This document shows, piece after piece, positions 1 to 64,000 of a stretch of DNA of 64,000 nucleotides. Numbering within the stretch: position 1 is the first letter of the stretch; every line of letters starts with the position of its first letter. The DNA is from Podarcis pityusensis. Taxonomy: Eukaryota. The stretch is from the NCBI GenBank assembly GCA_964106645.2, contig OZ067053.1, one strand, 5' to 3'. A program made the position numbers and the translations under genes. A model generated the notes under the pieces. It had not been told where the DNA came from. It was given only the letters and a program-made list of their open reading frames with translations, and ran no database searches.

Positions 1-85
1 TCCAGGACATCTTGGGGCCCTTGGAGCACTTCAGGGATCAGCCCCTGACCCTGGCCCTTGCCTTGGAGGCCCTCCTCCAGCTAAG
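1..85 (+). CDS. Exon (5'-truncated by window) of a HEAT-repeat/MROH-like gene
   Basis: Reads QDILGPLEHFRDQPLTLALALEALLQL(S); ends at donor AG|GTGAG, phase 2, matching the next exon. Family assignment is by resemblance only. Confidence 0.55.
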
Positions 86-206
86 GTGAGTGGGGTCTTT
101 GGCATGGATGGGGTTGTGGGGGGGGGCAGAACTCCAGGGGGAAAGAGCAGGCGGGAGGGAGAAAGGGGCAAGGGAGACTCTAACCCTCTCCCTTTCATTT
201 CTGCAG

Positions 207-315
207 CACGATGAGGCCCAAATTCACCTCTGACATGATTAGTGCCATCCTGCACAGGATGTTGGAGGCCGTGCTGTGTGGGGCCAAGGAGGAGGAGGAG
301 GAGGAGAAGAGAGAA
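207..315 (+). CDS. Exon of HEAT/MROH-like gene
   Basis: Acceptor ttctgcag, donor GAA|GTATG; 109 nt, phase 2 to 0; TMRPKFTSDMISAILHRMLEAVLCGAKEEEEEEKRE. Confidence 0.55.
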
Positions 316-408
316 GTATGTCCTTTATTTTGACTTCCCTTCACAGGTTCTTTCTTCCTCTTCGTCACACCCTTGCAGAATCCAACTCTCTTCTCTCTTT
401 TCCCGCAG

Positions 409-492
409 GAACTGAAGAGGCACTACCGGCTTCTGCTGGGCAGTCTTCTTATGGAAGCACCCAACCCTGGCACCCTCCTCCAACTTCTCAGT
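409..492 (+). CDS. Exon of HEAT/MROH-like gene
   Basis: Polypyrimidine tract plus cgcag acceptor, GTAAGT donor; 84 nt, phase 0/0; ELKRHYRLLLGSLLMEAPNPGTLLQLLS (amphipathic helical). Confidence 0.6.
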
Positions 493-724
493 GTAAGTGT
501 CCCTATGGCATCAGGGGTGATTTTAGGGTTGTCCCCCCCCATCCCTTACCCAATGGACTGCCCCATTTCTGGGGCACAGAGCCTGTTTGCCCCCCAATTT
601 GGTCCAAGACCAAAGCTGGCAACCCCTCATGGTCCAGAAGTGCCAGGGACTCCGTGGTGGGGGCAGTGGGGGCCGCTTTGGCCCAGATTGGCCCCTGACT
701 CTGAAATGCTCTTTCCTCCTGCAG

Positions 725-829
725 GACCTCAGAGGATATGCCCTGGGGGAAAGTGGGGAGGCCCAGCAACTTGCGGCCAGCAGCATCTCTTTGCTGCTGG
801 CCATTGCCAGGAAATATCCCAAACTCAGA
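725..829 (+). CDS. Exon of HEAT/MROH-like gene
   Basis: ctgcag acceptor, GTAAGT donor; 105 nt, phase 0/0; DLRGYALGESGEAQQLAASSISLLLAIARKYPKLR. Confidence 0.6.
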
Positions 830-1141
830 GTAAGTACTTTGCCTTCTTCTATTCATTTCTTTGGTTACTTCCATCCCCCCCCCCAAGATCACATCCCCAA
901 GTGATCTTTAGCGCAGAATTTGCGGGGGGTGTCCCTGGGGGCCAGGATGAGGCCAGAGGCTTTTACTGCCCCCTTTCCTGCTGCTGCCCTTCCACCTCTG
1001 CCCAGGAGGCTGCAGGGCCCAGGGAGGTCCTCTGGAACAAGGGATTGGGCCCAAGACAGAGGGAGACCCGTCCTTCCTGATTTGGCGTTGCTTCTGTGAT
1101 CTCTTGCTCCCATCTGACCCCGATTTTTCTTTCCTCTGCAG

Positions 1142-1193
1142 ATGACAGTCGTTCGGCCGGAACTGGCCTGCTTCCGCCGGAAGCCAAAAGAAG
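1142..1193 (+). CDS. Probable exon of the same gene
   Basis: tttttctttcctctgcag acceptor, AAG|GTAAGC donor; MTVVRPELACFRRKPKE, ends in phase 1. Confidence 0.45.
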
Positions 1194-1289
1194 GTAAGCC
1201 CCACACCTTGGAGACAGCGCCCTTTGACTAAAGGCCTGTGGGAAAATCTCATTTGCATTTGCATTCTCTTCTCATTCTCTTCCATCCAG

Positions 1290-1315
1290 ATGACATCATC
1301 ATCGAGGATATATAG
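1290..1315 (+). CDS. Probable last or interrupted exon of the same gene
   Basis: Strong acceptor (ttctcttccatccag); phase-1 entry gives DDIIIEDI-stop, immediately before Copia sequence. Confidence 0.35.
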
Positions 1316-1594
1316 CCGTAACTGTCTGCAGCGACGCTGGAGCGGCTAGGATCTGAGGATCAGGAAAGCACTCAGCGCTGGCTACTGGAACAGTTTGAAC
1401 TGCTAGAGGACCACAGTAGGTGACTCACAGAGCGGCTACACCAGTTGTAGAGCCAGGCAGGACCTGAGGGTCAACAGAGGCAGCAGCTAGAAGCCGGTGA
1501 GTGCCAGTCAGGACTGCCCAGTTGGACTCTAAAGAGAGAGTCAGGAGAGATTGCTGGAGACCCCACAGAAGGGGCTCAGCAAGCACCAGCAGAG

Positions 1595-4500
1595 ATGGCA
1601 GATTTCCAGTCTTCCCAAGTTGTAAATATTGGGGGAGGCATCCCTTTTGAACTTCTCTCAGAAAGCAACTGGCTGAGTTGGTCAATAAAAATGCAGCAGT
1701 TGTTAAGGAGAGATGGACTATGGGACTGTGTTGAAACAGGTTTTGAGACAGGACTCTACTGAGAAAAGACGGCTGGATGAAAGGGCTCGTGCCCAAATTA
1801 TGCTGTGTTTGAGCAACTCTCAGTTATTGCATGTAGCAAATGCCAGCACAGCGTTTGAGTGCTGGAATTTATTAAGGGCAATGCATGTCAGAGAAAGTGC
1901 TGGAACTATAATTTCTGTGACCAAAAGGCTGTTCAGGACTGTTATGAAAGAAGGTGAGAGTTTGGCAACTCATCTTCAAACACTGAAATCTCTGTTTCTT
2001 CAACTACAACAGAGACGTAAGTGTTAGGATGAAACTGATCAAACCTACATTATCCTTTCAAGTTTGCCTGAAAGCTGGTTGCCTGTGATTAACAGCATGG
2101 AGAGTATGCGTCCCCGAGATCTGACCCTTGAGTATATGGTTGGAAGATTGACCGAAGAAGCAGAAAGAAGGTCAGACAGACAGGCTGAACTCCAAGAGCG
2201 GAGGAATTACAGCCGAGGGGGCCAGCAGCAGAATCTGCCAATGGGGCAACGCCAAGTTTGGGACTTGGGCATGGCGGTGAGGAGATGCTATAGATGCAGC
2301 CAAGCCGGGCATCTCCAATGTCAATGCAGGGCAAGACCTCCAGGAGACGACATGGAGCAGAGACAGCAATTGATGCAGAAATGTAAGCAGAAGGGGTTCT
2401 CTTCAGGGAAGAAGAACACGCGTTCTGCTCCTCTTGTGTCTGCATTTTCTCGAGAGGAGAGGAAGATACCTCGAGGAACATGGTTGCTGGACTCTGGTAG
2501 CAGCAGGATTATCTGCAACAGTCGGGAGGACTTTAAGACCCTGGGGAAGCCAGCTGATGGAAAAGACTCTATCTTGCTGATGGTCGTAGAAGCAAGATTG
2601 ATGGCCAGGGAACATGTTTCCTTCAGTGCTTCAACACTACTCTACCAGAGACTCTGTTTGTCAGCAGTTTGGACTATTGTTTACTGTCTGTAAGCTGTTT
2701 GATTAATGCAGGGTATAGTGTTAAGTTCACGCAGGATGGTTGTCTGATAAACAATGGAACTCAGGTATGTGGCCATGCAAAGTTGGAAAATGGGTTATAT
2801 GTAATGCAAGACAAGCCTGTTAAAGCAGCCCAGGTGGTTCAGGATAATTTGCCAGTTCATAAGGGGTGTGTACATGAACTGCACAGAAAACTGGGTCACG
2901 CCAATTTCCATGTGCTTTCAGAGATGCAAAAGGTGTGCAAGAACCTAAAAGTAAATAGCTGTAACTGTTTCCTAGATTGCAATGTATGTAAAATGGCCAA
3001 ATCTAAGAGGAAGCCTATGGCTTCTAAAAGTGACAGAGTATCTAAAGAGGTTTTAGAACTTGTCCATTGTGACGTGATAGGCCCTTTTCCACAGAAGACT
3101 GAAGGGGGCACCAGATATGCTTTTCTGGTAACAGATGATAAATCACGTTTTAGTTGGTTGTTTTTGTTAAAGCAGAAATCGGAGTGTTTCCCCACATTCA
3201 GAGAATGGGTTGCCCAAGCTGAAAAGCTCTTCGCTCACCCTGTTGTGCAGTTGCAAACAGATAAGGGTGGAGATTTTCTGAACAAACAATTTGGAGCATG
3301 GTTGTGACGTGAGGGGATCACTCACCGTTTGACTAACTCTTATAGCCCTGCTGAAAATGGTCTGTGTGAAAGACGTGGGGCTGTAATACAGTCAGTAAAG
3401 AATTGCCTGCTAGTGGATGCAGGATTGGGTAACAACCATAGGCTGTGGGGTGAGGCTTTCCTTACAGCAAACTTTTTGATTAATAGAACCTAGTTTAGCT
3501 CTATAAAAGATATTCCTTATTGTGTGTTGTTTGGGAAAGAACCAGAGTGGACAATGCTCTATAACTGGGGTTCTTGGGCACATGTAAATATCCCCAAAGC
3601 TCAGCACCCGAAAGGGGGCGCTAGAGCGCAGAGACTGCGGTTTGTGGGATATCAGCCCTATGCCAAAGGGTGGCGTTTCAATTTACGCCCAGAACGCGTG
3701 GTTCTGTCACGAAGTGCAGACTTTGCTGACCAGGACAGATGGACTGCGATCCATGCCAACCTAGATTGCCTACTGCTTCTGCAAGTAAGAGAAGAGGCTT
3801 CTTCTCAGCCATTGGCAACACAGGAGCAGGATGAGGAGGAGGCACAGATTTCCCCAAAAGATGTGGCAATAGATAATACTTCTCTAGAGGAAGAGGAAGA
3901 AGGGCCAGAGATAAGGGGGGAAGAAGAAGTAGTTGTGCCTAGGCACTCCCAGCGTTCAAACAAGGGTGTACCTCCTCAGCGTTTGACCCTAGGAGGAATG
4001 AAAGTATGCAGTGTGAGTTGTGTGGAACCACAAAGTTATGATGAAGTCTTAGACTTACCCCCGGGGAACGTGCTTTGTGGGAACAAGCTATGAAAGAAGA
4101 AATGGACTATTTTAAACGCAACAAAGTTTTGAGGTCATAATGCCGCCACCTGGTGGCAGAGTGGTGTCATGCAAGTGGGTTTATAAAAGGAAAACCCTTG
4201 CATCTGGGGAACCACGTTTTTGAGCCAGATTAGTAGCCAGATTAGTAGTTCACTCAGATTAAAGGGGAGAGTTATGATGAAGTGTTTTCTCCTACTGTAA
4301 AGAGTGAAACTTTTCATTTAATGCTCTCTATTGCTGCTGCAATACAACTAGCAGTGCACCATTTTGATGTTGATGCTGCATACCTGCATGCAAATTTAGA
4401 CCATGAAGTGTTAATGAGAAAACCCCCTGGGTTTGAAGAGGGGAATGGTGCAGTCTGGCATTTGAAAAAGGCTGTTTATGGTCTCAAACAAAGTGGAAGG

Positions 4501-6148
4501 TGTTGGAACCAACCAGTGTTTAAACGAAGCCCTTGTAAAACTTGGTTGTACACCAAGGGGACAGGCAACAAATATCTAATGCTCTTAGTTTTTGATTTGC
4601 TTGTAGCAGGGAGTTCCACAGATGAGATCCAGAAGCTCACAAGTCAACTGGAAAAGAAGTTTAAGCTTAAAGCCTTAGGGCCTGTAAGCAATTACTTGGG
4701 AGTAGAAGTAAGTTAGGAAGCTTCCTATTGAGCCAGAAAGAGAAAATTCTTCATTTGATAGAGCAGTTTGGCATGGAAAACTGCAAGCCAGTTCAGACTC
4801 CCATGACACCAGATTTCCCAAAGACAGTGTGTGACGATGAATTTGATCAGCCTGAGTTGTATCACTCAAAAATAGGATCACTGCTGTGTTTAAGCCAGTG
4901 GTCAAGGCCAGACGTTGCATGTGCTACAAATGTTCTGAGCCAACGTGTATCTAAACCCAGTACTGCCGATTGGTGTGCTTTGAAAAGGCTTATCGGATAT
5001 CTAAAGGGGACATTAAATGTATGTTTGAAGATATCTAGTACACAAGACGAAAAACTAGAAGGATTTGTTGATGCGGACTGGGGAAGCTGTGTAGCTACTA
5101 GAAAATCTACAAGTGGAATGGTTATGATGTTTGCCAATTCCATAATTGGATGGAGGTCAAAGAAACAAGGATTTGTTGCGACCTCATCCTGTGAGGCAGA
5201 ATATGGGAGCCTGTCACTAGCATGCAATGAAATCATGTGGTTTATACCAGTGTTTTTCAACCACTGTTCCGCGGCACACTAGTGTGCCGCGAGATGTTGC
5301 CTGGTGTGCCGCGAGATGTTGCCTGGAGGGAGGCGGGCGAGTCGGGCGGTGAGAGGCGGGGCGGTGGCGGCGAGGAGAGGCCGCCCAGCGCGGGGCTCTC
5401 GCCGTCTGCCTGCCTGGCTGCCTGCGAGCTCGGCGGGCAGCGCCTCCGTCCGCAGCGCCCGCCTCGCGGCTCTCATTCCCTGCCCCTGCCAAAGCTCACC
5501 CAGCCAAGCCGCGCTCTCCTTCCTGCCTCGCTTTGCTGCCTCCTCCCCCCCCACCCCCAAAGCTTGGAGGTTCCCCGGCGCCGACCCGCAGGTTTGACCC
5601 CCTTCTCACACCTGTTCGCGCTCCTTGCACGGAATGGGGCGGATGGGGAGGAACGGGGCTCGCCGCTGCCTCCGCTCGCCCTCCCCCCCTCCGCCGGCGG
5701 TCCCGCGATTCTTGGCTTTTTGGCGGTTGGCACAGAAGGAAGGCAAGGGGGAGGGAAAAAAATTGAAACTTACACTTTCGTGCGTCCCTCCCGGCGTGAC
5801 GCTGCGCGCTGACGTCACGGGGCTGTAATGGTGGTGTGCCTCGAGATTTTTTTCATGAAACAAGTGTGCCTTTGCCCAAAAAAGGTTGGGAAACACTGGT
5901 TTATACAGATACTAAAAGTTCTAGATTGTAAAGTAGATTTGCCTATCCAAGTGTATGAAGATAGCCAATCGTGCATTGTGTTAGCGGGCTTGGAAATAAT
6001 AAAATCCGCATCAAAACATATTGCTATCCGTCATGCAAATGTTAAAGATTGTGTACAGAATGGGGTAATCAAACTGGAGTATTGTCAATCACAGGATAAT
6101 ATTGCTGATTTGTTTACCAAGCCTTTGCCAGCAACATGCCATAATTAA
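1595..6148 (+). pseudogene. Copia gag-pol, frameshifted with multiple stops
   Basis: Gag NWLSWSIKM...GLW; Zn knuckle CYRCSQAGHLQCQC; protease WLLDSGSS; HRKLGH..CNVC; integrase LVHCDVIGP and LQTDKGGDF; RT HHFDVDAAYL, KAVYGLKQSGR; RNase H GFVDADW, SSCEAEY, YEDSQSCI, NIADLFTKPL. Confidence 0.9.
5248..5898. mobile_element. Non-autonomous hAT (Charlie-like) element nested in the Copia RNase H
   Basis: TIRs CAGTGTTTTTCAACC / GGTTGGGAAACACTG (13/15); perfect 8-bp TSD GTTTATAC (5240-5247, 5899-5906); removal restores EIMWFI-QILKV. Confidence 0.92.
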
Positions 6149-6253
6149 TTGATGACAAAACTAGGTTTATGTATATAGTGTACTGTATGTATGTATGTAT
6201 GTATGTATGTATTTGACCTGTTGGGTTTTTTCGCATATAAGAAACAGAAGGGG

Positions 6254-6564
6254 TGTCACGGCTAAAATGGCCGCTGTTTCTTTAATGCTTAAAAAAGCTG
6301 GGTCAGCATAAGTCAGCGGTCTGCACCGGGTTGTATATAGAGAGTGAGAAATGTTAGTTTGGTGTTGGGTTGGTTGGTTGGTTAGTGAAAGCTGGTAGTG
6401 TTGAGGTGTGTGCAGTTGGTCAGTCGCTTTTGCACAAAGACTTTTAAGAATAAAAGCAGAAAGCACTCTGCAAGGATATTCTTGTGGACTCTTTTATGCC
6501 GACAAGGGTCTGAGGAGACAAAGGGAGGTCAGAACCCTTTCCTTTTTTTTTACAAACACTGACA
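6254..6564 (+). repeat. Copia 3' LTR (311 bp)
   Basis: TGTCA...TGACA termini, directly after the PPT; contains TATATA and AATAAA. Confidence 0.75.
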
Positions 6565-6971
6565 GGGATCCCATCGGATGGCTTCAGGGGAAGACAAGGC
6601 TCCCGAGTAAACCCTACACAGATGCAGAGTGGAGTCCCTAAGATGGTAGGGTGGCATTTTGTAGGCCTCCTTCTGGCAACTCCTGCAGCCCAGCTGGTGC
6701 CTTATGCCTTGCTCTTCTTTCCTCTGGACCACCTCAGGGAGGCTGAGGGGGGAGGGTCTTGCTGTCTGGGCACAGGGTTGACACCTTTGCTTTTGCAAAA
6801 GACAGGGCAGGGCAGGGGGCAGAGAGAGATCCAAAAATTATTAACATTATTTTGCCTCAAAAGATCTCACGGAATTTTAGGTTTTTCCATTCCTTAGGAT
6901 ATATGATCTACTCCCTGTGTAAATCCACGTGTCAAGAAGAAAAAGAACTGGAAGAGAATGGAATAAAAATA

Positions 6972-7294
6972 CAGTGGTGCCTCGCAAGATGAAAAGAATC
7001 CGTTCTGTGATTCTCTTCGTCTAGCGGTTTTTTCGTCTTGCGAAGCAAGCCCATTGACGGATTAGCGGATTAGCGCTATTAGTGGCTTATCGGTTTATCG
7101 GATCAGCTGATAAGCGGCTTAGCGGCTTAGAAAAAGGGGGGAGGGGGAAAAACCCGCAGGAACTCGCAATACATTTTCGTCTTGCGAAGCAAGCCCATAG
7201 GAGATTCGTTTTGTGAAGCACCTCCAAAACGGAAAACTCTTTCGTCTAGCGAGTTTTCCGTCTTGCGAGGCATTCGTCTTGCGGGGCACCACTG
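6972..7294. mobile_element. Tc1/mariner-type MITE
   Basis: TIR CAGTGGTGCCTCGCAAGA / TCTTGCGGGGCACCACTG with TA on both sides; a second, inverted copy lies at 33719-34275. Confidence 0.85.
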
Positions 7295-9125
7295 TAAATA
7301 TTTTTAATGGATTACGAATAAATGCACAATAAATTGTTACTGTCTTGAATTTCATTGTCTTATTGTCTTCCATTCATTGGGACACCTTTGTTGTTACAGC
7401 CTGAAATAGAATTAGCATTTTTTGCTGCTGCATCACTCTCAGGTTTACTCATCTTAAGCTTGTGGTCCACTAAGATCCCTAGGTTTCCCTACGAGCAAAC
7501 CAGGTGTCCCTCATGTTATATTGGTGCAGCTGGTTTTTCCTGAACCTTAGATTGGCTACAGGTCCTCTTTGCTCGCCACCAGGGAGTGACCATGTCGCAG
7601 TCAGTGCTGTGGTAGATTTTACCCCAAAGTTGTTGAGTTTTAGGGTTGAAGTTGAGGTGTTTTTTTTAGGATTTTACCCCACAAAATAAACTGCTACAGG
7701 GGCTGGATTCAACCGACCGGTGGGCCAGATTAGGCCCCGAAACAGACTTTGGACATGCCTGCCAGGGTTGGACTTAGATTCTCATCGTCTGGAGGGATGG
7801 CTCTCCGTGAGAGAGGAGCTTGCCTCCACTGGAGACAAGCAGTTGCGTTGCTGAGCCGCCCTAGCTCACCACAAGTGGGAGGAAATGTCCACAGTCAATT
7901 TAGGCACACCTGCACCACAGCTGAAAATACACATTTTCAAAATCTGTTTTGCCTGCTGAAACCCTGAAGCGTAGAACTATGGAGGGTCTGTTCACTGTTC
8001 TCACCTATCATTAGACCAGGACCACATATTCTGCCTATTAGTTTTTCAGATCTAGAGTCATGTTGCTCATTTAAAAAAAAAGCCCATGTTCAATGTTTAA
8101 GCATTGCATAAAATCTGCTGACGCTTCCTTCTATCATTGTTTCTTGTTGAAAATAAGGAAAATGCCTGTGGTTTCAGGGCATCATTAGATTGCTACTGCA
8201 CTCCAGCTAAACTTCACCTCTGAATGCAGCTAACAATGCGCTTCGCTGATCAGCGATCCTACAAGTGAATAATAAAGGATATTCTAGCCTGTGTTCCTTA
8301 GTTTCAGGCACTCCAACACAGAAGCATACCCCACAAAGTGCAAAAATACTTTCTTCCAAGTAAATTGCCCTCAGATAGGAAAGTTGCACCCAGAAATGAT
8401 TGGCGGCAGCAACATAAAAGAAACGAGGCAGAAAAGAAAGCAGGGCAGAGATTAGCTGGAAGGGGCATAGGAAACAGCAAAGAACTGCAGTTAAGAGACG
8501 GGGAAAAATTGGATAACCCAAAAGCCATATGGCCAAGCAAATCGCCACCTATTCTAGTTGGTTGTGAAACCTTCACTGTGCCAGCTAGTAGAAAGGCGGA
8601 TTTCATATGTAATCGGCATGTAATCCGATCAGTATAAACATCCTATGGTTTGTCTGAAAAAACTGAAGGAGCAAGTGAAAAAAGAGGCCGTTTTTGAGAC
8701 TGGTGCAGATGGAGCTTCTTTTGCCACTGCAAGAATCTTATCTTCTTTCCCCAAAGTGCTAGGACTGAGCAGCAGAGGGCAGCCTGCACCTCCAAACCGA
8801 CATGTGGAACTGCAGGAGGAGAAAGCTTTTAGGGGAGATTGCAAAGCCTGCCATGGGTACCTCCAAGAATCCCAGGAGCTGTAGTTTGCTTAAGGGTGCT
8901 GGAACTGTAGCTCTGGGTAAGCCACAGTTCCCAGAAAGCAGGTGGGTGAGGGAGATATGCTTTAAATGCATAGTATGCCCTCTCATTTCCTGTTTTGTGA
9001 ACCAGGGCTGGGGTACCTCTTTGAGCCTGAGGGGTGCCTTCCCTTCTGCACAAGCCGCCACACGCCAGGGGCAATCATGGGTAAAGCAATGATTGCAAAA
9101 ATTACTTTTGTACAGTAGGATAGTT

Positions 9126-9370
9126 CAGGGGTCAGCAACCTTTGTCAGCCATGGGCCGGTCCACCGTCCCTCAGACCATGTGGTGGGCCAGACTGTATTT
9201 TGTGTGGGGGCTGGAATGAATTCCTATGCCCCACAAATAACCCAGAGATGCATTTTAAATAAAAGCACGCATTCTACTTATGTAAAAACACACTGATTCC
9301 CGGACCGTCCGCAGGCCGGATTGAGAAGGCAATTGGGACACATCTGGATTGAGAAGGCAATTGGGTCGCA
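9126..9370. mobile_element. hAT-type MITE, partial
   Basis: Starts CAGGGGTCAGCAA; same family as the inverted copy at 62669-62922. The right end is approximate. Confidence 0.65.
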
Positions 9371-9551
9371 TTCTCTGGAAAAGAAGAGGTGGTGGCAATG
9401 TAGATGCCCTTTGAAAGGGGGCCAGACAAATTCACGGGAAGGAGACCTACCTATGGCAACTGGCACTCCTTCTATATGAAGGCTCCGCTGCCAGTACTGG
9501 TCTGCCACGGAATACTCTTTGCTGGGATGCAGCGCACGAAAACGACAAGCC

Positions 9552-9685
9552 TAAGGTTACCAGGTGTCCCCGTTTCCCGGGACAATCCCCAGATTTACAA
9601 ATCAGTCCCCATACAAAATCCTATCACTCCTACTGAAGTTGAAAAGTGTCCCCGGATTCATTGGGGAAAAAATCTGGTAACCTTA
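9552..9685. mobile_element. hAT (Blackjack-like) MITE
   Basis: TIR TAAGGTTACCAG / CTGGTAACCTTA; perfect 8-bp TSD GACAAGCC. Confidence 0.85.
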
Positions 9686-10377
9686 GACAAGCCCCTCGTT
9701 TACTCCAGATTTCTTCCCACACTTCTGAAGGGGAAACGTCTGCTTAGGTTTTCAAGCCAAGCAGGCTCCCATTCTGAGATTCCCGGCAAACTTCTCAGGC
9801 CTCCTCCATCGCAGCTAAGCTGCCCCAGAGGTCAGATTGTACGTCAGCTTCGGTCTGCAGAAATGTGTGGGGTTGAACTGTGCACATTTCTCACTGGTTT
9901 TATTCAGCTTTGGCCAAGGGAAAGTATTTTTACAGAAGACGACAATGACGACACACACACACAGGCTGCATCCAGAGTACCCAAAAAGCTGCTATCCAAT
10001 TGGCATCATTTAAACCAGAGGTGCTCCCATATTAAGAGGCAATTGCTGATAAGCTATTGGCATAATACACCCATGTCTAAGATCACTTTAGAATTTTAAT
10101 GGCGGGATGGGGTGGGGGTTATACAAGACTGCATATAAAAATGAAACAATGGCTTATGAGCATTTCCTGGATCTAGGCTTGACAGGGTGTTGGTGTAACC
10201 TCCCAGAACAGATTTAGAGGGGAGCTAGCTAGTTCCTTTGGGCATCTCAAAGTCCTTGTGCACCTCAAAGTCCTCATGCCAGTGTAGCTGAATACGTGTT
10301 TTAGAACCTTTTTTGTGAACTGATGGAAAGGTATACAGTAGCGGTCTTCACACAAAGAACGAACAATTAAAAATCAG

Positions 10378-10383
10378 TTTATT
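10378..10383 (-). terminator. ULK1: Probable ULK1 poly(A) signal
   Basis: AATAAA on the minus strand followed by a GU/U-rich tract (TTGTTCGTTCTTTGTGTG). Confidence 0.6.
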
Positions 10384-10896
10384 TTCTTAAGTCGGCATTG
10401 TACAATTTAAAGCAAGAACGAACAAAAAAAAAAGTCACACAACATGAAATTTTAAAAAATAACAACCAACAAAAGTTATCAAGCATAACCATGTGGGGAA
10501 AAAAACCCCATACAGCACACTTTCTCACATACACGTTATCAGGGCTGAGGTTCCTTGAAATCTAGTGAGGACGCTACAAACGGGACGCTGAGACAGTAAC
10601 AAATCCATGAATGAGAGTGAATAGACTGGATTAGCCACTTCTGCTTGGTTTCCTTGCTCTCTTTCCCAAACCTCTCTTCTATTCCTTAAACAAAGCAATA
10701 AATACTAGTTTTCCCACCGAAAGCAAAACAAAAGCACACAAACCCACCCACCTGACATTTCATGCTTGCGTGCAGTTTTAAGATTGAAAAATAATATTAA
10801 AATCACCCACATGGTGGCAAAAAGAGATAGCTTGCCTCTACTATTTGTAATCCAAGCGCAGTGGCTAAATTTCAAGTATTGAGGAAAATATATCTA

Positions 10897-10930
<34 letters not shown>

Positions 10931-12131
10931 AGTTCTGTAAACCACATAATCTTTTTTTGTGTGTGATGTGAAGGACATGGGGAGAGCAACTAGGATGGTG
11001 GTGGACAACTTTTGATACATTCAAGTAACTACGTACAGCTGGAAAGTTAAATGCAGAGCTGGCAGAGAATAGGTGGCTGTGTTAAACCCCACAGCTTTTG
11101 AAAGCTGGCTTCTAAAGAACTGCCGTTCAGAAACAGCTGGGAAGGAAAAGGTAGTTTCTTTGCGAAGCGAACCTTGGAGCAAAGCTACTGGCTTGAGTAC
11201 TGGGGAGTCCGGAAGAGCAAGAAGCGATGGCTGGGGTGATGGGACCCTCTCCTAGGTCTGTGGGTCCCTATGCAGGAGGGTGAACCCAATGGAATTAAGC
11301 TTGGCAGCCCCAAGGGCCTGGGTGCCTGGCACTGACTGGAGGAAAGATGGGAGCAGGCCTGAGCAGGCGAGGACCACAGCAGCTTCTCAAGAATCCTACA
11401 TGCTGGCACTGGGCTTGGTTCACAAGCATCTCCAGTGGTGTGAACCAATTTCTTTCTCTTAAGGCTGCCATGTTGTTATGGTTCCGCTTGTCTGTTTCGC
11501 TCTCACCTGGGTCCAGTGGACCTTTTTCTACAGAACCAACTCCAAGGCTCTCAGAGATCTCGGCGCAAGGTATGTAAGAGGGTCGGCTGATTAAGGATGC
11601 AGTGTTTAGTCAAGCAGCTAGATGCACGGCTTGAAAACCTCTTGATCGACTGGGAAAAAGCACTCTCAAATTCACTGGACAACATTATTATTATTTTTAA
11701 AAGTTCTTCTAAAAATTTGAAGAGCATGCATTTTCTAAGATGGTGCTGATTGCAACACACACACACGTGCAACTGCCATCCTATTTATATGGAAAGAGAT
11801 GCAAACTCAGATGAATTGAGTTTTAAACCATTCATCTGGGTTTGCATCTGTTTCCAGCTTGGGACGACTTGAAATGCCCAGCATTAGCAGCCTATGTTTT
11901 TGCGAGGAAAAGCAGAATTATCAGGCAGTGGGGAAACATGAAAACCTGGGAAAGGATACAAATGATAAATGCAGGAACGAAGGAAGAAACACATCGTGGG
12001 GGTGATTTGAGTCTCTGCTTTTATCTACTGGTTCTGTTCCCCTGTTCTGCCTCTGGTATTGTTGCAGGCACTCGTGACCAGTTTTGTTAATATTTTGTTT
12101 GGCAGGGAGGTGTCAGAATGAATGGAGCCCA

Positions 12132-12133
<2 letters not shown>

Positions 12134-12172
<39 letters not shown>

Positions 12173-12195
12173 CGCACACACACACACATGCACAT
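12134..12195. repeat. (TG)n(CG)n(CA)n compound microsatellite
   Basis: Read directly from the sequence. Confidence 0.9.
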
Positions 12196-14911
12196 TTGCA
12201 TGCTAGGGTGATCACTGTGGCATTGCCAAAAAGATAAAATGCACTGCCAACCGTACCGAACCCAATAGGGCAATAGAGGACATAACATTTGCATGGGGTA
12301 ATATACATGCAAATCTAGAAATGATTAATTTAAATGGAAATACAATACGGGTCTCAAAATAACAGGGAAGATGGTGCCCAAGTGGCCCGTTTGCTGTTGG
12401 GAGAAAACTTGTGAGGCCTCTGATCTCCCTTCTGCCCCTGGCAGTCCTTGCAAAGGAGGACAGGGGGGTCATCCTACATTGAAATGCTTCGCGTAGGATT
12501 CCTACTACGTGCATTGCCAAGCTAAGGAAAGACTTGTAGGTGCACAGTAACACCCTAAGGAACTTCAAATCCAACTCGGGGTGTGAGTGTGTGTGGAATA
12601 CTACAGGGTGAATCGTACCAGCATAGAACCCCTTTCAAAAGCAACCACCGGCTCCATAACTACAAGTGACAAGCCTTTATGAAATTGGTATCATATCAGA
12701 AGGACAGAGGATCTTTCCTTTGTGCTAGGCACTGCTGAGTTGCCATAGAAGCGGAAGGTAAGAGAAGCCATGCTGAAGGGCTGGGGCAAGCGACAGATTC
12801 CATCAAAATGTGCTGATTGAACACATGGAGGGGTGAGTGTGAGAAATGATTCCTCACCCACACCTATTGCAAGGAGCTTTGAAACAGGGTTTCCAAAGTC
12901 AGTACGGCTGTTCCTTACATATTTTCGGGGGGATACACACAAGTGATGAAAAGCAAACCATGTGCAAATAGATATACTTGACCCACTCTTTGAAAAACAA
13001 AACCAAACAAAAGCCTGAAATCCAGGTTTTGTTTGCCAAGGATGCTTTCTTGCCCAGCACAGACAAAATACAGCTGCAAACTGGATCAGTTGCATTAAAA
13101 CCATGCACAAGGGCCGGGGGGCGGGGCGTGAAGGACATCACTCAAAAAAGGTAGCCTATCAGGCATTTGCTTGCAGCCACAACACCCCCAAGCCTAAATG
13201 CGCACACACAAAGCACAGCCTTACACGAAACACACACACAGTGTGTGCCTCCTCTTTCTCTTTGGCTGCTTAGTCGCCTTAAATCGAGGTGGGGAAGAGA
13301 GAGAAAACTTTGAAAAGGCTAACAACAACAGCCAAAAAAAGGGGGGATTTGTTTTTATAAACAATGGAGGGGGCAAGAATGAAGCATGCACAATATCGAG
13401 ATCTCATCCTTGAGTTTTCAAAAAACCTGGACCTCCAAACAGCACATCTGTTTTTTAAAAAAGGAAAAGACAAAATGGTACTGAATTTTTTTCACGCTAG
13501 CGCCGCTGGTCATGAAAAGGACATAGACTGCTTGATTGTTAATTTTCTTTTTCTCCTCACAAGCATAAAATACAGTACAGTTAACACATAGAGTGACATT
13601 ATATATTATATACCATATACATATTAATATATATCAACATGGTAATATATATGAATATGTATACACACGCGCACAAAAACACATACACACTTGTAGTGCA
13701 ATTTCTTTTAAAACAACCACAACAACCACCCAACAGACAAACAACCAACAACGCGTGAGGCAATGGGAGGGCAGGCGAAAGGCAGGGGAACAGCATTCCT
13801 AGAAGTTGCGACGTTTTTGGATCACTGCGGGGCTGCCAAGTATCCAAAGCTCAGGTTCATGTTGTCCGTAAAGTGCTCCTTTGATTCACAAAGCTAGTAT
13901 GCGTGTTATGTGTGTTTTTCTTATATTGCTTCCCACCCTTCTGGGAGGAGGGATTGCTTATCTGGGCAGCAGCCAAAAGCAGCACAGATGCTTTCTCATG
14001 CTTAGACGCAGGCCATGGGAGGAGAGGGCTGCAAGCATGCATCTATTGAACGACTCCCTTTTGGGCGAAGAAAAAACATTTTGGCTGCTTGAGACCAAAG
14101 CAAGAGAGTTTGGAGTCCAAGTCCCAGTGCTCCAGTCTGGATAGACAAGCTCTCTTTAGCTCTGCCCATGTCCACGTAGGAAATGAGGAACGGCTTCCCA
14201 CCCCAACCCACCCTGCTTCTGTCTGTCATGTAGGTGAGGGACTCTGAACTCAAGATTTCCAGCATTGCAGCGAGGAAAAAATAACGTAAGAAGCCACGAT
14301 TTCTCAGAGCAAGGTGAGCTTCTGGCTTCCACAACTGCCACATAACCGCTGTTGCTCTTCCCGTACGGCGAGCAATGAGAGGCGTAGTAGGAACAGTGCT
14401 CCCAAGTGATTGGCTATCAGCAGACGAGGGCTTGGATTGCAGAACTGGCCAACAGAGACATTCCCCCTTCCGGAGAAACCTCTTTCATTCCAAGAGCAGA
14501 AACGTCTGGATCATTCACCGCCAGCAGTGGACCTCAGTGCTCCAGGCAAGGCCAACTCAGCAGCAACCTTGCTCTCCGAAAACAGGCATGAAAGGAGGGC
14601 TTGATCCTTCTTTTTTTTTACCCAGCTGTTTCCCACCAGATGGTGAGTTGGGGCAAGGGGAACAAGCCTTCTGGATCATCATCTTTCCCTGGTTTGTATT
14701 GTGGCCACATACACACACACAAAAAAAGATTGTAGCAATTCCATGTCCGACCCAGGGGAAGTTCTCCTCGAAGGACGCCAAAACAGGGAAACCGCCATGG
14801 ACGTCCGATAAATTCGTTGCTGACGGGCTTGCTCATACAGTGCTTTGCCATCTTGGTAGCAGGTGCTTAGAGACGGAAAATGATCACCTGCAGAGTTAAG
14901 GGCTATTTTCC

Positions 14912-14967
14912 TCATGCACAGATGCCGGATAGGAGAGCCGACAGCCGGCGTTCAATACACATTTTAC
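14912..14967 (-). CDS. ULK1: ULK1 last coding exon (human exon 28 equivalent)
   Basis: CKMCIERRLSALLSGICA-stop; ttttccag acceptor. Confidence 0.95.
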
Positions 14968-15608
14968 CTGGAAAGAGAAAGCAAATGGGGAAAATGAGAT
15001 TTTGGGGGGGGTCAGCTGTCCTTGCAGCACACCAATATCGTCCTTGTTCACACACAACACTAAACCATGGTTTGGCACAGCTGTCTCAATCTCTGTGCCC
15101 CCCAGACATGGTTGGAGCCCTCTCCCCATCTACCTTGACCATTAGCCATGTTTGCTGGAGGTAACGGGAGCTGGAAGTAGAACATCAGGAGGGCAACACA
15201 CTGAGGAAGGCTGGTTTGAGCATCATCTGCAAGAGCTTTTGGGAGTCTGAGCAAAAGTTTGGACTTGAGCACTCTCAGTTTCACTTTCCCCAATTACTGG
15301 TTTGCTGTGATGTGCAAACCAAGACTTGTAGTTTAAGGTAAACTCTAGTTTGCTGAATTAGACAGCTTTGTAACCCATAGCTCGAAGGTAGCTTCTTTTG
15401 CAAGTGCATGCATTTGGAATCATGAAATCCTGGTTCATATCCAATGATAAAGCCAAGAATCAAGACAAGTGAAACAGAAGACTGCTTTATTCCTCGTCTC
15501 AGCTGCACAGAGGTTAGGGGTGAGGAGTTTTGCATTATTGGTGAACCAGGCAAGCATATGGATGGATGGATGCATAATTCACACTTTTATAAACATACTT
15601 TAAGACAG

Positions 15609-15979
15609 AGTAAAAGGTAAAGGTAAATGATCACTGGATTGTTAAGTCCATTCAAAGGCGACTATGGGGTATGGCGCTCATCTCGCTTTCAGGCTGAGGG
15701 AGCCGGCATTTGTCCGCAGGCAGCTGTCCGGGTCATGTGACCAGCATGACTAAACCGCTTCTGGTGCAACAGGACACAGTGACGGAAACTAGAGCGCACG
15801 GAAACGCCGTTTACCTTCCTGTTGCAGCAGTACCTATTTATCTATTTGTGCTGGAATGCTTTTGAACTGCTAGGTTGGCAGAAGCTGGGATAGAGCAATG
15901 GGAGCTCACCCCATTGTGGGGATTCGAACCGCCGACCTTAATATTGACAAGCCCAAAAGGCTCAGTGGTTTAGACAACA
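15609..15979 (-). mobile_element. Sauria SINE
   Basis: (ACCTTT)n-type tail and the characteristic body GGTCATGTGACCAGCATGACTAAACCGC...GTTTACCTTCC...GGGATTCGAACCGCCGACC. Confidence 0.85.
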
Positions 15980-16792
15980 TCAATACATTGAGTACAACAC
16001 ACAATAAAACCAGCATAAAACCACCAAAAGATACTGATTACTGATTGGCTAAAAACAGATGTTCTAATGAAAGGGGGGGTTGGTTCCTGCTGAATCACTG
16101 CTGGAAGCGAGTTTCACGGGGCACAACCTGCCACATTAAAGGCTTGGTCCCTAGTGACAGCCAACAAAACCTCAGGGATGCGGGGAACCATTAGAAGTGC
16201 TCCATCAGATGATCTCAGTGATTGAGTTGAAACATAAGAAATCAATCCCTAAGGTGTGTGGAGTTGATTAGAATAAAGTAGAAACTGAAATGTAACAACC
16301 AAGACTGCACTCCTATAACCCTGTCCTGGGATGAAGTCCAAGGGGCCTTCTGAGTAGGCAGCTAGAGGACTGCACTTTAAAGGTGTTACGAAGTTATGAA
16401 ATTTCCTTGCATTACACTATCCTGAACTCTGATGTGCCTCCAGCTGGGGAATTACAGATTCTCCTTCATCAGAGGTTTTTAGGCAGAGGCTGCCTGGCCA
16501 TCTGCCGGGGTTTTTTAATGTTGGACTAGATGAGCCTTGGGATCCCTTTCCAACTCTACAATTCTACGGTTCATTTGATTTTCTACTGTCCTGCTCTTCT
16601 ATTGTTCCTCCCATTTGCTCTGCCTATGATCCACTCACTCCACCTGCATTCTCTTTTAAGCTAGGAGAATTTAACGTGGCCGTGCCATCTGTATTCTTTT
16701 TGTGGGGCATTCCCTGACGCACGGCCATATTGTACCATCACATCTATACTTTTTTACTTAAAAAAAAAAAAAAAGCATTTCCCGACCCTTAC

Positions 16793-16928
16793 ATTTATTA
16801 ATGTTCTCAATGTCGCCTTGCTCAGTGATGATGTTCAAGAGCCCCTCCATGAGCAGCAGTGCCTTGTGGTATCGTTGTGCACAATCTTCTCTGTGATGAA
16901 ACATCTCATCCAGCGCTGCTGCCTGAAC
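16793..16928 (-). CDS. ULK1: ULK1 exon 27 equivalent
   Basis: 136 nt; VQAAALDEMFHHREDCAQRYHKALLLMEGLLNIITEQGDIENINK; GT-AG. Confidence 0.95.
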
Positions 16929-18084
16929 CTGGAGAGAGAATGCCTTCAGTGGTTACTCTGCCAGCGAATATAAAGCTTGCACAACTATGTCTCAACAGAC
17001 TGGATTTGCACATAAGCATAGATTTAAACTGCAACACCCCCGCCCCCCGCATTGCACGGCTGCTGAAAAGCGTAGAATGCATTTTCACACTGCCCTCTTA
17101 ATTAGCCCGCATCTCTCTGCTGTGGCTTTCCAACTCCAGTTCGCTGCCAGCAGGGATGGGCAAAAGGGGCTGATTCTGCTGCACTCCTACAGGAAGATCC
17201 TGTGCACTGACGCATTGTGGGGAGCATCACCTGACTATTTCAAACTAGGAACGTGCCTCTCATGTGGATGTTGCCCATGGAGAGCATCATCAAAAGGTCT
17301 AGGCAGAAAGCAGGAGACTGACAATAGCAGGGAGGTCCTTCTTGTTTTGGCTGCCGGGGGAGAACATGCCGGAAGTTCAGAAGAGGCACCCAGAAAGGAT
17401 GCTTAAAAATATGCTGAAGACAGCAGACGTATGAGAGTGGGGAGGCATGGCTGGCATTAGCTGAGCACCTGCCAAAGCCCAGAGGCTGGTAAAAGTCCCT
17501 GAAGACCATTTTCACTCAGAGCACCCAGGGAGCTTTTCCGTCTAGTTCTGCTTCCAATCTCTCTGGGGTACTCTGTGCAAAGAGGACTCTGTGGTTTGAG
17601 GGAGTGCAAAAATCCCAAAGATACGCCAGAGGGATGCAAAGTGACCATCTGATGCTGCCTTATATCTCATCAGGTCACTGGTACATCTAGGCTAGTTCTA
17701 GATCTACTGTGTCCATTCCAAGGTTTCCCCAAGTTACTGGAGACCCTTTTATCTCTGTGGGTGCCCAGGATTGATCTGTCTGCATGCATTCTACCACCAT
17801 GAATACACACAGCCCACAAAAGGTGCAAAGAACACACTCCCAGAGAACTGTGGGGTTCTCTTTCGGTTTGCACGGCCCTTGCTGCTACTGCTACTTAAGG
17901 TGCATATGTGTTAAAATTCTTATTAGGGCCCCTTTGTATCCTGTAAAGGGGTGAGGGGAAATGGTGCTTGCCAGGGGGTTGGGCTGAGCCCTAGCCCATC
18001 CCTAGGGCTCAGCAAATGCCACATACTAACTCCCAAATACTGCACACATGCAACCCAGTATACATGAGAAGCATTTCGCCCTAC

Positions 18085-18242
18085 CATCTGCACGGCGTGG
18101 CTGAAGATGAGCTTCTCGGCCGTGATGCTGTTGATGCGATCCATGAGCTTCTGCTTGTCCAATAACCACCTCTGCAACCTCACGTTCAGGCAATGGCAGG
18201 AGGAAACACTGGATTTATACAGATCGTTGAGCTTCCTCACAA
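18085..18242 (-). CDS. ULK1: ULK1 exon 26 equivalent
   Basis: 158 nt; VRKLNDLYKSSVSSCHCLNVRLQRWLLDKQKLMDRINSITAEKLIFSHAVQM. Confidence 0.95.
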
Positions 18243-20456
18243 CTAGAAGGAGAAGAAGGGGTGGATAACGCTACTTTACAGGACGGCCTCCGCTTCTGGC
18301 CACTCCTTATCCACATCAAGAGTCTCTTGCCACAGTGTTTGCAAAGGGTGACCAACACCAACATTGTCCACTGACTGCCCATCATTTGATGGAGGTTTGG
18401 GGAACTGGCTTATTGGGGGAATGGCTTCCAATTGGGGCATCCGAAGGACTCCCAGGTGCCTGAGCCTATGTGAGCACTGAGATCCTTAGAGGCCCTTCTT
18501 TGAGGGACCTCACTGTCCCAGGTACAGCATGTGACATCTGGGGAGAGGGCTACTTCAACGATGATGATAATGATACCCTATTTATGAGATGCCTTCCATA
18601 AAGAGGTTAGTCCATCGGGTGTCTCCTCTCTTACATTTTAGGCACCTTTCAACTTGCCGATGATGATGATGATGATAATGATGATGAATAGCAGATGTTC
18701 ATTTTATTTGCTGTGGTTTATTATCTGAAACCTTATCTCTGCTGCAGCTGCTAAAAATGCTGCTAATAAAAATAAAAATGCTGCTAAGCTCCCCCTCCCC
18801 CCCCACGAGGTTTCTTAACAGAAGCTTTTATTGTGTGCAGCTTTGGAAACATAATTTAAAACTGAGAAGGAGACTGTGCGATCTTGAAATATCATCATCA
18901 ACGACATCACCATTTTATTTGTATGCACAAGCAGAATCTTCTTCCACAGGAGAACCCAGAGAGTTGCAGCAAGGAATAATCCTTTTCAGCCAAAAACTCT
19001 TCCAAGATTTGTCCCTCTGCCCACTCCCAACAGCCAGTCAGCATTCTGTGGCCAAAATGCTTTGCTTGCCCTGTCCTCATTGGGCCAACTCAGGGTTACT
19101 GCTGAAGGCTGCGCTCCACAAAGACTTCTGATACGTAGGCAAAGCACTGAGTTCCCCAAGCTCACCAATACCCCTGGTCTTGTGCCCTAGATGGTGCTGT
19201 AATACGATGCTTACGTATATGTAAACATCATTCCTTTCTGTGGACTCTGCTTTTGCCTCCAGTACCCGCAGAGGATCCCGTGCCAAGCAACAAAATGATT
19301 CGGCCTGCTGAGTGTTATTTAACAGCAGAGGCACAACATGTAATTATTAAGTTGCACCCACATCAATTATCGTTAAGCCCTTGCACATAGCTAAGAGCTG
19401 AAACATTCAGATCAGGCGACGTGTTTTCCAGACGGGCAACTGGAATACATGTGGAGACCCGTAGCACCGATCACATTTTACAGAGTGCAAAACAGTGCTG
19501 TCCCTAGTTTGAGAGAGATAGAGGAAGATAAAAACAAGTACGCACAGGACAGATTGATCTTGTATGCTTGGCTAACTCAATTTTCACTTCACCCTGGAAT
19601 GTAATAGTAGGGGGTCCGGGGGAGAAAGAAGGAGGACCTCTCTGAGTGTTGCCTGAATACTGCTCAAACTGGCAGTGACTCTCTGGGGTCTCAGGCAAGG
19701 GTCTCTCATCCTCTGCAACTGGATCCTTTTAATTTCAGGTGCCGGGGACCTTCGGCACACAAAGCCTGGACCACCTAAACACCACCACTTGTCACACTGT
19801 GCTCGGCATCGCCACCTGTCTGTGGCCAAGCAAACTGCAGCATGACAACACACTTGTGTTTTATTATATGTAACAAATGCATCAGTTCTGATGGCACAAG
19901 AGTTGACAGTGATGAACACGTCCTCTCAATATAAACAAACCACTTTCTCTCTCTTGGTGTCTGTCTGTTTTATGCCTTATTTTGTTTTGGCAAGTTGTCA
20001 TTTTGTATTTGTATGATGGCTCAGGGTTTCAAAAGCCGGAAGTGGCCAAGGCCTCTCGGGACCTCTGAGAAGGGGGGCGGGGGCTGGACATGGATCAATG
20101 CCATCACTGGATGCAAGGATTATTTTTCTGAGCAGGTATTGCTCGCTCCAAAGGTGAGAGAAAGGGACAATTCTATCAGTATCACAGGAGATAGATGCTA
20201 AAAATATGGGGGCATAGCAAGCTAACAGAAGTGTGATTAAAGAATGAAAACATAAGATGTGTATACTAAGTCTGTGAAAGTGCATAAATAAAATTTTTTT
20301 AAAAGAGAAGTGGGTTGCAGCCTATGGTAGTCTTAATCAGAGTTGACTCATAGCTATTACTAATTTTAGTGGGTCCAACCTAAGTAGGACTACCATGGGA
20401 TACAACCCACAATCAGGAATCCCCCTGTGTGTGTGCATTTGAAGAAGAGTGCTTAC

Positions 20457-20575
20457 TTTGTTTGACGGTGGAGGAGAGGCACAACTTGCCTGCCCGGATC
20501 TGGTCTATGGCCATCTGCAGGCCTGCGGACAGCAACTCTGCTACTTTCAAGTACAGCACCAACTGTTCTGCATAG
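20457..20575 (-). CDS. ULK1: ULK1 exon 25 equivalent
   Basis: 119 nt; YAEQLVLYLKVAELLSAGLQMAIDQIRAGKLCLSSTVKQ. Confidence 0.95.
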
Positions 20576-20710
20576 CTGAAAAAAGGAAGCACCAGCAGAT
20601 TAATGGAGCTGCCATCCACACAGCTGCAGAGGAAGACACACAAAGCTGCTTTGAGCCCAAGCCAGGCCATCACAGTTCTCTCGGGGACCTCCCCAAACAT
20701 CACCCTTTAC

Positions 20711-20889
20711 CTCCATTCTTTGCTGAGCAGGCTGATCTGGTCAGCCACGACGCTTTCCTGGAGCTGGTACTCGGAGGCCACCGAGCTGCTCATCTCGCTG
20801 GTGTTCCCTTTGACGGCCGCTATCTCCATCACGTAGTGGACAAAGGCCAGGGTGAACCGCAGACTGCGAAGGATGTCCGTGTGCTCTTG
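20711..20889 (-). CDS. ULK1: ULK1 exon 24 equivalent
   Basis: 179 nt; QEHTDILRSLRFTLAFV...EYQLQESVVADQISLLSKEW (C-terminal tandem-MIT/EAT region). Confidence 0.95.
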
Positions 20890-21543
20890 CTGTAAGCGGG
20901 GAGACAAAGGGAGACGAGGTTTCGTTAGCAAGCCAGCTCTAGAATGCAGAAAGCAGCAGATTCAAGGAAAGACCAACGCCTTGTCCTAGGCTGTGAGCTT
21001 TACACTATGGGTGGGCAACCTTTCCCCTGTCGAGGGCTGCATGCCCTTGGGAGTCATCGGGGGCGGGGCAGGCCTCCTCTCCCTCAACCTCCACCTGGCA
21101 TCAGGCTGCCTCAGTGGGACAGCAGGGAAGCAGGCCTTCTTCCATCAGCACCGCTGAAAGACATGCTCCATCAGGTACTTCCTCTGTCCCTGAACTGTTC
21201 CTATGCCAGATGGTCATTATTTAATAATCCGCTTTCCCATGCCTCTTCCCTGCCTGTGCATTTCCCTTTGTGTGCAGTTCTGTTTGTTTGTTTTTTGAAG
21301 ATTGCACTCCTGAGAGCAGCGACTGTCCTGCTTTAACTGATAGTAAGCCACTCTGGGAGCCTTTTTGGCTGAAGAGAGGGATACAAATGCTCTAAAAAAC
21401 CCCCTGCTGTATGGCCTTTAACCAAGCCAGTTGCTCTCTCACTCAGAGTCCAGTACCGCCCACAGGCTTCCTTTAATAAACTGGTTTGCATTTAAGATGC
21501 CAGAAACATATTTGTTGTTTCTGCTGCTTCGTAGGGTTATTGG

Positions 21544-21676
21544 CAGTGCACTTTTTCTAGAAAAATAGGTGCCGGTACTCATGAAGTTGTTACGGTAAGT
21601 GTCACACTTTTTAACAAACAAAAAAGAGGTGCCAGTGCTGCATAACCTTGAGTACCCCCTAAAAAAAAGAGCACTG
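21544..21676. mobile_element. hAT-type MITE
   Basis: TIR CAGTGCACTTTTT / AAAAAGAGCACTG; perfect 8-bp TSD GTTATTGG. Confidence 0.8.
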
Positions 21677-21868
21677 GTTATTGGGAAGATAAGTCTGGGG
21701 GAAGGGGGAGAGAGTTAGGAATGCCCCTTTGAGCTCCGAGAAGGAATGGCTGGGAGGGTAAGGCTTATGCCAACACTCTCCGTGGCCACGGTTAAGAAAA
21801 GTGGAAGGAAGAGGCAGCATGGGTGGAAAACATGAACGCACGCTCCCAGGGCTCCCGACGCAGCTCTA

Positions 21869-22074
21869 CAGGTGAAACTCGAAAAATTAGAATATCGTGG
21901 AAAAGTTCATTTATTTCAGTACGCCATAATCATCACAATTATAACAAATAAAGGCTTGACATATCTCGCTTTGCGTGTCATGAGTCTATCTCATATATTA
22001 GTTTCACCTTTTAAGTAGAATTACTGAAATATATGAACTTGTCCACGATATTCTAATTTTTCAAGTTTCACTTG
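21869..22074. mobile_element. Tc1/mariner-type MITE
   Basis: ~55-bp imperfect TIRs CAGGTGAAACTCGAAAAATTAGAATATCGTGG... with TA on both flanks. Confidence 0.8.
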
Positions 22075-24139
22075 TAGTTCAAGGGGAGCCACAGGTGAGA
22101 AACATTCCCATGGCTCCCACTGTGGTTCTCATTCAGAGGGAGCCGGTGCCAAATCAGCAGCCGCCTTTACGGGCCTGCCCACTCACGGAATTAATGACTT
22201 TAAAAATTAAAAAACTGGGATTGAGACTTGTGCAGAGCCTGTGTTTGCACAGCTCTATAGAAACTGCTGAGAGTCTATAAATAGAGATGAAACAGTGACC
22301 TACTTTCCTTCCACTGCCCCCTCCCCCCTCTTCTCCCTCCCATCGCTTTCATCTAGGTGCACATTTGGCAGAGGTTTTCGTTCAATTCACATATAAAAGG
22401 AGTGGGTGGGAGGGCTTGAAGTCTTTGAGCTCAACAGCAACCTGAACCAAGGTTTTTTTTGGGTTGTGATCCCCTCTCTCCGAGCACCGACACAGCCAAC
22501 CACATGGGTTTTGTTTTCATCTGTCTCCCTAGCCCAACTCCTTTGCACACTCAGGAGATAGCAGCTTGGAACATGGAGAACCACCTCTTCGGCCAGGATC
22601 GCTGGTTATTTTTAAACACGCGTGCAGCTTTGCAGACAATGCGAAAGAGCAGATCTGACTCAAGAACTGGAAATGGTAAGAATGCAATGCCCTGGTCGCT
22701 TGGGGGTGGGGGTGGGAATCAGGCTGCTGCGACTCAAGGAGCCTGACATTCAGTCTCCTTCAGAAAGCACCGGCGCGATCCAAATATCAGGTGTAATTCA
22801 AGCTTTCACTACTGACGAGACAGCATTCTGACAACACTCCACTAACATTTCACTAGGTATTTATTACCTAGCAACGGTCTCAACTTTTACGGTTCAGAGC
22901 TTTCAGTTCTACTCTCCTTTCCAGATTCGCAGGCTTCCTCTAAAGACATTCTCTTCTTCCTGTATACAGATGGAAAACTGAGGCTGGCTTTATCCCTCAG
23001 TGAGCTCCTGGCTTAGTTGAGAGGCTTCCCGTAGCCAAACAACACAACAACAACCCTCCGCTCCATTCATGGAAACACAAGCCCCAATGTGATGCTGCCT
23101 CTCCTTCACTGTCCATAGAAACCAAATGAGCCAAGGGAGAGCCTTCTAATAATACAGGAGGGAAGTTTTAAAAAGGCCTCTTTTGCTTGGAAAAGGAAGC
23201 AGCTGGGAGTCAAGTGGCAGCAGCATATATCACAAAGATGAATGGAAGGAAAGAAACCGCAAATACATAGTATTCAGTGATAATTAACACTGCAGCTCTA
23301 CACACACACACACGAGAGAGAGAGAGAGAGAGAGTATTATCCCCAGATGTGGTGCCTAAACGACTTTTGGAACTCCCTCCCACTTGACCTTATTTAACAT
23401 TTCTAAGCTACAAGTATTGCCTGCAAGTCCCTGGAAGCACAAGTCAATTAATAAAAAAAATTGTTAAAGAACAAACTGGCAGCCATAAAACGATGCCCTA
23501 AATGACAGTGTGCCATAGCAGATCAAATACCAGAATAGAACCATGGAGATTTTGGTTCAAATCCCCATTCAGACATGAAGGTCTTTTAAGTGGCAAATAA
23601 CTCCCTCAGCCTAACCTATCTCATAGGGTTGTAAAGCCTGAACAAGACCTCAGAGGGCAAAGATGCTAAATATTCACCTAGATCAGGAACACCGGAAAGC
23701 CACATAGCGGCGGAGGCACTGGAGAGCTTTACAATACAACATCTTAAAGTGGGGTAGCTAGAATCTTTTTTCCAGCAATTGTTTCCATATCTCATGATTT
23801 GTGCAGAAGTAGCAAACAGGGACAGGATGGGGAGCTGCTGTGTTGAGCTACGTAAGGCACGGGAGCCCCACCTCAGCGCTACTGAACCCCCCATGACACT
23901 GACAACATATTTTTGTTCTTTTACCTCCCAACAATCACAAGGACCAGCATTTTGCTTTTAATAAAACCCAGGGAGGCCAAGAATGTTAAGTTCCACACCA
24001 GGCACCCAAACTGTGTCTGTGTCTGACAAGGTGAGAAATGCGAGGAACACTGATGAACCTGTGGAGGACCAAATGAATTTCAGCCTCATGTTTTAATCTT
24101 GGGTCTCTGGGGTGGGTGGGGAGGTGGGTTTCAACTCAC

Positions 24140-24327
24140 TTCCATGAGCGTCTCCTCCGGTAGCTCGGGTGCCTCAAAGGTGACTGCTCCCTCCAGGTTG
24201 GCAGTGATGGGGTCGGCAAAAGTATATCTGACGCCTGATGGGGCTTCGAGCACATCCCCGCCAGCACTCATGATGAAGTGCCGCCCGCTGAAAGACCCTC
24301 CCGAACTGTGAGAGCTGGAAGATCCCA
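24140..24327 (-). CDS. ULK1: ULK1 exon 23 equivalent
   Basis: 188 nt; ...FADPITANLEGAVTFEAPELPEETLME; GTGAGT donor. Confidence 0.95.
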
Positions 24328-25141
24328 CTAAAAGGGTTGAAACAGAGAAGCAAAAGTTACCTAGACGTGACTCTTCAGGCCAAAGGAGAAAAACAAACAA
24401 ACACAGTTTTATTTATTGATTCAGATTAAGCTCCAATTTAGGGCTCATCCAGGCTTCCTTTTGTGCCATGTTTCTGAATTTCAGGAATTTTGGGGAAACC
24501 TGAATTTCCGCTTGTTCTGAATCAGCATTAAAGAGCAGCTTTTCCTGGGGAAAGTTAGATGGGGTGCACTCAGACAAGGAGCTTTAAAGCAGGGTGAAAG
24601 GTAAGTGTGGATGAGCCCTTAATTGTGACATTTTAATCCTCAGCTATCCTTATTAATCCCTTTCCACCAAGCAAAGTCCAAACACAGCCTTATTTCATAG
24701 GACTATCATCCCAATGACAATGAGAACGGCAGTGCTTGTAAGCAAAGCTCCATGTGAGCAGGAGCTTCCTCATTTATGGTGCTTCTCCTGAAATAAAAAT
24801 AGTCTCCATGTGTGCACCAGTACTCCAGTGGGTACCCAGAACTTAGTGAAGCTTTGGGGTGGGGCAAATGCCCTGAGCTTCCTTAGATCTCAAAAATTCA
24901 CACATTTTTTTTAAAAAAGGAAGGTGTCTGTATAATTGCTAGCTCAAGATCTGTGACATAACAGGGAAGCAAGTCTGTCAGGCGGCTCACAGTGTGTGTA
25001 TGTGCATGTGAGACACTAGATTCCTTGTCCCTAGAATACACACATCCCTGAGTTAGGACACAAAGCCAGGACAGTAACTATGAAGATAATTCCAATTTCC
25101 TTCTGGACAGCAGTATCAAGATGGCAGGAAGCACTCATTAC

Positions 25142-25285
25142 CTGAAAACATTCTGGTCCTGGTGGTCTGCGGTGGGGTTGTCCCACTGGGAGGGGAACCA
25201 ACAGTAAAGACCACTGGGGAAGGGCTTGCAGAGCCGCCATCCCTGGCCCCAGAGTGTAAGTTTCCTCCACAGTCAACAGAAGGAG
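25142..25285 (-). CDS. ULK1: ULK1 exon 22 equivalent
   Basis: 144 nt; ...SPSPVVFTVGSPPSGTTPPQTTRTRMFS (contains the mTORC1-site motif VGSPP). Confidence 0.93.
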
Positions 25286-25620
25286 CTGCGAGGAAAGAAT
25301 GGCAAAAAAATTGGCTTGAGTTAAGATTTTATGAGAGCCGTAAAAGATATCAAGATAGAAACACAGTCAGCCTAGAAGTTAAGAGTGTTGGTGGGACTAA
25401 GGTTCAAATCTCCCAACTAAGCCATGTAGCTCACTGGGTGTTTGAGCCAGTCACTTGCTGTCTCTCAGCTTAGCCTACTTCTCAGGGCTGTTGTCAGGAT
25501 ATTATGGATCTGTGGGAGAGGGTGAGGGAAGAGAACCCTGTGTATAGCTCCTCCAATTCGAGTAACTAAAAAAAGGAGCACAACGAAAAAGGAACCCCAG
25601 AGTTTCCCATCTCCCCGTAC

Positions 25621-25724
25621 CTGTGATTTCCATGGGCTTCTCATTATTCAAACTGTCATTGCTTCCAGCTTCCCCAAAAGCAGCTTTGAGGAGGAGATCA
25701 GTGAGGCGACCGGTGCTGAGCGAC
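25621..25724 (-). CDS. ULK1: ULK1 exon 21 equivalent
   Basis: 104 nt; SLSTGRLTDLLLKAAFGEAGSNDSLNNEKPMEIT. Confidence 0.93.
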
Positions 25725-25864
25725 CTGGAGGAAGGAGAGAAGCAAGACAAGTGAACGTGAGGGGACGGACGGACGCACAGGTGTTGTGGATTTCTGCTCC
25801 CTAACGGCTGGTTGCAGTGAAAAGCGCAGTGGCCTTTAAAGAAGGACAAAAGGCCTCTCTAGAA

Positions 25865-26002
25865 CAGGCATCCCTAAACATGGCCCCTCCAGCTGTTTTG
25901 GGACTACAACTCCCATCATCCTTAGCTAATAGGACCAGTGGTCAGGGGTGATGGGAACTGGTAGTCCCAAAACAGCTGGAGGGCCGAGTTTAGGGATGCC
26001 TG
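25865..26002. mobile_element. Palindromic hAT-Charlie-like MITE
   Basis: TIR CAGGCATCCCTAAAC / GTTTAGGGATGCCTG; perfect 8-bp TSD CTCTAGAA. Confidence 0.88.
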
Positions 26003-26659
26003 CTCTAGAAGACATCTGAAGGCAGCCCTGTTTAGGGAAGCTTTTAATGTTTGATGTATTACGGTATTTTAATATTTTGTTGGAAGCCGCCCAGAGTGGC
26101 GGGGTATAAATAATAAATTATCATTTTTATTATTATTATAGAACATCAAGCCTGCAGGCCGGGAGGGCTCTATCTAAGGCAAAATGGAGCCCACCTTAGC
26201 TAGCAGATGCAAGCTGGCTTGCTGGCTGGGGAGAGCTCTACTGCATGTTTGGAATGGAGCTCAGCCTCAGCCCCCAAGAGGGTAGATTTGCAAGGGTTGC
26301 CTCAGACCTGCCAATGAGGCAGCAGATCTGGGTTGCCAACTCATGAGGTAACCCATCAGCCTAAGCCTGATGGAAACTGTAGTCCAAAACATCTGAAGGA
26401 TGCCAGCCTGGAAAAGACTGCTCAATTGTTCTTTTAAAAAGCCAGTTTCTTAGAGCACAGGTGGGCAACCTGCATCCTCCTTTTATGCAATGCCCACCTC
26501 CAAAAAGTCCTCCTGAAACCATCCCATTCTCCTGTCCCATCGGAGTTCCTTCCTTCCTCTCTATTGTTCCTGGCTTCAAAAAAACTGCTCCCCACCTATT
26601 TTTCCTGGGTAGTTTCAGAACAAATGGAAGCAGAAAGCTCGTCACTTCGTTTTTCGTTA

Positions 26660-27320
26660 ACAGTAAACAAAATTGATGTATCTAGTTTTGAAGATATAAG
26701 ACAGTTAGTGACAGACTGGCTGCAACACCACCAAGGAAATGATGTCTTGAAAATAGATAAGAAAAATGGATTTAGTACAGAAATTTCAAGGTTTGAAAAG
26801 GAATTATTGGATTATAATGTGAAGTTACTTTCCAAAATGTATAAATTGTTGCTAGAGTGGCATACTAAGGACGAATAAGTTGAATCAGTAATAATAAAAT
26901 GGGCACAAGACACTGGGCACAATATTCAATTTTCATCTTGGGGAAAATAATGGAGGGAAGACTTAAAATTTACAGCGTGCTTTGCATTGAAGGAAAACTA
27001 CATGAAAATTATGTATTGGTGGTATTTAACACCTGTAAAACTAGCAAAAATGTATAGAACTGCTTCCAATGTTTGCTGGAAATATGTGGTGGACGTGCAA
27101 GATAACTAAAGCATTCTGGGAAATTATTTAAAATGAGCTGATTTTTTAAAAAAAAAATAAATAAATAGAAAATAAGATAAGCAGATGAAAAAGAAAGATT
27201 GATAATGGTAACCACGGAAGGGCGGAGGGAAGTCAAGGGATTCAGAGAATCCTAAATGAGGAGATGAATAATGTGTTTGAATTTTTGTTATGTAAAACTT
27301 AATAAAAATATTTTTTTAAA
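26660..27320 (+). mobile_element. L1-type LINE 3' fragment, decayed
   Basis: A-rich ORF2-like remnants (WYLTP-like, CWKY) ending in AATAAA plus an A/T tail; similar to 39690-40390. Confidence 0.6.
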
Positions 27321-27407
27321 ATGATGTATGTTTGTTTCTTTTACTTCCCATGGCTTCAAGGAAAGAATTTCCATCCCCTGAAATGTCTGAGAATCGAGAG
27401 CCTAGAT

Positions 27408-27543
27408 CAGGCATAGGCAAACTCAGCCCTCCAGATGTTTTGGGACTACAATTCCCACCATCCCTGACCACTGGTCCTGTTAGGTAGGGATCGTGGGAGT
27501 TGTAGTCCCAAAACATCTGGAGGGCTGAGTTTGCCTATGCCTG
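27408..27543. mobile_element. Palindromic hAT-Charlie-like MITE
   Basis: TIR CAGGCATAGGCAAACTCAGCCCTCCAG and its reverse complement; perfect 8-bp TSD GCCTAGAT. Confidence 0.88.
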
Positions 27544-28788
27544 GCCTAGATGAATACCAAGGAATAGAATCATAAATAGATTAGATCTGGCACTGGACCA
27601 AGCCTCCCCATGCTGGGCAATCCAGGATATCATCAGAGGAAATGACAGGAGGAGGAGGAGGAGGAGGAGGAGGAGGAGGAAGAGAGGAAGAGAGCAATTA
27701 TGGAGTCATTCCATTGGATGCTAGCCATTAGTGTGGACCTCTCAGCAGTTAAAGCAGGAAAAGTGTGGCATCTCTTTGGCAAACTAAGCTATGCACCTGT
27801 TTAGCCTGCCTGAGACAGCACTTCTTGTGTGCACTTGCTGCGCAAGGAGTGTCTCACACGCCTAACTGCTAAGCTTGTGCTCCTCATCCTAAGGAATATG
27901 GAAAACTGCCTTATACCGGGCCATGCTAGCTCAGTATTGCCCACTCTGATTGCCAGCAGATCTCCGGGCTCTGAATCAGGATCCTTTCCCTCACCTTACC
28001 CTTGGTAACTGACGATACCAGGGGCTTCCTCTGCTGCCAAAGCTACTCATCACCAACCACAGTTGCTGGATATAGGGGAGTGGGCCGAAGCACACTCTCT
28101 TGCCTTGCCCCACATGTCCAGCACAGGACATCCCCCCCCCCCCCCATTATTTGATAAAAGGAGCCTTCATCCTGTTGCTTCACAGGACCCTATTTGACAC
28201 ATGGGCAAAGCAGAGGCAGTTGTGGGAGCTGGTGTGTTGCACAAAAGCCATGAGGCACAGGAAAAGGGGACCATGGTGGAGACAAGGATGGAGATGGAGG
28301 CGGCGGTTTGAAGCAGGTGAATCATGGAGACAGGAGCCTATCGCCATGGAGGTGGCAGGGCTGTAACTAAGTGGCACACAGGAAGTCCCAAGTACAAGGC
28401 TCAGCATCACCACGCAGGGCTGAGAGTCCCCTGCCTGGTCAATGCACACAATTATGAAGCTAGGCGAACCAATGGGCTGACTCAGTTTTCTACCTGCCCC
28501 TGCTATACCTGACCTTGGGGGTGAGGAGATTAAAGGGTTGCTGGCATGTGGCGCCACCGGAACTCCCAGAAAGGGACTGTGAATATGGTTTGCTGGGAAT
28601 CCTATTTAGCCTGAGAAATAACCAACGTAGGAAATTTTGAAGCGCTTTGCAGATTCCTTGATGCGAAATTAAAAATTATGTGGATGCAAGGAGAGTGGCA
28701 AATCTGCATCCATCCCACGCCCCAGCCCAGCCCATCATAACAGCAAAACTTGTGTGCATTGTGAATGCCTTTCTGGTCAGCTTCGTAC

Positions 28789-28970
28789 CTGCCCTTGGCT
28801 TCTTCCATAGGCCTCAATCCTAGGCCTGCCTGCTGGCAGTGGAAATGACCCATGTCCTTCAAGTCTGGCAGAGTCTTGTTCCTTGTCGGGATCATGACGC
28901 CCTGGTGCGCCAGGAGGGCAAGCAGGTTTTGGGAGCTTGGGGTTTTGTTGAACTCAAAAGGAGGCATGAC
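28789..28970 (-). CDS. ULK1: ULK1 exon 20 equivalent
   Basis: 182 nt; VMPPFEFNKTPSSQNLLALLAHQGVMIPTRNKTLPDL... Confidence 0.93.
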
Positions 28971-29566
28971 CTATTTTTTTTTATTAAAAACAAAAAGTGG
29001 GGGAGGAGTGGAGAGAGGCGGTTCACTAGTGTTCAGTGAGAGAGTGTCACTGTTTGCACCATGGCTTATCTCTGCCGCTATTAATAAAAGCCCCCACCCA
29101 CTCCATACACACATAAACAGGCATTAAATGCAATCACAAACAGGGGCTGCATCTACTACCCCCACCATTTCATAACATTGCCCTCTACACGACCTCCTAA
29201 GATCAGTGGGCACCCAAACTTTTCCCCTCACACGCTTTAAAACTTGGGGATATATTTTCCTGCTTGTTGTGGCAACTGTCATGAGCTGCGCTAGATAACA
29301 CACGGTTTTAACTGCAGTTTTAATTGCGTCTTTTAGTTCTTATATTCCGTTACATTGCAATGCAATTTGAATTCCATGGAATATCATTTAAAATACAACA
29401 ATAGCAAAACAAATACAATAAATATGGGACAAAAAAGCGCTATTAAAAATAAACGTGACTGCTTAATATGCCTGCACCTGATGCTCATTTGCAAATCTCT
29501 GTCCTAGATTTACAGCTTTAGGAGACCACAAGCGAGAGCCCATTGAGGGCAGGGGGGAAACAATAC

Positions 29567-29829
29567 CTTTGTTGGAGAGCCCATTATGGTTGGCAAGGGG
29601 CTCCTCTGCATAAACTCAGAGAACTTTGGCGAGGACCTCAGTGGGCGGCAAGGTTGCAGGCCGTGTGTCTGTGCTGGCTGGCCAGCAGCGGCCTGGTTGA
29701 AATGGGGAACCAGAGGATCAGAGTACTGCTTTGTAATCTTCTGCCGGCAGGAATGCAAATCTGACAGGTTGGGAGCACTGTGGAGACGGGAGCCCATCCC
29801 TCGAGGGGAAGGGTCAGGCACTGAGGCAC
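29567..29829 (-). CDS. ULK1: ULK1 exon 19 equivalent
   Basis: 263 nt; RLHSAPNLSDLH (AMPK S555/556 motif)...PLPTIMGSPTK. Confidence 0.95.
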
Positions 29830-29934
29830 CTGGAGGGATGAGAGGGGAAGCAGGATGCCCAGAGTTACGCATCAGTAAGAAAGAATGGCAAGGGAAGGGC
29901 AGAATTCTCAAGATAGTGCCAAGGGCAAACCTAC

Positions 29935-30021
29935 CAGGTATGGGCACCCGACTTCTCATCTCTGTTCCAAAGGGAGGAGAAGGGAGAACGGTCTGGTCAG
30001 GCTGCTCTGGAATTGTTCCAA
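29935..30021 (-). CDS. ULK1: ULK1 exon 18 equivalent
   Basis: 87 nt; VGTIPEQPDQTVLPSPPFGTEMRSRVPIP. Confidence 0.9.
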
Positions 30022-30491
30022 CTGAAAAATTAAAAAGCACATCAATGCACTGACAGACAATAAATTGAATGCTCCCTATAGCAAACATTTCGTTTAGATT
30101 ACTTATAGCAAGATTGCTGTTGTTTTTTAAATCAAATTGGGGCACCGCTATACCAGTCAAACTTCTGGAAACCGACATAGGAAACAATGAGGTTTTGTCA
30201 AGATACAATTAGTCAAAGGTTCATAAGCTCGCTTAGGTTATAAGTGCTTTCAGATGTTCGAAGCAAACAGTAAAGCTGGTTTATATCAAGTCAAATCATT
30301 GGGACATCTAATTAGAAACCTCGCACTCTTGGTTTCTTTTTGAAAGGAATAAAAGATTTATTTCTTCCAGCAAGCTTTCAGTTGAAGACTTCTTACACCT
30401 GTTTAGTTTGATTATGGAACTTTGAAATTGCTGCATTTTGTGTTATTTTTATCTCTTTATATTTCACAGCAAACAACTCAGTAACTGGAAA

Positions 30492-30530
<39 letters not shown>

Positions 30531-30979
30531 TAGTAAAAACAAAAGTATAGGAGCTGAGGCCCTCCACTTGTGTTGGACTCCAACTCCCATCAGCCCCAGT
30601 CAGTGATGATGGAGTCCTGCAATACACAGACCCCACCCCTACCCCACAACCCCGGGATAAATAAACATATATAATAGCTCAGCATAGCTGCTGTGATGGC
30701 TTATTCTTTTCCTGAGCTCTCCTCCTGAGATCCTTTTAACTGAGATGCTAGGAATTGAATTTTGGACCCTCAACATGGAGAGCATTGTGGTACCTCTCAC
30801 TGGCAATCCCTCCCTTAAACCATTGTCATTTTCAAACGGTTCCCTCTCAGTCCTGGGGAGGAACAGGCACATTTGGGACCAAATATAGCTAGGACACTTC
30901 CAGACCAGAGTCACTGCTCTAATTATGCTACTATATCTGCATTCACCCACAAAATGCTGGTTGGAATTAAGGAAAGTGT

Positions 30980-31022
<43 letters not shown>

Positions 31023-31067
31023 TGCTGAGGTTTCTAGAATCTGGAATAAGCAAACCCAATAATTTAC

Positions 31068-31225
31068 CTTGTGGGGATGGCGTGTAAGGCTTAGCACCCC
31101 CAAAGGAGAACCTTCTGGAGGTTGGGACAGCTCCATGCTCCCCAGCAGCAAAAGGAGGGGAAGGGCTGGCCTTCATGAAACCAAGTGGGCTGTTGCTGCT
31201 GCTTGATCTTCTGACTGTTCCGGAC
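31068..31225 (-). CDS. ULK1: ULK1 exon 17 equivalent
   Basis: 158 nt; SGTVRRSSSSNSPLGFMKASPSPP...KPYTPSPQ. Confidence 0.93.
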
Positions 31226-31523
31226 CTAATGGGAAAGGATTTGATCTCTTATTATTCCATGGGGAACGTAGTAGGCAGACAAGATTTTATGAAAAGCAAA
31301 TAGCGAACAAGCTCAGAAGCATAGGAAGGTACAGAGTCAGGCCAATAGTTCACCCATCTAGCTCACTCATTTCTGTACTGACTGGCATCAGCTCTCCTGG
31401 GCTTCAGGCAGGGGACATTACCTAGAGATGCCAGGGACTGAACCTGAGATTTTTTTCATGATTGGATGCATGCCTCCATGGCCGGAAACAGTAAAGCTTC
31501 CTTCCGCCTTAAGGAAGAGGTGG

Positions 31524-32281
31524 TGTTGCGGGCTCTCACCCCCCCCCCCCAGGTGTGCAGGGGGTGGGTAGCCAGCCCTGTGTGGCTGGGGGATTCCCGG
31601 CTGCATCACTGGCCAGGCTGACCAATCCAGTTGCTCCGGGGGTGTGGCCTGCCCATTAAAGGCAGGACGCAGCCGGAAGATCTCTCTCTTTCCTGCTTCC
31701 AGCTGCTCCGGTTTTCCCACCCTCCCGCCCTTTAAGGTATTCATCTCTTTTGACCTTGCTATGGACTTCGGTTGGTTGCTGTTGAGGGGCCTGGTAGGAA
31801 TTTTTCCACTTGGCAAATTGGTACCAGGCACTTGGTTTTCACCTACCTCATAGCAAATTGTCACAACTTTTAAGGTTTGGCGGTTAGGCATTGGAATATT
31901 TCTGGAGAAGAGAAGAGGGGAGGTAGCGCCATCACCTCCCCCGCATATTGAAGGGTATTCCGTGGATTCCAGAGGGTGTGGCCCTGTCCGAAGCCTAGGG
32001 AGGCTAGGGCCTAAGGCACGACCCCTATCGGTGACCCCCAGGGGAGCTCCTAGTTGATGTGCATCAGCAGGACTTTCCTTACTGGTGGTTAACCCTTCCC
32101 GGACTCCTTGCAGATGGGCTGGAGTCAGATATAGTTGGTTAGATCTAATGCCTAAGCCAATACCGCTCATCATCTGTAACAAATAAAGTTGTGGCCTTTT
32201 TAGCCCATTAACCTTAAATATTTGAGTCATGTGTCTTTATTCTACTAAGGGGGGAGGGGGTTGGGACCTTGCCACGCAACT
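31524..32281 (+). mobile_element. Probable solo LTR
   Basis: Begins TGTTGCG and ends CGCAAC(T); AATAAA at 32182; no TSD found. Confidence 0.5.
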
Positions 32282-33477
32282 TTTCTAATGCTGTAAATCA
32301 CCTTGGGATTGTCAGATGAAGGGCGGTATAATTAATAATATTAATAATAGTAATATGCAAAGCATGTGCTCTACCTCTGAGTCTTGCCCCTACACTATCA
32401 TATCAATAACATCCACAAGTCAATGGGAAAAATGGGCCTGAGACCCATTGAACCTGCAACACTAAAAAGCGGTGCGACCAATGACAGAGGTGCAAGAGAG
32501 GCTTTAAAAAGGGGGAAAGGGAGACATTTGCAGCAGAGACAAGAAATGCCACCTTGGTTCTTTATTTCCAGATGAAAGACAGTCACTGAAATATTGTAAC
32601 ACTCGTGTGATACCAGACTTCGCGGCTGCTCAGCATGAGATGATTTTCATAAAGGCCGGTGTGCAGGACCTAAGATGGAACTGACAGGAGGGATTCTGTG
32701 GCAACAGCAGCGGCCTGACTGGAGAAGAATCAGGGTGAAGCCCTCTGAGCTGATGTCTCAGAAAAGGATACCAGGAAGAACAATCCAAAGGATGTTGTTC
32801 GCAACAGGTTTATCTTTTGGTTTGTTTGTTTACATTTTATTGATAGCTTTTGCTCTAGATCCTTCAGGGAACAACATGAACCTAAGTTGTTTTTCCAAGT
32901 CCTTCACTCTTTAACAGCTGCAGCGGGAACACAACCGCAGCAAAAGAACAGAACAGAAAGATTCTCAGAGCACAAAAGCATCACGCTGCTGGCAGCCTCT
33001 GTGGTTGCACTGAGAAGGCAGACCACAGCCTCAGAAAGCTGCTGTTCAAATGCAGCTAGCACATTGCGGTCCCTTTGGCGATTCGGGCTCAGACTGATGT
33101 GCATTGTCTCCACCCAACTCCATTGGCAACTTGGATAGCAGCATCACACCGGCAGGGGCCATCAAGAGCCTGTTGGCTGGCAACGGACTGGGGTCTAACT
33201 GCTTGACACCTCTTCTAAGGAGAAGACCATTGTCCAGAGCTCAGAGGCTGAACCAGAAAGCAGGGGAGGAATCCACACAGCAAGGAAGTGCACAGACAGG
33301 TACACGAGAATCAGAGGGGCATGAAGGGGAGGTTGATTGACCACAGGTGGCAATCGATGCCAGGCACTGGTGGCTTGCAGCACAGGAACATGCGCAGTGG
33401 TTTCCCTGACCTACGTCGTGGCACCGACACCAGCACTGCAGCAGCTGCCAAAGACTGCGTGGAATGTGAGGGCTGAC

Positions 33478-34425
33478 ATGGAAAACACAGAGATGGTAAG
33501 AAGATAAAAGTCCCTACCAGAGAAGAATGGCAGATCAAATTGATGGGATTATGCTAAAATGACCGGAAGAATCAGAAATCAGGAAGACCAAAACTTTAAT
33601 AAGGAATGGGGAAATTTTATAACCTATCTTAAAAACCATTGTAAACAGTTAAAATCATTAGTAGGATTGGAATATCACTTATAGTTGGACGCAATGGAGA
33701 TGTAAAAGATTGGGATTACAGTGGTGCCCCGCAAGACGAATGCCTCGCAAGACGGAAAACCCGCTAGACGAAAGGGTTTTCCGTTTTGGAGGTGCTTCGC
33801 AAAACGAATTTCCTATGTGCTTGCTTCGCAAGACGAAAATGTCTTGCGAGTTCCTGCGGGGTTTTTTTCCTTTCCCCCCCTTTTTCCCAAGCTGCTAAAC
33901 CGCTTATCAGCTGATGGCTAAGCGGCTTATCAGCTGGTCTTTAAGCCGCTTAATAGCTGATGCTAAGCCGCTTATCAGCTGATCTTTAAGCCGCTTAACA
34001 GCTGATGCTAAGCCGCTTATCAGCTGATCGTTAAGCCGCTTAACAGCTGATGCTAAGCCGCTTAACAGCTGATCTTTAAGCCGCTTATCAGCTGATCTTT
34101 AAGCCGCTTAACAGCTGATGCTAAGCCGCTTATCAGCTGATCGTTAAGCCGCTTATCAGCTGATCTTTAAGCCGGCTAAGCTAAACCTCTAATGGGCTTG
34201 CTTCGCAAGACGAAAAAACCCGCAAGACGAAGAGACTCGCGGAACGGATTCTTTTCGTCTTGCGAGGCACCACTGTATCATAAAAGATGCAGGAGGAAAT
34301 GATTAACAATAGGACCCACAAAGGGCAGGAGGGAAATCCTAGAGATTCCTTGGAATCTTGTTTTTTATGTTGTATGTTCAATATGTGACTGTAAAGCTTT
34401 AATCTGAAAAACCAAATAAATAAAG
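33478..34425 (+). mobile_element. L1-type LINE 3' fragment, interrupted by a MITE
   Basis: KVPTREEWQIKL and KEWGNFITYL remnants resemble 39865-40191; ends in AATAAATAAA. Confidence 0.6.
33719..34275. mobile_element. Tc1/mariner-type MITE with an internal minisatellite
   Basis: Same TIRs as 6972-7294, TA flanks; 22-23 bp tandem units at ~33897-34180. Confidence 0.88.
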
Positions 34426-37400
34426 GTGTGGAAAAACAACAACACAGGAAATAAAGGACAGGTTAGGCAATCAAAAGATCTATGTTGTAGAACAAGGTTT
34501 CTTAAAAAGACACCTGAACAGACATTTTCAGACTGTACTGGCTGAGGCTAATAAATAAAAAGAATTCAGGAGGGCAACAGGTTGGAGGAGACTACACCAG
34601 TGACTCTTCCTATTTAAGGGGTCCATTGCTTCCCTGACCTAGAAGAACTATAAAGGTTTCCAGGAATCTGCCTGGGCATGTTTCAGTTCTGGCTGCTGGT
34701 TCCAAGGCTTAATTTCTTGCTTCACCTCCTCTCCCCTGAGCAAGACCCAGTGCTGACCGTGATACTAGCGGGCAGGCACACGCTGTGGAAAGTCTGAAGA
34801 GAAACTCACCTCTTCAAATGACTGCACCCTTGAGGAGCCTTGCTTTCTCCTTTGCTTCCAATTATCAGTGGGAACTTAGCCCCCAAATAATTCAGTTCCA
34901 CTCTTTTAGAGAGGCTGTATTTCTCGTATGACTCGCCCATCCCCACTTGTTCGTGTTTCGGGAGAACCATGGAGGAGGAAATGAAGCCTGGAATCCCGGA
35001 GCACTGCTGCTAGAACAGCGAGTGTGAGAGCCGAGCAATTTCATAGAGGAGGAAGATCCACCCGCACAGGATGGAAGGAGTCAGTCACACAGCCTGGGGC
35101 CATACATCCGGTGGAACTTGACTGCTCCCCAGCTGAAGTTCCAAGCCACAGGCATGGATTGCTCATGCGGCAACTGGATCATGTGACTGCGGCAGAGAGG
35201 CCTAAGACGCACGGCTGAGATGCCTTACTAAGCACATAAGCAAATGTAAATAAACACATACATTAAAGAAAGGAGCACTCTGGCAGGGCCGATATCGCGC
35301 AATAATTACAGCCGCAGCGTTCAGGCAACTAATCCAGCCTTGTAAATAGGCTCATAAAAGTTACTAGCCTACGGAAAGTTTCACTTGACTACTGTTGGCA
35401 GAAGGTGAACAGGACAGAAACACAAGATGAGCCAAATCACTTTGATCAGGGGGGTGGGTAAGTGGGTGCCCCTCCAGGTGCATTTGGACTACAACTCCCA
35501 GCATCCTTTACGGTTGTGACCAGGCAAGCTGGGGTTGATGGAAGCTGGAGTCCAGTAACATCGGGAAAGCCAGATGATCCTCACCCCTGACTGAGTTTAA
35601 AATAAACATAAAGCCTTTTGATGGACTAGGAAAGTGCCACTGTTCCATCAGGAAGTCATATCTATAACTTTTCCAATGCACAGATGCAAATTTAAAAAAA
35701 ATGCAAACGACAAACAAGAGTCTGAAAACAAGTATTTGTGCCTCACTTCGACCTCTCTTTTATCCACCACACACACACACGGGAGGGAAGGCTTCTCTTA
35801 AGAATGCACCTACGGTGACACACGTATTCAACTTCTGAAATCCCCCAAGAAAGTATGCTTTGTTCCCCTTCAGAAATATTGCCACATTAACATGCAAATT
35901 CCAAGGAATTTAACTTGGCTATTAAATTAACCAACAAGTTGTTCTGAGTAAGCATTGCTCCATGGTTGTTACTCTGCAATAAGATTGTTTAGGATTGCAT
36001 CCCAAATCCAATATGGTTCATTGAATGATATCTAGGGGTTGCCATACGTCCGGATCTTCCTGGACATTGCCGGGATTTCAAAGGCAAAATATCCGAAAGG
36101 CGGTGGGATCTTAGACAAGTCAAAATTGAAAAAAGAAGCTCAACAACTTTGATAAAAGAACCATGTTAAACGGCGCAACGCAGAGTAAAACCAACTTTAA
36201 AAAGAAGTCCCTGCCTCAAGGATCTCCCAATCCAATTTTTGGCAGGGTAGGTAGCTAAGTAGCCCAAGCTTTGAACCTGGGACCTTGTGCATGCCATCTT
36301 TCGCATCTCTAGCTAGGGCTCAAAAAAACCACTGCTTGCAAAACCCTGGAGAGCCACTGCCACTCAGTCTGTAGCAGACTCCAAGTCTGTCTTTGGTATA
36401 AGACAACTTCCTTTGACGACAATGGAGAAAGAGGAGTGAAGATAACAGAAACAGAGACGTCAGGAATAGAAGAGACAGAGGATGAAGGAAGTATGCAAAC
36501 AAATGCAGTATAATACTTAAGGCTCCCCTTCCGTATGCAACTCACCTGGCAGGATTGTACCGTAAGGCTCATTTTGCATGAGGAGGAAGAGGACTGAGAA
36601 ACAAAGTTTGAAGCATCAAGGGGGAAAACAAGGGAAACAAACAGTTTTCCCCCTTCAGACTCCCTTTCCTCTCCCTGTTGTCTCCTCTGTATCAAATTTT
36701 AGTTTGCACTTTCCTCACAGCAGGACTATTTATTGTTAATCTAACATGTTATGCATATTGAAAAAAAAGGAAAGGCATAGATGTTCAGGGATGGAGTTTT
36801 GAGCTCAAGGAACGGCAATGAACAAAGTGCAGAGTCATTTACAAGAGTGGACCATTAGCTGGCCAAATGTCCTCAATCAACTAGAACAAAAAGCCTATCA
36901 AAATGCCCATGTTTGTATTGCACACATTTTTAGCCTTTTAGTGCATCAATGCTCTGAAGGCAGGATGCAACCGATTAGTACACTATAATATGAAAATCCC
37001 AAACAAACAGTTCTTAAAAACAAAGCCAACATAAAGTAACCCAAATTCAAGCTGATATAAAAAGATCTTCAAGGCTTTCCTGAAGACCAACCTGGGTCAC
37101 CACAGAAAAGGCTCTGACCTGGTACATACCAACCTGAGAGCTTTCACTGAGGTGAGAGAGAGAGTAGCCTTGAGAGCATGTTTATAGTCATTTACTAAAA
37201 AGTTCTTTTGTGACATAGCACCAAAATATGATCCCACAGATGAGGAAATGGCAAGACAGGTTCCCAAGGCGTCCCTAATCTGCGTGTAAATTATTTCAGA
37301 GCAAGACCATTTCTTAATCCCAGTGAGATCATAATGAGCCTTCAGACAAGCTTGTGAAAAGGATGTCGGAGACAGGCTAATTGCATGCCACCAGACGTAT

Positions 37401-37627
37401 GCAATTCTGCAACCTGCCGCCTGGTGCTCCTCCTTCATTTCCATGGGGCATACCAGACATTCTCTAGACTGCACCCAGGTGTTCTCTAGATTGCTCATGA
37501 ACAACCCTCAGGGTTGCTACCTTTCGACACTGATTGATGCCGAGTCAATTATACCAAAGAACATTGGCAGCGAGACAAGAATACAGCCTCCTGGACATCT
37601 CAGCACTATCAAAGCCTCAGTACTCAC

Positions 37628-37756
37628 CGCGGGGAAGTGTATTGATTAGGAGACTGAAGGTTCTGCTCAATCCGCCGGTAGTTGTGGATCTGTGTGGGGA
37701 CTGGGATGGGGACCGACTGCCCATGCTTGCTGCCTGATGAAAACTGCCCAGGCCGG
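37628..37756 (-). CDS. ULK1: ULK1 exon 16 equivalent
   Basis: 129 nt; RPGQFSSGSKHGQSVPIPVPTQIHNYRRIEQNLQSPNQYTSP. Confidence 0.95.
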
Positions 37757-38818
37757 CTGCAGAACAAAAAGCACAGAGCACTTTTAGGGGAGGACGGGTA
37801 CTTGGAAAAGTGGAAGGGTCTGTTGAGAGGAGGAAACAGTAGGAAATGGGTGGTAGGAGCCTGGGAGCAGTGGAGAATTGGATCACAGAAATGTTTACGG
37901 CTGTGGAGCAGGGGAGCTGGGAACTGTTTTAGCAAACAAAACACCGGCTGCAGGTTTTGGACAGGGAAGATACGTTCAGTGGGCTTCTCACTCCTTCCTT
38001 GATACAGACACCAATTGCCCTCTCTTCTCCTTGATGCAAGTGGAGAATGCTGCCTCGCTGCTTGCATGCTCAGAGAGGGCACCGAAGGAGGCAACAGCAG
38101 CCAGGAGGCTCTGGGTGGTGGCCCTGCAGGCTGCAGCTCAATGGTAGAGCACCTGTTCCGTGTGCAGAAGAAGGTCCCATTGAGCTCAATAGATCAACAG
38201 TCTGACTCCGTATAAGGCAGCTTCCTAGGTTCCTAACTTACCGGGGGTTGTGGGCCTTGTCAAATGCCCACCAATACTGACCCCAATGCTGGACCTGGGA
38301 GAACGAAGTTATACTGGAGAACAGTATGGTAACTGACACAGTGGGATTGCTGTTTGGGCCCAGAGAGGGAGAAGGAAAGCTGGCAACTGGAGGGTGTGGT
38401 GGTGCCAGTGAAGGGATTTTGGTAGGCAAGTTGTAGAAAGTGGTGCATTAGGACTGCCAACGTTTTTTGAAGGAACCCACTGTTCCCCCAAATCAAAATA
38501 TGAGGTCTCCTCCACCCAACCCTAGGGAAAAAGTGGCTTCTGCTAGGTTTGGCTTTCCAGCTCGTTTCTGTTCAGTGCCCTCTCTCCACCCCTATAAGTG
38601 TATAGAAGCAGCAGTAAGCTCAACAACCCTGGTTGCTCTTTGCTGCTGGTAGGGGAATTCAATTCTCCCTTTCCTCCAGTAGCAAAAGCTCCATGAAAGT
38701 ATAGCAAAGCCCCAGAGATATTCCATGAGAGTTAAATCAAATCTGCACACACAGTCACACACTCCTCTTTTGGGGGGGGATGAGGAGTGCCAACGCTCTC
38801 ATCCGATTTTCCTCTTAC

Positions 38819-38908
38819 CCTGATGGGCTCGGAGAGCTGCTGTAAGGAGGGGAAGGAGATGGGGTTCTTCCTTGGCTTTCCAAGCCTGCTGAAGCCACCA
38901 GGGAACTC
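38819..38908 (-). CDS. ULK1: ULK1 exon 15 equivalent
   Basis: 90 nt; SSLVASAGLESQGRTPSPSPPYSSSPSPS. Confidence 0.95.
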
Positions 38909-39689
38909 CTGTAAAAAGGCAAGAAAAAAGAACAGCAACATTATTTGCAGTAGAGGGAGATGCCAGTGCTTCAGCGAACCTTGCCAAGCCTACTACAAGT
39001 TGTAGTGAGAGCTACCAGCTTCGACAGCCTGAAAGGATGATCAGACAAATTGTGGAGGGTAAGACTATCAATGGTGATTAGTCATGCATAATGCTGCTGA
39101 ACACAGTTGCCGGGGAACAGGAGCTTTTGCACTCACATCTTTCATGTGGGCTTCCCCTGGTTGGCCAATGAGGGATAAGAATTTTGGTCTAGATGGGCCA
39201 TTGGCTCAATCCAGCACGGCTGCTCTTGTGTTCTCAAGTTGCAAGCTTCTTAGTCACATTTGTTGTTTGCAACAAATGATTTCTTCACAACCTTTCCATG
39301 CCAGGAAATGAATTGGCTGGATCCACTGTACACAGCTTGCCCCATGGATTCTCCTGAGCCTCCATGGAGGCTCCCTCAAGGGATCCAGGGGCTCTTTACT
39401 GAAAGACCACAAGTCAGTAGTAAGAGCGCATGATTTATACACGGAAGCTGCAGAGTTCAGTTGCTGGTATCTCCAGCCACAGTCTAAAGAGAGCAACAAG
39501 GGGAAAGTCTTTGGAGAGCTGTTGCCAGGTCAGGGACTGTGTTACTGGGACTCCCAACTCTCCAGTAAGCATGGCCAATGGGAGTTCCAAGGACGAGGGG
39601 AAAGACATCTAGAAGGCCACATGTTTTCATCCCTGGAGCAGACAATACTGCGTTAAGCTGGTCAAATGGCCTCAGTATAAAACTGTTCA

Positions 39690-40390
39690 AGATGGTATCT
39701 AACACCAAGGAAGCTGGCAAAAATGTACAAGTCTAAATCAAATAAGTGTTGGAAATGTAAAGAGAAAGGAAGTTCTTTTTATCATATGTGGTGGTCTTGT
39801 AGTAAGGTTAAGGCTTACTGGGAAATGATATACAATGAAATGAAAAGGATGTTTAAAATAACATTTGTCAAAACAAAACAAAACAAAACAAAACAAAACA
39901 AAAGCCTTTCTCTTGGAAAATATAAGGATAGAACTACCTAAACTGTATAGAAACTTATTCAAGTATGTGACTACAGAGGCAAGAATGCTACTTGCCCCAA
40001 AATGGAAAGAAGAAGAAGTCCCAGCAAAGGAAGAATGGATACAAAAACTTATGGAATATGCAGAAATGGCGAAACTTACTGGGAGAATAAGAAATCAAGT
40101 TAACAAACTTTTTATAAAAGAATGGAAATGGTTTATTGAATATTTACAGATAAATTGTAAACAGATAAAAACACTGGCAGGATTATTGTAATAACCTGCA
40201 GTTACATAAGAGTATATATTAAAAGAAGATAAATAAATGAGTAAGTTAAGTTAATTTGGATATGCAGAAGATATTAAAAATAAATTCAAGCAACCACAGA
40301 AAGAGGGGGAAGGAAATCAAGTTTTAAAATGTTAAAATGATAGTAAAAGCAGTTAAATAAATAAGTAAATAAAGAGTATAAATAAAATAA
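39690..40390 (+). mobile_element. L1-type LINE ORF2 C-terminus and 3' UTR
   Basis: CWKCKEKGSSFYHMWWSC cysteine-rich motif; frame broken at an (AAAAC)n run; A-rich tail. Confidence 0.8.
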
Positions 40391-40415
40391 GAAAACACAC
40401 ACTAAAGATCCTTAC

Positions 40416-40476
40416 CCACTACACATCAGGCTGTCCTGGATAGTTTTTCCTCCTGCAGCCTCCACAGCGATATCAC
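40416..40476 (-). CDS. ULK1: ULK1 exon 14 equivalent
   Basis: 61 nt; DIAVEAAGGKTIQDSLMCSG. Confidence 0.9.
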
Positions 40477-42947
40477 CTAAGTTTTAAAAAGTTCTGAAAA
40501 GATTAATTTCAGGCCTATGCTGCAGTAATAACATGAAGAGCATGGGCATGCACAATTAATCCCCCCCCCCCCGGTCTGTGGACATGTGAGAACTGCACAT
40601 AAAGGAGAGGTCTTTGAAGGCCCTCAAATGTTAGAAGAGAGACTTTTTAGAAGAGAGACTGAAGCCACGGAGGTCTCTCTTGCTTCCTCTCTTTGGGAAC
40701 GACGGCTTCTTCTCAACACCACTAATGTGACCTTTCCCACAATTAGGCTAAAAAGAAAGGGTGGAGAACCTGTGGCTCTCCAGTTATAGCTGGACTCCAA
40801 CTCCCATCAGCCCTAAGCCAGCATGACAAATGGTGGGGGAAAAAGGGACCTGTAGTTTGGCAACACCTGGAGGCTGCAAGTAGAGATTCAGTACGGACAT
40901 TCATGCCTGTGACGACCCCATTATTCACACAGTGGGAGGCTGGCTAGACCTTAGCCATGCAATAACCAGGTCTTGTGTGACCTTCTGTACAAACTTGTAT
41001 GATAGGATGGGAGTGAAGACACTTTGCTCATATGCGAAGAGGCGTGATTGCGCAAATAACACAAAAGATGTCACTGGCCCAAGGCTTGTAATATCTGAAA
41101 AGTTGGACCTGCAGCAGGGGCAGAGGGCTCCTGCTCAAGGCACCAAACAAGCCCCTTTCTTGCATACTACAGCCAATCCCATTCCTTATGACTCTGAGCA
41201 TATTCAGCCCTCAGTGGGCTGCACAATCCCTCAATGACATTTTGAACTTCTCCAAGCCTACTGCCACCTCCCTGCTTTTGTGTGTGAAGGGTCTCATTTT
41301 GGCTAGATAAAAGACTGGCGTTCAGAGAATGAGCTTCCTATTGGGAGCCTGTAGGGTATTTTTCAAAGAAACAATTTCAGTTTTGCAAATCCTCGTTTTT
41401 TGGTTTTTTAAAAAAATACATGTGTGATTTCATTTCTGTTTGCAGAAGACAGGAGATTTTCCAGCACTCTGTGGCATCATGGTGTGCTTGTGTCACATCC
41501 CTTTGAAAATGTATCAAGGCTGAAACACACACATATGCACACCACAGCACCCTTTGCCTGGTGCCTGTAGCTCATCCCAGCGGATAAGTATTACTGAGGG
41601 TTCAAACATCAAAAACGGGACCAACTTGCAGTGCCTCTTTCCCCGGTAACACTGGTTTCAGGGGACCCTGGGCAAAGTGTTCTCTGGAAGGCCTCCAGCA
41701 TCTCTGGTCCCTCTTGGGAACTTATTGAATGGAGGAGAACTGTGGCACTTCAAGGAGGGACAGGGAATCATCAGTGTGGGCATGGGGGGCACCATTTTCA
41801 TTCCCCCAAACACCCCCAATACGGCATCACTCTGGGGCAATGAGAGGAATTTAAATAGAGGCCCACCACAAGGAAAAGGACTGGGGGGGGGGGGGCTGGA
41901 CAAGCATGAAGTGTGCTCCCTACTAGCTGGGTCCCCAGCACCTGCCTCCGAATAGTGGGTCCTGCCAGTGTGCCTTTTTCCAGTTCCTGGACATGTAATT
42001 GGATGGCAGGAGCTCCCAAACACGGACCTAAAACACTGGTTCCCAACAAGCCTGCCTGCTCAGCTATCTCCCCACCATGGCTTCTCGCTACAGAAAACCC
42101 CAAGCTGAAGAACAACCGATTTCAAATCTCAGCAGCTTTGTGAACCGGGAAGCTGTTCCCCTTCTCCTGTTCAAAGCATGCAACGCTATCTGGACATTAA
42201 TCTGCCCAAATAAATCTGTTTGCAAAGGGGAGAGTGGGGCTAACCATGCTAGTTTGCCCCTTTACTCTCTGCAGTTAGAGGGCAGCTGCCTGTCCCAGGC
42301 TGCCTGCTCTGCTTGGGTTACCCTCCCTGCACAACAATGGAAGGAAGGACCCATGGAGAGGGGCAGAGCTCTTGCACTCATCCCTGCTCCTTCCTGTCTC
42401 TCATGCGCTGCTGTAGCATGGAAGAGGAGTACCTAAATATAACGATATATTACTCGCCCTTCACCTCCCAAGGTCCCAGTGCAAGTCACAGCAATTTGAA
42501 ATACAACATTAAAAACAGCTTAAGAACAAATTGCAACCGCGAAAATAGGACGGGTCCTAAAAACATACACCGGGGTAAAGCTCATATGAGAAAAACTGCA
42601 CAGATGCCCCTCTGTAGGGCAGGAATGCCCTAGCTTTGTGGCTGCCACAGAGAATGCCCTCTCCTGGGCTGCTGCCACCCTGAGCTTCTGATAGCGGTGG
42701 AACTACTCAAAAGGCTGCCATTGCTGATCTCAACAGCAGAGAGCGGTTTTCTAGATATTTGGGGCCCAAGTCTCTTAGGGCTTTAAACACTAAGGTGAGC
42801 ACATTGATTTCGGCCAAGATGCAAACTGGCAACCAGCAGGGCTCGTGAGATTATGGTTGCTGTCTCCTGCCATTGAGGCATGCCCACAACCTCTTCCGCC
42901 ACACCATCAGCCAAGCCTCTGCTTCGAAAAGAAACCAGACTGCTTAC

Positions 42948-43101
42948 TTGCAAACTGGGCTGGCACCATGACGAAGTCGTCGGTGTCACAGGAGGAGTTC
43001 TTGCTGCTGCCGCCAGCCGACTCCTTCGACCCATGAAGGAAGCCGGGCTGGGTAGGAGAGGCTAAAACCTTCTCAGGGAGATGTGCCATTTCTCCAAGGG
43101 A
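42948..43101 (-). CDS. ULK1: ULK1 exon 13 equivalent (contains the LIR)
   Basis: 154 nt; SLGEM...SSCDTDDFVMVPAQF (LIR core FVMV). Confidence 0.96.
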
Positions 43102-43607
43102 CTGTTCGAGGGAAGGGGAAGGAGAAACAGGAGTGAAAACGCAAACCTCGGAAGCAACTCATTCTGCAGGCTCTTCCGCACCAAAAAGCACTCCCAGAAA
43201 AGGAGTTTCTGCCAGCACATGGTGTCTATGGAACAGCTGCTTCTTTCAAGGCAGTTCTCCAAAGGCCCCAAGACAAAACTATGCCATTTCAGTGGCCCCA
43301 GAACCATCAAGTGATGCAGTCGGCAGGGAATTGGAACGGTTCTTTGACACAGAAAGTCCCCCAGTATGTGGTGGCTGTTATCCCATTGTTAGCTTACAGA
43401 AGTCCCGCTTATGGGGCTAGCGATGTTGTGACAATACAAAAATTGCCACCAAATTTGCTTTTAGTCTCTGCTTTCTTACGATATTTAGAGGGTTGAAGGA
43501 ACAAACCTTCAAATTTGCAGGTGGAAATGAGAGCCATATTCTGAGTTGGGGTCACTCATTGTTCCTTTATTCCCTACACACTAAGCCCCTTTGGGTGGAG
43601 GGTGCCA

Positions 43608-44040
43608 TGAAACCAATGGTGCAACCGCAATTAGAATATAGCGCACATGGTTCTGCTCACTGTATCTCAAGCAAAGGATACTGTAGAGCTGGAAAAGCTA
43701 CAGAAGAGCTGCAATAACTCCCTTAGGAGGAGTTTTTGGGTTTGTTTTTGAAGTGAGCAAGGGAGGACATGATAGAGGTTTAGAAACTGATGCACGATAC
43801 AGAGAAAATGGATTAAGCGAACTAGTTTTTCCTCTCTCCAGAACCCAGGTTCACCCAATGAAACCGAATAGAGCAAGATTCAGGGCAGACCAAAGAGATA
43901 GAGAGGACGGGCTCTTCCTCCTCCCCCCCCCCCCAGCGCACAGTTATATTGTGGAATCTACTTCCATAAGATGTGATAAAGTCCACGAACTAAGGTGGCT
44001 TTAAAAGGGGATTAGACACATTCACAGAGGATAAGGCTAC
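43608..44040 (+). mobile_element. CR1-type LINE 3' fragment, decayed
   Basis: GGACATGATAGAGGT...CACCCAATGAAA...GGCTTTAAAAGGGGATTAGAC, typical of CR1 3' ends. Confidence 0.6.
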
Positions 44041-44408
44041 CCACATGCTGCCTCCAGGATCCAGAGGCAGCCTGCATCTGAATACAGACTGCTGGGGGTG
44101 CCAAGTGGGCAGAGAGCTGCTGAGCTCATACCCTGTTTGTGGGCTTTCGAGAGGCATCTGGGCTGGTCATTGTGAGGAAGCAGGATGCTAGACTAGACAA
44201 GCCTTCGATCTGAGTGCTTCTTACGTGGGCTGACTTGGGATCTGCCACACACAGCTTAAGATGGTTCTCTCCCTTGAAAATGCCACCCTGCATGGTGGAC
44301 TGGCGGTGTGGTGGGGAAGACGTCGTCAGCAGCCACCAGAACGACCCAGTGGCAAACAAGAGGGAGGAGGAAAACCAACAGCGCTTAAGAGGCGTGCATT
44401 GTACTTAC

Positions 44409-44497
44409 GGGAGGAGATGCGAGATGGGACGTGGAAGAGCTGCTGGATGAACTCCCAGACCCAGAGCTCGGATAAGAAGGCATTGGCACAGAAGCAG
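44409..44497 (-). CDS. ULK1: ULK1 exon 12 equivalent
   Basis: 89 nt; ASVPMPSYPSSGSGSSSSSSSTSHLASPP. Confidence 0.95.
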
Positions 44498-47400
44498 CTG
44501 AAGAAAGAGGGCAGGGGGAGGGGAGAGAAGAAAGAAAGGTCATGCTTTCTAGGTTGTCAACAGCGGGATTAGAACAGCTTTCTTGGCTTCCTCACGCTAA
44601 CGGATTTACCTCAGGTGCCAGGCGACGTCACTGAACTGAGGCAGGGAAGGGGGGAGGGAGAAACAAGTTGGCATTCAGTGCAACTGAATGTGGCAGGTGC
44701 TCTTTCGCTTGCCCCCCGTCTGTGAAACTGTCGTTTATTTCACCCTGCAGCAGATTCTGAAGTCTGAGGCGCCATTTTCTGACTTCTAAATGTCTTTGGT
44801 CTCTGTCAGGGGTAGTCAATGCAGACGGTGGACTCCCAGCTCCCATCAGCCCCAGCTAGCATGGCCAATGGTCGGAGCGGGGGGGAGTGCAGTCCAACAA
44901 TGTTTGAAGGGCACAAGATTGGCCCAACCTGCTGTCTGCCTGCTAGAACGCAAACAACTTTTTTTGTTGGAGCACTGCAACAGTGGCATGACTCAGGTCT
45001 ACTATATTTCTTTAAAAAGTCCTTTCTCCGTCCTCACGCACAGATTCTTGCGGTGTTGTTGCTTTAAGTATTTTTTTAGGATGTGGTTGGCTGTTTTGAA
45101 TGGGAAGCCGCTCTGAAAGTCCTCAGAGCCAAAGCGAAGGGTCCGAAATAATGCAGACAGTGGTCAAGTACACTTGACAGAGCCTTCCCTAAATGCCCTT
45201 TGGAATTCCTTACCCAGATAATCTGGAGTCCTCCAGATCTTGTTCGGACTCAAACCCCCTTTGCTCCCAACCACTGGGAGCTGGAGTCCAGCAATATCTA
45301 GAGGGTGACAACTTATTCTAATTTATCGATCACCTTACACACATGCCTCAAGGCAATGTACCGAATGCAGCAGAACCAGCTGAAAACAGTTAAACACCAC
45401 CAAAAAATAAACAAACAGCAGCAGATAAATTTCTGAACAACACCAAATATACCCATGGCAGAAACCTAGTCATACAGTTGGGAAAGCTGTTGGAACAAAA
45501 TACGTCTTCGCTAGCTTCCAGAAAGGGCAGATAATGGGCATCTGTTGTATCTCAGCAGGAATGCTGTTCCACAGAACAAGGGCAGCAACACTAAAAGCAC
45601 TTCTTCAAGTTACTGCAGAGTGAGCTTCCAATTTCTTTGGAAGTTGCAGGAGAAGCTCTTCCATAAACTGCAGTGGTGGATAAGCTGGTCTCTTAAGAAA
45701 TCTGATCCTGAGCTGTTTAGAGTCTTAGTACCAAAATGTTTGAACTTGGCCCAGTAGAGGACGGGCAAACAGTCCAAATCCTGCAGCCTTTGAGGTGCTG
45801 CATCCTGGTGGCAGCTTGCCTTCACAAGCAACCTGGCTATGGTGTCCTGCCCCACCTGCTCCCTCTGGGTCAGCCCCAAGGTAGCTCCACATGGAGAGCA
45901 TTGCAGGTATCCACCCATGAAGTTACCAGCGCATGGAGAACTGTGGTGAAGTTCTCCATCCCTGCCCTAGAGCTATCGGTATGGCTTCCTCCAATGACAT
46001 TCCAAGCAAAAGAGGGTGGGGAAAAGATAGACAGATATTGTTTGGCAGGCTCCCTACCACTATCAGACATTTCAGAGGTATCTCAAGCACTGTGTCTGGT
46101 TCTTCACACAATTTGAAGAATTTATTATCTGCCGGTCTCTTTCTGTGTTTTGTTTTGTGTTGGGTTGTGTTTTGTAGGCATTCAATGATGGCTTGTTTGT
46201 TTGTTTTTAAAATCATTTCTGAGCTGCCTTGAGTACCTCACATTGATGCAGAAAAACAGAACTGGAATACTTTCAACTAAATAAATAAAGCGCAAGAGAA
46301 AATATAAAGAAAACTGAGCCCTGGAGCACAGTGAAATTGATTGATTCTGAATTTTCACATCATGTGTGAAAAACGTTTTAAAACATCGCTATTTGTTTTG
46401 AAGGGTGGAAGGCTATAATTAATTTTGAAGGGTGTGAAGCTGTAATTAATTAACACACCCCAGCTGCAGCTGTTTTCTCTCTCTCTGTACAACAGCAACA
46501 GGAAAATTACTGTCCAGCTATAGCTTCTATTACTCCAAAAGAATGAGATGATGTACTTTTCTCCAGCTGATAACTAGAAGGCTAAGATGATGGTGGTTGC
46601 ACACAGAAGAAAAATGTTCTCAGTAAAGTCAAAACATATTTAATTAATGAAAACATCCCTGGGGACTACCATAAAATGACATCATATTGCTGATGTTTTA
46701 ACAGCCAGGTGTTCACTTGCCCTGTGAAACCATGTTTTGACTGCCTACGCTTAGCATATTTTGGCAGACATGCACCATTCTGAGCTAAGGCACTGGTTGG
46801 ATTGGTGTGAGGAAACCAATGGGATAACCAATAATAAAAAGAGGGAGGGAATTATTTGTACACTGCAAGGGAAGGAGAAAACAAAGCAGGATTTTTGTCT
46901 ATGCAAGCCTGGATGATATATGCTCAGAAATGGAAAGAGCGATTAATCAGGATATGCAGTAGCAATGGGTAACTAAAATGAACCATGGAAGGAGGGTGGG
47001 GAAGGGAAGTCAATGACTATCGTATGGTTATCTTTTGGCTTGAATGTGAAAATTTGAAATGAAAATTATTTTTTAAAAAATTAAAAGAAGAGAACAGGGG
47101 AGGGGGCCAGAGCTTAGAGGTAGAGCTCATGCTTTGCATGCCAAACACCTGAGCTCCAGTCCCCGAAATCGCTAGTTAAAACAATATGAGGTACTGGGTG
47201 ATGAGAACAGCCTCCTCTGGAGGTTCTACAAAGTCACTGCTGGACCAAACAGACAGTCTTAAGACTAGATGGCCAAAATAGTTAATAGGGTAAGTTCCTT
47301 CCTATGTGGTGGCAAGAACTTCTGCTTTCAGTGACACTCATGTGTGGTGGTGGGGAACCAAGTGTTTGAAGATTTCATACTTGCATGATTGCATACGGAG

Positions 47401-48529
47401 CGCTTGCCTCATCGCGTGTGCATGATGAAGCAATGGAGGCCCAGCACTCCGCTACACAAACTGCAGCACAGACAGTGCATGACAAACCACGTCTATACAA
47501 AAATCATCTTGCTATTCCCACCCAAATCTTAAGGGGAATTCAGCATAGACTTGCTGGTATCTCAGCCAGGACTCACAAATCCACACAGCATTGACGAATG
47601 GCTCATTACGACTGCCAAACTATTTACACTGCAGGTACATATGGATATAGATGGGGCACCATCCAGGGAACTGCTTTTGTATAAATGAGCAGGGTTACAT
47701 ATTCCTCTGGGCAGGGGCCATTCACAAGCACAACTGCAGGAGCTCACACAGACTCGACCTCTGCCAGGGTTCCCTAGGACTGGAGGATTCATGTTGCATA
47801 TGACTCTGCACCACTGCAGATGATCGCAAAGGAAAATCCTCTGCCAGGCTGAGGAAAGTAGTCCAGGGCGTTCAGTGCCAAGCAAGAGGTAGAAAGTAGG
47901 ACTCAGCAAAAGCGAGAGTCTGGGCAGAACAGGAATGAGTCTGGTGAATCAAAGGAAGTAGAATGTGGAGAGAGGCTGGAACAGGAGATGAACAAGATTA
48001 TTATTTTTGCCCCCAAGCAGGTGTGGGGAGAGAGGGGCAAAGGGATCGGTGGAGCAATGAGACAGAGGGGATAGCTGGTGTCTCCTGCCTTGATTCCTTA
48101 GAGCACTTTAAAAGGTCTCTAGGTGAAGATCTGGCATCCTTTAAAAGAAACTAGCTCCACCAACCTGATTATTTCACCTTGAGCCTGGAGAGACAGTGAT
48201 ATTAAACTTGAATTAGGTGTCTCCACCCACACATCTTCAGATTACCTATATAATTCCTCTCCTCATAAAAGGAGGCCTGCTGAGTCTCCAAGTCCTTGCT
48301 TAATTGAGAAAGATTAGGTCTCAGCTCTCTCCACCACAGTCTGTTCTAAAAATGTAGCACAGCTCACTTGGGGGAGAAATCTTCCTTAGATGAACAACAC
48401 CAATGCTGAATTGTTGAGCTGCGGTGGTTCTTGCCTAGTGAAGGGCTCTGCATTAAGCAACAATTACATTGGTGAATTTATAAAGTGATAGTGGGGTGGG
48501 ATTTGTGGGGGACGCACACACACAGAGGT

Positions 48530-48777
48530 ATTTTAAAGGGGTTCTAATCAGTTCCAAGGTCCATTCTTAACCTGAATCTGTTCTTAACCTGAAGCACCAC
48601 TTTAGCTAATGGGGCCTCCCACTGCCGCCGCACAGCCAGAGCACGATTTCTGTTCTCATCCTGAAGCAAAGTTCTTAACCCGAGGTACTATTTCTGGGTT
48701 AGCAGAGTCTGTAACCTGAAGTGTCTGTAATCTGAAGCATCTGTAACCTGAAGCGTATGTAACCCGAGGTACCACTG
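48530..48777. mobile_element. Tc1/mariner (Tigger-like) MITE, one end
   Basis: Ends AACCCGAGGTACCACTG-TA with repeated TAACCTGAAG subterminal motifs; the left boundary is approximate. Confidence 0.6.
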
Positions 48778-49451
48778 TATTTGATTTAAGAACTTTTAAA
48801 TCCACTAACACAGTGCTAAATATTATATCAGCAGTGCAGGTTGTTTTGTTTTTTAATATAAAGGAGTTTATTTAAAAACAACTGCAAGTGGAAAGAACTA
48901 TCTTAAAAGAGGCAGTCTCGCTACTTATAGAAGGCATCATCACAGAAGAGGCATTATTTACACATGGTAGGGAACACTTCTAGCAACAATGGCGGGGAAC
49001 CTGACTTCCTCTATAGGTTGTGGGACTCCAACTCCCATCAGCCTCAGCCAGCATAGTCAATGATCAAGGATGGTGGGAGTTGTAGTCCAGCATCATAAAA
49101 AGGGCTGTAGCATCCCCGACCCTTGCTGTAGGATGATGCCTGCTACAATACATCTGAACACAAAGGAAACATGCCAAGAGCTTTAGAAACTGTTTTTGCC
49201 CAATAGATTAACTGATAAAACTGAATTAAAACTGTCATGATTTAGCAACTGGCACTTCTTTAACTGAGCTGCAGCTCTAGCCTTACCACTGCCGGTACCA
49301 CCAATATGACCCCACACAGGTTATTGTTGCCATGCAATATCATTAGTTATCATTAAATGGGGGGGGGGGGGGAGAAAATCCACTAAGCAACTTTTATGGC
49401 AAAACACAAACACTTCTGCCCAAGTTATACAGTTTCGTTTTTAGAAAAATA

Positions 49452-49457
49452 TTTATT
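49452..49457 (-). terminator. ULK1: Candidate intronic poly(A) signal for the alternative last exon
   Basis: AATAAA on the minus strand with an upstream AU-rich tract and downstream GTGTTTGTGTTTTG. Confidence 0.5.
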
Positions 49458-50648
49458 TTTCATAATTCAGAAATACAGATGTCTCACTTTACAGATATAT
49501 ATAAATAGAAAAAAATAGGAACAAAGCATATAAATAGGCTATAAATAAATAAAACTGGAACGAACATATAGAAAACAAGTTTCCAGTTAACAGAATGAAG
49601 GCATCCAAAAGGACTCGGTGGTGCTGAGAAAAGATAAAGAACTTGCACCATGCCCAGTTTCATTATTGGGCAGGCCAAGGAAGATTTAAAAAATAATAAT
49701 CAAGGAAAGAGAGAATTGTATGAGGCAGAAACTACTGACCATATCTTGGTGGAAGGTACCATGATCAACACAATACATTCTCTGTTGCCAAGCTCATTGG
49801 TTTCACCCAGCTCCATTGCATCTATCCTGACAAATATCTCTCCAAGGTCTCACAGAGATATTTTCCTGTCCTGACACCCTTCTGACTAGAGGGCTGTCTG
49901 CACTGTGCACTAACTGAGTTATGGTGTCTTCCAATAACACCACCAGGAGACCAGGCAAATAGCCACAGATAAAGCAAGTGCTCAGGGAATCGTATGAATA
50001 AGACTCTTAAAAGAAGCACAAGCAAGCTGCTCCTGTCATTTATCCATCACAGCACAGGTAACAAGAAATCAGAGGATGAAGAAGCCACCTCTTTCCTCAA
50101 AATGGTTCCCCTAAACACTGAGATCTCTAGGCACCTTCAGCTTTCTGGCTCTTCTCTCGAGAGTCCTGATTAATGCACACACACAAGCAGCAACCTGGCA
50201 GCCACTCACCACACAAGAGTCACTCGCCACATGGATCTGGAGCCTTTCAAACGTAACACCACAAATCTTTGGAGGGCCTGCCCAGGTGTGGTGATGAGGG
50301 AATGGGGGAATGGGGGTTACATCCAACTAACTTTTAGAGTGGACCCACTGAAATTAATGGACCTTAAGTTAGTCATGTCTACCCTAAGCATGAATAACCT
50401 GGACACAACTGCTGGTGTCACATGATCAGCTGCCTTCTGGTATTCGACTGACTACCATATTATTATTCTTTATGAACTGGGCCTGAGGCCCCTACAGACA
50501 AGTATTAGGACTGAAGTACATGATTACAAGCCTCCGGACAAAAGCCCTCTCGTATAGCAAGCACCAAAAGATGAAAAACTTGAGCTTCTCTTCTCAGTTT
50601 GGTTGTTTTCTGGCTGAAGGCTGTGACGTGATGAGCTTTCTTCCCGAT

Positions 50649-51223
50649 TCACACCCAGATGTAGCTGTGCCGTGACCTGGGGCGTGCAAGCGCCTGTTGG
50701 CATGGGCGTCTCATGGGACCAGTGTCCCAAGGCAGTGGGCTGGACGATGCAGGAGACAGTGGCCGGAAGATGGGAGCTCTTCTCTGCCTCTCTTGGCTTG
50801 GCCGTTTTGGCGGGGTCACCCCACGCAGCGGTTGTGAGGAGGCTGGCAGTGAAGGAAACGGAGGCCAAGTCAAGAAAATCCTTTCTTGCTTCTGCGGGAA
50901 TCCCCGCGGGCTGCAGCTCGGCTTCCATAATGCCGGAGCCGATGGCGGTACTGTTCGCGGTGGCTGCCAGGCTGCCTGGGGCGCAGAAGATCCTTCCTGG
51001 TTGGCAAGGGGCTCAGATTTCGTAGAAATGTTTCTCCACTGGGGCACCGTGGTGGGAGCAGGGAAGTCTGCAGGTCTGTAAGTGCCCTTGAGTCGGGAAA
51101 ACGCTTTCCGGTTTCGAGGGTGGCCTTCCCCCCAGGGTGACACTGCGGTTGTAGGTAAGGACCGGGAGGGCTTGGAAGCGCCCCTAAACCAGGATAATAT
51201 TTTTCTGCCCGTGGGAGTGACAC
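50649..51223 (-). CDS. ULK1: Putative alternative terminal coding exon of ULK1 (191-aa tail ending SYIWV)
   Basis: Acceptor ccctcccttaactatacttag|G at 51224-51225; phase-1 entry from exon 11 is stop-free for 191 codons; CpG-rich relative to the surrounding intron. Confidence 0.55.
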
Positions 51224-51466
51224 CTAAGTATAGTTAAGGGAGGGGGGGATTGTATTATTTAAAATTACGATCAGGGAATGAAATCATAACTCTCCTGCTT
51301 CGAAGCAATGGTGACCCAAGGCTTAGGTTTCCCTACAGGCGTCCAATGTTAGGACACCTTGTGGCAGGCTTACGACAGGTTTAAAGCAGAATGTAGAAGT
51401 CCCCAGTGTCTCCCATTGTTTGCTGACTGGCTGACTTGATAAGAGAATTGATCCATCATAATTGCA

Positions 51467-51525
<59 letters not shown>

Positions 51526-53037
51526 GCTACAACTATCACTACGTAGTTCCAAAAACACTATTTGGTAAACCCGCTCCAGTGAAGGGGCACTTTGTCAGGT
51601 GAGAATTGGAAAAGTAAAAGCACCCAGCCCCCATTGACCCAGTCTTGCACGTGGTTCTCACCCCACACATTCCTATTATGTCAGAACCCACATTTTTGCC
51701 GAGATAATGTCTAGCTCCACCCTTGAACTAATCCTGTTGCAGATGGATTATGCTATAGCATACCCCATGCCTGATTTAAGTTCTGAAATTCACTGTACAA
51801 AGCCACTTTATACACAGAGTCAGATTACCGGTTCATCAAGCCCCTCTTCCCCAACCTGGTACCCTCCACATGCTTTGGAATATAGCTCCCACGAGCCCCA
51901 TCTAGCCCCATGATTACCAACAGTTATAGTTCTGAGACAACTGGAGGTCATCTGGTTGGGGCTAGCTAAATACTGCTTCTTCTCAAAGTGGTAGTGGCTT
52001 TCCAAGGACTCCCAGATTCGTGCCCTAAGATTCTTTCAATGATAACATGTGGGAAACTCAACCTTGACCTTTTGCATACAAAGCATCTATTCTACCACAA
52101 AAGTCATAGCGTGTGTTCTTTGGGAAATTCTTAATTTTTCATCTCTCTCCTAAGAAGAAACTTCTCAGGTGTCATTTAGATGTATCCTCAACATGTAAGA
52201 AAGCCTCTATTTACTTTCAGTTCTGGAACTGTTCCACTTTCCACCCCTCCAAAATTCTCCATCCCTTAGACCTCATAAGTCAATGGATTGCTGTCCTGTT
52301 TCAGTGTATGCTACAGCCCATTACTTCAGGCACAAAAATGAGCTCAACAAAAAGCAGAAACCACCATTATAAAGATTAAATCTAAAGCGGCCAGACAAAG
52401 TCATGATGACATGACTCCCTTTATCATCGTAAAAAAAACCCAGACAGAATTAATGTGACAAACTCAATGCCAAAACATTGTTCCTATGCAGTGATTACAA
52501 ATCTTTTAAAAATGCCAAAGGGAATTGGATTTACATATTTCAGCTACATGATTAAAACTGCCAGTTTCTGAAGCACTGCAAGAGATGATATGTGCCAATT
52601 CATAAAGATGCTTTAGTCTCACAGACTCGCTGGCTATCACAGTTGAAAGGATACTTACATGTACTTTTGTCCCTCAAAAGAGGGTCTTGAAGTGTAACAA
52701 AAACCCCACCCTCCAAAAAACTAAGCTACTCCCACAGTTTTCAGAAAGCTGAGATTTTGTCAGCACCTAGTCAAGTTACTAATAAAGGTCTGAAAACTTG
52801 GGAGGTGCAATTTGCTTCTAAAGAGAGGCAGCCTTCTAGCACAGAGCAAGCCAAGTCATCTATAGAATGGAATGGTCGGGCTGTGGAAGTTCTGCCGCCT
52901 CTTCTCACACCCAAATGAGCCTAAGAGAGAACCACCAATAACGTGCTTCTAAGCTTGCACAGTGCAAGCTGAAATCTACAGTGTAGGTCCGGTGTATGTA
53001 TTGCAAAAAAGAGACTGAGATAACAAAACGAACTTAC

Positions 53038-53088
53038 ATTTTTTCATAGAGGCACTTGCATCCAAGAAAGGGTGATGGAAAAATTCAT
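53038..53088 (-). CDS. ULK1: ULK1 exon 11 equivalent (end of kinase domain)
   Basis: 51 nt; DEFFHHPFLDASASMKK; ends in phase 1 at a GTAAGT donor. Confidence 0.95.
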
Positions 53089-54317
53089 CTGAAGAAAGAA
53101 AAAGGAAGAAAATGTAAATATCGATGTTTTACGAAGTTAGAGTTCAATCATGCAAAAAACCAAAAACCAAACAATGTTTAATTATCTTACTTGTTTAAGT
53201 AGGATTTGTATCCTGCTTTTGAGTCCTCAAAAAGCTCTTGGGTAATGTGCCAAGTCTAGCTTGAGAGCATTTAAAACAGTCCTGGCAATCTTCTTCAAGA
53301 GCCAAGCTATCAGGTACAGGACAGAGGACTTGAGAAAAGATTTTTAACCTATTGCCCTTCACTGTGGTTCCAAACTTGATCTGGGGAGGACTGAACATGG
53401 TATTTCTCCTCTACCACCCTGCTCACTAGCCTGCACGCAGTTCCTTCTTGCCTGTGGCTACCAGGCTTCCCCAGCCTTGGGTCCCTGGATGTGATTGGAC
53501 TACAGTTGTCATCAGCCACAGCAAGCATGGCCCATGGTCAGGGATGGTGGATGCTGTAGTCCAACTTCAGCTGTGGACCCAAGGTTGGCAAAGGAAGGCT
53601 TAAATGCAAGACAGCACCAACATTCAGGAGTGGCATGTCTTTACTCCTCCAAGACCACAGAGTGTCTTGCTTTGAGGCATCCTACAGCCACCTGGGAAAA
53701 ACCACAGACAGCTAGTTGACAGAAGCTTACCACCGCCCAACAAAACGGCATTATTAGGTCACCCTATTAGTTTAAAGTACAATGACCATATCCACCCCAC
53801 CCCCCTCAAAAATAAATAAATCACAATGGTTTTGCTAAATCCGGCCATGCTTCATCTATAAATGTACAATTAAAACTGGGATCAGTTAATCCCTGGCCTT
53901 GATTTGGCCAGCTGCTTGGGGATGTTCTCTAAAGCCCAGTTTCATTGACAAACATAATCTGAAAGAATAACAGACGGCAAACCAATTAGGATTAAGCCGG
54001 GGTTGACAGCATGATGTCTGCAAAGGATCAGTGGTGCTGGGGGAGGAGAGGGGCTTGAATCAAACTTGAATGAAGAGAACAATCAGCAAAACTTTGCCAT
54101 GCGAGATGCTGATACCTTAAAACAATGTCCACAAACCTCCTTCAAGCAAAGGGGTGCACTGAGCTATTGTCAACCCTCTGGGGGCACAGCCAAAGTGTGA
54201 AAGTCGGTGTGTCTGAAGTGTAAGGGCAGAGTCAATTTTATTAAAGGGCATCTCTTTCTTTGGTGTGGTTCTGGTCTGACTTGTTTACGAAGTGTCTCAG
54301 AAGGCAAAATTCCTTAC

Positions 54318-54400
54318 CAAAGTCCATGCGGTCCTTGTGGTTCCGTTGCAAGAGTCCTAGCAGCAGCTGCCTCAAGTGGGCTGATGTCTCCCTTGGAATG
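54318..54400 (-). CDS. ULK1: ULK1 exon 10 equivalent (kinase C-lobe)
   Basis: 83 nt; [27 protein letters not shown]. Confidence 0.96.
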
Positions 54401-55605
54401 CTTAAAAAGAAAAAAGAAAGAAATCTTATATTGTGCCACACAGGTGGTTGTTGTTGTTTTTATTTATTTTTAAAAGCTACTTTTATACTACTCTTACTAG
54501 AGATTCAAAGTATTTTACAAGATCAAACGCAGTACAATGAATGGTCATAAAACAACACACAAATGACAGATGCTAATTAAAAACGGGAAAATCAAAGGCA
54601 ACCAGATGGGGTGAGGAGAAACCAGTTTAGCCAAAAGCTTGATGGAAGCATTAGCTTTTACAACTGCTTAATAATCTCAAGAAAAAGCACTTGGGCTCTA
54701 TCTATAAGGCTTAGAAAACCTGATATTCTATCCTGCTGTGGGGATGGATCCAACAACCTTGTTGCCTGGATCTCGCTCAGTGCTGTCCATAGAGAAACTA
54801 AATGGAAGAGAAGCTACTCTGTCACCTAACTTGAGGGAAAATGCCATTTTTACTCCATTAGCTATGCTGGCTGGGGGAGATGGGAGATGGAATCCAACAT
54901 CATCTGGAGGCACCACATTGGCTAACCCTTCCCTACTGGAAACCACAGGTACTTTTCCAATTCAGGTACCAAACTACCTTAAGCTTCCCTGCAGTGAACA
55001 GAACTAGTCCCTGCACACACAAAAAACTAGCTTTGCAAGGAGAAGGTTTTCATCTAACCTTCTTTCCAACATGTTCAATTTCAACACAAAGTGTCCCCCA
55101 TTTTCTTTTTCACAACACTTGAAGCAGCAATTTGAAAAAAGCAAAAATGATCACACACACACACACACCCGCCAATCCTGGTAATATATACCAGGCAGAG
55201 ACACATTCAGAAGAGAGAAGGGAGGGGGCAGAGGAAGGAAAAACCTGGCAGAGCAGTTTTAAAATTCTTGCACAGGCGAAACCAGGCCGTCTTGGCATTT
55301 GCTGTGTACACAACTTGGTGCCTGCCGCCTGTCAGGTTTGCTTGGAGAGGTCAGGTCAGGTAATGGCATATTCACGGCAAACATCCCAGATCTTTAAAAC
55401 TAACACTACTCCACTTAGCCTGGCACGGCTCAGTCCCTTGCAGGCTTGCCCTCTCTCCCCACATTGATGCCTACTCAGAAATGTCTAAGTAAACAACTGT
55501 GTGCCAGGGGCTAATATTTGGGAAGCATTTCCAAACTGCTCTCTCTCTCTCTCTATCAACTTTCTGCTGAATTCCAATGCTGGGGAAAACAGTAAAACTG
55601 AAGGT

Positions 55606-55764
55606 NNNNNNNNNNNNNNNNNNNNNNNNNNNNNNNNNNNNNNNNNNNNNNNNNNNNNNNNNNNNNNNNNNNNNNNNNNNNNNNNNNNNNNNNNNNNNNN
55701 NNNNNNNNNNNNNNNNNNNNNNNNNNNNNNNNNNNNNNNNNNNNNNNNNNNNNNNNNNNNNNNN
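55606..55764. other. Assembly gap (N run)
   Basis: Run of N. Confidence 0.99.
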
Positions 55765-56985
55765 TACAGGACATTCCTTAGAGCTCTCTTGCCTAGTGCA
55801 AAACAGGAGCTGTTGCGCAGGGGCACCTTCTGAAAAATGATCTAGGTTTTCTACGAAATCCACAGCCCTCTTTTACAGGCACTTCCTAGAAATCATAAAG
55901 CAACAGCAGCTGCAAGTAACGTCTGATCCGGGCGGGTCAACAAACAGGAATTTTCCAGCTTGGCTGGCTGGGATGTTCACGTGAGAAGCAGTGCTGCAGG
56001 CACGTGGAATGTCAGGACAGGAAGTGCTGGGCACTTTGAAGGCTGCGTGGTCCTCCTTAAGGACAGCTGCATCAAAACACCAGGTGGTAAGGCAGAGGGA
56101 TTAAGACCTGTCTCCCAAATCAGGTAAAAAAATCCCATCAAGTCCCAACATTGCAGGAACACAGAAGCTGCATTTTTCACAACTCAGGCTATTTCTCCAC
56201 CTAGCACAAATACTGCAGGATTGGAAAACTAGTAACCTTCATAGGCTGCTAGAGCCCAGCTCCCATCATCCTTGACCACTGACCACACTGGCTGGGGCTT
56301 GTAGAAGTCCAACCATGTATGAAAGGCCCCCAGTCCCTGGTTTACTGTGAGTGGCAGACAAAAACGGTCTTTTGCATCACTAGCTGCCTGGTCCTTTTGT
56401 TGATGATGCATTACTTGCTTTCACAAACAGGGCATGGAATCCCAGCATTATGTATTGCAGAAGCACACCGCCTCCGAATGAGGATGCTCCTTTCAGTGAA
56501 AATAGTTGAAAGCCGGTAATAATCTCACCCTCTCCTGTCCTCTCCAAGACCATAAATATATTAAGATCACGAGATGCAAAACCAGGAAGCCTTCAGTTCA
56601 AATTTCTACCCCTGCTCAAGTTCTTTGGTAGCTGTATGCAAGCCACCAATAAATAGTTTAGGGATACCTGGCCTGCCTTATAGGGCTGGTGCAAGACAGG
56701 GGTGAGGAACATGTGGGGTGCACCGTGGGTTGTTGGACTACAACTCCCATCATCCCTGACCATCACCCATGCTGGCTGGCTGGGGCTGATGGGGAATCCA
56801 CCAACATTTGGAAGGCTGGCTGGAGGGACGAATAGTCTGCAATGGTGTAAGACGGTTGCTTCACGGATTGTTATCTTCTCTGCAAAAACTAGCCACAATG
56901 GCTCATAACGGAAAGGCACAAATGCAGTTTTTCCTTCCCAAGAGAACACAAGACATGTTGTGCATCCTGTCCCGCTAACAGTTTC

Positions 56986-57251
56986 TGTTAGGTGGTGGGT
57001 TGACATAGCAGCCGGCACAGCGATTTCTTCAAGTAGCTCTTTATTATGGTAAGCTGGAATAGAACTGACTGCGAACAGCTCAGCCGGCCTGTATTTATAG
57101 GCAGCCGGCTGTCAACATTGTAACCACAACAGCCCAGAGTTCCCGCCTAAAATAACTGCCGCGGACCTGAGTGAAAACTATCTACAGACCTGAGTGAAAA
57201 CTATATACAGTATCCCCCTGTTGGCCCAGGGTGAAACTACACTACATAACA
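56986..57251 (-). repeat. Gypsy 3' LTR
   Basis: Identical by eye to 61674-61939; on the minus strand, TATAAATA at ~57092-57099 and AATAAA at 57040-57045. Confidence 0.95.
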
Positions 57252-57364
57252 CCCCTCCCCACCGAGATAAGGCGTTAGTTACAATCGTAATGGTTTCCTT
57301 ATATACAGCACTACGCGTAATGGTTCAATTAAGCACAAAAGCATATCGGTTACATTTCCCATAC

Positions 57365-60300
57365 TTAGACCAACAGTGATACCTGTCCAACAACATAGTC
57401 CTTTAAATAAGTTGGGCGCTTGGAAACTCTGCCAGACCGCCGGGGACTGGTAGCCAAGTCCGGAGGGCCACACAGTTCTCGCTGAGGCTGTGGTGCGACC
57501 CTAGGTGGTGTTGGAACCAACTCCCCTGGATCCGCTGCTGTGGGTGGAGCCTCCGCAAGTGGAGTGGTCTGAGTCTGTTCTGAAACGGCTTGGTTCGGCT
57601 CCACGCTGGCAGTTTGTGAGGGAGGTGTAGGTGGGGCCTCGCCATCTGTACGTGTCTCTTCTGGAGCCGCAAGCGCAGTTGGGGGCACCTCGGTAGTGTC
57701 CAAGTCCCCAACCCTGCGCCTAAGCTGGTCTATGTGCCGTCGCCACAAGCGTCCGTCTTCGAGTGCCACCTGGTACGAGCGAGGTCCAGTGACTCCCACT
57801 ACTGTGGCTGGCACCCAAGGGATGTCCCCCACATAGTTCCGGGCAAAGACCTGGTTTCCTGGGACAAATGACCGTGGTGCGTTGGCACAGCCTGGGGGTT
57901 CAGCCACGGCAAAGTCTGGGTGTAGCCGGTCGAGCGGTGACCTGAGGCGGCGGCCCATAAGCAGTTCAGCAGGACTCCTCCCTGTGGCCGCATGAGGGGT
58001 GATGTGTTGCACGAACAAGTATTCGGCGACCCGCTCATGCCAGTCTCCCCGGTCCAGGCGCGCCAGTGCCTCTTTTGTCGAGCGCACCATTCTTTCCGCT
58101 TGCCCGTTGCTGGATGGATGAAAAGGTGCCGTTAGGGCATGGCGGATGCCCAGTCCCAAAAGATACCGCTCAAACGTGCCTGACGTGAACTGCGGTCCGT
58201 TGTCAGAGACAAGGACATCAGGACACCCATGCGTTGCAAACAGGCCTCGCAGCACCCGGATGACAGCTTCGGTAGTGGTGGAGGGCATCAGGGCGACCTC
58301 CAGCCATTTGGAATAGGCGTCCACCACTACCATAAAGGTCCGGCCGTGAAAGGGGCCAGCCAGATCGATGTGCACCCTCGACCAGGGTGTCTTTGGCGTC
58401 TCCCAGGTGTGTCCCTTAGCTGCCGGTGGTGCAGGCCTCGACTCCTGGCACGCTTGACAGGCGGACACCCAGGCAGTGATGGCATCGTCCATATTAGGCC
58501 ACCAGACGTAACACCGAGCCAACGCCTTCATTTTGACAATTCCCGGGTGGCCAACGTGCAGAGCCTCCAGGACGCGCTGACGGAGTCCCTGGGGAATCAC
58601 GACGCGGTCTCCCCACAGCAGGCAGCCACGATGAGCTGAGAGTTCATGTTGTCTGGTTGCGAAGGGCTGGAACTCCGATGCAAAAGGCCCTTGTGGCCAC
58701 CCCCTCCACACCCAGTTGAGCACCCGGCTGATGGTGCGATCCTGGGCAGATGCGGAGGCCACAGTGGCAGCCGATACAGGCGCTGCCGGAAGATCCTCAA
58801 TCAGAAGGAGCGATGAAGCTGGAGCCGGGTCTTCCACAAATGCTGGAAGAGGGCAACGGCTGAGGGCGTCGGCATGGCCCATCGATTTCCCCGGGCGATG
58901 GATGAGCCGGTAGTGGTAGGCAGCCAGGAAAACAGTCCATCGCAGCATGCGTGGTGAGAGGACCGGTGGAGTTGGACGATCACCGGCGAGGAGGCCCAGG
59001 AGTGGCTTGTGGTCAGTGATGAGGTCAAAAGTCCTGCCATAGAGGTATTCATGGAACCTCTTCACTCCAGCCACAAGTGCCAATGCCTCCTTGTCGAGCT
59101 GGCTGTAATTCCGTTCCGTTGGAGATAGTGTCCTGGAAAAGTAGGCGAGCGGTGCTTCTCTTCCATCTGGAAAACGGTGACTAAGGACAGCACCGATGCC
59201 AAAAGGTGAGGCGTCGCAGGCAAGGACCAGCGGCCTGGATTCACTGTACTGTACCAGCACACTGTCTGAAGAAAGGAGAGCCTTGACCGCGTTGAAGGCC
59301 GCCGTCTCCCGATGACCCCAGGCCCAAGGCGTCTTAGTGCTAAGGAGTCGGTGAAGAGGCTCAGCCACTGTGGCTTTGTGGGGCAGGAACATGTTATAAA
59401 AGTTCAGCAGCCCCAGGAATGCCTGCAACTCCGTTTTGTTCTTTGGGGTGGGGGCCTGCTGGATAGCGCGGATCTTGGATGTGGTTGGATGAAGACCGGA
59501 GGCATCGATAAGATAGCCCAGGAACTCTACCTGTGGAACGGCGATCTGGCACTTCTCCCTCTTTACCTTGAGCCCGGCCTCCTGGAACCTGGTCAGCACG
59601 GCACGGAGGCGCTCGAACAGCTGCTGGTGTGAGTCTGCAGACACCAAGACGTCATCAAAATATGGTACCACGCCCGGAAGCCCTTGCAGGAGACGCTCCA
59701 TAAGGCTTTGGAAGATGCCAGGAGCCACACTCACCCCGAACTGCAACCGGCGGCAACGGAAAGCCCCCCCGGTGGGTGACGATCGTCTGGGCTTCAGCAG
59801 TGGCATCATCGACTGGCAGTTGTTGATAGGCTTGGGCAAGGTCCAGCTTAGCGAAGACCTTACCCTCACCCAGGGAATGCAGCAGGTGTTGGACAACAGG
59901 AACCGGATAAGCGTGCTGCTGAAGTGCCTTGTTGATCGTGCACTTGTAGTCAGCGCAGATTCTCACCGACCCATCTGGCTTGACAGGCGTGACGATGGGG
60001 GTTTCCCACTTTGCGTGGTCAACCGGCTCCAAAACTCCTTGGGCGATCAGTTTGTCCAGTTGTTCATCCACCTTAGCCTTGAGAGCAAAGGGAACCCGGC
60101 GTGGCTTTAGCTTGATGGGGGCGACTTGTGGATCAAGGCTAAAGGAGATGGGCGTACCTGTATATTGGCCCAAGGTGCCGTCAAAAACCTCGGCAAAGTC
60201 TTTGACCAGACCCTCAGTCTCTGCGTTAGAGATGCAGTTGATGCCGGTGACTTCCAGGCCGAGGGCATCAAACCAGTCTAGCCCTAGGAGGCTTGGCCGC

Positions 60301-61478
60301 TGACCTTCGACCACCACCAACCGGAGCAGGCCCGAAAAATCCTTGAAGGCGATCCGGAACCGGCCAACGCCTACCACGGGAATGTCGTTTCCCTGGTAGT
60401 CTCTCAGGTGTACGCGGTGAGAGTCGAGTTGCCTTTTGGACACTCTGGGTACCAGTCTTTTGATGGTGCTCCATGACACGATGGACAGGGCAGACCCGGT
60501 GTCGATCTCCATGTCACATGGAGCTCCTTCAATGAGCACCGTGACGTTCAGCTTGCGTCGCGTAGGCGAGTCGGTTTGGCCAATCGTGGTTCCAGACGGG
60601 CAGCGGCAGTTGGTGAGAGCGAAACAACTTTCCTTGGCAGACTGGAGTGAAGACTTGGACTTGCGAATCGATGAAGGGGGGGTGTCAGACGGAGCCGATC
60701 GGCAGACCTTAGCGATGTGGCCCCTTCTGGAACACTTCCTACAGATGGCGTCTCTGAATCGACACTTGGCACGGGAATGGTTGCCTCCGCAGCCAGCACA
60801 TTCCGGTTGGCCCTTGGACTTCTGTTGGAACTTCCTGCGCTCCCGCTTTGTCTGGTGCACGTCATCGTCTTCACTGGAGGATGCCTCCTCACTGCTGGCC
60901 TTTTCATGATGCACCGGAACTGGCTCCCTAGCAAGACGCGGGCTGCTGGACTTGCGGATCTCCTGGGCGGAGCGTTCAGCAGCTTCTGAGGCCACAGCCT
61001 CCTCAATGGCTTTCTGTAGCGTGAGGTCTGGCTTGGCTAGGAGGCGCCGTTGCAGATGGATGTCCCGGACCCCGCAGACGATTCGATCCATCAGGGCATC
61101 GTCTAAGTCTCGGAACTCACAGTGCATTGCAGCCTGTCGCAGGGCGGTGGTGTAGTTGTTGATTGACTCCCCCTCTGCCTGGTTCCGGTGGTAGAACGCA
61201 TGGCGGGCAGCAATCTTGGACGGCTTTGGTGCGTAGTGGTTGCGGAGCTTCTCTTGGATCGTGTCCCATGGTGTTGCCTGGACTGCTTCAGGCGCAACCA
61301 ACGCTCGGGCCGTCTCAAACACCTCAGGCCCACAGAGGCTGAGGAATAGGCCCCGCTTCCGCTCCTGTGATACTTCTGTCAGCTCGTTGGCTTGGAGGTA
61401 GCAGTCGAACCGAGCGAGGTAGGAGTCCCATGATTCAGAGGCTGGCGCAAACGGCGGTAGAGGCACAAGTGAAGCCAT
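57365..61478 (-). CDS. Gypsy Gag-Pol (~1370 aa) with a single 1-nt frameshift at 59764-59770
   Basis: Two Zn knuckles; protease IDTGSA; RT YFDD; RNase H LACDAS and TDHKPL; integrase HHCC with HIDLAGP, SDNGPQF, NGQAER. The two track ORFs join at THRG-AFR. Confidence 0.92.
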
Positions 61479-61654
61479 GATTCCGATGCCGGCGTGAAGG
61501 GCGATGGATGGAACACAGTGCTCTAGCCAGAACAGTCAGCTCTGAATTGGTTCTGCCCAGTGATTTCGCTCAGTGATTTCGCTCTGTGATTCAGCTCAGT
61601 GATTCAGCTCAGTTCAGAGGCTGGCCGCATCTGGCTGTGCTCTGATGTCCATCG

Positions 61655-61672
61655 ATCCCATCCTCGTCGCCA
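61655..61672 (-). promoter_or_regulatory. Primer-binding site, tRNA-Ser(GCU)
   Basis: The + strand ATCCCATCCTCGTCGCCA matches the recalled 3' 18 nt of vertebrate tRNA-Ser(GCT) plus CCA; 1 nt from the 5' LTR. Confidence 0.85.
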
Positions 61673-61673
61673 G

Positions 61674-61939
61674 TGTTAGGTGGTGGGTTGACATAGCAGC
61701 CGGCACAGCGATTTCTTCAAGTAGCTCTTTATTATGGTAAGCTGGAATAGAACTGACTGCGAACAGCTCAGCCGGCCTGTATTTATAGGCAGCCGGCTGT
61801 CAACATTGTAACCACAACAGCCCAGAGTTCCCGCCTAAAATAACTGCCGCGGACCTGAGTGAAAACTATCTACAGACCTGAGTGAAAACTATATACAGTA
61901 TCCCCCTGTTGGCCCAGGGTGAAACTACACTACATAACA
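61674..61939 (-). repeat. Gypsy 5' LTR
   Basis: 266 bp, adjacent to the PBS. Confidence 0.95.
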
Positions 61940-62668
61940 CCTTCCAATGTGGATGAATAGCAGCCCTTGGGATTCCAAACAGGAAGACTTGGACTTTTTA
62001 TCCATGCAGTGAAACCAATGCCTGAACCTGAGCCCAAGCAGGTTCGTACATGACGGTAAACACTTTTGGGCACCTGCCAAAATCTAGGTCCTTTCCCCAG
62101 TTTGAACATGCATAGGATTTGAATGGACTCTGTGTGCGCTACTGCTGTTTTAAACTGTGTTGGTGTAGAAAGCCTTGTGCAACTTGAGACCAGAATACCA
62201 GTTGTTCCCTCCCGGTGATATGGAAGTCCGCCTCGCTTATAGCTATCAGGAATGCACCTCCACTGTACCATTTTTAGCGCCTACTAAAAATGTTTTTTGT
62301 TCAGATACCCAGATATCTAGAATCCTGATGTGTCTTCAGTTCATTGCCATTTTTAGTTTTTTGAACGTTTTAAACAGTTGTTACAAGTAATTTTATTGTT
62401 TTATTCTTTTCGTAAACTGCTTTGAAGCTTGTTTGTATATAAATTTTATGAAATAAGTAAAATTTGCATTTAATGTTCCCAGCCCTAAGAGGTGCTGCAC
62501 CTCCTCTATAGCAAAGATTTGGCAAACTTCATTGCTTTTGACTTCCAGACATCTTTCTAAACCAGACATCAGGCCTATGCAGCTATTTAAAATTTTCTTG
62601 AGAGGCCAGTCCTTTTAAAGATATTTCTGTACTGCATTTTTTTAAAAAAATGTTGCTATACAGTACAC

Positions 62669-62922
62669 CATGGGTAGGGAAACTAAGGCCCAGGGGATGG
62701 ATCCGGCCCAATCGCCTTCTAAATCTGGCCTGCGGATGGTCTGGGAATCAGCGGTTTTTACATGAATAGAATGTGTCCTTTTATTTAAAATGCATCTCTG
62801 GGTTGTTTGTGGGGCACAGGAATTCGTTCATTTTTATTTTTTTTTCAAAATACAGTCCAGCCCCCCACAAGGTCTGAGGGACAGTGGACCGGGCCCCTGC
62901 TGAAAAAGTTTGCTGACCCCTG
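62669..62922. mobile_element. hAT-type MITE
   Basis: Ends TTGCTGACCCCTG; degenerate 8-bp TSD CAGTACAC / CTATACAC; same family as 9126-9370. Confidence 0.7.
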
Positions 62923-64000
62923 CTATACACCATCCTGATGTTTTGCGATAGGGCATTGTATAAATGGTACAGTGTTGGTTTTTATACGTGCAAATGTTTT
63001 AACTAATTCATATATGTAACAGTTTTATTATATTGTAATTCATTTTGAGTTCTCATTTTAAAAGGATTTATAAATGAAATTAACACTAGCACATAGGTAA
63101 CGGCTGATATTGAGTGCACTGTCCACTTTGCTCCTCTTTACTAGCACACACAAGAAACGAATCCCAATCCACTTGAACCTAGGATCATGGTTTGGTTTGA
63201 CTCCCAACAAACCATGGTTTGTTCTTAAGTGACTGCTCACGGCTTACTGGCTCTAAAAAGTTTGGATATCAGGCTAAGTCATGTACTAAGCAGGAAGGAG
63301 CAAAGTGGTCAGAACTGATTTACTGGGCCAGTGACTTAAAGTGCAAGGAAATTTATTCCTGTCCACGCACATCTGAAATAGGTCTTGGACGTCACATTCT
63401 GGGTTGTGTGATATGTATTCAGCTCCTACTTGCAACCCTAATTTAATTATTCTCACTGCAGAGGACATAAATAGCTTTGTTTATCTGCTGCTCCCCACCC
63501 TCCTACCCCACCCCTTCCTTCATACAGCTTCTAGGCATATTACACAGCCAAGAAACAGGGAGAGCCCACAGCAAACCCAGGGGTCACGTCGAAGCCCTCA
63601 AAAAGAGCTGACAAACAGGCCGTCTCCGTTCCACACCCAGTTCATCTGACATTTCCAGTCTCTGCTGAACAGTGTTGTTTCCTAGTCACCTTGTTTAAAA
63701 ACAAAAGCATGCCGCCCAAAGCGTTATGGGTAGGCAAGCCAGCTTATTCAAAGGGAGAAGGCGAGCACAAGCTATTTCACACCATCTGATTAAAATAGCA
63801 CGCCCTTTTGGATCAAAGCCAAGAGCACGGGCTTCCCCGCCTCAGAATGGCATTCACCTGTGTCAGCAAATCTTAGGCTTGAAATGGCATGCTACGTGAG
63901 ACAAGGGGGTGCCACCAAAATAGCGTCCCCAGGTTGAGGCTCCCTCCTTCTCCACGCAGTTTTGCATCACTTGTAGGGGAATGGTGATGTAAATGAGGGT

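Follow-up and report, generated by a model that had tools for sequence, protein, structure and literature searches.

A spliced and selected alternative last exon in the ULK1 gene at a Podarcis pityusensis locus

The stretch of DNA analysed here, referred to as the window, comprises 64,000 nucleotides of contig OZ067053.1 of Podarcis pityusensis and carries part of the gene for the kinase ULK1 on its minus strand. The identity of this host gene follows from exon 10, which finds its best match in ULK1 kinase structures (E 4e-10), and from an exon further downstream, which is similar to the C-terminal domain of ULK1 in 8SOI (E 3e-16). The search of the 64-kb window did not reveal exons 1-9, and the exon in which the kinase domain ends is presumably exon 11, a number that we take from human ULK1. 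The coordinates of the features discussed below are collected in Table 1. Upstream of exon 10 there are 159 N (55606-55764), representing an assembly gap or a masked stretch, and the intron upstream of exon 10 also harbors a full-length Ty3/Gypsy-type LTR retrotransposon (56986-61941, minus strand) in the orientation of the gene. The LTRs of this element are 100% identical over 268 bp, indicating a young insertion, and its gag-protease-RT-RNaseH-integrase sequence is spread over two frames. Pieces of a Copia-type retroelement, with Pfam matches to integrase, GAG-pre-integrase and an SH3-like domain, are present at about 1400-5300 on the plus strand.

Table 1 Features of the ULK1 locus in the window, in the direction of transcription
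Feature	Position	Strand	Evidence or remark
ULK1 exon 10 (kinase C-lobe)	54318..54400	-	structure match
ULK1 exon 11, end of kinase domain; GTAAGT donor, phase 1	53038..53088	-	
In-frame Met codon inside ULK1 exon 11	53047-53045	-	
GT..AG intron removed in the new isoform, 1814 nt	51224..53037	-	joint in X18 and X15
CTGAT, branch-point-like motif	51270..51274	-	TGAT core kept in 12/12 sequences compared
3' splice site AG	51224..51225	-	followed by GTG in all homologs
Alternative last exon, coding part, 191 residues	50649..51223	-	translation, homologs, codon models
C-terminal motif, conserved (basic residues ... x-W-hydrophobic-stop), class II PDZ-ligand-like	50652..50672	-	
3' UTR, about 1.2 kb, approximate end	49430..50648	-	RNA-type coverage in X15/X18
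3' UTR block, 130 nt, 71% identical to L001 (E 6e-10)	49484..49614	-	
AATAAA poly(A) signal	49452..49457	-	AATAAA also after the matching block in L001
Canonical ULK1 exon 12, competitor for the exon 11 donor	44409..44497	-	

The original prediction, made from the letters of the window, was that the phase-1 donor of exon 11 faces an acceptor about 1.8 kb further on, from which a frame of 191 codons stays open. Both the coordinates and the translation confirm this. The acceptor reads ...CTTAG|G at 51224/51223 (minus strand), a putative branch point is offered by the CTGAT at 51270..51274, and the new exon measures 575 nt up to the end of the TGA stop (50651-50649). The encoded tail consists of a split Cys codon and 190 further codons, making 191 residues, and runs from CVTPTGRK to SYIWV. 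The segment is indeed GC-rich within an AT-rich intron, as had been proposed, with a GC content of 0.59-0.61 over 50600-51100 versus 0.37-0.48 in the flanks. An open reading frame by itself is weak evidence, since a frame this long appeared in 55 of 4997 dinucleotide shuffles of the segment (about 1.1%); it is splicing and conservation that settle the question of a real exon. Overlapping open reading frames, such as a 134-codon ATG frame at 50928-50524, were discarded, the other frames being interrupted by stops across the homologs.

The stretch is present in 20 public runs from five related organisms, and four runs of a close relative, organism C, were compared with positions 47400-53250. Two of these, X15 and X18, were taken as RNA by guess, their type not being on record, and the clean GT..AG joint that they contain argues for RNA. 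In contigs of organism C, position 51221 is joined to 53036 with CT..AC at the cut +2, which corresponds exactly to removal of a GT..AG intron from 53037 to 51224. The depth of this junction is 10.9 in X18 and 362.9 in X15, runs that belong to different studies; thus the predicted 53038-to-51223 junction was found to the nucleotide in two independent studies of a close relative. In X15, the contig covering the exon has a depth of 227 and the downstream UTR contig 389, against 9-25 for introns. In both runs, coverage is unbroken to about 49500 and has dropped to about 1 below 49360. The end of coverage near the AATAAA at 49457 fits a terminal exon. A poly(A) tail was not seen at the cleavage site in these contigs, which cannot show ends, or in the few raw reads. 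The segment thus has what is expected of an alternative last exon: a canonical junction with a preceding ULK1 exon in two studies, an in-frame stop, its own 3' UTR and a poly(A) signal. Together with the fall in coverage near AATAAA and the conservation of acceptor, frame and stop described below, this bears out its prediction as an alternative last exon of ULK1, and we conclude that the exon is real, spliced and selected. Expression looks sample-restricted: depth in X19 is low, X22, from the same study as X15, contains next to none of the sequence words of the stretch, and in the raw single-cell run X23, of which 6% was read, a few reads fell in the 3' UTR and none spanned the junction.

A cassette exon was considered as well and rejected, the segment being without a strong donor upstream of the stop. 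Within the 3' UTR, a donor-like GTG|GTGAGT occurs at 50210 (minus strand), where depth does not drop; splicing from this site to exon 12, which lies outside the compared 47400-53250, would make a decay-prone message. About 700 nt beyond the new poly(A) signal there is a very high-copy repeat (48540-48800; summed contig depth >200,000) that resembles a small DNA transposon with internal repeats.

Homologous exons were recovered from 11 other lineages, which by their sequences appear squamate-like, crocodilian- or turtle-like, or bird-like. In the protein P0001 the tail is 58% identical and the stop is the same, and further tail homologs are P0002-P0005 and additional bird-like open reading frames. 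All nine contigs that reach exon 11 carry the new exon just downstream of it; the new exon precedes exons 12-13 in L005, L010, L014 and L016, and synteny with exons 10-13 is found in L005, L010 and L016. The contigs L001 and L003 stop short of exon 11, and their orthology is based on the exon, the acceptor region and, for L001, the UTR block; DNA similarity of L001 covers the exon, roughly 70 nt before it and the 3' block, and no more. These two are probably squamate-like and nearest to the window. The loci L005, L009-L014, L016 and L026 are apparently bird-like, and loci of this group have a 1-kb intron and introns that can be aligned at 72-82%. L004 falls outside both groups and may be crocodilian or turtle, and the P0004 cluster (>300 contigs) is probably chicken. 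The sequence AG|GTG in phase 1 is kept in 12 of 12 lineages. No homolog contig looked human, as exon 10 differs from the human PDB sequence, and no mammalian counterpart was seen, the exon occurring so far only in sauropsid-like contigs.

Selection on the frame was estimated with a GY94 codon model and a likelihood ratio test against an omega of 1. Omega was 0.47 for three squamate-like sequences (LRT 25.5, p 4e-7), 0.74 for six bird-like sequences (p 0.012) and about 0.61 for all ten (p 3e-10), values that the protein-guided alignment pulls down somewhat. Pairwise values among the bird-like sequences are 0.63-0.87, most pairs being singly not significant, and much of the tail drifts, as these high values indicate. 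In intact homologs, net indels are multiples of three, and 2-8 stops occur in the other two sense frames of every lineage. In a neutral simulation the frame was open at all 10 tips in 0 of 1000 runs; the count of frames retained among the homologs is biased, since these were found as open reading frames. Free of such bias is the comparison with organism C, whose exon contig differs by 5 substitutions in 618 nt and is ungapped, whereas UTR and intron together differ by 34 in 1545 nt (Fisher p 0.03). Frame conservation is thus combined with a dN/dS below 1, as expected of a protein-coding exon, and these substitution patterns show the new exon to be under purifying selection for a protein in this frame. 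The frame is kept, as are the acceptor and phase in 12 of 12 lineages; lack of both a junction and conservation, or a match to a transposon, had been named beforehand as what would speak against the exon, and junction and conservation were found, a transposon match not.

The tail is rich in proline (18%) and basic, with 30 K/R versus 7 D/E. It is predicted to be disordered, AlphaFold giving no structure (pLDDT 57, pTM 0.13), and no paralog, family, structure or Pfam match was obtained, nor a usable match in PDB profile and Atlas searches. Conserved blocks are present within it. K/R-x-x-[FS]WFR lies close to its start and L[TAV]WP centrally, the others being PL..GP and the terminal W-hydrophobic. 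A W-hydrophobic-stop end occurs in 11 of the 12 lineages; translated with the standard code, the tails terminate in IWV, VWV (twice), YWC, YWF (four loci), YWV, CWF and CWL, and arginines precede each of these ends. A class II PDZ ligand is defined as hydrophobic-X-hydrophobic at a free C-terminus (PMC6747541), a pattern that most of the lineage ends match, with CWF and CWL in two lineages. In the chicken-like lineage (L005, L016; P0004 cluster), a 10-nt deletion near the end of the exon shifts the frame, by which the W-hydrophobic end is lost and a longer tail with RAFL as its last residues is produced; 15 of 15 cluster members carry the changed end, and the old YYWF persists out of frame. 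The protein P0033 is also without the terminal motif. Judged from these alignments, the W-hydrophobic end is retained usually, not always. The suggestion of a PDZ-like end therefore holds insofar as tryptophan, a hydrophobic last residue and upstream arginines are conserved, but the end is not specifically a valine and it was lost in at least one lineage. C-terminal extensions in P0002, P0005 and P0034 are gene-caller artefacts in which TGA was read as Trp, the DNA having a stop, and P0021, P0025, P0027 and P0028 probably show the same artefact.

The position of the new exon determines what its product would lack. The motifs FVMV, HSAP and FTVGSP and the canonical end GICA are all located downstream of it in the window, so that the LC3-interacting motif, the AMPK and mTORC1 sites and the domain that binds ATG13 and FIP200 are encoded beyond it, as the exon order implies and as had been anticipated, including the canonical GICA end. 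In ULK1, the PS region provides LC3 binding and phosphorylation by AMPK and mTOR, and the MIT domains bind ATG13 and FIP200 (PMC9532564). The explanation that we consider probable is a choice between two acceptors that compete after exon 11, the proximal one at 51223 and that of exon 12 (44497). Use of the proximal acceptor, with polyadenylation near 49430, would give a short mRNA and, provided that it contains exons 1-10, a product of about 477 residues, which would keep the kinase domain and lose the LC3-binding, AMPK/mTOR-regulated PS region and the ATG13/FIP200-binding MIT domains. Without these, the usual recruitment and regulation would be impossible. The disordered, basic, proline-rich tail might then serve as a targeting arm, partners being bound by three short blocks conserved within it: K/R-x-x-[FS]WFR, L[TAV]WP and W-hydrophobic at the end. 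That the free C-terminus acts as a class II ligand of a PDZ domain is a tentative part of this proposal, to which we give slightly less than even credence. Such an arm would bring an active ULK1 kinase to substrates outside autophagy, restricted to a tissue or stage; testis can be envisaged as this tissue, but this is a guess that may well be wrong.

Instead of delivering a new kinase form, early splicing and polyadenylation could serve to attenuate, lowering full-length ULK1 and autophagy in one tissue, with the tail acting as a degron or a dominant-negative element. Hydrophobic C-termini can serve as degrons, and the tail is disordered and fast-evolving. Furthermore, the junction depth in X15 (about 360) is close to a rough estimate of the total depth of exon 11, so that the short form may dominate in this run, contig depths being a poor measure. 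However, attenuation needs no frame of 190-210 codons with internal conserved blocks and an omega of 0.47, and we regard it as an unlikely explanation. About as improbable, or marginally more so, is that the exon belongs to a small basic protein without a kinase, of roughly 195-220 residues, made from an internal promoter with entry at exon 10 or 11 and a start at the Met of exon 11 (or 10). In its favor, the exon 11 Met is in frame and occurs in those loci whose contigs extend to it, and the part of exon 11 observed in continuity with the new exon is just 26-32 nt long. Yet this Met belongs to the canonical protein, which already accounts for its conservation, and in X15 the bases of intron 10 that adjoin exon 11 have a depth at background (about 22), so that exon 11 itself appears to be spliced from upstream. 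The whole kinase domain is likely to be in the same mRNA, joining having been seen as far as exon 11.

A transposon was suspected at first, because the pyrimidine tract before the acceptor resembles, on the plus strand, a polypurine tract (51236-51250) and the intron preceding exon 10 harbors a Gypsy-type element. However, a transposon remnant or a chance open reading frame, in which such an antisense tract mimics an acceptor, is extremely improbable as the nature of the segment and, as a description of its present state, refuted, given the lack of retroelement similarity and the synteny, selection and splicing of the segment. The original prediction had noted no transposon hallmarks, and agrees with the searches: in self-BLAST and in tBLASTn with the Gypsy ORFs, the segment resembled the Gypsy and Copia elements of the window neither in DNA nor in protein, the frames tested gave no Pfam match, no second copy is present in the window and depth over the exon in the organism C runs is not repeat-like. 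An ancient exapted origin is conceivable and would leave the present nature of the exon unchanged.

If the preferred reading, a short ULK1 in which the kinase is joined to a targeting tail and acts outside autophagy, is extended, sauropsids may since the lepidosaur-archosaur split have kept a short ULK1 of restricted tissue distribution, released from control by ATG13/FIP200, AMPK and mTORC1, directed by its W-hydrophobic C-terminus to a PDZ scaffold and maybe dominant, although we find this wider claim rather doubtful. If true, it would provide a natural, genetically separable non-autophagy ULK1 kinase, possibly the dominant form in its tissue. The autophagy and non-autophagy roles of ULK1 are hard to separate since both are assigned to one full-length protein. 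The isoform would keep the kinase and drop every known autophagy-complex and nutrient-sensing element, and removal of one exon would spare canonical ULK1, which makes a clean test possible. In birds and reptiles, part of the ULK1 signal obtained with 5' primers or with antibodies to the kinase domain may come from a non-autophagy form. A limit to this is set by the bird-like lineage with the most sequencing, probably chicken, in which the end is altered.

The isoform is apparently undescribed, although automated annotations may list it. As expected from the original prediction, the literature search yielded no paper on a last-exon, truncated, intronic-polyadenylation or lizard isoform of ULK1. 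Annotated kinase-plus-tail proteins were not found either among candidates of 189-602 and 170-540 residues or among 50% representatives, which is weak evidence because the collection may be limited to one product, the longest, for each gene. Among known systems, LKB1, a kinase of the AMPK pathway, has a testis-restricted short isoform with an alternative last exon; there the exchange is confined to a short C-terminus, while in ULK1 about three quarters of the protein would be replaced. Skipping of ULK1 exon 5 reportedly also shows that splicing can alter ULK1 output, and this skipping and PRPF8-dependent mis-splicing are said to be mammalian loss-of-function events, not a conserved coding last exon. 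The PRPF8-dependent mis-splicing of ULK1 is a further case in which splicing alters ULK1 output (PMC9532564). A non-autophagy role is known for canonical ULK1 in neurons, where it uses the PDZ scaffold syntenin, with SynGAP (PMC3330011, PMC6747541); this concerns the full-length protein, whereas the new isoform would be without the C-terminal domain and ends in W-hydrophobic. A close parallel is DRP-1beta, which arises by an alternative last exon of DAPK2 (Shoval et al. 2011). Its exon is similar to the tail of a paralog, ZIPk, and every known vertebrate locus has it (PMC3050894), unlike the ULK1 tail, which is without a paralog match and so far found in sauropsid-like contigs only. Even though the tail seems to have no known relative, the architecture, a kinase with a swapped tail, would already be known from DRP-1beta, where in a Ser/Thr kinase one conserved alternative exon likewise replaces the whole extra-catalytic region and changes the binding partners (PMC3050894).
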